NCBI GenBank assembly: GCA_963723535.1
Contig: CAVRRE010000009.1
Span: 213,297-277,296, forward strand
DNA: 64,000 nucleotides
Reading direction: 5' to 3'
Source of the DNA: an uncultured Acidobacteriota bacterium
Lineage (GTDB): Bacteria; Acidobacteriota; Thermoanaerobaculia; UBA5066; Gp7-AA6
Shown here: positions 1-64,000 of the stretch, piece after piece
Layout of the letters: the number at the start of each line of letters is the position of its first letter
How positions within the stretch are numbered: the stretch's first letter is position 1
Translations under genes and position numbers: made by a program
Notes under the pieces: model-generated
What the model was told of the DNA's origin: nothing
Databases searched by the model: none
The model's input: the letters and a program-made list of their open reading frames with translations, nothing else

Positions 1-431
1 GCCGCGCGGCATGCTCTACTTCGACGAGTACGTCGGCCCGGCGCGCGCCGAGTGGACGTGGCGGCACCTGCTTCGCTGGAACCGCCGGTACTCGGCGCCT
101 CCCGCGCGCGGTTCGGCGGACGCGGGTCATCCGGCGGCCGATCAACCGGGAGGATCCGACCGAGGCGGTCGAGTCGTCGGGCATCCTGCCGGCGGTCGCG
201 CGGCACTTCCGCGTGCTCGCGCGCCGCGACTACGGCGGGAATCTCCTCGCGCCGATCTACCCGAGCCTGCGCCGGCCGGACCAGGCCGAGGGCCCGCCGC
301 CGCGCTCTTCGACGCGGCGGTCGAGGCGCTGCTCGCGCGGGAGGAGCGTCTCCTCGCGCGCGAGGCCGGCGCCTCGTACCACGCCGTCGTCGTGGCGGAA
401 CCGCGTAGAGGGCGGGGGCAGTCGACCCTAA
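1..431 (+). CDS. class I SAM-dependent methyltransferase-like protein, C-terminal fragment (5' end outside window)
   Basis: Stitching three + frames gives LYFDEYVGPARAEW, EDPTEAVESSGILPAVARHFRVLARRDYGGNLLAPIYPSL and ALFDAAVEALLAREERLLAREAGASYHAVVVAEP. This pattern resembles the C-terminal region of a methyltransferase family as I recall it. At least two frame changes are needed. The stop is taken as TAA 429-431. Confidence 0.4.
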   Translation, partial: RAACSTSTSTSARRAPSGRGGTCFAGTAGTRRLPRAVRRTRVIRRPINREDPTEAVESSGILPAVARHFRVLARRDYGGNLLAPIYPSLRRPDQAEGPPPRSSTRRSRRCSRGRSVSSRARPAPRTTPSSWRNRVEGGGSRP

Positions 432-993
432 GCTTCGGCAGGAGACGGGGAAGGCGTACTGTACTGCTTCGGGATCGGGTTCTCGGCCGTCTCGTCGGTC
501 CAGATGGCGTTCGCGATCCACCAGCGCTTTCCGTCCCAGAAGAGCTCGATCGAGTTGATGCCCCGCTCGATGACGGGCCCGTCCATCGTCCGCCGCGCCT
601 CGTACGTGCTCCAGACGTGCGCGATCGGGCCGAAGCGCTCCGTGACCCGGTGGATCTCGTCCTCGAAGAACCCGTCCTTCTCGAGGCGACGCCGAGGTCT
701 CGGCGAACGTCTGGTGGTCGACGATCCGGGGCGTGATCTTTCCGTCCTTCTCGACGTCGATCGGCACGAAGCGGATGTCCTTGATGTAGAGCGTCCGGTC
801 GCGCGCCCAGTCGCGCGGCTGGCCCTTCGGGCCCGAGACCACCTCGTAGAACGCCTTGATCATGCCGTCGATCGTCGCGACGTCCTCCGGCCGCGGCGGC
901 ACCGTCTTGATGTCGAGCTTCGGCGCGGCTCGCGGTCTGTCCCGCCGCGACGGTGGCCGCGGCGAGCAGAACCGTTCCCATCCACGTTCTCAT
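428..993 (-). CDS. secreted NTF2/SnoaL-like (DUF4440-like) protein
   Basis: ATG at 993 is preceded by AAGGAGAA. The signal peptide is MRTWMGTVLLAAATVAAGQTA. Stitched continuation: AAPKLDIKTVPPRPEDVATIDGMIKAFYEVVSGPKGQPRDWARDRTLYIKDIRFVPIDVEKDG... and ...LEKDGFFEDEIHRVTERFGPIAHVWSTYEARRTMDGPVIERGINSIELFWDGKRWWIANAIWTDE, ending at TAG 428-430. Two frame changes. The family call is tentative. Confidence 0.5.
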
Positions 994-1826
994 CCGTTCT
1001 CCTTTTCGTCGATCGACGACGCCGGCGTATCCGACGACGCTCGAAGTATCTCCCGTCTCGTCCCCGCTGTCCCGGCGCGCCACGATCGCGGCCGGACCCG
1101 CGCCGGCCGCGCGCGCGGCGAAGAGCAGGGCGGTCGCCGGCAGGAAGCCGCACATCGAGATGGATTCGGTCAGGACCGTCCGGAAGAGCCCTTCGGCGTC
1201 GAGGGACTGCGACCCGGGCGAGGGCGCGGTCGTCCTTGGACGTCCCGACCTCGCGGCTCTCGTAGTGGTTCATGTCGGAGGAGGCGAGCAGGAGCGGAGG
1301 CTCGGCTTCTTCGGCGCGGAGGGTCGCGAAGGCTTCGCCGATCTCCCGGCAGAGGGCGAGCCGCGGCTCGCCCAGGCAGATCGGCACGAAGGACACGTCG
1401 GGCCGCAGGACCTGGAGAAACGGCAGCTGGACCTCGAGGGAGTGCTCGCGGCGGTGCGCCTCGGCGTCCTCCTCGAGCGACGGCGCCAGCTCGGCCATCC
1501 GCCCGGCGAGCCGGCGGTCGACCGGCACGTCGCCGAGCGGCGTCCTCCACGCGTCGGACGGGTCCAGCGCGGCGGGCGCGCCGCGGCCCGTGTGGTTGGG
1601 GCACAGGACGACGCAGGTCGCCGGAATTCGCAGCCGGGCGTACGCCGCGGCGGCGACGGGGCCCGAGTAGACGTAGCCGGCGTGGGGGACGATCGCGCCG
1701 AAGGCCGCGCGGGGAGGCTGGCGCCGGCGTCCGTCGCGCGCGAGACGCGGCGCGCACGTCCCGGTCGAGACGGTCGGGCCGGGCGTCGTAGAAGGCACCG
1801 GCGACGGCGGGAGGACGGACGCGCAT
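990..1826 (-). CDS. amrB: AmmeMemoRadiSam system protein B (MEMO1 family)
   Basis: MRVRPPAVAGAFYDARPDRL (ORF 1170-1826), then PHAGYVYSGPVAAAAYARL...VLCPNHTGRG...HSLEVQLPFLQVLRPDVSFVPICLG...LLLASSDMNHYES (frame of ORF 860-2518), then MCGFLPATALLFAARAAGA...RRDSGDETGDTSSVVGYAGVV (ORF 142-1155). Three frame changes. The stop is inferred as a TGA overlapping the next ATG. Confidence 0.8.
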
Positions 1827-1854
1827 CGGTGCGGATCGTCCCCGCCGACGGCCC

Positions 1855-2687
1855 TCAGTTCACGAGAAGGGAGGCTTCGGCCGCCGCGCCGGCCAGCTCC
1901 ACCTTGATCGTGGCGGCGCCGGCCTTGTGGCCCGTGGCGACGCCGGAAGCCCCGACGGTCGCGACGGCCGGATCCGAGGACCGGAACATCGCCGCGACTT
2001 CGGGAATCGCCTGGCCGTCGGGACCGAAGGCCGTGACCACGAAGCGCTGGGAATCGCCGACCCGGACCAGCGCGGTGGCCGGCCGCAGCTCGAGCCGCGC
2101 GATCGGGCGCACGCTCGACACGGACTTCGCAGGCTCCCTGGACGTCGCCGACCCGGGCCACGACGTTGGTCGTGCCCGCGGCGACCGACGTCACGAAACC
2201 GGCGTCCGAAACGGTGGCGATCTTGGGGTCGGCCGAGGACCAGACGGGCGCGATGTCGACCTTCGTCTGTTTCGAATCGAGGACCTGCCAGGTCAGGGGG
2301 ATGGAGGTTCCGGCGGGACCGATGAGCGAGAGGGAGGGGCTGCCGAACTCGATCGAGCTGACGTCGACGACTTCGACCGGAACCTGCGCGCTGACGTCCT
2401 CGTACGCCGCCGTCACGGTCGCCTTGCCGGCTTTCTTCGCGACCACCCGGCCGCCGGCGTCGACATCGGCCGTGGCGCGGTCCGAGACTGGTCCAGCGAC
2501 GGGAGTCTTGCCTTCCATCGGCTGGCCCTTCCTGATCGAGCACGCGGACGGTCAGGCGCTGACCGCGTTCGAGGCCGTAGATCGTGAGCTTCTTGGGAGA
2601 GATCTCGATCGTGGCGGGCTTGCGGGAGCAGGCGGCGGCGACGAGGGTCACCCCGAGGACCGCGAGCGCGCGGGAACTCAAACGCAT
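1855..2687 (-). CDS. lipoprotein with bacterial Ig-like (Big_2) domains
   Basis: MRLSSRALAVLGVTLVAAAC lipobox with GGAGG about 8 nt upstream of ATG 2687. Big_2-like segments follow: ...KAGKATVTAAYEDVSAQVPVEVV..., SSADPKIATVSDAGFVTSVAAGTTNVVARVGD..., and SSDPAVATVGASGVATGHKAGAATIKVELAG. Two frame changes. Confidence 0.7.
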
Positions 2688-2763
2688 CCGACTCACCTCC
2701 GGGGAGATTGTACCGGCGAGAACCTGAAGTCAGCCCGAACTTTCACGCGGCGAGGCCGCATCG

Positions 2764-3432
2764 TCACATCCAGCGCAGGATCCGGCGGGCGCGCCGTTCG
2801 ACGCGTCCGGGATGCTTCACGGGATCGTAGATGCGAGGCGAGGGGATCACGGCGGCCAGGGTGGCGGCCTCTTCCCGCGAGACGTCCGCGGCGGATTTGC
2901 CGAGATAGCGCCGGGAGGCGGCCTCGACGCCGAACGTCCGCGGCCCGAACTCGATCACGTTCAGGTACAGCTCGAGGATCCGCTTCTTCGGCAGCGTCGC
3001 CTCCAGGCGGTGGGCGATCGCGACCTCCCGGAGCTTGCGCCAGGGAGTCCGGGCCGGCGACAGGTAGAGGTTCTTGGCGAGCTGCTGCGTGATGGTCGAG
3101 CCGCCGACCTTCAGATCGCCCTTCTCCCAGTTCTTCTCGAGGGCGCCCCGCATGGCCTCCCAGTCGACGCCCGCGTGCTCCCAGAAGCGGGCGTCCTCGG
3201 CGACGACGACCGCGCGGCGCAGCTCGGGGGAGATGCGGGAGAGAGGAACGGGCTTCCAGTCGAGGGTCGCTCGCTTGCCCTCCCGGACGAGCTTCGCCTT
3301 GCGCCGCTCCATGAACGCGGTCGTCTTCGGCCAGCCCGTGGCGAGCGGCGCGACGTCGGGCAGCGTGGCCCAAAACAAAACCGCCGCGGCGGCAACCGCG
3401 GCGGCGGTGAGCAGGACGAGGCGGCGAACCAC
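2764..3432 (-). CDS. mtgA: monofunctional biosynthetic peptidoglycan transglycosylase
   Basis: Intact 223-codon frame from GTG 3432. It has an N-terminal TM segment (LVLLTAAAVAAAAVLFWA) and GT51 motifs: VVVAEDARFWEHAGVDWEA, GGSTITQQLAKNLYL, RKLREVAIAHRLE, KKRILELYLNVIEFG. Confidence 0.85.
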   Translation of the reverse strand: MVRRLVLLTAAAVAAAAVLFWATLPDVAPLATGWPKTTAFMERRKAKLVREGKRATLDWKPVPLSRISPELRRAVVVAEDARFWEHAGVDWEAMRGALEKNWEKGDLKVGGSTITQQLAKNLYLSPARTPWRKLREVAIAHRLEATLPKKRILELYLNVIEFGPRTFGVEAASRRYLGKSAADVSREEAATLAAVIPSPRIYDPVKHPGRVERRARRILRWM

Positions 3433-3448
3433 GAAGCGGAGGCGCTTC

Positions 3449-4792
3449 CTACGACTTCGCGGCCGTGATGCCCGGCGCAGCTTCCGGATACCTTCGTCCG
3501 CCTCCTCCTTCGTGAGGATGAGATGCGGGCGGAAGCGGACGGCGCTCGCGCCCGAGGCGAGGCCCATCAGGCCGTTCTCGAGGCAGGCGGCGAGCGTGCG
3601 GTCGCGCGTGGCCTTGTCCGGCAGGTCGAAGGCGAGGAAGAGCCCGCGGCCCCGGACGTTCGTCATGACGCCGGGGAATTCCGTCGCGAGCTCGGCGAGG
3701 CGGCCCTGCAGGTAGTCGCCGACGACGCGGGCGTTCTCGATCAGGTTCTCCTGGGCGATGATCTCGAAGTACTTCGCGCGAGCGGATCATGTCGACGAGG
3801 TTGCCGCCCCAGGTCGAGTTGATGCGGGAGGAGACCTTGAAGACGTTGTCCGGGACGTCGTCGATCCGGTGGTTCGACGCGAAGCCGCAGACCTGCGTCT
3901 TCTTGCCGAAGGCGAACATGTCGGGCTCGACGCCCATCTGCTGCCAGCACCACATCGAGCCGGTCAGCCCGACGCCCGTCTGGACCTCGTCGAAGATGAG
4001 GAGGAACTCGAGCTCGTCGGCGAGCGAGCGCAGGCGGCGGAAGAGCTCGGGGCGGAAGTGGTTGTCGCCGCCCTCGCCCTGGATCGGCTCGATGATCAGC
4101 GCCGCGATGTCGTCGGGCCGGGCGGCGCAGAAGGCCCGGATCTCCTTCTCCACGGCCTCCTCGGCGGCGGCGACCTCGCGCACGACCTGCTCGGTCACCG
4201 GGAAGGAGAGCCGGGGGCAGGACAGCCGCGGCCAGTCGAACTTCGGGAAGTACTGGGTCTTGCGCGGGTCGGCGGTGTTCGTCATCGAGAGCGAGTAGCC
4301 CGACCGGCCGTGGAACGCGTTCTGGAAGTGCAGGATCTGCGTTCCCTTCTCGCCCTTGCCCTGCGCCAGGTTCTTGCGGATCTTCCAGTCGAACGCGGTC
4401 TTGAGCGTGTTCTCGATCGCGAGCGTGCCGCCCTCGACGAAGAACATGTGGTCGCTGTGGCTCGGGGGCACGGCGAGGTCCGAGAAGGTCTCGACGAATC
4501 GGGCGAAGTGCTCGGTGTAGATGTCGCTCGTCGAGGGCTTCGTCAGGGCCGCTTCCATGAGGGCTTCCCGGAACTCCGGGTCCTGCATCTTCGGGTGGTT
4601 GTAGCCGACCGGGATCGTCGCGAAGCAGGAGAAGAAGTCGAGGATCGGCCGGTCGCTCCGCGCGTCGTAGAGGTAGGAGCCGCGGCTCCGCTCCATGTCC
4701 ATGACGACGTGGTACCCGTCGACGAGGATGTGGCGCGAGAGGACGTCGAGGACGTTCTTCGGCGAGAGCTGCTCGCGGGTCAGGGTCGGCAT
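3449..4792 (-). CDS. lat: L-lysine 6-transaminase (class III aminotransferase)
   Basis: ATG 4792 is preceded by GAGGAG. Sequence: MPTLTREQLSPKNVLDVLSRHILVDGYHVVMDMERSRGSYLYD...IIEPIQGEGGDNHF...FDEVQTGVGLTGSMWCWQ...SSRINSTWGGNLVDM. It changes frame near 3780 into ...VMTNVRGRGLFLAFDLPD...RFRPHLILTKEEADEGIRKL. The exact 3' end (3449 or a little upstream) is unresolved. Confidence 0.8.
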   Translation of the reverse strand: MPTLTREQLSPKNVLDVLSRHILVDGYHVVMDMERSRGSYLYDARSDRPILDFFSCFATIPVGYNHPKMQDPEFREALMEAALTKPSTSDIYTEHFARFVETFSDLAVPPSHSDHMFFVEGGTLAIENTLKTAFDWKIRKNLAQGKGEKGTQILHFQNAFHGRSGYSLSMTNTADPRKTQYFPKFDWPRLSCPRLSFPVTEQVVREVAAAEEAVEKEIRAFCAARPDDIAALIIEPIQGEGGDNHFRPELFRRLRSLADELEFLLIFDEVQTGVGLTGSMWCWQQMGVEPDMFAFGKKTQVCGFASNHRIDDVPDNVFKVSSRINSTWGGNLVDMIRSREVLRDHRPGEPDRERPRRRRLPAGPPRRARDGIPRRHDERPGPRALPRLRPAGQGHARPHARRLPRERPDGPRLGRERRPLPPASHPHEGGGGRRYPEAAPGITAAKS

Positions 4793-4949
4793 GGTGAGCT
4801 CCTCAGAAGGCGAAAAAAGGGCGAAAGAGCGGGCCGGAGAGGGAACGCTAGCAGGAGGCGGCCGCATTCCGTCAATCCGACCACCAGAGGGAACGGCCGC
4901 GCCGGTAGGGCACGCTGTCCGAAGGACAGCGGATTGGGGGAGGCCCGCG

Positions 4950-6098
4950 TCAGCCGGAAGGGCCGGGATCCGGGCGTCCTCGAGGCTGGCGGCGGTGCAG
5001 CGGTCCTTCCCGTGCTCCTTGGCGCGGTATAGGGCCGTGTCGGCGGCGCGGAGGAGCTCGTTCTTCTGCTGCTCGACCGAGGCGCCCGGCGTCGCGTGGG
5101 AGCGGATCGAGGAGAGGCCGAGCGACGCCGTGATGACCCCGTGGAGGTTGAGCGCCGGCTCGTTGAATCCGTAGGGCCGGAAGAGGAACGTCGCGCTGCG
5201 GATGGCGACTCGGATCGCCTCGGCGACCTCGAGGCCTTCCTGGAGGTCGTGGCCCGGCAGGATCAGGACGAACTCGTCTCCGCCGTAGCGCGTGAGCGTC
5301 GCGCGCTCGTCGGTGACGGTGCGCCGCAGGATGTAGCCGACCTCGCGGAGCACCTGGCTTCCCGCGAGGTGGCCGTGGCGATCGTTGACCGACTTGAGGT
5401 TGTCGAGGTCGAGGAAGAGGACCGAGAGGTCGCCGCCGTCGCGCGAGATCCGCGAGAGCTCCTGCGTCAGGCGGAGATGGAGGTAGCGCTCGTTGTAGAG
5501 CCCCGTCAGTCCGTCGCGCTTGGCGACCTCGTACGCGCGGCGCGCATCGAGCAGGTTCTGGATCGAGATCGAGGCGTAGTCCGCGAAGATTTCGAGGAGC
5601 CGCCGGTCCTTCTCGCGGAATCCTCCGGGCCCCGCGCGGTTCACGAGCTCGAGCACGCCGCAGACGGAGGACTCGATCCGGACCGGCACGCAGAGGACGG
5701 ACTTGGTCTGCGAACCCGTCGCTCAGGTCGAGCGTGGGGTAGAAGAACGGATCGTCGACGACGTCGTCGGTCATGTACGCGACGCCGGTGGCGTAGACGT
5801 GGCCGACGATGCCGACGCGCGCGTTCATGCGCTTGCCGAGCCGGGACTCGCCGTGCGCGCCGAAGGTCGCGATGAACACGAGCTCGTTCTCGAGCCGGTC
5901 GTCGGAGTTTTTGGTCATCGGATCGTCGAGAAGGATCGATCCGGCCTCGGACGGCACGAATTCGTTCGCCTTCTGGAGGATCTCGCGCAGGAATCGGTCG
6001 ATCTCGATCTCGCCGGTATAGGCGTAGTACGCCTTGTGCCTCTCGAGGAAGTTTTCGAGTCGGCGATTCTCCAGCGTATTGACTTGCAAAGCGCCCAT
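4950..6098 (-). CDS. GAF-domain diguanylate cyclase (GGDEF)
   Basis: The N-terminal GAF-like region is MGALQVNTLENRRLENFLERHKAYY...GIVGHVYATGVAYMTDDVVDDPFFYP. The frame changes near 5700 into ...GLTGLYNERYLHLRL...VLFLDLDNLKSVNDRHGHLAGSQVL...RYGGDEFVLILPG...ALYRAKEHGKDR. No in-frame stop precedes lat, so the 3' end is approximate. Confidence 0.8.
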   Translation of the reverse strand: MGALQVNTLENRRLENFLERHKAYYAYTGEIEIDRFLREILQKANEFVPSEAGSILLDDPMTKNSDDRLENELVFIATFGAHGESRLGKRMNARVGIVGHVYATGVAYMTDDVVDDPFFYPTLDLSDGFADQVRPLRAGPDRVLRLRRARAREPRGARRIPREGPAAPRNLRGLRLDLDPEPARCAPRVRGRQARRTDGALQRALPPSPPDAGALADLARRRRPLGPLPRPRQPQVGQRSPRPPRGKPGAPRGRLHPAAHRHRRARDAHALRRRRVRPDPAGPRPPGRPRGRRGDPSRHPQRDVPLPALRIQRAGAQPPRGHHGVARPLLDPLPRDAGRLGRAAEERAPPRRRHGPIPRQGAREGPLHRRQPRGRPDPGPSG

Positions 6099-6182
6099 CC
6101 CGATCCAAAAAATTCTACCATCTGATAGCCTCGTTCGCCGTGCTCTCGAAGCGTGCCGATGCCGTCACAGCATGAGCGATGA

Positions 6183-7022
<840 letters not shown>

Positions 7023-7040
7023 GCGCGCCCGGAGTCGCGC

Positions 7041-8669
7041 AAGGGCGCGCTCGAAATCGTCCCTCTCGGAGGCGTCGGCGAGTTCGGAAAGAACGTTCTC
7101 TGGCTGCGATGCGAAGGCGCGAGCATCCTCGTCGACGTCGGTGTCTCGTTTCCGGACGAAACGTTCCCGGGCGTCGATCGGATCGCGCCGGACTTCGCCG
7201 CGATCTCGGCGCGAGCGGATCGAAGCCGTCTTTCTGACGCACGGCCACGAAGACCACGTCGGCGCCCTCCCGTACCTGCGCGAATGGTGCGACGCTCCGG
7301 TGTACGGCTTCCCGTTCACGCTCGCGATGGCCCGCCGGCGGCTCGAGGAGGCCGCGCTCGCCGCTCGCCGGCCTCGTCGAGGCTCGCGGCCGCGAGACGA
7401 TCGTGGCCGGTCCCTTCCGCGTCACGTTCTTCCGCGTCTCGCACTCCGTTCCGGACTCGGCGGCCGTGCTCATCGAAGCCGGCGGCGCGCGGCGTCGTTC
7501 ACTCCGGCGACTTCAAGCTCGACGACGATCCGCCGGACGGCGAGACGACCGACCGCGAAGGGATCGCGGCGGCCGTGGGAGCGGGCGTGGACCTCGCTCT
7601 CGTCGATTCGACGAACGCCGAGAGGCCGGGGCACTCGCTCTCCGAACGGGCCGCCGGCGAGGGCCTCCGCTCCGCGCTGCGGGGCGCCCGCGGGCGCGTG
7701 ATCCTCACGACGTTCTCGAGCCACGTCGCCCGCCTCGCCCAGGGCATCGACGCCGGCCTCTCGGTCGGCCGCCGCGTCGCGATGCTCGGGCGCAGCATGC
7801 GCGCGGTGGCGGAGATCGCCGAGCGCTTCGGGCGGCTGCGTCTCCCGCTGGGCTCGCGCCTCGGCGCCGCGGATCTGCGCCAGACGTCTCCCGAGCGGCT
7901 CCTCTGCCTGACGTCGGGGAGCCAGGGGGAGCCCGGCTCCGCCCTCTACCGCCTGGCGCTCGGAGAGCACACCGACCTGGAGCTTTCGGAGGGCGACCTC
8001 GTCCTCCTCTCGGCGCGCACGATCCCGGGCCACGAGCGCTCGGTCAACCGGATGTGCGATCACCTCGTGCGCCGCGGCGCGCGGATCGTCCGCGAGTCGG
8101 ATCCTCCGATCCACGTCTCCGGCCACGCCCACGCGGGCGAGATCGCCGAGTGGCTGCGGCTGATCCGGCCTCGCGCCGTCATGCCCGTGCACGGCGACCG
8201 GCGGATGCTCGTCGCGGCCGCCGAGGTCGCGCGCGCCGCGGGCGTGCCCGGCGATCGCGTCGCGCTGCTCGACAACGGCGACCGGCTGGTGCTCGAGAGC
8301 GGCGCCTGCGGATCGAGCCGGCGGCCGTTCCGTGCGGCACGGTGTTCCTCGACGACCGCACCGAGGCCGTCGATCCCGACGTCGTGCGCGAGCGCCGGCA
8401 TCTGGCGGCGGAGGGCGTCGTCGTCGTGCTCGTGCGCGGCGACGACGTCGACGTCGTGTCGCGGGGAGTGGCGGCGGACGAGGCGGCGCTGGCCGAGGAG
8501 GTCTCGCGGGCCGCCCGCGGCGGTGCTGGGCCGGGCGACGAGCGAAGAGCGCGGCGACGCGGAATGGCTGCGCGCCGAGATCGCGCTCGCGGCTCGCCGG
8601 GCCTGCCGCCGCGCGCTCGGGCTGCGGCCCGTGATCGTGCCCGGTCCTCCTGTGAGCCGGCGCCGTTGA
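7041..8669 (+). CDS. rnj: ribonuclease J (metallo-beta-lactamase/beta-CASP)
   Basis: LEIVPLGGVGEFGKNVLWLRCEGASILVDVGVSFPDE...IEAVFLTHGHEDHVGALPYL...HSGDFKLDDDP...VDSTNAERPGHSLSE...RVILTTFSSHVARL...LTSGSQGEPGSAL...IHVSGHAHAGE...MPVHGD. No start codon is visible in frame, so the 5' end is approximate. Several frame changes. Confidence 0.8.
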   Translation, partial: KGALEIVPLGGVGEFGKNVLWLRCEGASILVDVGVSFPDETFPGVDRIAPDFAAISARADRSRLSDARPRRPRRRPPVPARMVRRSGVRLPVHARDGPPAARGGRARRSPASSRLAAARRSWPVPSASRSSASRTPFRTRRPCSSKPAARGVVHSGDFKLDDDPPDGETTDREGIAAAVGAGVDLALVDSTNAERPGHSLSERAAGEGLRSALRGARGRVILTTFSSHVARLAQGIDAGLSVGRRVAMLGRSMRAVAEIAERFGRLRLPLGSRLGAADLRQTSPERLLCLTSGSQGEPGSALYRLALGEHTDLELSEGDLVLLSARTIPGHERSVNRMCDHLVRRGARIVRESDPPIHVSGHAHAGEIAEWLRLIRPRAVMPVHGDRRMLVAAAEVARAAGVPGDRVALLDNGDRLVLESGACGSSRRPFRAARCSSTTAPRPSIPTSCASAGIWRRRASSSCSCAATTSTSCRGEWRRTRRRWPRRSRGPPAAVLGRATSEERGDAEWLRAEIALAARRACRRALGLRPVIVPGPPVSRRR

Positions 8670-9981
8670 GGCGGGCGGAGGCGCTTCTCGCCGGCGCCGT
8701 CGTGCTGCGGATGGCGTTTCACGCGGTCTATCTGCCGGCCTTCGAGGGGCCCGACGAGCCGCAGCATCTCGCGCGCGATGCTGCGACTTCGCGCGGCGGC
8801 CCCTCGGGCGAGGCGCTGGCGGGCCGATGGGTCGACGCCGACGTCCTCGCCTCCGTCGCTGTCCTATCCGTGCCCGCGACCGGAGCACGGCTGCCCGCCG
8901 TACGGCGAGGCGCCGGGCGCCTTCAACCTGCGTGCGGAGCTCCGCCGCCCCGGCGCGCCCGGCGCGCTCGCATTCCCAACGAGGAGGCCAAGCAGCCTCC
9001 GCTCTTCTACGCCGCGAGCCGGACTGGGCCTCGCGCCTGCTGGCGCGCCGCGGTGAGCCCGGCGGCGCGCTGCTCGCCGTGCGCCTCTTCAACGTGCTGC
9101 TGGTCGGCGCTGGCGCTCTTCGGGCCTCTGCGGTCGGTCTTCCGCGAGCTCCGCCCGGCGTCGCGCGCGCCGGGCCTCCTCGCCTGCTGACTCCCGGGCG
9201 CCTGCGAGGCGTTCGCGCGATGCTCCAACGACGCCGCGGTGTTTCTGTGGGCGTCGCTCGTCGCTCGTCGGCGCTCGAACGGCGCGTGGCGTCCGTGGGC
9301 GATCGCCGCTGCTGCTCGCGGCCGGGCCGCTGCTCAAGCTGACGGCGCTACCCGTCGTCGCGCTTACGCGGTCGGCGTGCTCTGGCGGAGAAGCGAACGC
9401 GGCGCGGCCGCGTCGCGCGGCGGCGCTCGCATCGATCGCTGGCGTTGCCGCTGCAGGCGGGCTGCGGCGGCATGGGGCTGCGCCGCTCGGCTCCGGCGAT
9501 CCGTCGGGGCGCGCCGGCGATTTCCGACACGCCCGGCGAAGTGGCTGCCTGGGCGCTCGCGCGTACGCGTATGCGTCGTCAAGGCGCCATTCTGGGCGGG
9601 CGGCTGGCACAATTTCGCGTCCGCCGGCGCTGGCTCGCCGCTGCTACGGGCGCTTCTGGCTCGCCGCGCTCCTCGCCTCGCGCCGTCGCCCGCATCCCGC
9701 GCCGGCTCCTTCCGCTCGCCGCCGGCGTGCTCGTCGCGCTCGCCGGCACGGTCGCGTACGGCGTGTCGATCCGAACCGAGCTACTACGGGGTCTGGGGCG
9801 GGTCGGCGGCTGGTACGTCTGGGGCTGGGCGCCCGTGGCTGGCGTCGGCGCGGCGGCCGATCTTCGCAGAGTCGACCGGCGATTCGTGAGGCCTCCTGCT
9901 CTGCGGCCGAGTGCGTCGTTCGTCGTCGCGGCGAACGTCGTCTGGTTCGCGACGCGCCGGCTGCCGTCTACGTCCGGGTGA
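8666..9981 (+). CDS. polytopic membrane protein, GT-C/DUF2142-like (putative glycosyl/mannosyl transferase)
   Basis: TTG 8666 overlaps the rnj stop. Pieces include LRRAEALLAGAVVLRMAFHAVYLPAFEGPDEPQHLAR, QPPLFYAA, LLAVRLFNVLLVG, NDAAVFLWASL, LLLAAGPLLKLTALPVVA and GGWYVWGWAPVAGV. Heavily frame-shifted. The family call is tentative. Confidence 0.4.
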
Positions 9982-10816
9982 TAGGGTGCGCCCGCGATGA
10001 GTGGCTCGACGCGGCGCTCCTGGGACTGATCCAGGGCCTGACGGAGTTCATCCCGGTCTCGTCCGACGGCCATCTCTCGGCGGCCGAGATGCTGATGCCC
10101 GGGTTCGGACAGGTCGGGCTGCTCTTCGACGTCATGCTCCACCTCGGAACGCTGACGGCGATCGTCGTCTACTACCGGGAGCTTCTCGCGCGACGAGGTC
10201 TCCGGCCTCGCCGCATCCGACCCGACGGAGCGGCGATCGCGCATGGCGTCTCGCGATGCTCCTGTTCGCGGCCACGGTGCCGACGGCGATCATCGGCCTG
10301 CTCCTGCGGCCCGCCGTCGAGACCACGAAGCTCGATCCGCGGTTCGTGGGAGCGATGGAGATCGTGACCGGGCCTCTACCTCCGCTGTCGTACTTCCGCC
10401 GGGAGGGCCGCAAGGACCGCGACACGATGCCGTACCTCGATGCCGCCGTGATCGGCGTGGCGCAGGGATTCGCGGTGCTGCCCGGCCTGTCGCGGTCGGC
10501 CTCGACGATCGCCGTCGGACTGCTGCTGGGGCTCACGGCGCGCTGGGCGGCGGACTTCACGTTCCTGCTGGCGATTCCGGCGATCGTCGGCGCGGTCGGC
10601 CTCGAGATCGTCTCGGCGTTCCGGCACGAAGGAGCGGCGTTCTTCGCCACGTCCGACTTCGGAAAGTACCTCCTGGGCGCGGCGATCGCCGGGGTCACGG
10701 GCTACTTCACGATCGGATTCCTGATCCGGCTGGTCGCGACCCGGAAGGTCCACCTCTTCGCGATCTACTGCTTCCTCTTCGGTCTCGCGCTGATCCTCCT
10801 GTTTCCGGGAAGATGA
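9978..10816 (+). CDS. uppP: undecaprenyl-diphosphate phosphatase
   Basis: LDAALLGLIQGLTEFIPVSSDGHL...LFDVMLHLGTLTAIVVYYRE, then ...LLFAATVPTAIIGLLL...DAAVIGVAQGFAVLPGLSRSASTIAVGLLLG...FTFLLAIPAIVGA...GYFTIGFLIRLV...FAIYCFLFGLALILLF. One or two frame changes. Confidence 0.85.
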
Positions 10817-10818
10817 CG

Positions 10819-11731
10819 TCAGCGGGCGTGCCCGCCGGCGCTCCCGCGCCGGGCGTGGCGGCTCCCAGCCGGATGGCGAGGTAGACGAGGACGCAGCAGA
10901 GCGAAGTCGATGGCGAGGCCGAGCGTCGAAGCGGAACGGCTGGTTCTGCAGGGCCGGCGGCAGGCCCGGATGCAGGACCCAGAAGTAGATCGCGTTTCCG
11001 ACGAGGACCGCGATCGAATACTCGATCCACCGGCGCTTCGTCACGGCGCGAAACCTATCGCGGATCGCCCGGCGATCCCGTTGCCGTGCGATCCGCTCGC
11101 GCGTGATCGCGAGCTGGCGGCGCGAATGGGCCAGGCCTTCCGTCAGACCCTGGCGCTCCCGGATCGCGGCGGCTTCTTCGAGGGCCGCCGCGCTGCCGGC
11201 GAGGTGCTCCGCGGACCGCGCCGGGTCGAGCTCGGCGCGGCGGCGCAGGGCGAGGCCGAGGTTGTGGAGGGTCACGCCCCGGGCGATCTCGCGCTCGGCC
11301 GTGCGCCAGTCGAGCGCCCGTCTCGAAGAGCGCGACGGCCTCGGCGAGCTCGGCCTCGCTTTCGCCGAGGTTGGAGAGCGCGGTGGCGAGGTTGTGCAGG
11401 GCCCGGGCGTGCCAGCCCCCGTCGGGTCCTCCGGCGAAGTGGCCGAGCGCCTCGGCGAAGAGTCGGCGCGCGCGCTCGAGGTCGGCGGCGGGCCCGGGGC
11501 TCCCGTAGAAGACCGCGGCGTTGTGCAGGAAACGGGCGCGGCGCTCCGGCCGAGCGAACGGCGAGCGCCGGCAGCCGCTCCCAGAGATCGTCGGCGAGCG
11601 CCCGCGAGACGTCCGACTCGCCGCTCGGCGCGAAGCTCTTCCTGCGCGCGGAACCAATCGCGGTACGCCCCGGCCGGGTCCGACGCGAGCGCCTCCCGGA
11701 AGTGGCGGCGGAGAGGCTCGAGGTCGGCCAT
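10819..11731 (-). CDS. TPR-like repeat protein with C-terminal transmembrane segment
   Basis: MADLEPLRRHFREALASDPAGAYRDWFRAQEEL, FLHNAAVFYGSPGPAADLERARRLFAEALGHF...WHARALHNLATALSNLGESEAELAEAVALFE, VTLHNLGLALRRRAELDPARSAEHLAGSAAALEEAAAIRE, then KRRWIEYSIAVLVGNAIYFWVL and GLAIDFALL/CCVLVYLAIRLG. The 3' end is unresolved. Confidence 0.5.
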
Positions 11732-11743
11732 CGCGCGGTCAAC

Positions 11744-13814
11744 TCAGGCGCCGTCGAAGAGTCCGCGCTGCCGGGCCGGCCGGCCGGCGGAAGGTGCTCG
11801 TGCGCGGCTCTCTCCTCGTCCGGCCCCTGGTTGATTCCGAGCCGGCGGCACTCGATCTCGAAGAGGCTCTCGATCGCGGCCCAGCGCGGTCCGACTCCCT
11901 CCATGCGCGCGCCGAACCGCGATTCGTTCTTTTTCCGCCGCGTGTCTGCTCCAGGTTCGACCAGACGCGCGCCGCCCGGTCGGGGAAGGCTTCGGCCGAG
12001 TCGCTCCTCGAAGACGGGAAGGACCTCGGCGGGAAGGCGGAGCAGCGTGAGGAAGGCGCTGCGGGCCCCGGCCGCGCGGGCGCGCGAGAGCACCGCCGCG
12101 ATGTCGCTGTCGTTCAGGCCGGGGATCACGGGCGCGACCGAGACTCCCGTGCGGATGCCCGCCTCGGAGAGGCGGGCGATGGTCTCGATCCTCTGGGAGG
12201 GCAGGCTCGCGTTGGGCTCGATCGCCCGCCCGACGGCGTCGTCGGCGAAGGGCACGCTGACGTAGACCACGGCCGCGGATTCGCGGGTCAGACGCGAGAG
12301 GATGTCGACGTCGCGACGAACCAGCGCTCCCTTCGTCACGATGCCGACGGGATTGCGGAACTCGGCGCAAACCTCGAGACACCGCCGCGTGATGCCGTAG
12401 ACCGCCTCGAGGGGTTGATAGCAGTCGGTGACGCCCGAGAAGACGAGCGTCTCGCCCTTCCAGGAGCGCCGCGACAACTCCCGGCGGAGGAGCTCCGGCG
12501 CGTTGACCTTGACGACGATCTTGCGGTCGAAGTCGGTGCCCGCGCCCCAGCCGAGGTACTGATGGGTCGGGCGGGCATAGCAGTTGTGACTGACCACGCC
12601 GTTCGCGATGAAGTCGCCGGTTCCCGTCGTGATGTCGAAGAGGGGAAGCTCGACTCCCAGCGGCGCGACCGACGCGACCCGGAGCCGGGCCTGGCTCTTC
12701 AGGGCCTGACCCGCGATGTCGAGCTTGCGGGTGATCGCCGGACCGACCGTATGAAAGAAGCGCAGGTGCTCGCGGAGTCCGCGCCGCACCCGGACGACGC
12801 GGACAGGTTTCTCCCGCGGACTGTCTCTCGACGACGAAGTCGAAGCCGAAGAGCCGCAGCCCCTCGGCGATCCTCTCGATGATCCTGGAGTCCGTGTTGC
12901 AGATGCGCAAGATGCCGCGGCTGTAGCTTCCCTCGGCGTCGAAGATGCCGGCGAGAAAGCCTCGGTGCCAATCGGTCGTCGGGTGACGGACGGCCACTCG
13001 ATGATCCTGCGTATGGCATCGACGTTTGCACGGGCGCTCGTGCGGATCCCCCGAAGCTCCTTCCGCGAGTCGGCGGCCGCCTGGAAACAGGAACTCTCGG
13101 GCTTCGATCGGCGAACGTCCTGAAGATATCGGCGCGTCCGCCCGAGAGCTTCGAGGTCGACGAGCGCCAGACGGAAATGGTGCTGCTCGTCCACCGCACG
13201 CCTGCGGCCGCCGTACGGAATAGGAGCCGACGAGGGCGTCGCCCCGCACCATGCCGCAGAGATAGCCGGTTCGATAGTCGATCGGTCTCGTCGGCCGGCC
13301 GTGCGAAAGCCCCTACGCCGAGCAGTGAATTGTTGGGCGTCAGGTGGGGCCGCTGCCGACGTTGTCCCGGCGCGACGTACTTCCAGCCACGCTCCGTCAG
13401 AAAGCGATGATCGGCGCTCGCGACGAGCGTCGTTCCATCTTCGAGCTCGATCCGATACGCGGCCTCCAGCCGGCGCCAGTGATGGAGCACCTGTGTCTTG
13501 ACGTAACGGCGGTATCGGCCGACGAGCTTCGTTCCGTAGACCTCGTCTCCGATGCGAACGTCCTTCAGCTCGCGGGTGCGCCCGTCGCCCATGAGGATCG
13601 GTGTGTCTCCTCCCAGGCAGTACGCGCACGCATGAAAACATCCGCGGTACGGGTTCACGCTGAAGCGGAAGCCGACGTCGGGACTCTGGTTCTCCGAGAT
13701 GATCGACTTCGCCTCTTCCTCGTAGACCTCGAGCTCCGCGGCGGGCGGCTCGCCGAGCCACTCGGCGTGTACGGATTGCCAGGGGTTGGGCGGGTTGGAA
13801 ACGCGGCGGGTCAC
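11744..13814 (-). CDS. intein-containing radical SAM protein (Rv2578c/PA0069, SplB-like family)
   Basis: N-extein: MTRRVSNPPNPWQSVHAEWLGEPP...FRFSVNPYRGCFHACAY. C-extein: CYARPTHQYLGWGAGTDFDRKIVVKVNAPELLRRELSRRSWKGETLVFSGVTDCYQPLE...VPFADDAVGRAIEPNASLPSQRIETIARLSEAGIRTGVSVAPVIPGLND...FLTLLRLPAEVLPVFEE...ESRFGARMEGVGPRW...ending ...RQRGLFDGA. Many frame changes. Confidence 0.85.
12583..13619 (-). mobile_element. class-1 intein with LAGLIDADG homing-endonuclease domain, inserted in the CxxxCxxC motif
   Basis: Cys1 codon is at 13617-13619, starting CLGGDTPILMGDGRTRELKDVRIGDEVYG (block A). Block B is TLVASADHRFLT. Two dodecapeptide motifs are present: YLCGMVRGDA and FLAGIFDAEGSY...ICNTD. The C-terminal splice motif is GDFIANGVVSHN (Asn codon 12583-12585), followed by the +1 Cys (12580-12582). 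The 1037-nt length is not a multiple of 3 because of internal frame changes. Confidence 0.85.
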
Positions 13815-13829
13815 CGGGCGACTTTTCCT

Positions 13830-14689
13830 CTAGGCGGACTTGGCGGGTCCGGACTCCTTCGGCGGCCGCTGCGAGACGCGCGAATTGCTTGAGCCCGTCG
13901 CCCGTCAGAAACGGCCGGCCGAACCGGATCAGGTCGGCGCGCAGGCGGCGGAAGGCATCGAGCGGGATCCTTCGAGAGGCCCGGGTAGCGCATCAGGCCG
14001 GCGACGCCGAGCCGTTCCATGTAGTCGGGATGGAGGAGCTGGCGGCCGCCCGCGGCGTAGGCCGCGATCGTCACTCCGCTGCGGACGCGGAGCTCGAGGG
14101 CCCGGCCCCGTCTCGCGAAGCGTGTCGTCGCCGTCGGCGCGGCCCTCGATCTTCTCCTCGCGGATCTCCTGCCGCTTGAAGCCGTGCGACGGCCATGACG
14201 TCCGCGAGGAGGGCCGCGCCCTCGGTCAGCAGCTCGGCGTCCGCGCGCTTGGGATGCGAGCGGCGGAGCGCCTCCATCAGGGAGTCGATGCGGCGGCGCA
14301 GCTCGTCCCGCGTCGCGCGGAAGGCCTCCGCGCGCTCCTCCTCGCTGCCGCGGACGAAGCTCGGGTCCTCGATCGACCAGTTCACGAGGTGGCGGGCGTT
14401 CGGCCACGTCGGGCAGTCGGCGGCGGCCGAGTCGCAGACGGTGACGACGAGGTCGAACGGCTCCTCGAGGAATTCCTCGGCGGACTTGGAGCGCGCATTG
14501 TCCATAGCGGACGCCGAGCTCCTCGATCGCGTGGATCGCGAGCGGATGCACGAACCCCGCCGGACGCGAGCCGGCCGAGACCGGATCCAGCAGGTCGCCG
14601 TAGTCGAGGCGGGCGAGCGCCTCGGCCATCTGGCTGCGCGCGGCGTTGCCGGTGCAGAGAAACAGGATGCGACGGCGATCCGAGGGCAC
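13830..14689 (-). CDS. LMW-PTP-type (thioredoxin-coupled) arsenate reductase-like domain with an uncharacterised ~140-aa C-terminal extension
   Basis: The N-terminal domain has ILFLCTGNAARSQMAEAL (CX5R P-loop), SAGSRPAGFVHPLAIHAIEELG and DLVVTVCDSAAADCP (Cys pair). A stitched extension follows: SHGFKRQEIREEKIEGRADGDDTLRETG / RALELRVRSGVTIAAYAAGGRQLLHPDYMERLGVAGLMRYPG / IPLDAFRRLRADLIRFGRPFLTGDGLKQFARLAAAAEG. About four frame changes. Stop is inferred at TAG 13830-13832. It could be two genes. Confidence 0.6.
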
Positions 14690-14889
14690 GGTCTTCTATA
14701 CCTCATCGAGCGCAGTCCGACCTCCACTTGCTAAACTTCTGTCGCGGCTTCCGGAGGCTCCGACCCGCGTCGGAAGCCCGGAAGATTCGGGCATCGAGCG
14801 CCGCTCCGCGCGACGATCCTTCGCGCGAACGCTCGTCGCGCCCGCGTCCGCCTAGCCGTTTCGCCGTTTCGCCCTCATAATGGTACGGA

Positions 14890-17253
14890 TTGAGCGAAGG
14901 GTCCTTCTGGAAGAGCCGCCTCGCCGGTGAGGCGATCGGTGTCGTCTTGCTGCTCGCGGGCCTGCTCGCGGCGCTGGCGCTGCTCTCCTTCGACCCCCGC
15001 GACCCCAACATCTTTTCCTGGACCGCCGGCGGAGAGGCGGCCAACCCGAACAACTGGATCGGCGGTTTCGGCGCCTCGCTCGCCACGGCGCTCTACGCCC
15101 TCTTCGGCCTGGCGGCCTGGGGCGTGACCGGCCTCGTCCTGGTGCTCGGATGGCGGCGGTTCTGGGCACGGCCCGCTGCCCAACCCGGCCTCCAAGGCCG
15201 CCGGGATCGGCGCTCCTGCTCTTTTCGCTGCCGATGCTTCTCTCGCTGGCCCTCGGGCGGCGCCAGCTGTACGGCGAAGAGGCCGAGACCGGCGGCATCG
15301 TCGGCCGGGCGCTCGCCGACGCCTTCCGGGGGCGCATCGGCACGACGGGCGCCGTGCTCGTCGCCGCGACGCTCGTCCTCCTCGCCGTGCCTCTCGCGAC
15401 CCAGGTCTCGCTGGGCGACGTCTTCCTGAAGCTCCGGGTGCGATTCGCGGGCCTGCTCTCGCGCCTGACGGTCGGGTGGGCGCGCAGCCGGGACCGCCGG
15501 ACCAAGGAGCGGCTGCGGAGAACGGTCGTCACCAAGCACCTCGAGAAGGCGAGGAAAGACGAGATCTCGCTCGACGAGATTCCGTTCGCCGCCGAGGACG
15601 CGCCGCCGATCGTTCGCGAGCTGCCGGGCCCGGGAAGGTTCTCGATCCGAAGACGACGGTCGCCGCGGCGCCGGACCGGTCGCCGCGCCGCGCGAAGCCG
15701 CCGGGCCCGGCGTCCGGCGCCGAAGAAGAAGCCCGAGAAGGACGCCCAGCAGAGCCTGCCGCTGACGGTCTCCGGCTACACGTATCCGCCGGTCTCGCTT
15801 CTCGAGAAGCGGCAGCAGGCCGAGGCGATCGACCGCCGGGCGCTCGCCGAGACGGGCCGGCAGATCGCCGCGAAGTGCGCCGAGTTCGACGTGGAAGGCG
15901 AGGTCGCCGAGTACCACCCCGGGCCCGTCGTCACGACGTACGAGTTCCGGCCGGCGGCGGGCATCAAGGTCAACCAGGTCATGGGGCTCTCGGAGGACCT
16001 GGCGCTCGCGCTCTCGGCCGAGTCGATCCGCGTCGAGCGCCTGCCCGGCCGGGCGAGCGTCGGCATCGAGGTTCCCAACCCCGGCGGCGGCGAAGATCAT
16101 CGCGATCCGCGACGTCCTCGAGTCGGAACGCTTCCAGAGCTCGCGCTCGCTGCTGACGCTCGCGCTCGGCAAGGACATCCACGGCGAGCCCGTCGTGGAC
16201 GACCTGCGGGCGATGCCGCATCTCCTGATCGCCGGCACGACGGGCTCGGGCAAGAGCGTCGGCATCAACGCCCTGATCACGTCGATCGTCTACAAGGCGC
16301 GGCCGGACCAGGTGAAGCTCATCCTCATCGACCCGAAGATGGTCGAGCTCGAGATGTACGAGAACCTCCCGCACCTGGCCACGCCCATCATCACCGACCC
16401 GAGGAAGGCCTCGAACGCCCTGAAGTGGGCGGTCGCCACGATGGAGGAGCGGTTCCAGACGCTCTCGAGCTTCGGCCAGGTCCGCAACGCCGAGCAGTAC
16501 AACGCGGCGATCCAGGATCCCGAGGCCGTCGCCCGCGTGCGCGCGCAGCACCCCGAGGATCCCGAGCTCAAGCTCGAGCCGATGCCTCTCATCGTGATCA
16601 TCATCGACGAGCTGGCCGACCTCATGATGACCGCGCCCAAGGACGTCGAAGAGGCCGTCGTGCGCATCGCCCAGAAGGCCCGCGCCGTCGGCATCCACCT
16701 GGTCGTCGCGACGCAGCGTCCCTCGGTGGACGTCCTGACGGGCGTCATCAAGGCGAACCTGCCCTCGCGCATCGCCTTCAAGGTCTCCTCCAAGATCGAT
16801 TCCCGCGTCATCCTCGACGGCAACGGCGCGGAGCGGCTGCTCGGCCGCGGCGACATGCTCTTCCTGCCGCCGGGCACCTCCCGGCTGAAGCGCGTCCACG
16901 GCGCGTACGTCTCGGTGCAGGAGACCGCGGCCCTCATGAAGTTCCTCAAGAAGCAGGCCCGGCCGCACTTCGACGAGGAGATCACCAAGGATCGCGCCGA
17001 GGCCGTGCAGCGCGACGACGCGGGCGACGAGACCGATCCGCTGTACGACGAGGCCGCGCGCCTGGTCGTGCGCGAGAAGATGGCGTCGATCTCGTTCCTC
17101 CAGCGCCGCATGGGCGTCGGGTTCTCGCGCGCCGGCAAGCTCATCGACATGATGTCCCGCGACGGCCTTCTCGGGCCGCCGCGGGGATCCAAGCCCCGCG
17201 AGGTGCTCGTGGCCGAGGACTACTTCGAAGAAGTGGACCGGCAGCCGCGATGA
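14890..17253 (+). CDS. ftsK: DNA translocase FtsK
   Basis: TTG 14890 opens an N-terminal membrane region: AIGVVLLLAGLLAALALLSFDPRDPN...GGFGASLATALYALFGLAAWG. Then ...YTYPPVSLLEKRQQ...VAEYHPGPVVTTYEFRPAAGIKVNQV and the motor domain MPHLLIAGTTGSGKSVGINALITS...IIIDELADLMM...RIAQKARAVGIHLVVATQRPSVDVLTG. The gamma domain is SISFLQRRMGVGFSRAGKLIDMM. Several frame changes in the first half. Confidence 0.9.
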
Positions 17254-17643
17254 GCCGCCCGATGATGCTTGCTCTCGTGGCGATGCTCGTCGCGCCGTTC
17301 GCGACGTGGCTGATCTATCGCCTGGCGAAGGGCCTGGGGTTCCTCGATCCGCCCTGGAACGCGGAGCACGAGCAGCGGCGGACGATCGTCGTCGCGCTCT
17401 TCGCCTTCGTCCTGTTCCTTTCGGTGTTCCTCTTCGGCCACGCCAACGCGTGGCCGCGCGTCTGGGCCGTCTTCGGCATCATCAACGGCCTCGCCCTCGT
17501 CTTCTTCGGCGCGATCGGCGCGATCGCCGCCCGGCGGCTCTGGAGGCTGCGGCATCCGACGCCCGCCGCCGAAACGCCGGCGCCCGCCGGCGGCCACGCA
17601 CCCGAGCGACGCCGCGAGCCCGGCGGAGAAGCCGCTGGCCTGA
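17250..17643 (+). CDS. small integral membrane protein, function unknown
   Basis: ATG 17250 overlaps the ftsK stop (ATGA). Sequence: MSRPMMLALVAMLVAPFATWLIYRLAKGLG...IVVALFAFVLFLSVFLFGHANAWPRVWAVFGIINGLALVFFGAIGAIAA. The stop is inferred after one frame change. Confidence 0.45.
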
Positions 17644-17660
17644 TCCGCGGCCTTCGACGC

Positions 17661-18641
17661 GTGACGGCCGACCGGTTCCCTCGCACCGTGTTCTTCGGAA
17701 CGCCGGACTTCGCGGCGGCGTCTCTCCAGGCGCTGCTCGACGCGGGCGTCGACGTGCCGCTCGTCGTCACGCAGCCCGACCGGCCGGTGGGCCGGCACGC
17801 CGAGCCGCGGCCGTCGGCCGTCGCGGCCCTCGCCGGCGTCGCGCGGGCATCCCGACGGAGAAGCCGGAGACGGTGCAAGGCGAACGCCGAGCTTCGTCGC
17901 GCGCCTTCGCGAGGCGCGGCCGGAGGCGATCGCGGTCGTCGCCTACGGCCGGATCCTGCCGGCCGAGATCCTCGCGCTTCCGCGCCTCGGGCTGCGTCAA
18001 CGTCCACGCGTCGCTGCTTCCGCGCTGGCGCGGCGCGTCGCCCGATCCAGGCGGCGATCCTCGCCGGCGACGCCGAGACGGGCGTCGCCACGATGCGCAT
18101 GGAGGAAGGCCTGGACACGGGGCCGGTCTATCTCGAGCGCCGCGTGCGCCATCGGCGAGCGGGAGACGGCGGGCGAGCTCTCGGAGCGGCTCGCGCGGCT
18201 CGGTGGCGAGCTTCTCGTCGAGACGCTCGAGGGCCTCGCCGCCGGCCGGCTGGCTCCGCGGCCGCAGGAGGGCGAGCCGACGCATCTGCCGGCCGATCCG
18301 GCGCGAGGACGCGCTCGTCGACTGGGAGCGGCCGGCGGCGGAGATCGTGCGGCGGCTTCGGGCGTTCACGCCCTGGCCCGGCCTCTACACTTTCCTCGAA
18401 GGCGAGCGCGTCAAGATCCTCGACGCGGACGAGCGCCGCGACGAGCCGCTCGGCCGCTCCGCCCGGCTCCTTCGACCTCGCGGCGCGGACGAGCTCGTCG
18501 CCGCCGCGGGCGGAGGAACGGCCGTGCGCGATCGCGCGCCTGCAGCGCGCCGGGCGGAAGCCGGTGACCGGGGCCGAGTTCGCTCGCGCGGCAAGGCTGC
18601 CCGGCCGCTTCGGGATCCGCCTCGATGAAGGCGGGTCGTGA
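17661..18641 (+). CDS. fmt: methionyl-tRNA formyltransferase
   Basis: [38 protein letters not shown], ...[48 protein letters not shown]..., LAPRPQEGEPT and ...[23 protein letters not shown]. Several frame changes. Confidence 0.8.
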   Translation: [326 protein letters not shown]

Positions 18642-20025
18642 CAGCCGTCGAGCCGGCGGGCGGCCGGCGCGCGCGGCCGACGGCGCCCGAGTGCGCGCGG
18701 TCGAGGCGCTGCGCAAGGTCCTCGAGAGCGGCCGGCCGGCGGCGCCGCTCGTCGGCGAGCTCTCGCGCGGGCTTTCGCCGCCGGACGCGGATCTTCTGCG
18801 GGAGCTGGTCCTCGGCGTCCTGCGCTGGAAGGCGAGCCTCGACGCCGAGATTGCCGCCGTCAGCCGGATCCCCCTGCAGAAGCTCGCGCCGAATCTGCGC
18901 GAGATCCTGGAGGTGGCGCTCTACCAGCTCCGGCATCTCGACCGGATCCCGCCGTACGCCGCCGTGAGCGAGGCCGTCACGCACGCCCGCGCGAGCGGCG
19001 GGGAAGGCGCCTCGAAGCTCGTCAACGGCGTCCTGCGCGGAATCCTGCTCCTGCCGGCTCCGGTCGAGCCGCGCGGCCGATGCGTCCGCCGACGCGCTCG
19101 CGCGGTTCTTACTCGCATCCCGCCTTTCTCGTCGAGCGCTGGCTGGCCCGCTTCGGGCCGGAGGCGACGCGGCGCATGCTCGCCGCCGACAACGCGCCCC
19201 CGCGGCTCGACCTGCTCGCGAATCCCGCGGCGCACGACGCGGGACGCTCTCGTCTCGGCGCTCGCCGCCGAAGGCGTCGAGGCCGTGCGCTCGCCGCTGA
19301 CGCCGCTGGGCCTGACGGCGGTGGCGGGGAATCCCCTGCGCTCACCGCCTCTTCCGCGACGGACACTTCAGCGTCCAGGATCTGGGCGCGCAGGTCCTGC
19401 CGCTGCTCCTGCCTCCGGGAGAGCTCCTCGTCGACCTCGCCGCCGCGCCGGGAGGCAAGTCGATGTCGGCGCTCGCGCACGGGCGCGCGCGCGTGACGCT
19501 CGCGCTGGACGTTTCGCTCCGCGGCGCCTGCGCCGCGTCGCCGAGAACGCGCGCCGGCTGGAGGCGGCGGCGCGGCCGGTCGGCCGCCGATCTCGAGTCC
19601 CTGCCGCTTCCGGCGGGACGGTTCGACCGGGTCCTTCTCGACGCGCCCTGCAGCGGGACCGGAACGCTCCGCAAGAATCCCGAGATCCGCTACCGCGTGA
19701 CGCCGGAAGCGATCGAGCGGCTGGCCGCGAGGCAGGAGCGCTGGCTCGCGGCGGCGGCGGCGCTCCTCGCGCCCGGCGGCTGGCTGCTCTACTCGACGTG
19801 CAGCCTCGAGCCCGAGGAGAACGAGCGGGTCGTCGAGCGCGTCTGCGCGCGCGTGCCGCGGCCTCGCGCCGGCGCCGATCGAGCCGCTCCCGGGTCTGGC
19901 GCCGTTCGTCGAGGGCGCCCGGCTGCGGTTCCTGCCGGACGACCGCGTCGACGGGTTCACGGCGCACCTTCTGCGGCGACGCCGGCCTCGCGGCCGGCGG
20001 CGCCCCGATAGAATCCCCGCCGTGA
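18625..20025 (+). CDS. rsmB: 16S rRNA (cytosine967-C5)-methyltransferase
   Basis: The N-terminal NusB-like part is ARVRAVEALRKVLESG...LRELVLGVLRWKASLD...ILEVALYQLRHLDRIPPYAAVSEAVTHAR...ASKLVNGVLR. Then YSHPAFLVERWLARFGPEA and the catalytic part FDRVLLDAPCSGTGTLRKNPEIRYR...LLAPGGWLLYSTCSLEPEENE. The start overlaps the fmt end. The stop is inferred at TGA 20023-20025. Confidence 0.8.
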   Translation: MKAGRDSRRAGGRPARAADGARVRAVEALRKVLESGRPAAPLVGELSRGLSPPDADLLRELVLGVLRWKASLDAEIAAVSRIPLQKLAPNLREILEVALYQLRHLDRIPPYAAVSEAVTHARASGGEGASKLVNGVLRGILLLPAPVEPRGRCVRRRARAVLTRIPPFSSSAGWPASGRRRRGACSPPTTRPRGSTCSRIPRRTTRDALVSALAAEGVEAVRSPLTPLGLTAVAGNPLRSPPLPRRTLQRPGSGRAGPAAAPASGRAPRRPRRRAGRQVDVGARARARARDARAGRFAPRRLRRVAENARRLEAAARPVGRRSRVPAASGGTVRPGPSRRALQRDRNAPQESRDPLPRDAGSDRAAGREAGALARGGGGAPRARRLAALLDVQPRARGERAGRRARLRARAAASRRRRSSRSRVWRRSSRAPGCGSCRTTASTGSRRTFCGDAGLAAGGAPIESPP

Positions 20026-21150
20026 GCTCGCCCGCGCGGCCGATCCCGATCCTCGACCTGACGCGCTACGACGAGGAGCTCCGGCGCGGGCATCGCGCAG
20101 GCCGTCGCGGACGTGTTCGCTTCGGGCCGCTTCGTGCTCGGTCCCGCGAACGAGGCGTTCGAGAGGGCCCTCGCCGACAGGCTCGGGGTCCGCCACGTCC
20201 TCGGCGTCGCGTCGGGAACGGACGCGCTGCTCGTCGCGCTCATGGCCCTCGGCGTCGGGCCGGGCGACGAGGTCGTCACCTCGCCCTTCTCCTTCTTCGC
20301 CTCGGCCGGAGCCGTGGCCCGCCTCGGGGCCACGCCGGTCTTCGTCGACATCGACGCCGCGACGTTCAACCTGGATCCGTCGCGCCTGGAGCGCGCCATC
20401 ACGCCGCGCACGAAGGCGATCCAGCCCGTCCATCTCTACGGCCAGACCGCGGACATGGATCCGATCCTCGAGATCGCGCGGCGCCGCGGAATCCCGGTGC
20501 TCGAGGACGCCTGCCAGGCGATCGGCGCGACCCACGGGGGACGGCCGGCGGGCACGCTCGGGACGCTCGGCGCGTTCTCGTTCTATCCGACCAAGAACCT
20601 CGGGCGCCGCGGGCGACGCCGGCGCCGTCGCGACCGACGACGACGCCCTGGCGGCCCTCGTGAAGAGCCTGCGCGTCCACGGCTCGACGGCGACGTACTT
20701 CCACGACCGGGTCGGCGGCAACTTCCGGATGGACGCCCTGCAGGCCGCGGTGCTCTCGGCGAAGCTCCCGCGCCTCGACGGCTGGATCGAGCGCCGCCGC
20801 GCGATCGCGAAACGTTACGGCGAGCTCTTCGCCGACGCCGCGGCGGCGGGCCGCCTGACCCTGCCCGTCGAGGCTCCCGGGCGCCGCCACGTCTACCACC
20901 AGTACGTCGTGCGCGTGGCGGACCGCGACGGCGTGAAGAAGCGCCTCGCCGAGCGCGGGATCGGGACGCTCGGTGTTCTACCCGGTGCCGCTCCACCTGC
21001 AGAAGTGTTTCGCCGCCCTCGGCGGGCGCGAGGGGCAGTTTCCCCAGGCGGAGCGCGCGGCGAGAGAAGTCCTCGCGCTTCCGATGTTCGCCGAGCTCAC
21101 CGAGAGCGAGGTGGATCGGGTCGCCGAGGCTGTTCTCGCGTTCGCTCTAG
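20022..21150 (+). CDS. DegT/DnrJ/EryC1/StrS-family sugar aminotransferase
   Basis: [13 protein letters not shown]..., [66 protein letters not shown]...FVDID...[13 protein letters not shown]...[10 protein letters not shown]...[12 protein letters not shown], then LRVHGS...[20 protein letters not shown]...YHQYVVRV and [12 protein letters not shown]...[17 protein letters not shown]. Several frame changes. Confidence 0.8.
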
Positions 21151-21160
21151 GGCGCGGGGC

Positions 21161-22091
21161 TCATTCGGACGTGCGGTCTCGCACGAGGAAGCCCTTCCGC
21201 GCCCGGGCCGCATCGAGCGTCCGCCAGAGGTACTCGCCGAGGATGCCGACGCAGAGGAGCTGGACGCCGGAGAAGAACGCGACGGCGACCATCAGCGAGG
21301 TCCAGCCCGCGATCGACTGGCCGTGGAGGAGCTTGTAGACGACGAGAAAGACGGCGTAGGCGAAGGCGATCGCGGCGAGGAGCGCTCCGCCGAACGACAT
21401 CCAGCGCAGCGGCGCGTAGGAGAAGGACACGACGGCGTCGACGAAGTACTTGAGCTTCTTGCCGAACGTCCAGCGCGATTCTCCCTCCTCGCGCGCGGCG
21501 CGGTCGTAGGGCACGAGCGCCGTCGAGAAGCCGCCCCAGAGAAGCAGGCCCGGGCAGCGACGTGTGGATCTCCCGGCTCTCGACGAGGAAGTCGATCGCC
21601 GGCCGGCCGATGAGAAAGCAGTCGAATCCGCCCGAGGGCATCTGCTCGAAAGCCAGCCGTCGCAGCGTGCGGTAGTAGAAGCCGGCCGCCGCCCGCGTGG
21701 TCCAGCCTTCCGGGCGGCTCTTCCGCACCGCGAGGACGGCGGTGGCTCCCTGCCGCCAGGCCGCGACCATGCCCGGCAGACAGCTCGGGAGGCTCCTGCA
21801 GGTCCGCGGAGAGGACGGCCGCCGCCGCCCCCTTCGCATCGGCGAGGCCGGCGGTGATCGCCATCTGCGATCCGAAGTTGCGGGTCAGGCGGAGACCCCG
21901 CGCCCGCGGCCACGCCCGGGCGATCTCCTCGATGCGCTCCCACGAGCCGTCCTGCGAGCCGTCGTCGACGAGGACGACCTCCATGTCCCAGTCCGCGGTC
22001 TCGGCGATCGTCCGCAGGCGGGCCGCGAGCTTCGGCAGGCTCTCGGCGTTGAAGTAGACGGGAACGACGACCGAGACGAGCTCGCGGTCAT
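21161..22091 (-). CDS. family 2 glycosyltransferase (polyprenyl-phosphate sugar transferase-like, C-terminal TM pair)
   Basis: [23 protein letters not shown]...[22 protein letters not shown]...[22 protein letters not shown]...[12 protein letters not shown], and a C-terminal [49 protein letters not shown]...[26 protein letters not shown]. Several frame changes. Confidence 0.75.
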
Positions 22092-23236
22092 GCGCTTCTT
22101 CTCGAAGAACGACGCCACCGCGGCGCATCACGGCTTCGACCTGCGCGTCCGTGAGCGCGGCGTAGAGCGGCAGGGAGACGACGGTCTCGCAGGCGTTCTC
22201 GGAAACGGGGAAGTCTCCCTTCTTCCCGCCGAGAAACGCGTACGCGGGCTGAAGGTGGAGCGGGACGGGGTAGTGGACGGCCGTCTCGACGCCGCGCGCC
22301 GACAGGTGCTCGCGGAGCGCCTCCCGCTTCTCCGTTCGGACCGGGATAGAGGTGGCGGGCCGGGACCGAGCCCGGGCGCGTCGCCAGACGAGGCGCAGAG
22401 GAAGCTCGGCGAAGGCGGCGTCGTAACGGTTCGCGATCTCGAGGCGGCGGGCGTTCTCGCTCGCGAGCGAAGGGCAGCTTCGCCGCGAGGATGGCCGCCT
22501 GGAGCTCGTCGAGCCGCGAGTTCCAGCCCTCGCGTCTCCGCGAAGTCGCGGCGGCTCCAGCCGTACTGGCGAAGCTGCCGGAGCCGGCCGGCCGGTCTCG
22601 GCGTCGTTGGTCGCCACGGCGCCGCCGTCCCCGTAGGCGCCGAGATTCTTGGAGGGGTAGAAAGAGAAGGCCGCGGTTCTTCCGAACGAGCCCGCCGCGC
22701 GGCCCTGGAGAAGGGCGCCGTGGCTCTGCGCGCAGTCCTCGACGAGCGTCAGCTTCCGTCGCATCCGCGAGCGCAACGCAGGCCGGCGAAGGTCCGCGAG
22801 CCCTCCGTAGAGATGGACGGGGAGCAGGAACGCGCGTCGCGGGCGTGAGGACCTTCTCGGCGTTCGCGGCATCGAGCGTCAGCGTGTCCGCGTCGACGTC
22901 GGCGAGGACGGGCGCGGGCGCCGGCCATCCGCACGCCCGCGAGCGTCGGTCCGCAGGTGTTCGCGGGAAGAACGACCTCGTCCTCCGGGCCGGCTCCGAG
23001 GGCCCGCAGAGCCAGCGCGATGGCCTCGGTGCCGTTGGCGCAGCCGACGACGTGGGAGACGCCGAGGAACTTCGCGAAGGCAGCTCTCGAAGGCGGCGAC
23101 CTCTTCCCCGAGGACGAACCAGCCGCGTTCGAGGACCCGGGCGATGGCCGCGTCGATCGCCGCGCGTTTCTCCCGGTAGTCGAGGGCCAGGGCGCCGAAG
23201 GGGACACGAACGGCCGACTCCCGCGGTCACGCTCAC
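22088..23236 (-). CDS. DegT/DnrJ/EryC1/StrS-family sugar aminotransferase (second copy)
   Basis: VPFGALALDYREKRAAIDAAIARVLERGWFVLGEEV, FAKFLGVSHVVGCANGTEAIALALRALGAGPEDEVVLPANTCGPT, ADVDADTLTLD, PVHLYGGLAD...LVEDCAQSHGA...AAFSFYPSKNLGAYGDGGAV, LDELQAAILAAKLP and [14 protein letters not shown]...VSLPLYAALTDAQVEAV. Many frame changes. Confidence 0.75.
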   Translation of the reverse strand: MSVTAGVGRSCPLRRPGPRLPGETRGDRRGHRPGPRTRLVRPRGRGRRLRELPSRSSSASPTSSAAPTAPRPSRWLCGPSEPARRTRSFFPRTPADRRSRACGWPAPAPVLADVDADTLTLDAANAEKVLTPATRVPAPRPSLRRARGPSPACVALADATEADARRGLRAEPRRPSPGPRGGLVRKNRGLLFLPLQESRRLRGRRRRGDQRRRDRPAGSGSFASTAGAAATSRRREGWNSRLDELQAAILAAKLPFARERERPPPRDREPLRRRLRRASSAPRLATRPGSVPARHLYPGPNGEAGGAPRAPVGARRRDGRPLPRPAPPSARVRVSRREEGRLPRFRERLRDRRLPAALRRAHGRAGRSRDAPRWRRSSRRSA

Positions 23237-23799
23237 GCCGTCTCGGTCACGGCGCCGTCGGGGCCGCGCTCGTAGCGCCGACCGCAGGCGCACGCGCGCG
23301 GCGCTTCCGTTCTCGAAGCGCAGCGTCGCGCCGCAGCGGCAGACGTGGCCGTGAACCTGGGCCGGCGAGCCGTAGACCAGGGCGAAGTCGGCGACGTCCC
23401 GCGTCACGAGCGACCCCGCGCCGACCATCGCGAAGCGGCCGATCGTCACGCCGGGCAGGAGGATCGCCGCCGGCCCCGAGGCTCGCTCCCTCGCGGACGA
23501 CGGTGCGAGGGTACTCGCGCGAGGTGCCGGCCGCTGCGCGGGCGGGGATCGTTCGAGAACGTCACGTCGGGCCCGACGAAGACGTCGTCCTCGAGGGTCA
23601 GCGCGTCGTAGAGCGAGACGCCGCACTTGACGGTGACGCGGTCGCCGAGCACGACGTCGTTCTCGATGAAGCAGCGGTCGCAGATGTTGCAGTCGCGGCC
23701 GATGCGGGCTCCGGCGAGGATGTTGACGAACGCCCAGATGCGCGTGCCGTCCCCGATCGCCTTCGAGGCGACGAGTGCGGTCGGATGGACGGAGATCAT
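23233..23799 (-). CDS. left-handed beta-helix (hexapeptide) sugar N-acetyltransferase, WbpD/WlbB-like
   Basis: MISVHPTALVASKAIGDGTRIWAFVNILAGARIGRDCNICDRCFIENDVVLGDRVTVKCGVSLYDALTLEDDVFVGPDVTFSNDPRPR, then ILLPGVTIGRFAMVGAGSLVTRDVADFALVYGSPA, and a Cys-rich tail HVCRCGATLRFENG...CACGRRYERGPDG. Two or three frame changes. Confidence 0.7.
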
Positions 23800-23813
23800 G
23801 GACTGCGGCTAGC

Positions 23814-24826
23814 TTACCGGATCGGCCTCGCGGCCGCTCTCAGAAGTACTCCGCGCGCCGCGTCGCGATAGAAGTCGACGGTGCGCGCAAGGCCCTCGCG
23901 CAGTCCGGTCTTCGGCTCCCAGCCGAGGAGCCGCCGGATCTTCGTGATGTCGGAAACGAAGTCGCCGGGCTCCTGCGCCTTGCGCTCGGGCGTGAACTCG
24001 GTGAACTCGATCCGCGTGCCGGGCACGATCTCCCGGAGCAGCTCCGCGACCTCGAGAAAGGTGGAGGGACGGTCGTGTCCGACGTTGAGGATCTCTCCGA
24101 CGGCGGCGGGGGAGGTCGGCGGCGGCGACGAGGGCCTCGACGCAATCGTCGACGTAGAGAAAGTCGCGCAGGATCTTCCCCGTCCCGAAGATCGGGATGG
24201 GCCGCCCCTCGAGCGCGAGGCGCACGAACCAGTTCACGACGCCGAACTGCGAGTGGCGCATCTGGGCGCGGGGGCCGTAGACGTTGGTCAGCCGCAGGGG
24301 CACGGTGCGGATGCCGTGGATGCGGGTGTAGGTCCGGCAGATCATCTCCGAGGAGAGCTGGGAGATCTCGTAGATGCCGCGCGGATCCGAAGGCGTCTCC
24401 TCGGAGACCGGCAGCTTCACCGCGGGGCCGTACTGGCCGCGCGTGCCCGAGCGGACGATCGACGGCGCGCGGGTTCTTCTTGCGGCAGGCCTCCAGCACG
24501 ACGGCCGTGCCCTTGATGTTGATGTCGATGTCGGGGTACGGGTTCGACAGCGACATCACGTGCGAGACCTGGGCCGCGAGATGGAAGACGATGTCCCGTC
24601 CGTCGACGAGGCGCTCCATGGCCGCGGCGTCGCGCACGTCCGAGGTGTCGACCTCGACTCGGCCGCGGATCTCGGCGATGTTGGCCGGGTTGCCGCCGTA
24701 GCCCTCGATCATCGCGTCGCAGAGCGTGACCGTCGCGCCGCCGGCGAGCAGGCGGGCGGCCAGATTGGAGCCGATGAAGCCCAGCCCGCCCGTCACCAGG
24801 ACGTTCGCTCCGGAAAGGGCGTTCAT
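23814..24826 (-). CDS. NAD-dependent sugar epimerase/dehydratase (SDR family)
   Basis: NVLVTGGLGFIGSNLAARLLAGGATVTLCD...IVFHLAAQVSHVMSLSNPYPDIDINIKGTAVVLEACRK, then YEISQLSSEMICRTYTRIHGIRTVPLRLTNVYGPR...GKILRDFLYVDDCVEAL and DITKIRRLLGWEPKTGLREGLARTVDFY. Two frame changes. The 3' end is 23814 or 23840. Confidence 0.8.
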
Positions 24827-24875
24827 CGTCTAAACCACTCTAAATCAAAGCTTTGCGGCTGTCCACGCTCTGCTA

Positions 24876-24902
24876 CTAGCACTCTACAGAGACGAGTGCT
24901 AA
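24876..24902 (+). promoter_or_regulatory. CIRCE operator (HrcA binding site) upstream of groES
   Basis: CTAGCACTC-TACAGAGAC-GAGTGCTAA matches the consensus TTAGCACTC-N9-GAGTGCTAA at 17 of 18 arm positions, with an exact 9-nt spacer. It lies 82 nt upstream of the groES ATG. Confidence 0.85.
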
Positions 24903-24983
24903 TATCCGCCTCCGTTCCGATGCGCTCTCCCCGGGTGCGTCGGGACCCGAAAGAGGCAAACCAACTTCACAGGAGGAAGTTTC

Positions 24984-26934
<1,951 letters not shown>

Positions 26935-26960
26935 TCCCACGTTCCCGATTCGATTTCGAA

Positions 26961-26990
26961 GGCCCCGGCGCAAGCCGGGGCCTTTTTCTT
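26961..26990 (+). terminator. rho-independent terminator after groEL
   Basis: The perfect 9-bp stem GGCCCCGGC-GCAA-GCCGGGGCC is followed by TTTTTCTTT. It sits between the convergent groEL and ppk2. Confidence 0.85.
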
Positions 26991-27004
26991 TCCGGCGGAG
27001 GCCG

Positions 27005-27910
27005 TTACTTCTCGGCCAGCAGCTCCCGGCGCGCCGCGGCGAGCTCCTTCCGGGTCTCCCGCGAGACGACGGGGTAGTGGAGGTGGAGGGAGTCGAGCGC
27101 ATCGACCACGGCGGCCGCGACAACGAGCCGCGTGAACCATTTGTTGTCGGCGGGCACGACGTACCAGGGCGCGTTCGCGGTTGCCGTGTGGCGGATCATG
27201 TCCTCGTAGGCCGCCATGTAGTCCTTCCAGTAGGCCCGTTCCCGGACGTCGGCCGCCGAGAACTTCCAGTTCTTCTCGGGTCTGTCGAGGCGGGCCAGGA
27301 ACCGGCGTTTCTGTTCCTCCCGCGACACGTGCAGGAAGAACTTCCGGATGAGGACGCCGTTCCGGCCGAGGTATCGCTCGAAGGCCCGGATGTCCTTGAA
27401 GCGCTCCTGCCAGAGGGCCTTCGTGACCAGCGAGGCCGGGAGCTTCTGCCTCGCGAGGATCTCCGGATGGACGCGGACGATGAGGACTTCCTCGTAGTAC
27501 GAACGGTTGAAGATCCCGATGCGGCCCCGCTCGGGCAGCCTCTCCACGCAGCGCCAGAGGAAGTCGTGGTCGAGCTCCTCTTCGGAGGGCGCCTTGAAGG
27601 ACTCCACCTGGCAGCCCTGCGGATTCACGCCGGACATGACGTGCTCGATGACGCTGTCCTTGCCGGCCGCGTCCATCGCCTGAAAGATGAGGAGCACGGC
27701 CCAGCGATCCTGGGCGTAGAGCATCTCCTGGAGCTCGTCCAGGGCGTCGACTCCCGTCTCGAGCGCCTCGCGCGCTCGCGGCTTGTCCTTGTCGGTCAGC
27801 CAGAGCGTGTCGTTCGGATCGACCTTCGCGAGCCGGAACCTGCTCCCGTTCTCGACGCGAAACGGGCGGGAGAGCTTGCGGGACGTCTTCACGACTTGAT
27901 CGAGCTTCAT
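27005..27910 (-). CDS. ppk2: polyphosphate kinase 2 family protein (polyphosphate:nucleotide phosphotransferase)
   Basis: Intact 301-aa ORF: ...[80 protein letters not shown]...[51 protein letters not shown]...[15 protein letters not shown]. Confidence 0.9.
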
Positions 27911-27995
27911 GGCGCCCGAATCTTTTCACGACGGCGACGTCCGGCCCCGGGTGTTTCTTATACTGGCGGCAGTGGGCAGCCCGTCGGGCCACCGT

Positions 27996-28891
27996 GTGTC
28001 AGCGGTCATCGTTCATTTCCGCACCCCGAGCGAGACCGCGCGCGCGGCGCGCGCGGTCGCGGAGACCTCGCCGGAGACGGAGATCCTCGTCGTGGACAAC
28101 GCGTCCGGCGACGGGATCGCGGCGCGATCTCGCGGCCGACGTGCCGGCCGCCCGCGTCGTCCTCGGAGCCCTCGAACCGCGGATTCGGCGCGGCCTGCAA
28201 CCGGGGCGCCCGCGAAACGACCCGGCCGTACCTGCTCTTTCTCAACTCCGACGCCTACCTGCGGCCCGGCGCCGTCGACGCGCTCGCCGCGGCCCTGGAC
28301 GCTTCTCCCGGCGCCGCGGCGGCCGCGCCCCGGCTCTCCAATCCCGACGGCTCGCTGCAGCCCTCGATCCAGCGGCTGCCCTCGCCGTGGCGGATCTTCT
28401 GCGAGAGCTCGGGCCTGGCGTTTCTCTCCGGCGGCCGGCCGCCTTTCGCCGGGCACTCGGCGACCCGCGAGGACCACGGCGCGGCCACGGTTCGTCGAGG
28501 CGGTCAAGGGCGCGGCGCTCCTCGTGCGGCGCGCCGACTTCGAGGCGGCGGGCGGTTTCGACGAGGACTTCTTCCTCTACGCGGAGGAGACGGACCTGAT
28601 CGCCCGCTGGCGGCGCATGGGCCGCAGTCTGGTCTTCGAGCCCGCGCGCCGAGGTCGTGCACGAGGGCGGCGCCTCGGCGGGCGATCGCACTCTTCGGCG
28701 AGCTCCATGCCTCGCTCGCCCGCTACGCGGCCAAGCATCACGGTCCCGCGGCGGCGATGCTCGTCCCGCGCCAGCCTCTCGGCCGGCGCCGCGCTTCGAT
28801 ACGCGATCGCCCTTCTGACGCCGGGCGAGCAGGGACGCGCCCGGCGCGCGCGCTACCGCGCGGCGCTCTCGGGCGCGCGACAGCGAAGTGA
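27996..28891 (+). CDS. family 2 glycosyltransferase
   Basis: [81 protein letters not shown]...[14 protein letters not shown], and [47 protein letters not shown]. Two or more frame changes. Confidence 0.75.
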
Positions 28892-30099
28892 AGCCGCTCG
28901 TCCTCAGCCTCCTTTCCGCGTCCGCCGCACGCGTCGCGCGACGGACTCGCGATCCGGAACTACCATCTCCTGGCGGCGCTGACACGAGAGTTCCGGGTGA
29001 GGGCCTTCGACCCTCTCCGACCCCGAGCGCGCGTACGAGGCCGAGTGGCCGGCCGGGGTCGACTCGGAGCAAATCTGGCAGGCTCCGCGCGGCTTCCGCC
29101 GGGTCACGGCCGCCGCCGGCAGCCTCGTTGCGGGCGGAGCGTACTCGGAGCGCATGTACCGTTCGGCGGGCGCTGCGCGGCGACTTCGCGAGATCGTCGG
29201 CCGCCGAGCCGCCCGCGCTGGATCGTCGCGCACTCCTACCACGTCGCGCTGGGCCGCGCTGCGGGCGACGCGGCCCGCTCTGGATCGACTTTCACAACCT
29301 CGACTCGGAGATCTGGCTGCGGACGCACGGCGACGGCCGCTTCGCCGCTCGCTTCGCTGGTTCGCGCGGTTCGCAGGCGGGCCGGGTCGTCGCTCTCGAG
29401 GGCGTCCTCGCGCAGCGCCGCCGCCGGGCTCTCCTGCGTGTCCGCGCGCGACGCCGAGCGCGCTGCGGACGCTCGGCGGCCGCGGCCGAGCCGCTCGTCG
29501 TCCCGAACGGCGTCGACCTCTCGCGACACGCATTCCGGCGCGAGATCGCGCCGGCGAACGAAACCGTCGTGTTCGTCGGGGACCTCTCCTGGCCGCCGAA
29601 CGCGGACGGCGTGCGATGGTTCCTCTCGGAGGTCTGGCCGCGCGTGCGGCGCGCCAGCGGCCGGCGGCCCGCGCTCGAGATCGTCGGCCGCTCGGCGCCA
29701 CCGGACCTCGTCGCGGCTCGGCGGTCCGGACGTCCGGTTCGCCGGCGAGGGCGGCGATGCCCGGACGCACTGGCTCCGAGCCGCGGTGGCCGTCGTTCCG
29801 CTCCTCGCCGGAGGCGGGACGCGACTGAAGATTCTCGAGGCCGCCGCGACGGGCGTGCCGGTCGTGTCGACGCCGGTCGGCGCCGAGGGACTGGAGTTCG
29901 CCGACGAGAGCGAGATCCTGCGCCGCGACGATGCCGAGGCCTTCGCCCGGGCCGCCGTGCAGTCTGCTCGCGCGACCGCGCCTGCCGCGCGGCGGCAGGC
30001 CGCGGCGGCGCGCGCCCGGGTCGAGGCGCAGTACGGCTGGGGCCCGATCGGCGAGGCGTTCGTCGCGGGCGCTCGCGGGCGGCGCGGAACGCCGCATGA
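28888..30099 (+). CDS. family 4 (GT-B) glycosyltransferase
   Basis: N-terminal part: KPLVLSLLS... and [17 protein letters not shown]-terminal part: [27 protein letters not shown], then [40 protein letters not shown]...[17 protein letters not shown]. Several frame changes. The stop is inferred at TGA 30097-30099, overlapping the next ATG. Confidence 0.7.
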
Positions 30100-31268
30100 G
30101 GGCGCTCGCCGCTGTCCTGGCGTTCGCGGCGCTGGCGCTCTTCCTGTGGTCCTACGTCGTGTATCCGCCGCTGGTGACGTCCGGATGGCGGCCCGGCGCG
30201 GCGAAAAGCGGCGCCCGATCCGCGGCCGGCCGCGCGGATCGGACTCCGTCGAAGTGATCCTCTCGGCGGCGGACGAGGAAGGGGTCATCGCCGCGCGCGT
30301 CGAAAACCTCCTCGCCCAGTCGGCGGTCCCCGGCGCGGCCTACCGCATCACGATCGGCTGCGACGGATGCCGGGACGGGACCGCGGAGCGCGCGCGCGCG
30401 GCGGCCTCGGGAGGGGCGTGTCCGTGTCGCGTCGTCGAGTTTCCGACGCGGCGCGGGAAGGCGGCCGTCCTCAACGACCTCGTCGCGGCGTCCACGGCGG
30501 ACCTCCTGGTCTTCACCGACGCCAACACGCGGTTCGAACCGGGCGCCGTGGCCGCGCTCGTCGAGGCCCTCGAGGACCCGGCGCGTGGGCGCGGCATGCG
30601 GGCGGCTCGTCTTCGAAGCGGCCGCCGGGGACCGCGCGGACGCCCGAGAGCGCGTACTGGGACCGCGAGACGCGGCTCAAGGAGGCCGAGGGCCGCCTCG
30701 GCGCCTGCCTCGGCGCCAACGGCGGCATCTATGCGGCCGAGCGGGTCCTGGTCTCGCCGCTGCCTCCCGGACACGACGTCGATGGACGACTTCCTGATCC
30801 CGGCGCGCATCGCCCGGGCCGGGCCGGCGCGTCGCCTTCGCCGGCGACGCCGTGGCCCGCGAGGACGCCGCGCAGGACGTCGCCGCCGAAGTTCGGCGGC
30901 GGACGCGCATCGGGATCGGCGCCGGCCAGGTCCTGCGCCGCGAGCTCTGGCTCTGGAACGCTGGCGCGGCATCCTGTGCTGACGTTCGCCTTCGCGTCGC
31001 GCAAGGCGGCGCGCTGGCTCGCGCCGCTTCTCGCGCTCGCGGCGGCGGCCGCCGCGCTCTTCGTGCCGCGAATGGCGGCCGGCCGGAGTCGCGGCGCTCG
31101 TCGTCGCGGCTCTCGCGCTGGCCTTCGCGCGGATGTCGCCCGGCGCTCCCGGGCGCGATCGGGAGGCTCTATTATTTCGTCGTGCTGAACGTAGCCCTGG
31201 CGCTCGGCGTCGCCCTCGGGCTTCTCGGGCACAGTCGTCCGTTCTGGACGCGGACGGCTCGCTCCTGA
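30096..31268 (+). CDS. membrane-anchored family 2 glycosyltransferase (processive-synthase-like)
   Basis: [50 protein letters not shown]...YRITIGCDGCRDGTAERA...VEFPTRRGKAAVLNDLVAASTADLLVFTDANTRFEPGAVAALVEAL, ACGRLVF, YWDRETRLKEAEGRLGACLGANGGIYA, MDDFLIPARIA, RRRTRIGIGAGQVL and the C-terminal TM LYYFVVLNVALALGVALGLLG. Many frame changes. Confidence 0.7.
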
Positions 31269-32649
31269 TGGCGTCGGGCCGGCCGTCCGCGTTCCGGGCG
31301 GTGGCGTTCGGCGGGCGACGTGGCGATCGCCGTCGCTTCGCTCGGCGCGGCGTTCTTCCTGCCGCCGGCACGTGGCGATTCCGGGCACGCTCGCGCTCCT
31401 GCCGGCCGAGAGCGTGCGTTTCACGCCGGGCAACATCGCGATCGTCGCCGCGGTCCAGGCGTTCGCGCTTTCCTTCTTCGGCCTCTACCGCGACCACGAG
31501 CGGTTTCGCGAGCCGCTCGCTGCGGCTCCTTCTGCCGGCCCTCTTCGTCGAGCTGCCTGTCGCTCGCCGCGATCTACTTTCTGGCGCAGCCGTATTCGTT
31601 TCCCGCGGTCGGTGCTCGTCGTCTACGTCGCTCTTGAACGGCGTGCTGCTCGGCTTCTGGCGGACCGCGCTCGACCGCCTCTTCCCCCAGCCGAAGCGCC
31701 GGGCGATGATCGTGGGCAGCGGGCCCGCGGCCACTCTGGTCGCCGACACGATTCGCCGCCACTCCTGGACGGGCGTCGAGCTGGTGGGTGTCGCTGGGCG
31801 ACGGCGGCGAGGGCGGAGGCCACGGACTGCCGGTGCTCGGGCGGTCGGAGAACCTCGTCGAGATCGCGCAGACGGAGCGAATCGACGAGGTGATCCTGAT
31901 GCCCGAGAGCGCCTTCCTGGCGCGACCGCCTTCCCGAGAGGATCCCCGAGGGCTTCGCCGCCGACCTGCTCGTCTGGCCGTCTCCTTTCGAGACCATGAT
32001 CGGGCGGCTGCGCTTTCGCATCGTGGGAGACCTGCCGCTGCTCGAAGCGCGCGTCCGCCCGCTGGGCGGCGCGGCGGCCTTCGCCAAGCGGGCGTTCGAC
32101 GTCGCCGCTTCCGGCGCGGCCCTGCTGCTCGCTCGCGCCGGGGCTCGTCGCTCGCGGCGCTGCTCGTCGGCGCGACGTCCCGGGGCGGCGTGTTCTACCG
32201 GCAGACCCGCGTCGGCCGGGACGGGCGGCCCTTCGAGCTCTGGAAGCTGCGGACGATGCGCGAGGGCGCCGAGGTCGAGACGGGCGCGGTGCTCGCCGTG
32301 CCCGACGATCCGCGGGTCACCGCCATCGGGCGGACGCTGCGCGCGGCGCGCATCGACGAGATCCCGCAGCTCTGGAACGTGCTGCGCGGCGACATGAGCC
32401 TGGTGGGCCCGCGGCCCGAGCGGCCCGAGTTCGCCGAGCGCTTCGCGACAGACGGTCTCCGGCTACTCGCTGCGGCACGCCGCGCGGCCGGGGCTGACGG
32501 GTCTCGCCCAGGTCTCGGGCGAGTACTCGACCGAGCCCGAGATCAAACTGCGCTACGATCTCGCTTACTTGAACAACTGGTCCTTCGGCCTGGACCTCGC
32601 GATCCTGCTGCGGACGCTGCCGGTCGTCCTCACGCGCCGTGGCGTCTGA
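31268..32649 (+). CDS. polyprenyl glycosylphosphotransferase (exopolysaccharide priming sugar transferase, WbaP/EpsB-like)
   Basis: N-terminal TM region, then [31 protein letters not shown]...[24 protein letters not shown]. The catalytic part is [30 protein letters not shown]...[46 protein letters not shown] and ...[26 protein letters not shown]. Many frame changes. Confidence 0.8.
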
Positions 32650-32681
32650 GAGCCCGGCATCGGCGCCGGGTCGCCGTCGTC

Positions 32682-33407
<726 letters not shown>

Positions 33408-33415
33408 TTTCGCGC

Positions 33416-33966
33416 TCAGCGGCGTTCGTCGGCAGGAAGCGGCGGCGGCTCCGACGAGACGTCCGGCGGAGAGCTCTCGGCGAGAGCCGGGCGATCTCGG
33501 AACGAGCAGCGGGTCCCGGCACCGGCCGGCGAGAGCGAGTCGAGGATCTCGGGGCTGATCCAGCCGGCGCGCAGGAGGGCCGCCTCGCCGCTGTCGCGGC
33601 GGCCCGGCGAGCATGTACGCGCGGCCCGAGGTTGAGGTCGATCTCGGCGCGCTCGCCGGTGGCGAACGCCTCCCGGTAGGTCTCGAGCGCGCGCTCGGGC
33701 TGGCCGGTGACGAGGAAGGCCGAGCCGGCGATCATCGCGGGCCGCGGGTCGCCCGGCAGGTCCGGTGCTCGAGGCGAGCGCGATGCCGACCGACGTGAAG
33801 GAGCTCGGCCGCGGCCCCGGGCTCGTCGACCCGATCGATGAGGCTCCGGAACGCGGCCGTGGTCGCGAGGCCGATGCGGCGCTCGGCCGCGGTAGCGCGG
33901 GCAGCTCCGGCGCGAGCGAGCCACACCAGGCGCGGCGAGCGCGGCCAGCCGCGGCAGGGGCTTCAC
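33416..33966 (-). CDS. small TPR-like protein
   Basis: GTG 33966 gives VKPLPRLAALAA..., then stitched AFRSLIDRVDEPGAAAELLHVG, PAMIAGSAFLVTGQPERALETYREAFATGERAEIDLNLG and RRDSGEAALLRAGWISPEIL, ending at TGA 33416-33418. Weak call. Confidence 0.35.
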
Positions 33967-35340
33967 GGCTCGGCGTCCTCCGGCGTCGGCGCCGGCCGCT
34001 CGGCCGCCACTCGCCAGGCGCGCCCCGCCGCGAGCAGGAGCGGCACGGCCGTGATCGGCCGCTGCAGCGGGAACCAGGTCAGGGCGGCGGCCGCGCCGGT
34101 CGCGAGCAGGGCGGCGAGCACGATCGCCTCGGGGCTCCGACGCCGCCAGGCGGCGGTCAGCGATCGCGGCGAGCAGGCAGCCGGCCGCCCCGACGGCCAG
34201 GAGCGCCGCCGGGACGCCGGCGTCGCTCGCGACCTGGAGGTAGTCGCTGTGCGCCTCGGCGTACGAGCTCGTGATCAGCGGGCTGACGAATCGGCGCTTC
34301 GCCCGGATCTCGGCGGCGAGCCGGTGCGGGCACGTACTCGGCGCCGAAGGTTCCCGGCCCGAACCCGAGAAGCGGCCGTTCGCGCGTCATCTCGACGGCG
34401 GCCGCCCACGGGCCGCCCCGGAACGACACGAGCGCGTCCCAGTTGCCGGTGCGCGCGGCCGCCGCGAGCTCCCGCGCGCGGTTGGAGAGCGGGAGGATAG
34501 GCGAGCACGGCCACCACGACGGCCGCGGACCGCGGCCGCCGATCGGCAGGACCGCGCGCGCGCGGAAGCGGAGGACGAGGAGCACCGCGCTCCCGGCGAG
34601 CACCGCGCGTGAGCGCCGTCAGGTTCTGGTTCACGACCAGTCCCGCCGCGAAGACGGCGAGGGCCGCGGCCGCGAGGACCGCGCAGGAGCGGTCGGCGGG
34701 CGCTCACCAGGACTCCCAGCGCGACGACGGACGCGAGCGCCAGAGCGATCGCGAGGTAGCCGACGTTGCCGGCGTAGGCGCCCGTCTCCTGGCGCGCGCC
34801 GAAGGTCTCGAGCTGGAACGGGCTGTAGAGCCCGCGCGCCTGGAGCACCGCGACGACCGCGTTGAGGGCGGCCGCCGCCGAGGAAAACGGCCGTCAGGGC
34901 CGCGCGCGCCCTCGGGAACACGCGCGAGGCGCCGAGCGGCAGGAGCAGCGAAAGAATCGCGATCGTCCGCAGCGTGTCGAGCGCGATCAGCGCGGCGAGG
35001 CGAGGCCAGGGCCGCGAGCACCGGCGAGCGCCGAGCGCGGCCGCCGCCGAGCACGAGGGCGGCGCGGCAGAGCAGCGGGGCTTCGCGGACCAGAGGTCGC
35101 GCGCGCGCGTGGACCGCGGCGGCCCGGGAGCGAGCAGGCACGCGGCGGCGAGGGCGCGTCCCGAGAAGGGCGACGAGCCGCTTGGGCGAGTCGAAGGCCG
35201 CCGCCGCCGCGGGTGTCGACGGCGAGCGCCGTGCCGGCGAGGACCACGCACAGGACGGCGGAGGCGACGACCGCGACGGCATCCCGGGCCGGCGCGCGCG
35301 CGTCGCCGCGCGGCCGCCTTTGCTGCTTCTTCGCCCACGC
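33963..35340 (-). CDS. O-antigen ligase/polymerase-like (Wzy_C) polytopic membrane protein
   Basis: Fragments in all three minus frames look like TM helices: AVAVVASAVLCVVLAGTALAV, LAALIALDTLRTIAILSLLLPLGA. A Wzy_C-like core follows: GNWDALVSFRGGPWAAAVEMTRERPLLGFGPGTFGAEY ... AHSDYLQVASDAGVPAALLAVGAAG. Very many frame changes, so the ends are approximate. Confidence 0.55.
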
Positions 35341-35362
35341 CGGCCGGGATGTTATGACGTTA

Positions 35363-37762
35363 TGCTCGCGCCGCGGGTGACTTCCGAGACCCCGGCCCCG
35401 CCGCACGCGCGCCTCGTTTCCCTGCCGCTCTGGGTCTACCGGCACCGCCTGCCGATCCTCGGCGGTCTTCGGCGGCCTGCTCCTCGCGCGGCGTGCTCGT
35501 CCTCGGGTACTTCACGACGCGGGTCGTCGCCGCGGTTCGACGGACGGCGCTGGGACCTTCCCTCGCGCATCTACTCGGACCTCTACGTCCTGCGGCCGGG
35601 CGAAGCGGTCTCGGTCGCGGAGCTCCAGGCGAAGCTCGAGCGGCTGTTCTACCAGCAGATCGACGGCCGCCCCGAGCGGCCGGGCCGCTACCGCATCGAG
35701 AAGGACGCGATCGAGATCCACACGCGGCCGTTCCGCTATCCCGGGCACGACTTCGCCGGGCCTGCGGTTCCGCCTGACCGTCGCGGGCAAGAAGGTCAAG
35801 ACGATCGCCGACGCGACCGGCCAGCGCTGCCGGCGCTCTTCCTCGAGCCGGAGCGGCTGGGCTCGGTCTTCTCGGCGGAGCTCGAGGATCGGACGGTCAT
35901 CCGCCTCGCGGACGCGCCGCGCTCGCTGGTGGACGCCGTCCTCGTGACCGAGGACCGCGACTTCTATCGCCACGCCGGCGTCTCGGTCCGGCGGCTCTTC
36001 GGCGCTCTCTTCGCCTCGCTCACGGGCGGCCGGAGCGCAGGGCGGCTCGACGCTGACCCAGCAGCTCGTCAAGAACCTCTACCTCTCGCCCGAGCGCACG
36101 GTCCGGCGCAAGGCGACCGAGGCCGTCATGGCCGTCGATCCTCGACGCCCGCTACTCCAAGGACGAGATCCTCGAGACGTACCTGAACGAGATCTACCTC
36201 GGCCGGCGGGGAGCCATCGGGATCACCGGCGTCGGGCGAAGCCGCCCGCTACTACTTCGGCAAGGAGGTCGCGGACCTCGACCTGGCCGAGTCCGCGACG
36301 ATCGCCGGCATGATCCGCGCGCCCAACGCCTACTCGCCCGTTCCGCAATCCCGAGCGCACGCGGCGAGCGGCGCAATCTCATCCTCCGCCTGATGCGCGA
36401 GGAAGGCCGCATCGACGAGGCCGCCCTGGCCGAGGCGCTCGGCGCAGCCGCTCACGCCCCGGACGCGGACGGAGGAGCGGACCAAGGCGCCGCACTTCGT
36501 CGACTTCGTCAAGGGCGAGCTCGCCGAGCGTTACGGCAAGAAGCTCCAGACCGAAGGCCTGCAGATCTACACGACGCTCGACGTCGACCTCCAGCTGGCC
36601 GGGCAGCGCGCGGTGACGGAGGGCCTCGAGACGCCTCGAGAAGACGTACAAGCGCCTGGCCTCGGCCGCCACGGCAGGCGCCGCTGCAGGGCGCGCTGAT
36701 CGCGCTCGAGCCGCAGACCGGCAACGTGCGGGCGCTCGTCGGGGGACGGGACTACGCGCCTCTCGCAGTTCAACCGCGTGACCCAGGCCCACCGGCAGCC
36801 CGGCAGCCTCTTCAAGCCGTTCGTGTATCTCGCGGCGTTCGCGCGCCGCGACGTCGACCCGCCGGTGACGCCGGCGACCGTGCTCCTGGATTCCCCGATC
36901 GTCGTCGAGTGGGGGACCAAGACCGAAGAGGAGCAGTGGACGCCCCGCAACTACGACAACGACTATCGCGGACCGGATGACGGCGCGGCGGGCGCTCGAG
37001 CTCTCGATCAACATCCCGACGGTCCGGGTCTCGCTGAAGGCCGGCCTGCCCTACGTCCTCGCCGCCGCGCGAGACGCCGGGATGACCTCCCGGCTGCGGG
37101 CGCTATCCGTCGATCGCCCTGGGCGCCTTCGAGAGCCTCGCCGATGGAGATCGCCGGCGCCTACGCCGCGCTCGCGAACAGCGGCGTGCGCGTGGCGCCG
37201 AACGCCATCGTCGGCGTGATGACCGGCGACGGCACGGTGCTCGACCGCAAGGCGACCGTCGCTCGCGCCCGTCCTCCCGGCCGACGCCACCTTCCTCGTG
37301 AACTCGATCCTGCAGGGCGCGGCCACCCGCGGCACGGGCGCCGGCGCGCGCGCCCGCGGGTCTGACGGGAGTGCTCGCGGGCAAGACCGGGCACGACGAA
37401 CGACGGCCGGGACGCCTGGTTCGTCGGATACTCGCCCCGGTTTCTCTCGGTCGTCTGGGTCGGCTACGACGACAACCGGGGCCTGAACCTCTCGGGCACG
37501 CAGGCCGCGGTGCCGATCTTCGCGGACTTCTCGCGGTTCATCCCGCCCAGCATTTCTCGGAGCCTTTCCCGGTGCCGTCGGACATCGTGACCGCCGAGAT
37601 CGATCCGGACACCGGCCTGTCTCGCCGGCGCCGGGGTGCCCGAAGGCGATGACCGAGGTCTTCATCGAGGGCACGGCGCCGACGACGTCCTGTCCCGACG
37701 CACGGCGGCGATCTGCCGATCGGGACGCAGCGGCGGGACGCCCGGTGCATTCGGCGGATGCT
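35363..37762 (+). CDS. class A penicillin-binding protein (transglycosylase/transpeptidase, PBP1A-like)
   Basis: GT51 part: [97 protein letters not shown]. Transpeptidase part: [79 protein letters not shown](T)[16 protein letters not shown]. Many frame changes. The 3' end is approximate. Confidence 0.85.
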
Positions 37763-37780
37763 GATGGTAATCTCGTCCGT

Positions 37781-40633
37781 TTGAAGCGAACACGCCAAAC
37801 CGGGCTCCACGCCTGTCATCCGCATCCGGGGGGCGAGGACCCACAATCTCCGGAACGTTTCGGTCGACATCCCGATCGGCCGGCTGACGGTCGTCACCGG
37901 CGTCTCGGGCTCGGGCAAGTCGAGCCTCGCCTTCGACACGCTCTACGCCGAAGGGCAGCGGCGATACGCGGAGTCGCTCTCGACGTATGCCCGGCAGTTC
38001 CTCGAGCGGCTCGACCGTCCGGACGCGGACTCGATCGAGCCGGTGCCTCCGGCCATCGCCCTCGAGCAGAAGAACGGGGTGCGCAACGCGCGCTCGACCG
38101 TCGGCACCCAGACCGAGATCCACGACTCGCTGCGCCTGCTCTTCGCCCACGGGGGCACGACGTCCTGTCCCGACTGCGGCGCCGCGGCCGTGCCGGGCGG
38201 CGTCGATCGCGCCGTCGAGGAGCTCTGCGCGGCCGAAGACGGGGCGCGCGCGCGACGCTCGTGGCGCCGGTGCCCTGGCGCGAGCCTGCGCCGGCGGCCG
38301 GCGCGCGGACGGAAGCGCAAGCGCGCGGCCAGCGACTCCGCGCGCCTCGCGGAGTTCCGCCGCGCGGGCTTCTTCCGGGCGCGTCTCTCCGGAGGGCGAG
38401 ACCGTCGAGATCGGGGAAGACGTCGCGCCGCTCCTCGATGCGGAGGGGCGCCTGCCGCATCGTCGTCGGGCGCTTCGTCGTCAGCGAGGCGGCGCGCCCC
38501 GAGATCGCCTCGGCCGCGGAGACGGCCTTCGCCCTGGCGGGAACGCTCGAAGCCCGGATCGGGGGAGCGCACGTCCGCGACTTTCCGCCGCGGGCTCCAC
38601 TGTCCGCGCTGCGGGCGCGAGTTCCGCGATCCCACGCCGCCGATGTTCGCGTTCAACTCGCCGCTCGGCGCGTGCCCGGCCTGCCAGGGCTTCGGGCGCG
38701 TCATCGGCGTGGATCTGGAGAAGGCGATCCCGGACCGGCGGCTGACGCTCGCCGAGCGGCCGGTCGCGCCCTGGAACACTCCGGCCTACGAGTCGGCCTA
38801 CGACGGACCTCTTCCGCGCCTGCCGGCGCTACTCCGTCCGCACGGACGTTCCGGTGGCGCGGCTGTCGGCCCACGAGCGCGAGGTCCTCATCGCAGGGCC
38901 GCGGCGACTTCTACGGCGTGAAGGGCTTCTTCGACTGGCTCGAGACCAAGCGCTACAAGATCCACGTCCGGGTGCTTCTGGCGCGGTACCGCGCGTACAC
39001 GCCCTGCGTCGCGTGCGGCGGGGCGCGCGTCGCGCCGCCGGCGCTCTGGGTGCGTTTCCGCGGCCGCACGATCGCCGAGCTCGCGGAGCTCCCGCTGCGG
39101 GACCTGCAGCGCTTCTTCGCCGAGGTCGCGCCGTCGCCCGCCGAGGAGAAGCGCCTCGGGCTCGGTGCTCGCGGAGCTCACCTCCCGCGTCCGCTACATG
39201 AACGACGTCGGCCTCGGTTACCTGACCCTCGTCGCGCCCCGCGCGCACGCTCTCCGGCGGCGAGGCGCAGCGCATCGGCCTCGCCTCCGCGCTCGGCGGC
39301 GCGCTGACCGGAACGCTCTACGTGCTCGACGAGCCGACGATCGGGCTCCACGCCGTGGACACCCGGCGGCTGCTCTCGCATCCTTCGGAGACTGGCGGAC
39401 CGCGGCAACACGGTCGTGGTCGTGGAGCACGATCCCGAAGCGATCGAGGCGGCGGACCACCTCATCGACCTGGGGCCCGGGGCCGGCCGCCTCGGGGGAC
39501 GGCTCCTCTTCGAGGGCACGCCGCGCGCTCTGGCGCGCGTGAAGGGCTCGGCCACCGGGGAGCTGCTGCGCGCGGCGCGCCCGGCGGCCGCGGACGCGGC
39601 CGGCCGGAGACGCGCGGCCGCGGGCGGCCGCCGAGCCGCCGCGCGCCCGCGCGTCGTGCCGTTTCGCCGCGCCGAGGGCGCGATCACGATCGTCGGCGCC
39701 CGGCAGAACAACCTCCGCGACGTGACCGTGCGGATCCCGCTCGGCCGGCTGGTCGCGGTCGCCGGCGTCTCCGGCTCGGGCAAGTCGACGCTCGTCCGCG
39801 ACGTCCTCCACAACGCCTACGCGCGGCGCGTCAAGGGCGCCGCCCAGTTCGAGGTCGGCGCGCACGATCGGATCGACGGGCTTCGAGGGCATCTCGGATC
39901 TGCTGCTCGTCGATCAGAGCCCGCTCGGCCGTTCGGCCCGGTCGAACCCCGTCACGTACACGAAGGCCTGGGACGAGATCCGGCAAGGCCTTCGCCCGGT
40001 CCGGCGCGCGCGGTCTCCCGCGGCGTCACGGCGCGCGACTTCTCGTTCAATTCTCCCGGGCGGCCGCTGCGAGGCCTGCCGCGGCACGGGCTGGCAGACG
40101 ATCGACATGCAGTTTCTGGCGGACGTCACGGTGCGCTGCGACGTCTGCGACGGGCGGCGGTTCCAGGGCGCGCGTGCTCGCCGTGCGGCTGCGGGGGCAG
40201 AACGTCGACGACGTTCTCGACATGACGATCGACGACGCCGCGGCGTTCTTCGCGGACGAGGAGAAGATCGTGCGCCGCCTCGAGCCGCTCCGCGAGGCCG
40301 GCCTCGGCTACATGCGTCTCGGCCAGCCGACGGCGACGCTGTCCGGCGGCGAGGCGCAGCGCCTCAGGCTCGCCGCCTTCCTCGGGATCCGTCCGGCGTC
40401 CTCGCGCGGAGCGCTGTTCCTCTTCGACGAGCCGACGACGGGCCTCCACGCGAAGGACGTCGACCGGCTGCGTCGCGACGCTGCGGCGTCTCATCGCCCG
40501 CGGCCACTCGGTGCTCGCCGTCGAGCATCACCTCGGCTTTCTCGAGGCGTCCGACTGGATCGTCGAGCTCGGGCCGGGCGGCGGCGACGAGGGCGGCCGC
40601 GTCGTCGCCGAAGGACCGCCCGCCGAGATCTGA
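37781..40633 (+). CDS. uvrA: UvrA-family excinuclease ABC subunit A (divergent, possibly a paralogue)
   Basis: [85 protein letters not shown]...[19 protein letters not shown]...CPDCG; [32 protein letters not shown]; [35 protein letters not shown]; [15 protein letters not shown]...[12 protein letters not shown]; second ATPase [20 protein letters not shown]...[15 protein letters not shown]...[12 protein letters not shown]...[29 protein letters not shown]. Many frame changes. Confidence 0.85.
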
Positions 40634-40749
40634 GGAGAACCCGAAGAGCCTGACCGGCCGCTTCCTCTCGGGCCCGCGCGCGCCCGGAGCGGCGCAGCGG
40701 ACGCCCCCCTATAATGTGACCGAGATTCCCGTAGGTTCCGTCTTCTCGC

Positions 40750-43700
40750 GTGCGCAACATCCTCCGAATACAGGCCGTGTGTCTCGCGACCGCTCTGGCA
40801 GCGGTCGCCGTCGCGCTCGCGGCCGCCGCCGGCCGGCACCGCGCGCCGTTCGAGGGCCGGTTCGAGTTCCGGAGCTTCACGCAGAGGAGGACGGCCTCGA
40901 GGACCTCTCGGTCGAGTGCGTGCTCCAGGACCGCGTCGGCTTCGTCTGGGTCGGGACCGACGACGGCCTCTTCCGCTACGACGGGAGCCGCTTCCGCAAG
41001 TTCGGCCACCGCGACGGCCTGCCGCGGCTGCGGATCTACCAGCTCCACGAGACCGTCGGACGGCCGGCTCTACGTCGCGACCGGCGGCGGGCCTCGCGCG
41101 CTACGCGAACGAGCCGGTTCGTGGTCCTCGACGAGAAGGACGGCCTCGGCATCTTCTCGATCCCGCACCAGGGCGTCGCCTCGGACGCCTCCGGCACGCT
41201 GTACGTCGGCACCGATCGGGGCCTGTACGTCGGACGCGGCGACCGGTTCCAGTTCGACGAGGAGGCCAATGCGCGCGGGCAGCGGACCGGTCAGCGCGGT
41301 GCACGCCGACCCGAGCGGGGCCGTCTACTTCTCGCGCGGCGGCCTGCTCTTCCGCAAGGAGTCGGGCCGCACCGTCGAGTTCGGCCGGCCCGCGGGGGCT
41401 GCCGTTCGACGAGACGCATCGACGACATCCGGACCGACGGCGCCGGCCGCCTCTGGGTCCGGACGGTCAAGCGCCTCTTCGTTCTCGCCCCGGGGCGCGC
41501 AGCGCTTCGAGCGCGACGACGAGGGGCTTCCGGAATCGAGCGAGATCGGGCGACTGGCGCTCGACGACCTGGGGCGGGTGCTCGTCCCGACCGTCGCAGG
41601 GCCTGGCCTCGCGCGACGAGGCCGGTGGCGGCTGATCGGGCGCCGCGAGGGGCTTCCGGTCGACACGGCGCTCGCGGCGATCGTGGATCGCGAGGGCTCG
41701 CTCTGGGTCGGGCCTGCTCGGCGGAGGCCTCGCGCGGCGGCTCGGGCCACGGCCAGATCACGAACTGGTCCACGGCCGACGGCCTCTCGCACGACGTCGT
41801 CTGGGTCGATCACGCGACAGAAGGCGCGGTCGGGCCCGGGGCCGATCTGGGTCGGCACGGAGCAGGGGCTCAACCGCATCGATCCGGAGACCGGCGCGAT
41901 CCGCATCTTCTTCGAGAGCCGACGGCCTCGCGGGCAACGTCGTCAATGCGCTCGCCGTCCGCGGAGGACGGCGGCGTCTGGGCGGGCTCGTGGCCCGGCG
42001 GAGTGACGCACATCTCGCCGGACGGCCGGCTCCGGCGCCTCGGCGCCGAGGACGCGACCGCCGGAACAGTTCCGCGTGGCGGCCATCCACGTGCGCCCCG
42101 ACGGGGAGGTCTGGGTCGGCGCCGTCAACGGCCTCTACCGTCTGCCCGCCGGCTCCCGCTGCCGACCGGCTCGAGCGCGTCTCGATCGGCCGCGACAAGC
42201 CCGACAACGTGCGGGGCTTCGCGGAGGACCCGGCCGGGATCCTCTACGCCGCCAGCAAGCAGGGGATCCTCCGGGTCAACGGTCCCTCGCCCCGCCGCTT
42301 CACCGTCCGCGACGGCCTGCGCGAGGACTTCGTGTCCTCGATCGCGATCGCGTCCGACGGCAGCCTCGTGATCGCGTATCGCGAGTCGATCGGCGGCGCC
42401 AAGGTGATCCTCCAGGGGGATCGGCTCACGGTGCGTCCCATCGACGTCTCGACCGGGCTCGTCTCGAACAAGGTCGTGCTCGCCGGCCGCGACGCGACGG
42501 GCGCGCTCTGGATCGGCACGGGCTCGGGAGCCGACGTCTACGGCTCCGAACTGGGCGCTCGCCGCGCGCTACGGCAAGGCCGACGGCATGATCAGCGACG
42601 ACCTCGACCAGAACGCGTTCTTCGCCGACGCCGGACGGCACGGTCTGGCTGGGCTCGAGCCGGGGCCTCGATCCGCTTCCGCGCGGGCGTTCCGCCGGCG
42701 CCCGAGCCGCCGCCGCACGTCGTCATCACGTCGGTGAGCGCCGGGGACCGACGTCTCGATCCTTCCGTCGGCGGCCATTCTCGCGCCCGCGCGAGCGCAA
42801 CTTCAGCGTCGCCTGGGCCGGCCTGACCTTCGTCGAGCCGCGCAAGGTCCGCTACCGGTACCGCATGATCGGCCTCGTCGACCAGTACACGGAGACCGAG
42901 CTGACGGAGGCGCGCTTCCCGGCGCTCCCGAGCGGCGACTATCGCTTCGAGGTCCTGTGCGTGTCCGCGCTCGGAAAGGAGTCGCGGCAGCCCGCCGTCT
43001 TCTCGCTCCGCGTGCAGCCCGCGTGGTGGCAGACCGTCTGGGCGCGGATCCTCTGGGCTCCTCGCCGCCGCGGCGGCCCTCGCCTTCTTCGTTCGCTGGC
43101 GGACCCGGCACCTCGAGGCCGAGCGCCGGCGCCTGGAGGAAGCGGTCGCCGCGCGCAGCGCCGAGCTCGCCGCGGCCAACCGGGAGCTGCGCGAAGCGTC
43201 CTTCACCGACGCCCTGACCGGAGCGCGCAACCGGCGATTCTTCTCGACGGTCATCGAGGACGACGTCAACCGGACGCTCCGCGTCCACTCGACGCCGCCG
43301 GCCAGCCGCCCGCGCAACTGCGACCTCATCTTCTACATCGTCGACATCGACCACTTCAAGGAGGTCAACGACGAGTTCGGCCACGACCGCGGCGACGGCG
43401 TGCTCGCCGAGATGGCGCGCCGCCTCACGGGCGTCGTGCGCGATTCGGACCGGCTGATCCGCTGGGGCGGCGAGGAGTTCCTGCTGATCTCGCGCGACGC
43501 CGACCGGACCCGCGGCGACGTGCTCGCGGGGCGCGTCATGACGGCGGTCGGGTCCGAGCCCTTCGACCTGGGCGGCGGGCAGCGCGTCCGCCGCACCTGC
43601 TCGGTCGGCTGGGCGCCCTTCCCCTGGTACCCGGACTCGACCCGCACCTTCGCCTTCACCGAGGTCCTGAAGCTCGCCGACCGCGCCCTCTACCTGGCGA

Positions 43701-43873
43701 AGCAGTCCGGGCGGAACCGCTCGGTGGGCGTCGTTCCCGCCGGCCCCTACTCCGAGGTCGGCGGCCGGAACGGCGACTGGTGGGAGAAGCCCCTGGCGGA
43801 TGCCGAGGGCTCCGCCGTCACGATCGTCCGGACCGGCGGTCCCGTCCTGGTCGCCGAGAGCGTTGAGCGTTAG
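40750..43873 (+). CDS. periplasmic beta-propeller (Reg_prop/Y_Y_Y-type) sensor diguanylate cyclase
   Basis: Signal/TM is VRNILRIQAVCLATALAAVAVALAAAAG. Two-component-regulator propeller repeats follow: VECVLQDRVGFVWVGTDDGLFRYDG, IDDIRTDGAGRLWVRT, IVDREGSLWVG, PIWVGTEQGLNRIDPETG, GGVWAGSWPGGV, GALWIGTGSGADVYG. A Y_Y_Y-like module is YRYRMIGLVDQYTETELTEARFPALPSGDYRFEV, followed by a TM. The GGDEF part is DALTGARNRRFF...FYIVDIDHFKEVNDEFGHDRGDGVL...IRWGGEEFLLI...ALYLAKQSGRNR. Many frame changes. Confidence 0.75.
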
Positions 43874-43916
43874 CGTTGAGGGTTAGCGTGGAAGACTCGC
43901 CCGGGACGCTCAACGC
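43858..43916. repeat. short GCGTT(G)AG tandem tract plus 11-bp inverted repeat overlapping the cyclase stop codon
   Basis: GAGCGTTGAGCGTTAGCGTTGAGGGTTAGCGTG contains four GCGTTGA/GCGTTAG-like units. GCGTTGAGCGT (43860-43870) is the exact reverse complement of ACGCTCAACGC (43906-43916). The loop is 35 nt and there is no T-tract. Confidence 0.5.
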
Positions 43917-43975
43917 TTAACACTCGACTCCCCGTAACCTCCGCTCCTCCGGCGTATCCGCGTCGGGAGGAAGCC

Positions 43976-44890
43976 ATGCGGACACGCCCTGGATCGCGTC
44001 GTACTTTGCGCGGCGGCCCTGGCGCTTGGCCGCGGGAACGCGCCTCGGCCGGCCACCGCCACCGAAACGTCTCGATCGACGCACGACGAGCCCGAGACCT
44101 GCGCCGACATCCAGGTCGATTTCGACGAGCGTCCCGCCGTCCGGGCCGAGGAGCGCGCCTCCAGACGCTCCCGGCCGGCGGCACGCTGCGGCTCGAGGCC
44201 GCCGAGAACTCGGGCGTCTACGTGCGTGAGGCCGCCCGCGTCCGACTTCGAGGTGGTGCTCTGCAAGGCGGCCCCGAAGTCCTCGAGCCTTTCCGCAGAT
44301 CGCTCTCGCGCGATCGGGCGAGCCGGTGTCTCGGTGACGGGCCCGTCGAGCGGCGAATGGGCCGGCTACCTTCTCGTGGCCGCGCCTGCCGGGGCCTCGC
44401 TCGAGATTTCCGCGTCCAACGGGCCCATCGGTCTCATCGCGGCTGTCCGGCCGCGTCACCGCGCGGACGGAGAACGGGCCGATCTCGGCCCGCCGGCTCG
44501 ACGGGCGAGCTCGACCTCGAGGCCGAGAACGGCCCGATCTCGTTCGTCGGCGCGTCCGGGCGGTCGAAGCTCCGGACCCAGAACGGACCGATCGGCGTCA
44601 CGCTCGGAGGCCGGTCCTGGGAGGGCGACGGTCTCGACGCGCGCGCGGTCAACGGTCCCGTGAGCCTCTCGATCCCGCCGGGCTACGGGTCGGCGGCGGT
44701 CGTGGAGTCGGCCGGACGCTCCCCGTTCCAGTGCCGCGGCGAGGCCTGCGGCTCGGCCCGCAAGACCTGGGACGACGACAGCCGGCGCATCGAAGTCGGC
44801 GAGGGGCCGGTGCTCGTGCGTGTCGCGACGGTGAACGGTCCGGTCTCGGTGCGGACCGGCGCCGGAAACGACGAGGACGAGGAGGACTGA
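43976..44890 (+). CDS. DUF4097-like beta-strand repeat protein (secreted)
   Basis: Stitched: ALDRVVLCAAALALG (signal-like), ETCADIQVDFDERPAVRAEE, LPAGGTLRLEAAENSGVYVREAA, FEVVLCKAA, SVTGPSSGEWAGYLLVAAPAGASLEISASNGPIGL, GRVTARTENGPISA, GELDLEAENGPISFVGASGRSKLRTQNGPIGVTL...LDARAVNGPVSLSIP...VLVRVATVNGPVSVR. The NGPI/V repeats are typical of that family. About six frame changes. Confidence 0.6.
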   Translation: MRTRPGSRRTLRGGPGAWPRERASAGHRHRNVSIDARRARDLRRHPGRFRRASRRPGRGARLQTLPAGGTLRLEAAENSGVYVREAARVRLRGGALQGGPEVLEPFRRSLSRDRASRCLGDGPVERRMGRLPSRGRACRGLARDFRVQRAHRSHRGCPAASPRGRRTGRSRPAGSTGELDLEAENGPISFVGASGRSKLRTQNGPIGVTLGGRSWEGDGLDARAVNGPVSLSIPPGYGSAAVVESAGRSPFQCRGEACGSARKTWDDDSRRIEVGEGPVLVRVATVNGPVSVRTGAGNDEDEED

Positions 44891-44899
44891 GGCGTCTCG

Positions 44900-45429
44900 A
44901 GCGGGCGGCGGCCGAGCCTGAGCCGCTCGCCGACTCCGGCGAGGAAGGACACGAGCGCCTGGGTGCTCCGGTAGCCTTCGTGCTTCGCGATCAGGCGGCC
45001 GTCGGGGGCGGCGACGACGAGGGTGGGGAAGGCCGAGACCTCGTAGCGCCGCTGGAGCTCGGCGATGTCGGGAGCGTTGCGTCCTTCCTCGCGCATGCGG
45101 TCCATGATGCGGACGGGCACGAAGGCGGCGTTGACCCGTTCGGCCACGGAGGCGTCGGCCCAGTCCTTGTCGAGCAGCTTGCACGGGGCGCACCAGTCGG
45201 CCGTGAAGTCGTAGAGCACGGGCTTCCCGAGACGCGCGGCCTGTGCGGCGGCGCCGCTCCCGGGCTCTGCCACGCGGACGAGCCCCGGACCGTCGCCTGC
45301 CCCGCCCGGTCCATGACGGCGGTCACGACGCGCAGCAGCGACGGCGGCGAGCAGCACCCAGAGCAGCACCGGCGAAAGCGCCGACTGGGACCGGGACGCG
45401 AGGTCGGCGCCGGCTTCAGTCGCGTCCAT
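44900..45429 (-). CDS. membrane-anchored/secreted thioredoxin-fold protein (CxxC)
   Basis: MDATEAGADLASRSQSALSPVLLWVLLAAVAAA (anchor), then GKPVLYDFTADWCAPCKLLDKDWADASVAERVNAAFVPVRI...ELQRRYEVSAFPTLVVAAPDGRLIAKHEGYRSTQALVSFLAGV. There is no nearby stop in any frame, so the 3' end is unresolved. Confidence 0.7.
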
Positions 45430-46107
45430 AGGCGAACTCCCTTCGCGCGAAGACGACGGCGGCCGCGACGAGAAACAGCGTGGCCGCGAGGACGGCGCGT
45501 CCCGCGGCGGCCAGGGCGTCGGGCTCTCCCCGAAACACGCTCTCCCACGCGACGACGGGCAGAAGTCTCGCGGCCGATCGCCTCGGAGGCCTTGCTCATC
45601 CAGGCCACGTTGCGTGCGGAGCGAGACGAAGATCTGCAGGAGCGAGCACGGCGATGACGTCGCCGTAACCCGGGCAGGAACGTCGAGAAGAAGACGAGCG
45701 GCGGCCGCCAGCTGCGCCGCCCAGAGCGTGGCGAATCCGACGCCCGCCGAGCAGCTCGAGCGGAGCGACCGGTCCGACAGAGCCCGACGACGGCCTTCGC
45801 GAGCAGTCCGAGCAGCACGCACGCGATCGAGAACGCGGCGAACGCGACCACGATCCCGAGATAGCGGCCGAAGAGATAGTCGGTGCGGCGGATCGGCCGG
45901 GCCAGGATCATCTGGAGAGCGCCGGAGGAAGCGTCGCTTGGACACCGAGGCCGCCGCGAGAACCAGGAGGGCGACGTAGGCTCCGGGGCCGGGCCCGCCC
46001 GGGCCGTCCGAGTAGGCGACCGAAAGGCCCGACATCGCCGCGAGCAATCCCAGCAGGACGAGGGAGCCGCCGTTGCGAATCTTCTGCCGCAGGAATCGCC
46101 GGACCAT
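45416..46107 (-). CDS. ABC-2-type transporter permease
   Basis: ATG 46107 gives MVRRFLRQKIRNGGSLVLLGLLAAMSGLSVAYSDG...AYVALLVLAAA, then ALQMILARPIRRTDYLFGRYLGIVVAFAAFSIACVLLGLLAKAVVG and ...AATLFLVAAAVVFARREFAYGRD, ending at TGA 45416-45418. Many frame changes. Confidence 0.6.
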
Positions 46108-46112
46108 CTCGA

Positions 46113-47018
46113 TCACGAGGGCTTCCCGCGGAAAGAGCTCCTCGAGCTCGGCCGAGGTGCGCATCTCGAGCACGGAGACGTCGGCGAGCGCGAGGGTCTT
46201 GACCGCTCGGGCGGCCTCTTCCTCGCTTCCGCCGGGCAGGCGCAGCTGCTCCGCCGGCCGTCTCCCTCCGGCGTCAGGCCCGCGGCCGCGAGGGCCTCGG
46301 CGGCGCGCGCGGCCTCGCTCTCGGGCACGCGGATCGTGACGCGCCGGCGGGACGCGGTCTCGCCCGTCAGGGTCTCGGTGCGGGTGAGCCGGCCATGATC
46401 GATGAACACGACACGGTCGCAGACGCGCTCGACCTCGGGAAGCTGGTGGGAGTTCAGGACGATCGTGGCGCCGCGCCGCCGGGCTTCGAGGATGCGGTCC
46501 CGCACCGTGACGACGCCCGAGGGGTCCGTGCCCGAGGCCGGCTCGTCCAGGAAGAGCAGGTCGGGATCGCGCAGCGTGGCCTGGGCGACTCCGATCCGCT
46601 GGAGCATGCCCCGGGAGTAGGTCCGGAGCTTGCGCCCGAGGGCTTCCGCCTCGAGGCCGACCCGGGCCGCCGCCGCCGCGACCTCGGCGGCCGTGCGCTT
46701 CGGGTCGCCGCCGGCGAGCCGCCAGTGGAAAGCGAGGAAATCGGCGCCGGTCAGGTCGCGGTCGAAGCCCAGCCGCTCGGGCATGTAGCCCGTGCGGGCG
46801 CGGATCGCGAGGTCGTCGACGGGGCGGCCGTCGATCGTGATCGTGCCCGAGTCCGGCCGGAGGAAGCCGAGGAGGCAGGAGAGCAGCGTCGTCTTGCCGG
46901 CGCCGTTGGGTCCGATCAGCCCGACGGTCTCGCCGCGCGCGATTTCGAGAGAGACGCCGTCGAGCGCCCGGGTCCGCCGGCGGCCGTAGGACTTCGAAAC
47001 GTTGTCGACTACGATCAC
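46113..47018 (-). CDS. ABC transporter ATP-binding protein
   Basis: MIVVDNVSKSYGRRRTRALDGVSLEIARGETVGLIGPNGAGKTTLLSCLLGFLRPDSG...LRTYSRGMLQRIGVAQATLRDPDLLFLDEPASGTDP...TIVLNSHQLPEVERVCDRVVFIDHGRL. The frame is intact for about 250 codons. The C-terminal roughly 45 residues (VLEMRTSAELEELF) need frame changes. Confidence 0.9.
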   Translation of the reverse strand: MIVVDNVSKSYGRRRTRALDGVSLEIARGETVGLIGPNGAGKTTLLSCLLGFLRPDSGTITIDGRPVDDLAIRARTGYMPERLGFDRDLTGADFLAFHWRLAGGDPKRTAAEVAAAAARVGLEAEALGRKLRTYSRGMLQRIGVAQATLRDPDLLFLDEPASGTDPSGVVTVRDRILEARRRGATIVLNSHQLPEVERVCDRVVFIDHGRLTRTETLTGETASRRRVTIRVPESEAARAAEALAAAGLTPEGDGRRSSCACPAEARKRPPERSRPSRSPTSPCSRCAPRPSSRSSFRGKPS

Positions 47019-47118
47019 GCGGCGATGATACGCGAGAGGGCCGGGGGGCCTCTGGTGGCCGGTCTCCTGGAATATGCATTATTCTTCCGCGATTTCATAG
47101 CGGGGTCCGAAGCGACGC

Positions 47119-48119
47119 ATGATCGAAGTTCAGAATCTCTCGAAGCGCTACCCGACCCGCCTCGCGGTGGACGACGTCACGTTCTCCGTGCGGGAAGGGG
47201 AGATCGTCGGGTTCCTCGGCCCCAACGGCGCCGGGAAGACCACGACGATGCGGGTCCTGACGGGATTCCTCCCGCCGAGCTCCGGCACGGCGCGCGTCGC
47301 CGGGCACGACATCGTGACCCAGTCGAACGCGGCGCGCGCTTCGCTCGGCTATCTGCCGGAGTCCGCCGCCACGTACCCCGAGATGCGCGTCCGCGAGTAC
47401 CTCGCGTTCCGCGCGCGGCTCGAGGGCGTCCCGAGCGGGCTCGTGCGGACCCGCGTGGCGGAGGCCCTCGAGCGGTGCCTCCTCGGCGGAAGTGGCCGAG
47501 CGGAAGATCGAGAATCTCTCCAAGGGCTTCAAGCAGCGCACGGCGCTCGCCGGGGCGCTCGTGCACCAGCCCCGGTCCTGATCCTCGACGAGCCGACGAT
47601 CGGGCTCGACCCGGTCCAGATCATCAAGATCCGCGAGATGATCCGCGAGCTCGGGAGGAACCGTGCCGTGCTGCTCTCGACGCACATCCTGCCCGAGGTC
47701 GAGGCGGTCTGCGACCGCGTCCTCATCATCGACCGCGGGAGGATCGTCGCCGAGGGCACGCCCTCGGAGCTGCGCGGCCGAAGCTCGCCGGCACGCCCGT
47801 CGTCCATGTCGTCGTTCCGGGGCGCCGTTGCGGCGCGGGAGGCCTCGCGGCGCTGCCCGGCGTCATCTCGGTCGAGATCGACGAGGCGCCGGGCGAGACG
47901 CGCGCCCGCGCTGACGTGCGCGCCGGAGAGCGACCCCCGCGAGGAAGTCTTCCGGCTCGCGGTCGAGAAGGGCTGGGTGCTCCGGGAGCTCGGGCTGCGA
48001 GGCGATGACGCTCGAGGACGTCTTCGTGCGGCTGACGCGCCATGACGAGGCGGCTCCGGCGGCGCCCGGCCGCGGCGGCCCGCGCGCGGACGCCGAGGCC
48101 GGAGGGCCCCGCATCGTGA
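47119..48119 (+). CDS. ABC transporter ATP-binding protein, GldA-like
   Basis: MIEVQNLSKRYPTRLAVDDVTFSVREGEIVGFLGPNGAGKTTTMRVLTGFLPPSSGTARVAGHD..., [84 protein letters not shown] and ...MTLEDVFVRLT. Several frame changes. The stop is inferred at TGA 48117-48119. Confidence 0.85.
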
Positions 48120-48856
48120 GGAAGCTCTTCGCGATCGTCGGGCGCGAGTGGCGGGCCTACTTCTTCTCGCCGCTCGCCTACGTGATCCTCGCGGCCTACA
48201 TGTTCCTGAACGGCTTCATCTTCTCCCGCATCGTCGCCTTCCTGTCCACGCCGGGAGTCCCGCGGGAGCGGTTCCTGTCGCTGATGTTCACGAACACCTA
48301 CTTCTGGATCTTCACGCTCTTCATCGTGCCGATCATCACGATGCGGCTGCTCGCCGAGGAGCGCAAGGCCGGCACGCTCGAGGTGCTGCTGACCTCTCCC
48401 GTCTCGGAGGCGACCGTCGTCCTCGGAAAGTTCCTCGGCGCCCTCGGCTTCTTCCTCGTCGTCTGGATCCCGAGCCTGGTCTTCGTCCTGTACCTCGGGC
48501 TCGCAGACCGCCGTCGACTTCGGCGCCGTGGCCTCGGGCTACCTCGGCATCGCTCTCATCGGGGCGTACTTCATCGCGATCGGCGTCTTCGCCTCGACGC
48601 TGACCAAGAACCAGATCGTCGCGGCGATCCTGGCCTTCGCGATGCTCATCCCGCTCTTCTCGGCCGGGCTCTTCCAGTCGGGCGCCGACCCGAGCCGCCA
48701 GAGCATCGATCGACTACCTCAACATGTGGGACCACATGGACGAGTTCGCGCGCGGCGATCGTCGATACGCGCCGGCTCGTCTACTACCTCTCGGGCATGG
48801 CGTTCTTCCTGTTCCTCTCGACGGTGATCCTGTCGTCGAAGAAGGAGACGCCGTGA
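48116..48856 (+). CDS. ABC-2 permease, GldF-like
   Basis: VRKLFAIVGREWRAYFFSPLAYVILAAYMFLNGFIFSRIVAFL...FTNTYFWIFTLFIVPIITMRLLAEERKAGTLEVLLTSPVSEATVVLGKFLGALGFFLVVWIPSLVFVLYL, then ASGYLGIALIGAYFIAIGVFASTLTKNQIVAAILAFAMLIPLF and ...RGIVDTRRLVYYLSGMAFFLFLSTVIL. Confidence 0.8.
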   Translation: MRKLFAIVGREWRAYFFSPLAYVILAAYMFLNGFIFSRIVAFLSTPGVPRERFLSLMFTNTYFWIFTLFIVPIITMRLLAEERKAGTLEVLLTSPVSEATVVLGKFLGALGFFLVVWIPSLVFVLYLGLADRRRLRRRGLGLPRHRSHRGVLHRDRRLRLDADQEPDRRGDPGLRDAHPALLGRALPVGRRPEPPEHRSTTSTCGTTWTSSRAAIVDTRRLVYYLSGMAFFLFLSTVILSSKKETP

Positions 48857-50343
48857 GCGCCCGCAGCCTGCGCACCGGCACGTCGGCCGTCGGCATCGTG
48901 CTCGCGGCCGCGCTGCTTCTCGGGGTCAACTATCTCGCGGCCGCGCCACTGGGCCCGGGCCGACTGGACGCGCGACCCGGATCTACTCGCTCTCCGAGAC
49001 AGACGAAGAAGATCCTCGCGGGCCTGCAAGGCGCCGGTGCGCGTCACCGTCTTCATGACGCCGCAGACAGTCGCGCCTCCTGCCCGAGGTCAAGGAGCTC
49101 CTGACCCGCTACCAGGCGCTCTCGCCGAAGATCGAGGTGGAGTACCTCGACCCCGAGCGCAATCCGGCCCGCGCCGAGGCCCTCATCAAGGAGTCCGCCG
49201 GCGTGCGCGCTGAACACCGTCGTCTTCCGCTCGGGCGACCGCAAGAAGTTCGTCGCCGGAGGACAAGCTCGCCGACTTCGACTTCGCGGGCATGCGGGCA
49301 GGGCGGCGCTCCGTCGCTCAAGGCGTTCAAGGGCGAGGAGGCCTTCACCTCGGCGATCCTGTCGGTGACCGAGGACGAAGCAGCCGAAGATCGTTTTCTC
49401 GACAGGGCCACGGCGAGGCGTCGCTGGACTCGAGCGAGCGGGGCCGCGGCTATGCCGAGGTCAAGCAGATGCTCGAGCGCGACAACATGACCGTCGCGAC
49501 GTGGGACGTCGCTCGGCAAGGACAGACCTCCCGGCCGACGCGGACGTCGTCGTGGTCGCCGGGCCCGCAGACCGCGTTTCTCGCTCCCGAGGCCGGCGCC
49601 CTCGACAGAGTACCTCGCCGGCGGCGGGCCGCGCCCTGATCCTGCTCGATCCCGTGCTGCCCGGGACCGGGCGCGCCGCCGCCCGACCTCGGGTTCCGGG
49701 GCCTCGCCGACAAGTACGGGATCAAGCTCGGCGACGACATCGTGATCGATCCGGCCAACGCCCTGGCGCAGATGGGCGCCGAGGTCGTGCTCGCCGACCG
49801 CTACGGCAACCATCCGATCGTGCGGCTCGCTCGCCGACGAGAAGCTGCCGGTCATCTTCCAGCTCTCCCGCTCCGTGACGAAGGCCGAGAAGCCGCCGGA
49901 GGGCGTCGCCGAGACGATGCTCGTCGAGACCTCGCCCGAGGGCTGGGGCAGAGCGGAACCTGAGGAACCTCGCGAGCGAGGTCAAGAAGGATCCCGACCG
50001 ACGCCGCCGGGTCCGATCTCGCTGGCGGTCGCCGTCGGTCCGGCCGACGAGGCGAAGCCCGCGGCGCCTTCGAGCGCCGCGCCGGATCGTCCTCGTCGGC
50101 AACTCGCGCTTCGCGACCAACGGCGCGCTCGCGAACGGCGCCAACGGCATCTTCTTCGCGAACGCGATCCACTGGCTCGCGGGCGCCGAGAAGCAGATCG
50201 GCATCCCGCCCAAGACGCCCGACCAGTCGTCGCTGACGCTGTCGGAGAGCCAGCTCCGCCGGATCGCCATCGCGAGCATCGCCGGCCTGCCCGCGCTGGC
50301 GATCCTGCTCGGCCTGTGGGTCTGGTACCGCCGGAGGGACTGA
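48853..50343 (+). CDS. ABC-transport auxiliary component, GldG-like
   Basis: GTG 48853 overlaps the previous stop. Sequence: SARSLRTGTSAVGIVLAAALLLGVNYLAA, IYSLS.QTKKIL, VEYLDPERNPARAEALIKE, VVFRSGDRKKFV, FKGEEAFTSAILSVTE, DNMTVATWDV, LILLDPVLP, IVIDPANAL...VLADRYGNHPIV and C-terminal IHWLAGAEKQIGIPPKTPDQSSLTLSESQLRRIAIASIAGLPALAILLGLWVWYRRRD. Many frame changes. Confidence 0.7.
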
Positions 50344-50347
50344 GCGC

Positions 50348-51726
50348 GTGTCGCCCCGCAAGCTCGTCGTTCTCACGGCGGTCGTCGCGGTCCTCTTCGC
50401 GTTCATCGCTCTCTTCGAGCGCAAGATGCCCTCGACCGCCGACCGGCAGCGGAAGGGCGAGCTCTACTGGGACCTGCCCGAGGACCGGATCGACGCAGCT
50501 GACGCTGACGCGCGAGGGCGAGACGCTCGAGTTCCAGCGGAACGGGGACGGCGCCCTGGCGCATGGTCAAGCCGGCTCCGTATCCGGCGGATGCGTTCGC
50601 GGTCAACGGCCTCGCGTCCGAGCTCGCCGACCTGAAGCGCGCCGGCAGCGACTCGGGAGAGGCGAAGCCCGAGGCCTTCGGCCTCGACAAGCCGGTCGCG
50701 AAGGCGACGCTCGTCTGGACCGAGGCGGGCGACGCCGTCGGAGAAGCAGACGCGGACGCTCGAGTTCGGCGGCGCGCGATGCCGGGCACCGACATGACGG
50801 CCGCCCGGGTGGCGGGCCAGACCGGGTGCTCTTCGTGCCGTCCTCGGTCCTCGACGGCTGTCCGCAGACCGGCCGACGAGTACCGGAGCCGCGAGCTCTT
50901 CGGCGGCTCCGTCCTCGGAGGTGTCCCGCGTCTGAGATCAGCCGGGGACAGGGGAGCCTCGTGCTCGCCCGGCGGGAAGGCGTCTGGTGGATCTCGCAGC
51001 CCTTCGCCGACCTCGCCGACGCCGTCCGCGGCCGACCGTCTCGTCGGACGAGCTGACGCGCCCTGCGCGGCGCGCGACTTCATCCACTCGAACGAGGATC
51101 TCGCCGCGCTCTCCCTCAGTCCGCCGCTCTACCGCGTCAGCCTGACGGGGGACAAGGGGTCGTGAGCGGCCGTGGACTTCGGGGCGACACGGTCGGACGG
51201 CAACACCATCTACGCCCGCCGCGACGGGCAGGTGCTTCACGGTCGAGCGCGACATCGTCGACGAGCTCTCGAAGGAGGCGGAGCCCTTCCGCTCGACCGC
51301 GCTCGTCGCGCTTCGACCGCGGCGACGTGGCTGCGGTCGAGGCGGCGTTCGGCGAGACGAGCTATCGCCCTCGCGCAGAAGGCGGGCGGCTGGTCCGCGG
51401 GGGGCCGGCCCGTTCTGGCGGCGGCGGCGGACGACGTTCTGCGAGCCGATCCTGGACCTGAAGAGCCGGGCGTTCGTCGACGAGACGGCGGCCAAAGCGC
51501 TCGAGCCCGCGACGGCCACCGTGGCCATCAAGAACAAGACCGGGGCGGGCGCCGCCTGGACGATCCACTTCCATCCCCGCGCGACCGACGTCGTCGCCCG
51601 CGTCTCGGGGCGGCCGGGCGGCTTCGCCGTCCGCAAGGACATCGTCGAAGAGCTCAGGGGGCCTTCCTCAAGGCCGCGACGCCGCCGACGCCCGCTCCGA
51701 CGAAGAAGCCGACGAAGAAACCGTAG
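50348..51726 (+). CDS. DUF4340-like protein (commonly follows GldG-type genes)
   Basis: VSPRKLVVLTAVVAVLFAFIALFERKMPSTADRQRKGELYWDL, QLTLTREGETLEFQRNGDGAWRMVKPAPYPADAFAVNGLASELADLKR, FGLDKPVAKATLVW, SLSPPLYRVSLTGDKG, VDFGATRSDGNTIYARRDGQV, WTIHFHPRATDVVARVSGRPGGFAVRKDIVEEL, and a PTPAPTKKPTKKP tail. Many frame changes. The family call is from recollection. Confidence 0.5.
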
Positions 51727-51755
51727 GGGGCGCGGGAGGGCGGGGCCGGAAGCGC

Positions 51756-53204
51756 CTACCGCCGGCCGGTGAGGTGCGGGGCCTTCTTCGCGGCCTCGGC
51801 CTCGAGCTCGGCGATCCGCTTCTGGCGCTTGGCCTCCTTGTCGTCGGCGGCCTTCGTCTTCTTCTCCTTGGCCTTGGAGAACGACGTGGAGAGCGAGAAG
51901 AGCAGGCCCTTTCCCTTGGGCGGTTTGGCGCGCCGCGCCGTCGCCCCCCAGAACTTGGTCTTCTTGAAGACGGCCTCGGTGAAGTCGGAGTTGGCGAGGT
52001 CGGCGCCCTTCAGGTCGGCCCCGCTGAAGTTCGCGCCGATGGCCCGGGCGAACCGGAGGTCGGCTTCCTGGAGGTTGGCGCTCCGAGAAGTTGGCCCCGA
52101 TCAGAAGCGAGCCCGAGAGGTCGGTGTCGAAGCCCTTGCAGCCCGAGAAAGTCGGCGCGCTTCAGGTTGGCCAGCCGGAAGCTCCCGAGCGAGAGGTCGG
52201 CGCGCTGAGAAGTTGACGCCCTCCGCCTGCACCTCGGCGAGATCCGCGTTCGGAGAACGTGGCCCCGACGAAGGAGTAGGGCTTGAGGTTCGCGCGCCGG
52301 AAGATCGACCTTGGAGAGGTCGGCGCCCTGGAAGTTGGCCTTCTCGAAGCGGGCGGAGCGCAGGTCGACCTCGGTCAGCTTGGCGTCGGCGAAGCTGACG
52401 TCGGCGCCGCCGGCGTCGAGGAAGATCGCGCGCCTGAGGTCGGCCTTGCGAAGCCTTGGCGCGGTCGAAGCCGGCCGCCGGTGAAGTTCGCCTCGACGGC
52501 CGAGAGGAGCTCCATGTCGGCGTCGGTGAACATCCGCCCGCTCGCAGTCCGCGGCGTTCATGGCCGCCTGGCGCAGGATCGCGCCGGTGAAGTTGGCCTT
52601 GCGCAGGTCCGCGCCCGACAGGTCCGCGGTCTTGAGATTCGCGCCCGTGAAGTTCGCGTTCGGGAACGAGCCCCGCACCGCCGAGATGCCCCTCGAGGAC
52701 CGCCCGCGAGAGGTCCGCGCCGTCGAACTGGGCGCCCGCCGATCTTCACGCCGCGGAAGTTGACGTCGCGCAGGTTCGCGCCGGCGAAGTTCGCTCCGGA
52801 GAGGTCGGCGCCTTCGAGACGCGTGAACGAGAGGTCGGCGCCGGCGAAGTCCGCCCCGACGAGCGACGTGCTCTGCAGCGAGGCGGAGCGGAAGCGGGCG
52901 CCCGCGAAGAAGACCTTCGAGAAATCCAGGAAGTCGAGCGCGCAGTGCTCGAGGATCGCGCCCGGCGCCTGCATGCCCCTCGAACTTCGCGTTGCGGAGC
53001 GTGGCGCGCGAGAGGTCCGTGCCCGACAGCGTGGCGCGCGAGAGGTCGGCGCGCGTCAGGTCGGCGCGCTTGAGATCCCGGCCGGAGATGTCTTGTCCGT
53101 GAGGTCGGCGCCCGGTCAGATCCGGAGTCACATTCGGCGTTCTTGGTGCGCCAGTCGTTCCACTCGGGTGTGAGGAGAATCCGCAAGTGCTCGGGATTGG
53201 CCAT
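51756..53204 (-). CDS. long pentapeptide-repeat protein with Lys/Ala/Glu-rich C-terminal tail
   Basis: ATG 53204 gives MANPEHLRILLT. After that, essentially the whole gene reads as A(D/N)LxG-type repeats across successive frames: DLKRADLTRADLSRATLSGTDLSRATLRNAKFEG; ADFAGADLSFTRLEGADLSGANFAGANLRDVNFRG; ANFTGANLKTADLSGADLRKANFTG; ADLKGADLANSDFTEAVF. The tail is KPPKGKGLLFSLSTSFSKAKEKKTKAADDKEAKRQKRIAELEAEAAKKAP, ending at TAG 51756-51758. Confidence 0.8.
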
Positions 53205-53213
53205 GTGCCGGTC

Positions 53214-53249
53214 ATTGTAACCGGCCCGCCGGGGAAGGCGCGTTACAAT
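53214..53249. promoter_or_regulatory. 8-bp perfect inverted repeat in the divergent intergenic region (candidate operator/promoter elements)
   Basis: ATTGTAAC (53214-53221) and GTTACAAT (53242-53249) are separated by 20 GC-rich nt. They are the only AT-rich blocks between the pentapeptide gene start (53204) and the AAA+ gene start (53258). Each arm contains TTGTAA/TACAAT hexamers, but their spacing (23 nt) is not a canonical sigma70 spacing. Confidence 0.35.
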
Positions 53250-53257
53250 CGCTGGCG

Positions 53258-54810
53258 ATGAGCACCGCCACGACGACGACGACCGCCGATCGCCGCGCCT
53301 TCGAAGGCGATGGATCGGATCCGCAAGGCCCTTCTCGGAGGTCATCCGCTGCTCTACGTGTTGACCTGGGAGGAGGCGCGCGTCGAGCGCCTGGCGCAGC
53401 ACCTCGCGAAGACGTTCTACGGCGCGCCCTCGCCCTACGGCGTGTGGTCGGTCGTCGAGGGGCTCGTCGTCGACGGGAACCCGCTGCCGGGCACGCAGGA
53501 TCCGCTCAAGGCCCTCGAGGCGATCCTCGCCGCCAGCGGCAAGGGCTTCTACCTCATGAAGGATTTCCCGACCGCGGGCGACGGCCGTCCGGAAGATCAT
53601 CCGCCGCATGCGCGACCTCTACCGCGCCCTGAAGGAACGCGGCCGGCACGTCCTCTTCGTCTCGCCGCGACTCGCGATTCCGGAGGACGCCAAGAAGGAG
53701 ATCTACGTCGTCGAGTACGAGCTGCCCGGACGACGCGCGAGATCTCCAAGATCCTCGAGGCGCACCTGCGCCGCCGCCTCGGCATCGAGATCGAGGAGGC
53801 CGCGATGCGCCGCCTCGCGCTCGCGATGCGGGGGCTGACGGCCGACGAGATCGGCCACCTCGTCTCCAAGGTCTTCGCGCGCGCAAGAAGGCTTCGACGA
53901 GCCCGCGTTTCTCGAGGTCCTCGCCGAGAAGGAGCAGATGTCCCGCAAGGAGGGCGTGCTCGAGTTCGTGCCGCCCCGCTTCTCGCTCGAGGACATCGGC
54001 GGCTACGCGGTCCTGAAGACCTGGCTGCTGAAGCGGCAGGCGCTCTTCTCGAAGGACGCCCTGGACGCCGGAATCCCGATCCCCAAGGGCATCCTGCTGA
54101 TGGGGATCTCGGGCTGCGGGAAGAGCCTCTGCGTCAAGACGATCTCGACGCTCTGGAACCTGCCGCTCTTCCGGCTCGACATGAACGCGGTCTTCGGGAC
54201 GGACAACGCCGAGATGACGTTCCTCCGGGCGCTGCGCGCCGTCGAGGCCGTCTCGCCGGCCGTGCTCTGGATCGACGAGATCGAGATGGGCGTCGGCGGG
54301 ATACCGGGAGGGCCAGGACGCCTCGATGTCGCGCATCTTCTCGGGGTTTCTGACCTGGATGCAGGAGAAGGCCGCGCTCGTCTTCGTCGCGGCCACGGCC
54401 AACCGGATCCACCTCCTCCCGGCCGAGATCATCCGCAAGGGCCGCTTCGACCAGGTCTTCTTCGTCGACCTGCCGAACGAGGAGGAGCGCAAGCAGATCT
54501 TCGGCATCCACCTGAAGAAGAACAAGTGCGACGTCGGCCGCTTCGACCTCGTCTTCCTCGCCAAGGCGACCAACGGCTGGAACGGCGCCGAGATCGAGCA
54601 GGCGGTCATCTCCGCCGTCGTCGACGCTTACGCCGAGACCCGCTCGCTCAACGAGGACGACCTCTATCGGATGATCTCGGCGACGGTGCCGCTCGCCGTG
54701 ACGATGGAGGAGCAGATCAAGGCGATCCGCAGCTGGGCCCACGAGCGGGCGCTCAACGCCTCGCGTGCCGACGCAGCGCTCGTCGACGCCGACGCGTGCC
54801 GTCATCCTGA
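53258..54810 (+). CDS. Ycf46-like AAA+ ATPase (N-terminal domain plus single CDC48-type AAA module)
   Basis: MDRIRKALLGGHPLLYVLTWEEARVERLAQHLA..., GKGFYLMKDFP, MRDLYRALKERGRHVLFVSPRLAIPEDAKKEIYVVEYELP, MRGLTADEIGHLVSKVF, and the AAA core LEDIGGYAVLKTWLLKR...IPIPKGILLMGISGCGKSLCVKTISTLWNLPLFRLDM...AVLWIDEIE...FLTWMQEK...VFVAATANRIHLLPAEIIRKGRFDQVFFVDLPNEEERKQIFGIHL...GWNGAEIEQAV. Start is 53258 or 53310. The 3' end is approximate. Confidence 0.75.
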
Positions 54811-54889
54811 GGAGCGAAGCGACGAGGATCCCGGACTCGATTGCCAGCGTCGCCGTCGAGTCGGGATCCTTCGCTGCGCTCAGGATGAC
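54801..54889. repeat. 89-bp imperfect palindromic (REP/MITE-like) element
   Basis: Left arm: GTCATCCTGAGGAGCGAAGCGACGAGGATCCCGGACTCGA (54801-54840). Reverse complement of right arm 54856-54889: GTCATCCTGAGCGCAGCGAAGGATCCCGACTCGA. They share blocks of 11, 7 and 7 nt, with a 15-nt loop. The element lies between the convergent AAA+ and LON-domain genes. Confidence 0.6.
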
Positions 54890-54927
54890 TCTGCCGGGGC
54901 GCTCGTCGGAGACGGCGTCCGCGCAAG

Positions 54928-55580
54928 TCAGTTCCGCCTCGGGTCCAGATCCGGCGGCCGGAACGGCGCCAGAAACCGCAGGCGCCCCTTCCACTCGAGC
55001 ATCCGCCCGGTGAGCGTCTCGAACCGCGAGGCGAGCGAGTCGGTTTCGAGGATCGCCTGGAGCTCGGGGGGCGTGTAGCGCAGGCGAAGAGCGATCTCGG
55101 AGGCGAGCCGCTCGGGCGAGAACACCTCGTCCGGCAGCGGCGGCAGCTCCAGTTCCTGGGCGACGTTGCCGAAGAGCGCCGCCGCGGCGCGCGTGATGCG
55201 CTGCTCCTCGTCCCGATCGGGGAACGGGAACCGAGCGAATCTCCTCGACGCGGGCGATCCGGTAGGGATTCGCCGGCGCCTCCTCGACGCACGCGGTAGC
55301 GGAAGCGGCCCTCGAGGAGGATGTTGTACCGACCGTCCTCGAGCTCCTCGGACTCCACGATCTCGCCGGCCCCGCCGACGGGGTAGATCCGCGGATCGTC
55401 GCCGCCGGACTCCCACCCCGGGTAGAGCATCGCCATGCCGATCGTCCGGTCTCGCCCGCGAGCGCGTCGGCGACCATGGCCCGATAGCGGGGCTCGAAGA
55501 TGTGGAGCGGAAGGATCGTGCCGGGCATCAGGACGACGCCCGGGCAGGGGGAAGAGGGGGATCCGGCGGGAGACCGTCAA
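54928..55580 (-). CDS. LON peptidase N-terminal (substrate-binding) domain protein
   Basis: TTG 55580 gives MTVSRRIPLFPLPG, then VLMPGTILPLHIFEPRYRAMVADALAG, DRTIGMAMLYPGWESGGDDPRIYPVGGAGEIVESEELEDGRYNILLEGRFRYRV, PYRIARVEEI, and FPDRDEEQRITRAAAALFGNVAQ...LRYTPPELQAILETDSLASRFETLTGRMLEW. Three or four frame changes. Confidence 0.7.
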
Positions 55581-55981
55581 GGCGCCCCCGCGGGCGACTC
55601 GGGGCCGCGGCTCTCGGCCGCGCGGCTCAGGGCGAGGACGTAGGCCACCGTCTGCCGGATCTCCTCGTCGGTCAGCTTACCCTCGAACTTCGGCATCGGG
55701 TCCTTGCCGTCGCGGATCTGCAGCTCGATCGCCGCCGCGCTGCCGTCGGAGCGCCATTTTCCGTCGATCAGGTTCGCGTAGGGAAAGTGCCCTGCCACGA
55801 TCGTCTTGCCGTCGCCGCTGGCCGCGTGGCAGGAGGCGCACTTGCGCTCGAAGATCCGGCGGCCCGCGGCCTCGTCCCGGCCGGCGCGGGCCCCCTCCGG
55901 CAGCGGAGCGTTGTTGCAGGCGGCGGCGAAGCCCGCCGCGAACACCGCGAGAAGCCGCGCCCACAGGCGCCGCGTTCGCAC
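55577..55981 (-). CDS. c-type cytochrome lipoprotein
   Basis: Intact 134-aa ORF. It has a lipobox (LLAVFAAGFAAAC), the heme motif CASCH and a distal Met region (GKDPMPKFEG). Its stop overlaps the TTG start of the downstream LON-domain gene. Confidence 0.85.
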   Translation of the reverse strand: MRTRRLWARLLAVFAAGFAAACNNAPLPEGARAGRDEAAGRRIFERKCASCHAASGDGKTIVAGHFPYANLIDGKWRSDGSAAAIELQIRDGKDPMPKFEGKLTDEEIRQTVAYVLALSRAAESRGPESPAGAP

Positions 55982-56065
55982 GCGCGGCAGTCTAGCGCAC
56001 GGCCTTCGGCGGGCCTCCTCCTTGACCCAACCTTCATTTGGGGCCTGTGCTAACTTCCCGCCCTC

Positions 56066-56308
56066 ATGGCGGACCGGAAAGACAAGGTCGCCGAGAGCGT
56101 TCCCGGAAAGTACTACGTCGACAGCCAGTGCATCGACTGCGACGTCTGCCGCGTGACCGCGCCCGACAATTTCCAGCGGAACGAGGAACGGGGCTATTCC
56201 TTCGTGTCGAATCAGCCGGTCACGCCCGACCAGGAGGCCCGCTGCCAGGAAGCCATGGACTCCTGTCCGGTCGAGGCGATCGGAAGCGACGGGGACGCCC
56301 CGGGATAG
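56066..56308 (+). CDS. small ferredoxin (single Fe-S cluster type)
   Basis: Intact 80-aa ORF: KYYVDSQCIDCDVCRVTAPDNF...EAMDSCPVEAI. This has the CxxCxxC...CP ferredoxin pattern. Confidence 0.85.
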   Translation: MADRKDKVAESVPGKYYVDSQCIDCDVCRVTAPDNFQRNEERGYSFVSNQPVTPDQEARCQEAMDSCPVEAIGSDGDAPG

Positions 56309-56312
56309 GCCT

Positions 56313-57269
56313 CTAGCCTCGCGCCGCGGCGCGCGTCTCGGGCGAGAGTCCCTGGAAGTACTCGATCGTGCGGCCGAGCCCTTCCTCGAGCTTCACCTTC
56401 GGCTCCCATCCGAGCTTCGCCTTCGCCTTCGCGATGTCGGGCTGGCGAACCTTGGGATCGTCCTCGGGAAGAGGCTTGAACACGATCTCGCTCGCGGTGC
56501 CCGTGAGCTTCTTGATCGTCTTCGCGAAATCCAGGACGGAGAGCTCCGCCGGATTGCCGATGTTGACCGGGTCGGTCACGTCCGACAGCAGCAGCCGGTA
56601 GATGCCGTCGATCAGGTCCGCGACGTAGCAGAAAGAGCGGGTCTGAGAACCGTCGCCGAAGACCGTGAGCGGCTCGCCGGCGAGGGCCTGGCAGATGAGG
56701 GCGGGAACGACGCGGCCGTCCCTCGGGCGCATGCGTTCGCCGTAGGTGTTGAAGATCCGGACGATGCGGGTGTCCACGCCGTGGGCGCGATGGTAGGCCA
56801 TGGTGATGGCCTCGGCGAACCGCTTGGCCTCGTCGTAGACGCCCCGGGGGCCGATCGGGTTGACGTTGCCCCAGTAGGTCTCGGGCTGCGGATGGACGAG
56901 GGGATCGCCGTAGACCTCCGAGGTCGAAGCGAGGAGGAACCGGGCGCCCTTGGCCTTGGCCAGCCCCAGCGCGTTGTGCGTGCCGAGGGAGCCGACCTTG
57001 AGCGTCTGGATCGGCAGCTCGAGATAGTCGATGGGCGAGGCCGGCGAGGCGAAGTGCATGACGGCATCGAGCGGGCCGTCGACGAAGATGTACTCGGCGA
57101 CGTTGTGGCGGACGTAGCGGAAGCGGCGGATCTCCTGGAGGTGCTCGATGTTCCGCATGTTGCCCGTGAGGAGGTTGTCCATCGCGATCACGTCGTGGCC
57201 CTCGGCGAGAAGCCGATCGCAGAGGTGGCTGCCGAGGAAGCCGGCGCCGCCGGTGACGAGGACGCGCAT
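56313..57269 (-). CDS. uxs: UDP-glucuronate decarboxylase (UDP-xylose synthase)
   Basis: Intact frame from ATG 57269: [37 protein letters not shown]...[83 protein letters not shown]...[11 protein letters not shown]...[12 protein letters not shown]. Confidence 0.9.
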
Positions 57270-57271
57270 GC

Positions 57272-58571
57272 TCACCCCCGCCCCACGCCCGCGTACGTCC
57301 AGCCGAGCCGCCGCATCTCCTCCGGCTCGTAGACGTTGCGCAGGTCCACCATCGTCTTCGACCGCATCACCGTGGCCAGCCGACCGAGGTCGAGCTTGCG
57401 GAAGGCGTTCCACTCGGTGGCGAGAACCAGGAAGTCTGCGCCCGCGGCGCAGTCGTATGCGTCCTCCGCGTATTCGATGTCGGGGTAGAGAGCGCGGGCG
57501 TTCGGCATCGCGGCCGGGTCGAAGGCACGGACGCGCACGCTCTCGCCCCGGAGATCCTCGACGACGGCCAGCGCCGGGGACTCCCGGATGTCGTCGGTCT
57601 CGGGCTTGAACGAGAGCCCCAGGACCGCCGCCGTCTTGCCGGGAAGGGGTCCCGCGGCCTGCCGGATCTTCTCGATCATGCGGCGCTTCGTCTTCTCGTT
57701 GGCCCGGATCGTCGCTTCGATGATCTCGAAGGTGTACCCGGCCTGCCGGGCGAGGTCGGCGGCGGCCGCGGTGTCCTTGGGAAAGCACGATCCGCCGTAG
57801 CCGGGGCCCGGGATGGAGAAACTTGCCGCCGATCCGCTTGTCCAGGCCCATTCCCCGGGCGACGGCGTGGACGTCGGCGCCCATGAGCTCGCACATCCGG
57901 GCGATCTCGTTGATGAAGGAGATCTTGACCGCGAGGAAGCCGTTCGAGGCGTACTTGATGAGCTCGGCGGAGGCGACGTCGGTGATGACGAAGGGCGTCT
58001 CGACCAGGTAGAGCGGGCTGTAGATCTCTTTGAGCACGTCGACCGCGCGGGCGTCGCTCGCGCCGATGACGACGCGGTCCGGGCGCAGGAAGTCGGAGAC
58101 CGCCGAGCCTTCGCGCAGGAATTCCGGGTTCGAGACGACCGAGAACTCGTGCCGGCCGTTCTTCTCGCGGAGAATCTGCTCGATCATGCGGCCGGTGCCG
58201 GTCGGCACGGTCGACTTCGTCACGACGACCTTGTAGCCGTTCATGTGCTCGGCGATCGCCTCGGCGACCTGGCGGACGAAGGTCAGATCCGGCGAGCCGT
58301 CCTCCTTGGGAGGCGTTCCGACGGCGATGAAGATCGCGAGGGCCTCCTCGATGGTGGCCTTGAGGTCGGTCGTGAAGCGCAGGCGGCCGGCGCGTTCGTT
58401 GCGCGCGATGACTTCCTCGAGCCCCGGCTCGTAGATGGGAACGTGGCCGCGCTGCAGCGCCGCGATCTTCTCGGCATCCTTGTCCACGCAGACGACGTTC
58501 ATCCCGAAGTCCGCGAGGCAGGCCCCCGTGACGAGGCCGACGTAGCCGGTGCCGACCATGCAGATGTTCAT
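57272..58571 (-). CDS. ugd: UDP-glucose 6-dehydrogenase
   Basis: [32 protein letters not shown]...[17 protein letters not shown]...[11 protein letters not shown]...[16 protein letters not shown]...[26 protein letters not shown]...[10 protein letters not shown]. The frame changes near 57800 and 57690. The C-terminus is read from ORF 57272-57679: [23 protein letters not shown]...[12 protein letters not shown]. Confidence 0.9.
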
Positions 58572-58661
58572 GCGGTGCGCGCGTCTCCCCAGGCTCTCGC
58601 CGGATGCGACTCGATGAAACCGGCCCCGCCGGTGACGAGGGTCTTCACTCGGCTGCGGCTC

Positions 58662-59853
58662 TCAGGGCGAAGGCGTCGGCATCGGCTCGATGGTCCCGGA
58701 CGCGACTCCGTCCTTGTACTGCTTCTTGATTCCGGCCTTCTGACGGTCCTTGAGCAGCCAGCGCAGGATCGCGGACTCGTTGACGCCGACGACGAGGTTG
58801 TGCGCGGCGTCGAAGACGGACGGGTCGTTGATCAGCAGGCCGACGGTGCCGTCGCCTTCGTCGAGCTTCTGGCTGATCGAGTCGAGGTGCTGGGCGAAGC
58901 TCTGGAGATTCGTCGTGAACTGCTTCCCGAACTGGGGATCGTTCAGGAGGATCGGAATGGCGCCGTCGCCCTTCTGCAGGTTCTGCGCGACCGCGGCGAG
59001 GGTCGCGGCGGCCGTCGCGAGGTCGTCGACGAGGGCGTAGATCTTCTTCTTGCCTTCGGGGTCGGAGAGCAGGGCCGGGATGGCGCCCTCGCCGGTCCGG
59101 ACGCCCTCGTCGATCTTCGCGAGCAGCGACTGGACCGACCGGATCGCTCCCGCCAGCGATTCGCTCGTATCTTTGGCGTACCTCTCGTCGACGAGGAGCT
59201 TGCCGACGAGCCCCTGGCCGCTGTCGATCTTCTTCAGGATGGAGTTGAGCGAGCGCAGGGCGTCGTTGAAGCTGTTGCCGAGGTCCGTGCTTTCCTGGCT
59301 CTCCGACGTGATCGCGCCGAGAAAGCCTTCGCCCTTCTCCGTGCGGCCGAGGATCGCCTTCAGACGACTTGGCGATGGCCCCGAGATCGGTCAGGAGGTC
59401 GCCGCTGCCCTCGAGGAACTTCTCGAGTCCCGCTCCGGGGGCGGCCGGGATCTCGCCGCCGATCGGCACTTCGGGCTCGGTGGGGAGACCTCCGGCGAGC
59501 TCGATGTACTTGTCGCCCAGCAACCCGCGCGTCTTGATCGAGGCGCGGGTCCCTTTGCGTAGCATCGGAGCCCACCGCCGCACGACGTCGTAGCCGACCT
59601 GCACCGTGCGGTCCGCCGGATCGCCCGAGAGGTTGACCTCGAGGACGTTGCCGACCACGACTCCGTTGAGCATCACGACGTTCCCGGGGACGAGCCCCGC
59701 GGCCGTCTCGAAGTGCGTCGAGTAGGGGAACTTCTTGCGAAAGAGATTCGCCCGCTGGCCTACCATGAAGACCCCGATCATCGTCGCGACGAGCGCGATG
59801 ACGACCACGAGGCCGACGCGGAATCGCCGGCTGACCTGCTGTTCTCCTGCCAC
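58662..59853 (-). CDS. mlaD: MCE/MlaD-family protein with long C-terminal extension
   Basis: RRFRVGLVVVIALVATMIGVFMVG...YSTHFETAAGLVPGNVVMLNGVVVGNVLEVNL...RASIKTRGLLGDKYIELAGG. The frame changes near 59370 into a repeated ...GEGxxGxLL... region (ILKKIDSGQGLVGKLLVDE, GEGAIPALLSDPE, GDGAIPILLNDPQ, GDGTVGLLINDPS), ending at TGA 58662-58664. Confidence 0.8.
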
Positions 59854-59856
59854 GTC

Positions 59857-60723
59857 CTATGTTCCTTTCGCCGCGTCGTCGACTTTCGCGAAGACGCCGG
59901 TGCCGCACGGGAAGCCCATGGAGCGGAAGTACTCCATGAGCACGGGGTGGCCGCCGCGCGCGGCCTCGTCGAAGGTCCCGATGAACTGGAAGCGGCCCTG
60001 TTGCAAAAAGGCCAGCCGGTCGGCGACCGTGCGGGCGGCGACGATGTCGTGGGTGACGACGACCGAGGTCGTCTGCAGCCGGACGTTGATGTCGACGATG
60101 AGCTGCGCGATCTTCTCCGAGCTCAGGGGGTCGAGACCGGTCGTCGGCTCGTCGTAGAGGATGATTTCCGGATCCAGCGCGATCGAACGGGCGAGGGCCA
60201 CGCGCTTGCGCATGCCTCCCGAAAGCTCGGACGGCATCTTGCGCTGGATGCCCGGCAGGCCGACCATGGTGAGCTTCTCGGCGACGATCGCGACAACCTC
60301 TTCGGGCGTCTTGTCCGTGTGCTGCGAGATCGGAAAGCCCACGTTCTCCTCGACGTTCATGGAGTCGAACAGGGCGCCGCCCTGGAACAGCATGGCCGTC
60401 CGGCGCCGCACGGGGGAGAGGTCCTCCTCCGAGAGGCCGACGACCGAATCGCCGAACACGAGCACGTCGCCGGAGTCCGGCTGCGTGAGGCCGTTGATGT
60501 GGCGGAGGGTCACGCTCTTGCCGGTGCCCGACGGCCCGAGGACGCACAGAACCTCGCCGCGGCGGATCTTGAGGTTGACGCCGGCCAGGACGTCGCGGCC
60601 CGAGTAGCTCTTCCAGACCTCGCGGAACTCGACGATGATCTCTCCCCGCGGGTTCGGCGCGGGCGTCTCGCCGCGCGGGTCGGGCGCAGGCCGTGAAGCC
60701 GGGGCGGGGGCGGCGGCGCTCAT
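59857..60723 (-). CDS. mlaF: ABC transporter ATP-binding protein, MlaF-like
   Basis: Intact 288 codons from ATG 60723: IIVEFREVWKSYSGRDVLAGVNLKIRRGEVLCVLGPSGTGKSVTLRHINGL...LFQGGALFDSMNVEENV...LSGGMRKRVALARSIALDPEIILYDEPTTGLDP...VVVTHDI. Confidence 0.9.
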   Translation of the reverse strand: MSAAAPAPASRPAPDPRGETPAPNPRGEIIVEFREVWKSYSGRDVLAGVNLKIRRGEVLCVLGPSGTGKSVTLRHINGLTQPDSGDVLVFGDSVVGLSEEDLSPVRRRTAMLFQGGALFDSMNVEENVGFPISQHTDKTPEEVVAIVAEKLTMVGLPGIQRKMPSELSGGMRKRVALARSIALDPEIILYDEPTTGLDPLSSEKIAQLIVDINVRLQTTSVVVTHDIVAARTVADRLAFLQQGRFQFIGTFDEAARGGHPVLMEYFRSMGFPCGTGVFAKVDDAAKGT

Positions 60724-61550
60724 CAGATGGCCAGGAACAGCTTCGTCAGGAAGAAGTCCGAGATCAGGACGCAGATCGAGGCCAGGACCACCGTGCGCGT
60801 CGTCGCCTGGCCGACCGAGGCCGCGCCGCCCTGGGCCTGCAGGCCGTTGTAGCAGCCGATGGCCGCGATCTCGAGGCCGAAGAAGACCGTCTTGCCGAGG
60901 CCGCTGAAGATGTCGGAGATGGAGAGCTGCTGCCAGATGCTCGTGATGTAGTCCTGAGGCGTCATGTTGAGCTCGACGACGGCGATGAGGAGGCCGCCCA
61001 GGATGCCGAGCAGATCGGCGATGGCCGTCAGGACCGGCATCATGATGACCGTCGCGAGCACCCGCGGCACGACGAGCCGCCGGATCGGCGAGATCGCCAT
61101 GGCGCGCAGGGCGTCCACCTGCTCGGTCACGGTCATCGATCCGAGCTCGGCGGTGATGCCCGAGCCGACGCGGCCGCCCACCATGAGGGCCGTCAACACA
61201 GGGCCGAGCTCGCGGACCAGCGAGAGGGACACGACGCGTCCGATGAAGGCCTTCCCGCCGAAGGCCTCGAGCGAGTAGGCGCTTTGCAGAGCCAGCACCA
61301 TTCCGGTGAAGAGGGCGGTGATGCCGGTGATCGAGACGGACTTCACGCCGAGCTCGTCCATCTGGTGGAGGAGCTCGGAGGAGTAGAAGGGGCGCGTGAA
61401 AAACCCGGCAAAGGTCTGGCCGACGAGCTGCGCCAGGCCGCCGACGTACTCGACCGCCTGCTGGCCTTTTCGGCCGAAGCGATCGACGAACCGGAGCCAG
61501 CGAAGATTCCGATAGAAGATCGCCGTCGCGGACGGCTGGGGTTGAGTCAT
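60723..61550 (-). CDS. mlaE: ABC transporter permease, MlaE-like
   Basis: Intact 275-aa ORF: ...ELLHQMDELGVKSVSITGITALFTGMVLALQSAYSLEAFGGKAFIGRVVSLSLVRELGPVLTALMVGGRVGSGITAELGSMTVTEQVDALRAMAISPIRRLVVPRVLA... Its stop shares one nt with the mlaF ATG. Confidence 0.9.
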   Translation of the reverse strand: MTQPQPSATAIFYRNLRWLRFVDRFGRKGQQAVEYVGGLAQLVGQTFAGFFTRPFYSSELLHQMDELGVKSVSITGITALFTGMVLALQSAYSLEAFGGKAFIGRVVSLSLVRELGPVLTALMVGGRVGSGITAELGSMTVTEQVDALRAMAISPIRRLVVPRVLATVIMMPVLTAIADLLGILGGLLIAVVELNMTPQDYITSIWQQLSISDIFSGLGKTVFFGLEIAAIGCYNGLQAQGGAASVGQATTRTVVLASICVLISDFFLTKLFLAI

Positions 61551-61643
61551 GAGGACGCGGCATTCTACGCTGTCGCTCCCGGCGCTGTAAATGCCGGAAG
61601 CGCCGAGAGTTGTGGTCGTCGCCCTCTGCTACGATGCCGCGCC

Positions 61644-62390
61644 GTGCGGTTTCTGCGGTCGCTCGGCAGTTGGGTCGTGATCGCCGGGGCGACGATCCTC
61701 TGCGGCCTGCCGGCGATTCCGATGGGGTTCCTGCCGCCGCGGGGCTCGTGGTCCATGCGCTTCGGCCGGGCCTGGGCGAGGATGATCCTTCGGGGAACCG
61801 GCGTGACGGTGCGTGTCCTCCACGGGGAGCGATTCAGCGCCACGGGCGCCGTCATCGCTCCGAATCACGAAAGCTTCTACGACATCCTGGTTCTCTTCCA
61901 CATCCTGCCGATGCGGTTCGCGTTTCTCGCCAAGCGCAACCTCTTCCGCATTCCGATCCTCGGATGGTCGATGGCGGCGGCCGGCTTCGTGCCCGTCGAC
62001 CGGGGCGAGCATCGCCGCGGCACCGCCACGATCGACACGGCGCTGAAGCGGCTCGGCCGGGGGAGCTCGCTGATCGTCTTTCCCGAAGAAACCCGGACGC
62101 GCACGGGCGAGCTCCTGCCCTTCAAAGCCGGCGCCGCCCTTCTCGCCATCCGCTCGGGCTTGCCGCTCCAGCCGGTCGGGATCGCCGGCACTTTTGGCGT
62201 CCAGAGACGCGGCGGTTTTACGATCACGCCGTCGGAAGTCGTCGTCGCGGTCGGCGAACCGATCCCGGTGGAGGGCCGTACGATTCGCGACCGCAACACG
62301 CTCACCGCAGAGCTGCGAGAGCGGGTCGCGGCGCTCCGGGAAGAGGCGCGGGCGGCGCTGACATACAATTTCGACCGGAAAGACGAATGA
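61644..62390 (+). CDS. plsC: 1-acyl-sn-glycerol-3-phosphate acyltransferase
   Basis: Intact frame from GTG 61644: ...VIAPNHESFYDILVLFHILPMRFAFLAKRNLFRIPILGWSMAAAGFVPVDRG...LIVFPEETRTRTGELLPFKAGAALLA. The HX4D-like NHESFYD and the FPEGTR-like FPEETR blocks are both present. Confidence 0.85.
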   Translation: MRFLRSLGSWVVIAGATILCGLPAIPMGFLPPRGSWSMRFGRAWARMILRGTGVTVRVLHGERFSATGAVIAPNHESFYDILVLFHILPMRFAFLAKRNLFRIPILGWSMAAAGFVPVDRGEHRRGTATIDTALKRLGRGSSLIVFPEETRTRTGELLPFKAGAALLAIRSGLPLQPVGIAGTFGVQRRGGFTITPSEVVVAVGEPIPVEGRTIRDRNTLTAELRERVAALREEARAALTYNFDRKDE

Positions 62391-62412
62391 GCGCAACCAT
62401 ACTGAGGGTCGC

Positions 62413-63486
<1,074 letters not shown>

Positions 63487-63501
63487 AAGGCCGAAGCGCG
63501 G

Positions 63502-64000
63502 ATGGCCGTCCAGCTCGAAATCGTCAAGGCGGACATCACCTCCGTGCCCGTCGACGCCATCGTCAACCCGGCGAACGAGGCCCTGCAGCTCGGCTCCGGA
63601 GTGGCCGGTGCGATCCGTCAGCGGGGCGGCCCGTCGATCCAGGAGGAGTGCGACCGGATCGGCACGTGCGCGGTCGGGCAGGCCGTCGTGACGAAGGCCG
63701 GCAAGCTTCAAGCGAAGTGGGTCATCCACGCGGTCGGCCCGGTGTGGAAGGGCGGCGACTACGGCGAGGAGATGCTGCTCGCCTCGGCGGTGCTCCAGGC
63801 GCTGCGCCGGGCGGAGGACATCGGAGCGTCGTCCGTCGCGCTTCCGGCCATCTCCGCCGGGATCTTCGGGTTTCCGATCGAGCAGGCCGCTGAGATCTCC
63901 GTCGCCGCGGTGCGCTCTTTCATCCCGTCGGCCGAGTACGTCCAGAAGATCGTGTTCTGCCTCTTCGACGACAAGGTCTACGACGCGTTCCGCAAGGCGC
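63502..64000 (+). CDS. macro-domain protein (O-acetyl-ADP-ribose deacetylase-like), 3' end outside window
   Basis: MAVQLEIVKADITSVPVDAIVNPANEALQLGSGVAGAIRQRGG...VVTKAGKLQAKWVIHAVGPVW...ALPAISAGIFGFPIEQAAEI. Continuous frame to the window edge. Confidence 0.85.
   Translation, partial: MAVQLEIVKADITSVPVDAIVNPANEALQLGSGVAGAIRQRGGPSIQEECDRIGTCAVGQAVVTKAGKLQAKWVIHAVGPVWKGGDYGEEMLLASAVLQALRRAEDIGASSVALPAISAGIFGFPIEQAAEISVAAVRSFIPSAEYVQKIVFCLFDDKVYDAFRKA

Follow-up and report, generated by a model that had tools for sequence, protein, structure and literature searches.

The locus analysed here raises the question of what interrupts the cysteine motif of a radical SAM gene whose reading frame is broken in many places, whether the interrupting element is intact and mobile, and whether its position bears on maturation of the enzyme. 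The window, i.e., the whole stretch of 64,000 nucleotides that was analysed, comes from an uncultured Acidobacteriota bacterium. The locus is very probably best explained by a canonical class-1 intein with a double-motif LAGLIDADG homing endonuclease, which interrupts the [4Fe-4S]-binding CX3CX2C motif of a PA0069-family radical SAM gene after Tyr65 and just before the third Cys.

Host gene, intein and frame breaks

The features are listed below; here and elsewhere in the text, a slash within a motif marks the insertion point or splice junction.

11744..13814, minus strand: complete host gene, encoding a PA0069-family radical SAM protein plus intein (GTG start 13812-13814, stop 11744-11746)
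13620..13814, minus strand: N-extein, 65 aa, ending in ...NPYRGCFHACAY, with Cys59 and Cys63 as the first two CX3CX2C ligands
13620-13640, minus strand: N-extein motif CFHACAY
12583..13619, minus strand: intein, in which a double-motif LAGLIDADG homing endonuclease interrupts the Hint splicing domain; 1037 nt long in the assembly and 1032 nt (344 aa) once seven indels are taken out
13581..13619, minus strand: block A, CLGGDTPILMGDG, containing the nucleophile Cys1 (codon 13617-13619)
13395..13430, minus strand: block B, TLVASADHRFLT, an S-x-x-H variant of TxxH (S133-A-D-H136, precursor numbering)
13235..13267, minus strand: LAGLIDADG motif 1, GYLCGMVRGDA, with catalytic Asp192
12923..12961, minus strand: LAGLIDADG motif 2, GFLAGIFDAEGSY (GFLAGIFDAE292G), with catalytic Glu292
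12583..12642, minus strand: blocks F and G, LFDITTGTGDFIANGVVSHN, with the block F Asp (LFDITT), His408 and terminal Asn409
12583-12603, minus strand: block G, NGVVSHN, with the Asn codon at 12583-12585
11744..12582, minus strand: C-extein, Cys410 first, followed by the remainder of the radical SAM barrel and a C-terminal region specific to PA0069 proteins
12580-12582, minus strand: Cys410 codon, +1 splice nucleophile and third CX3CX2C Cys, beginning CYARPTH (12562-12582)
12816..13281, minus strand: seven intein indels, at about 13281 (+1), 13216 (+1), 13120 (+1), 13112 (+1), 13084 (+1), 12988 (+2) and 12816 (-2)
11771..11998, minus strand: five indels in the C-extein tail, at about 11998 (+1), 11931 (-1), 11808 (+1), 11779 (+2) and 11771 (-1)

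In the assembled sequence, pieces of the intein and exteins lie in three reading frames, the N- and C-exteins being in different frames, and the insert of 1037 nt is not a multiple of 3. The indels listed above were placed by alignment to the intact orthologue in an intein-bearing locus (L001). When all 12 are removed, the host product is 687 aa long, contains no in-frame stop and is 90% identical to the homologue P0001. The frameshifts could in principle be real, with the intein and host gene both dead parts of a decaying pseudogene: the assembled gene switches frame about 10 times along its length, and the public gene call on the window sequence is a 297-aa fragment (P0241). However, FtsK, RNase J, BacA and nine other neighbouring genes are equally rich in indels, with 64 of them, mostly +1 insertions, in 12.3 kb; this is 1 indel per ~193 nt, against 1 per ~172 nt in the gene, in agreement with the statement in the first-pass annotation that the intein carries the same kind of frame breaks as the rest of the window. 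Because the 12 neighbours are disrupted to the same degree and correction leaves no stops, we reject the pseudogene as very improbable; the catalytic residues, too, are all intact. As read from the sequence, the frame breaks are assembly noise and not biology, and they are distributed evenly along the window. We call the gene intact because the 12 indels are attributed to sequencing error, and the assembled form itself cannot be translated through. For annotation purposes, this is a single 687-codon gene shredded by assembly indels, in which a PA0069-family radical SAM enzyme and its intein should be recognised.

Membership of the host in the PA0069 family is indicated by the model NF033668 (cutoff 360 bits), against which the joined exteins score 393.1 bits and the full precursor 374.5 bits, versus 353.8 bits when the tail is left uncorrected; the match on the joined exteins forms one stretch, residues 21-333. 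An alignment of the joined exteins to intein-free homologues, which the first-pass annotation had proposed as a check, gave 335 identical residues of 340 and 0 gaps against P0121 (BLASTP). Excision brings CFHACAY next to CYARP and restores CX3CX2C. None of the three Cys varies among the 119 intein-free and the 121 intein-bearing sequences, and the same holds for the N-extein residues C59, H61, C63 and Y65. A PDB sequence search with the host protein returned nothing meaningful. Plus-strand ORFs over the region (e.g., 11521-12882 and 13344-13892) have no homology support and were taken as spurious, being expected at ~70% GC, and no RNA feature turned up in the window with Rfam or in a tRNA scan.

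All peptides quoted in the first-pass annotation were located on the minus strand, and the intein ends given there, 12583 and 13619, are exact, falling on the terminal Asn codon (12583-12585) and the Cys1 codon (13617-13619). Its description of a class-1 intein that carries a LAGLIDADG endonuclease and splits CX3CX2C ahead of the third Cys also stands. The insertion follows Tyr65 (CFHACAY/C), and all splice residues are present, together with the two acidic residues of the endonuclease. The Hint and LAGLIDADG profiles that it suggested running on the corrected translation all score above their cutoffs: TIGR01445 intein_Nterm (cutoff 24.5) gives 30.9 bits for the fragment holding the intein and 26.4 bits for the protein at full length, TIGR01443 (15.6) gives 16.6 bits, and PF14528 LAGLIDADG_3 (22.5) gives 27.8 bits. 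In addition, the N-terminal part of the intein matches the intein portion of the model NF038136 far beyond chance (E=1.7e-42).

A PDB sequence search with the intein gave only weak matches to DnaB/DnaE inteins and I-DmoI; since PDB sequence matches were weak or absent, a fold search was needed. It was carried out on an AF2 model of P0001, an 86%-identical homologue used in place of the broken sequence of the window (mean pLDDT 86, and 90-98 in the intein). Foldseek matched this homologue model to the TliVMA, PI-PfuI and PI-SceI inteins, i.e., to the Hint fold, at E 3e-15 to 1e-10, and to I-DmoI with a target TM-score of 0.72-0.80 (rmsd ~3 Å over ~185 columns); the double-domain LAGLIDADG fold, alpha-beta-beta-alpha-beta-beta-alpha, is present in the model. 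These proteins share the architecture with the window intein, i.e., a monomeric two-motif LAGLIDADG endonuclease, which in the inteins splits the Hint domain, whereas the identity is only 12-18% and the hosts are V-ATPase and RNR; compared with PI-SceI, PI-PfuI and TliVMA, the window intein is smaller (344 aa) and lacks any obvious additional region for DNA recognition.

Residue conservation was assessed in a set of 121 intein-bearing sequences, and the splice and endonuclease residues are near-invariant in its 120 intact homologues. His408, Asn409 and Cys410 are each present in 121 of 121, Cys1 in 120, and Ser133 and His136 of block B in 117 and 120, respectively; the block F Asp is invariant (alignment A2). 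For the endonuclease, Asp192 is kept in all 121 and Glu292 in 119, with an Asp in one more. On these features 12583-13619 reads as a class-1 LAGLIDADG intein splitting the Cys motif of a PA0069-family radical SAM protein, and is a clean but ordinary example of its kind.

Relatives of the intein and known counterparts

Relatives of the intein are found in at least 581 species genomes of about eight phyla, and they occur in Acidobacteriota, Omnitrophota, Myxococcota, Planctomycetota, Proteobacteria and Gemmatimonadota as well as in viral contigs. The insertion site is the same in 77 of the 80 genome loci examined, including those of Actinomycetota; three loci (L007, L008 and L079) fall outside the junction pattern, that of L007 ending 2 nt past the intein match. 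Further hosts in which a related intein interrupts this motif are DUF5131, DUF1848, SPASM-type and phage radical SAM proteins. The position CX3CX2/C in several radical SAM families and viral contigs is a recurrent intein target, which can be called a cofactor-motif hot spot. P-loop hot spots are known for ATPase inteins, and the radical SAM Cys motif is comparable with them.

The statement in the first-pass annotation that intein-bearing members of the family had been annotated elsewhere was correct, in view of the NCBIfam model NF038136 ("intein-containing Rv2578c family radical SAM protein") and of Novikova et al. (2016; PMC4760082). Comparison of insertion sites, also suggested there, places the window intein at the same CX3CX2/C position as the NF038136 family. 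The inteins are homologous, the one of Micromonospora sp. NBC_00898 (L050) being 55% identical to that of the window; on the model, where the intein occupies 76-334 and the +1 Cys is 335, the N-part of the window intein maps to 76-188, its C-part to 267-334 and Cys+1 to 335, and the members share with the window the junction CxHxCxY/C…HN/C[YF]AR. The host, in contrast, belongs to the paralogous or sister PA0069 family and is Acidobacteriota-like, not Actinomycetota. The window protein scores 485.7 bits against NF038136 (cutoff 700), for which L050 as positive control scores 910.1 bits, and its exteins score 228.9 bits against the Rv2578c equivalog NF038135 (cutoff 430). We rejected membership in NF038136/Rv2578c because both scores are below the curated cutoffs, though the intein and its site are homologous. 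This points to a curation gap, in that the curated intein-containing model omits PA0069-family hosts.

Novikova et al. (2016, Mol Biol Evol; PMC4760082) listed 48 "SplB" (COG1533) inteins among replication and repair proteins, in Actinobacteria only, and the words "radical" and "Fe-S" are absent from their text. The window host is in the same COG-level class ("DNA repair photolyase / spore photoproduct lyase"), and relatives of its intein extend beyond Actinobacteria; the "SplB intein" is far more widely spread than the literature consulted, which places it in Actinobacteria alone, would suggest. A literature search on inteins and radical SAM enzymes yielded no paper describing such an insertion, the paper on a Campylobacter phage that it returned concerning other genes, and a search on inteins in CxxxCxxC/CX3CX2C motifs or DUF5131 found nothing relevant.

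Empty alleles and probable mobility of the intein

Intein-free alleles exist very close to the window sequence. The extein of the window is 98-99% identical in amino acids to that of an empty allele (335/340 by BLASTP, 0.977 in another alignment), and two loci (L002 and L003) carry an empty site in the same gene order as the window. The blastn match to the empty allele stops at 13617 and 12582, i.e., at the intein ends. The DNA at these sites is as follows.

Empty site: …TGTTTTCATGCTTGCGGTTAT/TGCTATGCCCGCCCGACG…
Empty site of L002: …GGATGTTTTCATGCTTGCGGTTAT/TGCTATGCCCGCCCGACGCAT…
Occupied-type flank: …GCGTGCGCGTAC/…

Four of the 37 extein DNA mismatches fall within 10 nt of the site, in the 5' flank, where the window equals the intein-bearing L001. 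Occupied and empty alleles are mixed on a fine scale: the nearest extein neighbour is intein-free for 25 of the 121 intein-bearing sequences and intein-bearing for 21 of the 119 intein-free ones. Furthermore, in some pairs the exteins are 0.96-0.99 identical and the inteins only 0.69-0.74. We consider that the endonuclease would cut alleles lacking the intein within the conserved DNA that encodes the motif, and that the intein would then be copied in, as the comparative pattern suggests; such homing would account both for the fine-scale mixture and for the spread over phyla and radical SAM families.

Mean pairwise identity is 0.61 for both intein and extein, and the two identities are correlated (rho 0.49). 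Equal conservation of intein and host would also fit an element that has been resident for a long time and has passed in part by vertical descent.

An alternative to ongoing homing is a resident intein that is no longer mobile, whose endonuclease is inactive or has no target left, and which is kept since precise deletion is rare and imprecise loss destroys the cluster motif. The correlated identities with equal means agree with this, as does the finding that the nearest neighbour is also intein-bearing for 96 of 121 sequences. We nevertheless hold it to be improbable, in view of the two catalytic acidic residues kept in 119-121 of 121 sequences, the empty allele at 98-99% extein identity to the window, the interleaving of occupied and empty alleles, and the near-identical exteins whose inteins are only 69-74% identical. 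A further point against it is P0374, a mini-intein without an endonuclease found elsewhere, which implies that loss of the domain is tolerated once selection lapses.

Predicted splicing at the cluster motif and its possible control

According to the class-1 mechanism, the precursor would be a single 687-aa chain, in which Cys1 would undergo an N-S acyl shift and Cys410 (+1) would attack the resulting thioester; cyclisation of Asn409 followed by ligation of the exteins would then recreate CFHACAYCYARP. The former +1 nucleophile would become the third cluster ligand of the mature enzyme, which would therefore need splicing. The first-pass annotation had proposed this double role for one cysteine, and Cys410 does align with Cys66 of the intein-free P0121. 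It had also proposed that the cluster cannot be ligated until splicing occurs; the precursor, however, keeps a linear CX3CX2C (C59-x3-C63-x2-C66, C66 being Cys1), and since Cys1 rebuilds the motif, this proposal does not follow from sequence alone.

Redox- or metal-conditional splicing of the PA0069 intein is plausible by analogy with the intein of Pyrococcus abyssi MoaA, Cys63 lying at -3 from Cys1 as in the MoaA redox trap. MoaA is a radical SAM enzyme whose Cys-3 is probably the second Cys of CX3CX2C, which would make the two sites equivalent. The trap of Callahan et al. (2011) is reported, in the reviews PMC3922620 and PMC10663303, to be a native Cys-3/Cys1 disulfide that blocks splicing reversibly and is released by reduction. 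As described there, MoaA resembles the PA0069 intein in having an N-extein Cys at -3, the catalytic Cys1 and an oxygen-sensitive host, and differs in being archaeal and of another host family; the redox data belong to MoaA. Another comparison is the mycobacterial SufB intein, whose splicing is reported as stress-sensitive (e.g., PMC8891592) and whose host acts in Fe-S assembly. Both it and the window intein sit in iron-sulfur metabolism, whereas SufB is a scaffold in which no cluster-ligand motif is split, and the two inteins are unrelated.

As a supplement to the best explanation, splicing might be gated by redox or by metal/Fe-S, so that maturation of the oxygen-labile radical SAM enzyme would proceed only under reducing, iron-replete conditions; this might operate through a Cys63(-3)-Cys1 or Cys1-Cys+1 disulfide, or through a metal or cluster on the CX3CX2C-like motif rebuilt by Cys1. 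Besides the MoaA precedent, the exact -3 position of Cys63 (C63-A64-Y65/C66), the invariance of Cys1 and Cys+1, the conservation of intein and endonuclease to the same degree as the host, and the use of the same motif position by related inteins in many radical SAM families all agree with such gating. Cys at 1 and +1 is, on the other hand, the commonest intein arrangement anyway, and Cys at -3 and -7 is dictated by the motif of the host, so that this geometry may merely follow from the location of the homing site. Moreover, the -2 and +2 residues are alike in occupied and empty alleles and thus give no sign of extein adaptation. Taken by analogy, we regard the gating as possible but unlikely.

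A broader form of the proposal, to which we give slightly less credence, is that the lineage has become a specialist of the cluster loop common to all radical SAM enzymes. It would invariably insert as CX3CX2/C, Cys1 thereby rebuilding the motif and the second ligand coming to lie at -3, and cluster or metal binding to this pseudo-motif, or a Cys-3/Cys1 disulfide there, would block the N-S acyl shift and act as an oxygen/iron checkpoint. If true, such a checkpoint would act in radical SAM enzymes of hundreds of bacterial species, and also in those encoded by phages, and it would explain the colonisation of at least six host families at one position. Regulation here is only a candidate, and the intein family offers a convenient natural system for testing inteins in Fe-S motifs as redox or metal switches.

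Anatomy and frame correction of the interrupted gene

Three-frame translation of 11700-13830, with the peptides mapped back to the DNA, has placed the intein exactly where the first-pass annotation proposed it, at 12583-13619 on the minus strand, and the structural interpretation given there is correct. Below, ^ marks an insertion point or splice junction.

Landmarks of the intein and its junctions (frame translation, peptide mapping)
13620-13640, minus strand: end of the N-extein, …NPYRGCFHACAY, of which CFHACAY occupies these positions
13581-13619, minus strand: intein block A, CLGGDTPILMGDG, with the Cys1 codon at 13617-13619
13395-13430, minus strand: intein block B, TLVASADHRFLT
13235-13267, minus strand: LAGLIDADG motif 1, GYLCGMVRGDA
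12923-12961, minus strand: LAGLIDADG motif 2, GFLAGIFDAEGSY
12583-12642, minus strand: intein blocks F and G, LFDITTGTGDFIANGVVSHN
12562-12582, minus strand: start of the C-extein, CYARPTH…

The intein and extein pieces lie in three different frames, the insert measures 1037 nt and is not divisible by three, and no read-through is possible in the host gene as assembled; an ORF-based reading of the window requires frame correction first. The closest intact intein-bearing homologue, P0001 (687 aa), shares 86% identity with the roughly stitched window frames, and its contig L001 is syntenic with the window (FtsK, LMW phosphatase, radical SAM gene, BacA, RNase J, RsmA and GGDEF gene). When the two genes were aligned as DNA, the window copy showed 12 small indels: seven lie in the intein (about 13281, 13216, 13120, 13112, 13084, 12988 and 12816) and five in the C-extein, all in its final ~280 nt. 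Window indels are mostly +1 insertions with no obvious tie to homopolymers. When the window was projected on the intact reading frame, a 687-aa product with no internal stops and 90% identity to P0001 was obtained, whose intein comprises 344 aa (residues 66-409).

Decay of the intein was considered as the cause of these breaks and rejected, because the corrected frame is free of stops and the indel density is alike in 12 neighbouring genes: one per 172 nt in the radical SAM gene vs one per 193 nt in the neighbours (64 non-multiple-of-three indels in 12.3 kb of genes syntenic with L001, including FtsK, RNase J and BacA, measured on window 1850-23100). The breaks are thus of one kind across the window, as had been supposed, and are best read as assembly noise. 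They belong to the deposited assembly itself, since a public gene call of 297 aa (P0241), 100% identical and starting from intein Met10, lies on the 560-kb NCBI/ENA contig. This call (window 12699-13592, minus strand) is in the wrong frame beyond the first indel, and the deposited annotation has therefore split the gene. Frame breaks affect FtsK, RNase J, BacA, DegT and the GGDEF gene alike in the window. Neither Rfam families at the gathering threshold nor tRNA or tmRNA genes were found in window 1-64000.

The frame-corrected joined exteins match the NCBIfam model NF033668, 'PA0069 family radical SAM protein', at 393.1 bits (cutoff 360) in one unbroken stretch (residues 21-333 of the joined exteins); the Rv2578c equivalog was rejected as the host family (228.9 bits, cutoff 430). 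The Hint and LAGLIDADG domains that the first-pass annotation expected were recovered by profiles, the intein lying above three curated thresholds: TIGR01445 for the N-terminal region (30.9 bits for the intein fragment and 26.4 for the full-length protein, cutoff 24.5), TIGR01443 for the C-terminal region (16.6 bits, cutoff 15.6) and PF14528 LAGLIDADG_3 (27.8 bits, cutoff 22.5).

In the P0001 precursor as modelled by AlphaFold2 from a 131-sequence alignment (mean pLDDT 86; intein 90-98), the Hint fold is present, the model being that of a close homologue and not of the window's broken sequence. Homing-endonuclease inteins rank first in a Foldseek comparison of this model with the PDB (TliVMA 7qsu at 3e-15, then PI-PfuI and PI-SceI), and its middle domain resembles I-DmoI, a monomeric LAGLIDADG enzyme (target TM-score 0.72-0.80). 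Internally, confidence is low only at residues 60-62 and ~411-430 (window equivalents ~13629-13637 and ~12520-12579), each of which is one half of the split cluster loop, while the intein and the remaining barrel are confident.

The splice-junction residues are present as well. Across the aligned window protein and 120 intact homologues that carry the intein (55-86% identical), C59, H61, C63 and Y65 show no variation and His408, Asn409 and Cys410 are each kept in 121/121; Cys1 is kept in 120/121, block B Ser and His in 117/121 and 120/121, and the endonuclease acidic residues D192 and E292 in 121/121 and 119/121.

Splicing and the cluster cysteines

By the established class-1 mechanism, Cys1 would undergo an N-S acyl shift, Cys410 at +1 would carry out transesterification, Asn409 would cyclise, and an S-N shift would join the exteins and restore CFHACAYCYARP, so that the +1 nucleophile would also be the third [4Fe-4S] ligand. 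One cysteine had been proposed to serve both purposes; as to position this holds, Cys410 being both the +1 residue and the third cysteine of the motif, and we infer the dual role from it. The accompanying claim that the precursor cannot ligate its cluster before splicing needs qualification: the unspliced precursor reads CFHACAYC (window 13617-13640, minus strand), and because the intein itself starts with Cys, a linear C59-x3-C63-x2-C66 is kept.

Cys63, the second ligand, stands at -3 from Cys1. Since MoaA is itself a radical SAM enzyme, its intein in P. abyssi probably occupies the equivalent site. The P. abyssi intein shares the Cys-3/Cys1 arrangement with the window intein, and there a disulfide between the two cysteines has been reported to block splicing reversibly (PMC3922620; PMC10663303). 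Given the same spacing as in the MoaA redox trap, it is reasonable to propose splicing that is conditional on redox state or metal, and the proposal has a precedent; the cysteine geometry is forced by the host motif anyway. The only hint found as to host function comes from the related Rv2578c of M. tuberculosis, a locus bound by LexA and dependent on RecA (PMC3381160).

Empty alleles and mobility

The polymorphism of empty and occupied sites is observed as directly as the anatomy and the conservation. Matches to the joined-extein query are almost only intein-free proteins of ~343 aa, and the closest of these, P0121, is identical to the joined exteins at 335/340 positions without a gap across CFHAC(G/A)YCYARP, which bears out the expected contiguity of the exteins with intein-free homologues. 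Gene order in its contigs, L002 and L003, is that of the window, and blastn alignments are collinear and break exactly at 13617 and 12582, the empty site reading …TGTTTTCATGCTTGCGGTTAT^TGCTATGCC….

Identity between the empty site and the joined extein DNA is 96.4% (37 mismatches), and four of these mismatches, one of them non-synonymous (A64/G64), fall in the 10 nt directly 5' of the insertion point, where the window agrees with the intein-bearing L001 (window 13620-13629, minus strand, GCGTGCGCGTAC vs L002:10186-10195, GCTTGCGGTTAT). Such a cluster is the pattern expected of co-conversion during homing and is only suggestive; it may represent either a co-conversion tract or a difference in homing-site immunity.

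An intein-free protein is the nearest neighbour of 25/121 intein-bearing exteins, and an intein-bearing one that of 21/119 intein-free exteins; occupied and empty alleles are interleaved at fine scale. Mean identity is 0.61 for both intein and extein with a moderate correlation (rho 0.49), and in some pairs the inteins are 0.69-0.74 identical although the exteins are 0.96-0.99 identical. Taken as a whole, these comparisons are consistent with a mobile element whose homing endonuclease is functional or was so until recently.

Two other differences in the neighbourhood were recorded. L001 carries a 668-aa YfhO-like gene (L001:7954-9960) between the LMW phosphatase and radical SAM genes, which is missing from the window (~13811-13830) and from L002/L003, where the phosphatase gene overlaps at its end with the GTG start of the radical SAM gene. 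In the GAF-GGDEF protein, the N-terminal ~273 aa (window ~5279-6098, minus strand) are 99% identical to the L001 copy, the remainder of the gene 75-90% and neighbouring genes 66-91%; this gene is a mosaic, formed by recombination or by chimeric assembly.

Distribution and host families

Intein-containing members of this family had been described as annotated elsewhere, and two sources agree. NF038136, the NCBIfam model for intein-containing Rv2578c proteins, has the same site (window intein at model positions 76-334, +1 Cys at 335), but the window protein scores 485.7 bits, under the cutoff of 700, because its host belongs to the PA0069 family; a protein from a cultured Micromonospora reaches 910 bits on this model. 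The 48 'SplB' (COG1533) inteins listed by Novikova et al. 2016 (PMC4760082) all come from Actinobacteria, and the survey is silent on any radical SAM or Fe-S context.

Full-length relatives occur in at least 581 genomes (intein-only scan, one genome per species), among the matches listed in Acidobacteriota, Omnitrophota, Myxococcota, Planctomycetota, Actinomycetota, Gamma- and Betaproteobacteria and Gemmatimonadota, and the junctions CxHxCxY^C…HN^C[YF]AR were found in 77/80 retrieved loci. A representative library queried with intein residues 1-113, which are unbroken, yielded 875 clusters (50% identity) at E ≤ 1e-3. The window element is a PA0069-host, Acidobacteriota-like example of a curated and very widespread intein allele. 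Intein-bearing PA0069 proteins carry generic source names ('radical SAM protein', 'DNA repair photolyase', 'LAGLIDADG family homing endonuclease'), the name 'PA0069 family radical SAM protein' goes to intein-free relatives, and the scope of NF038136 is limited to Rv2578c-type hosts; this amounts to a minor gap in curation and no discovery.

Relatives were also found in other hosts, and host choice did not bias these matches, because the queries were intein-only. P0275, a ParB_N + DUF5131 protein, has the junctions GCKHECPY^C…AHN^CYARD, and P0374, of the same host type, carries a mini-intein that has lost the endonuclease; DUF5131 is a radical SAM subgroup listed beside spore photoproduct lyase (PMC9477430). 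Five viral loci encode full-length relatives, 23-41% identical and 5/5 inserted at CX3CX2^C; four of the hosts are Pfam Radical_SAM proteins, one of them SPASM-type, and the fifth is a DUF1848 protein.

Relatives on viral contigs
L085:3001-4053
L086:3001-3993
L087:3001-4017
L088:3001-3984
L089:2503-3567

Other radical SAM families harbour the same intein lineage, inserted always at CX3CX2^C, and this point looks like a superfamily-wide insertion hot spot. Among the papers searched, none was found that describes such a hot spot or links inteins to the CX3CX2C motif. The most interesting outcome is that one lineage has repeatedly targeted the radical SAM cluster loop in several host families, genes on viral contigs included.
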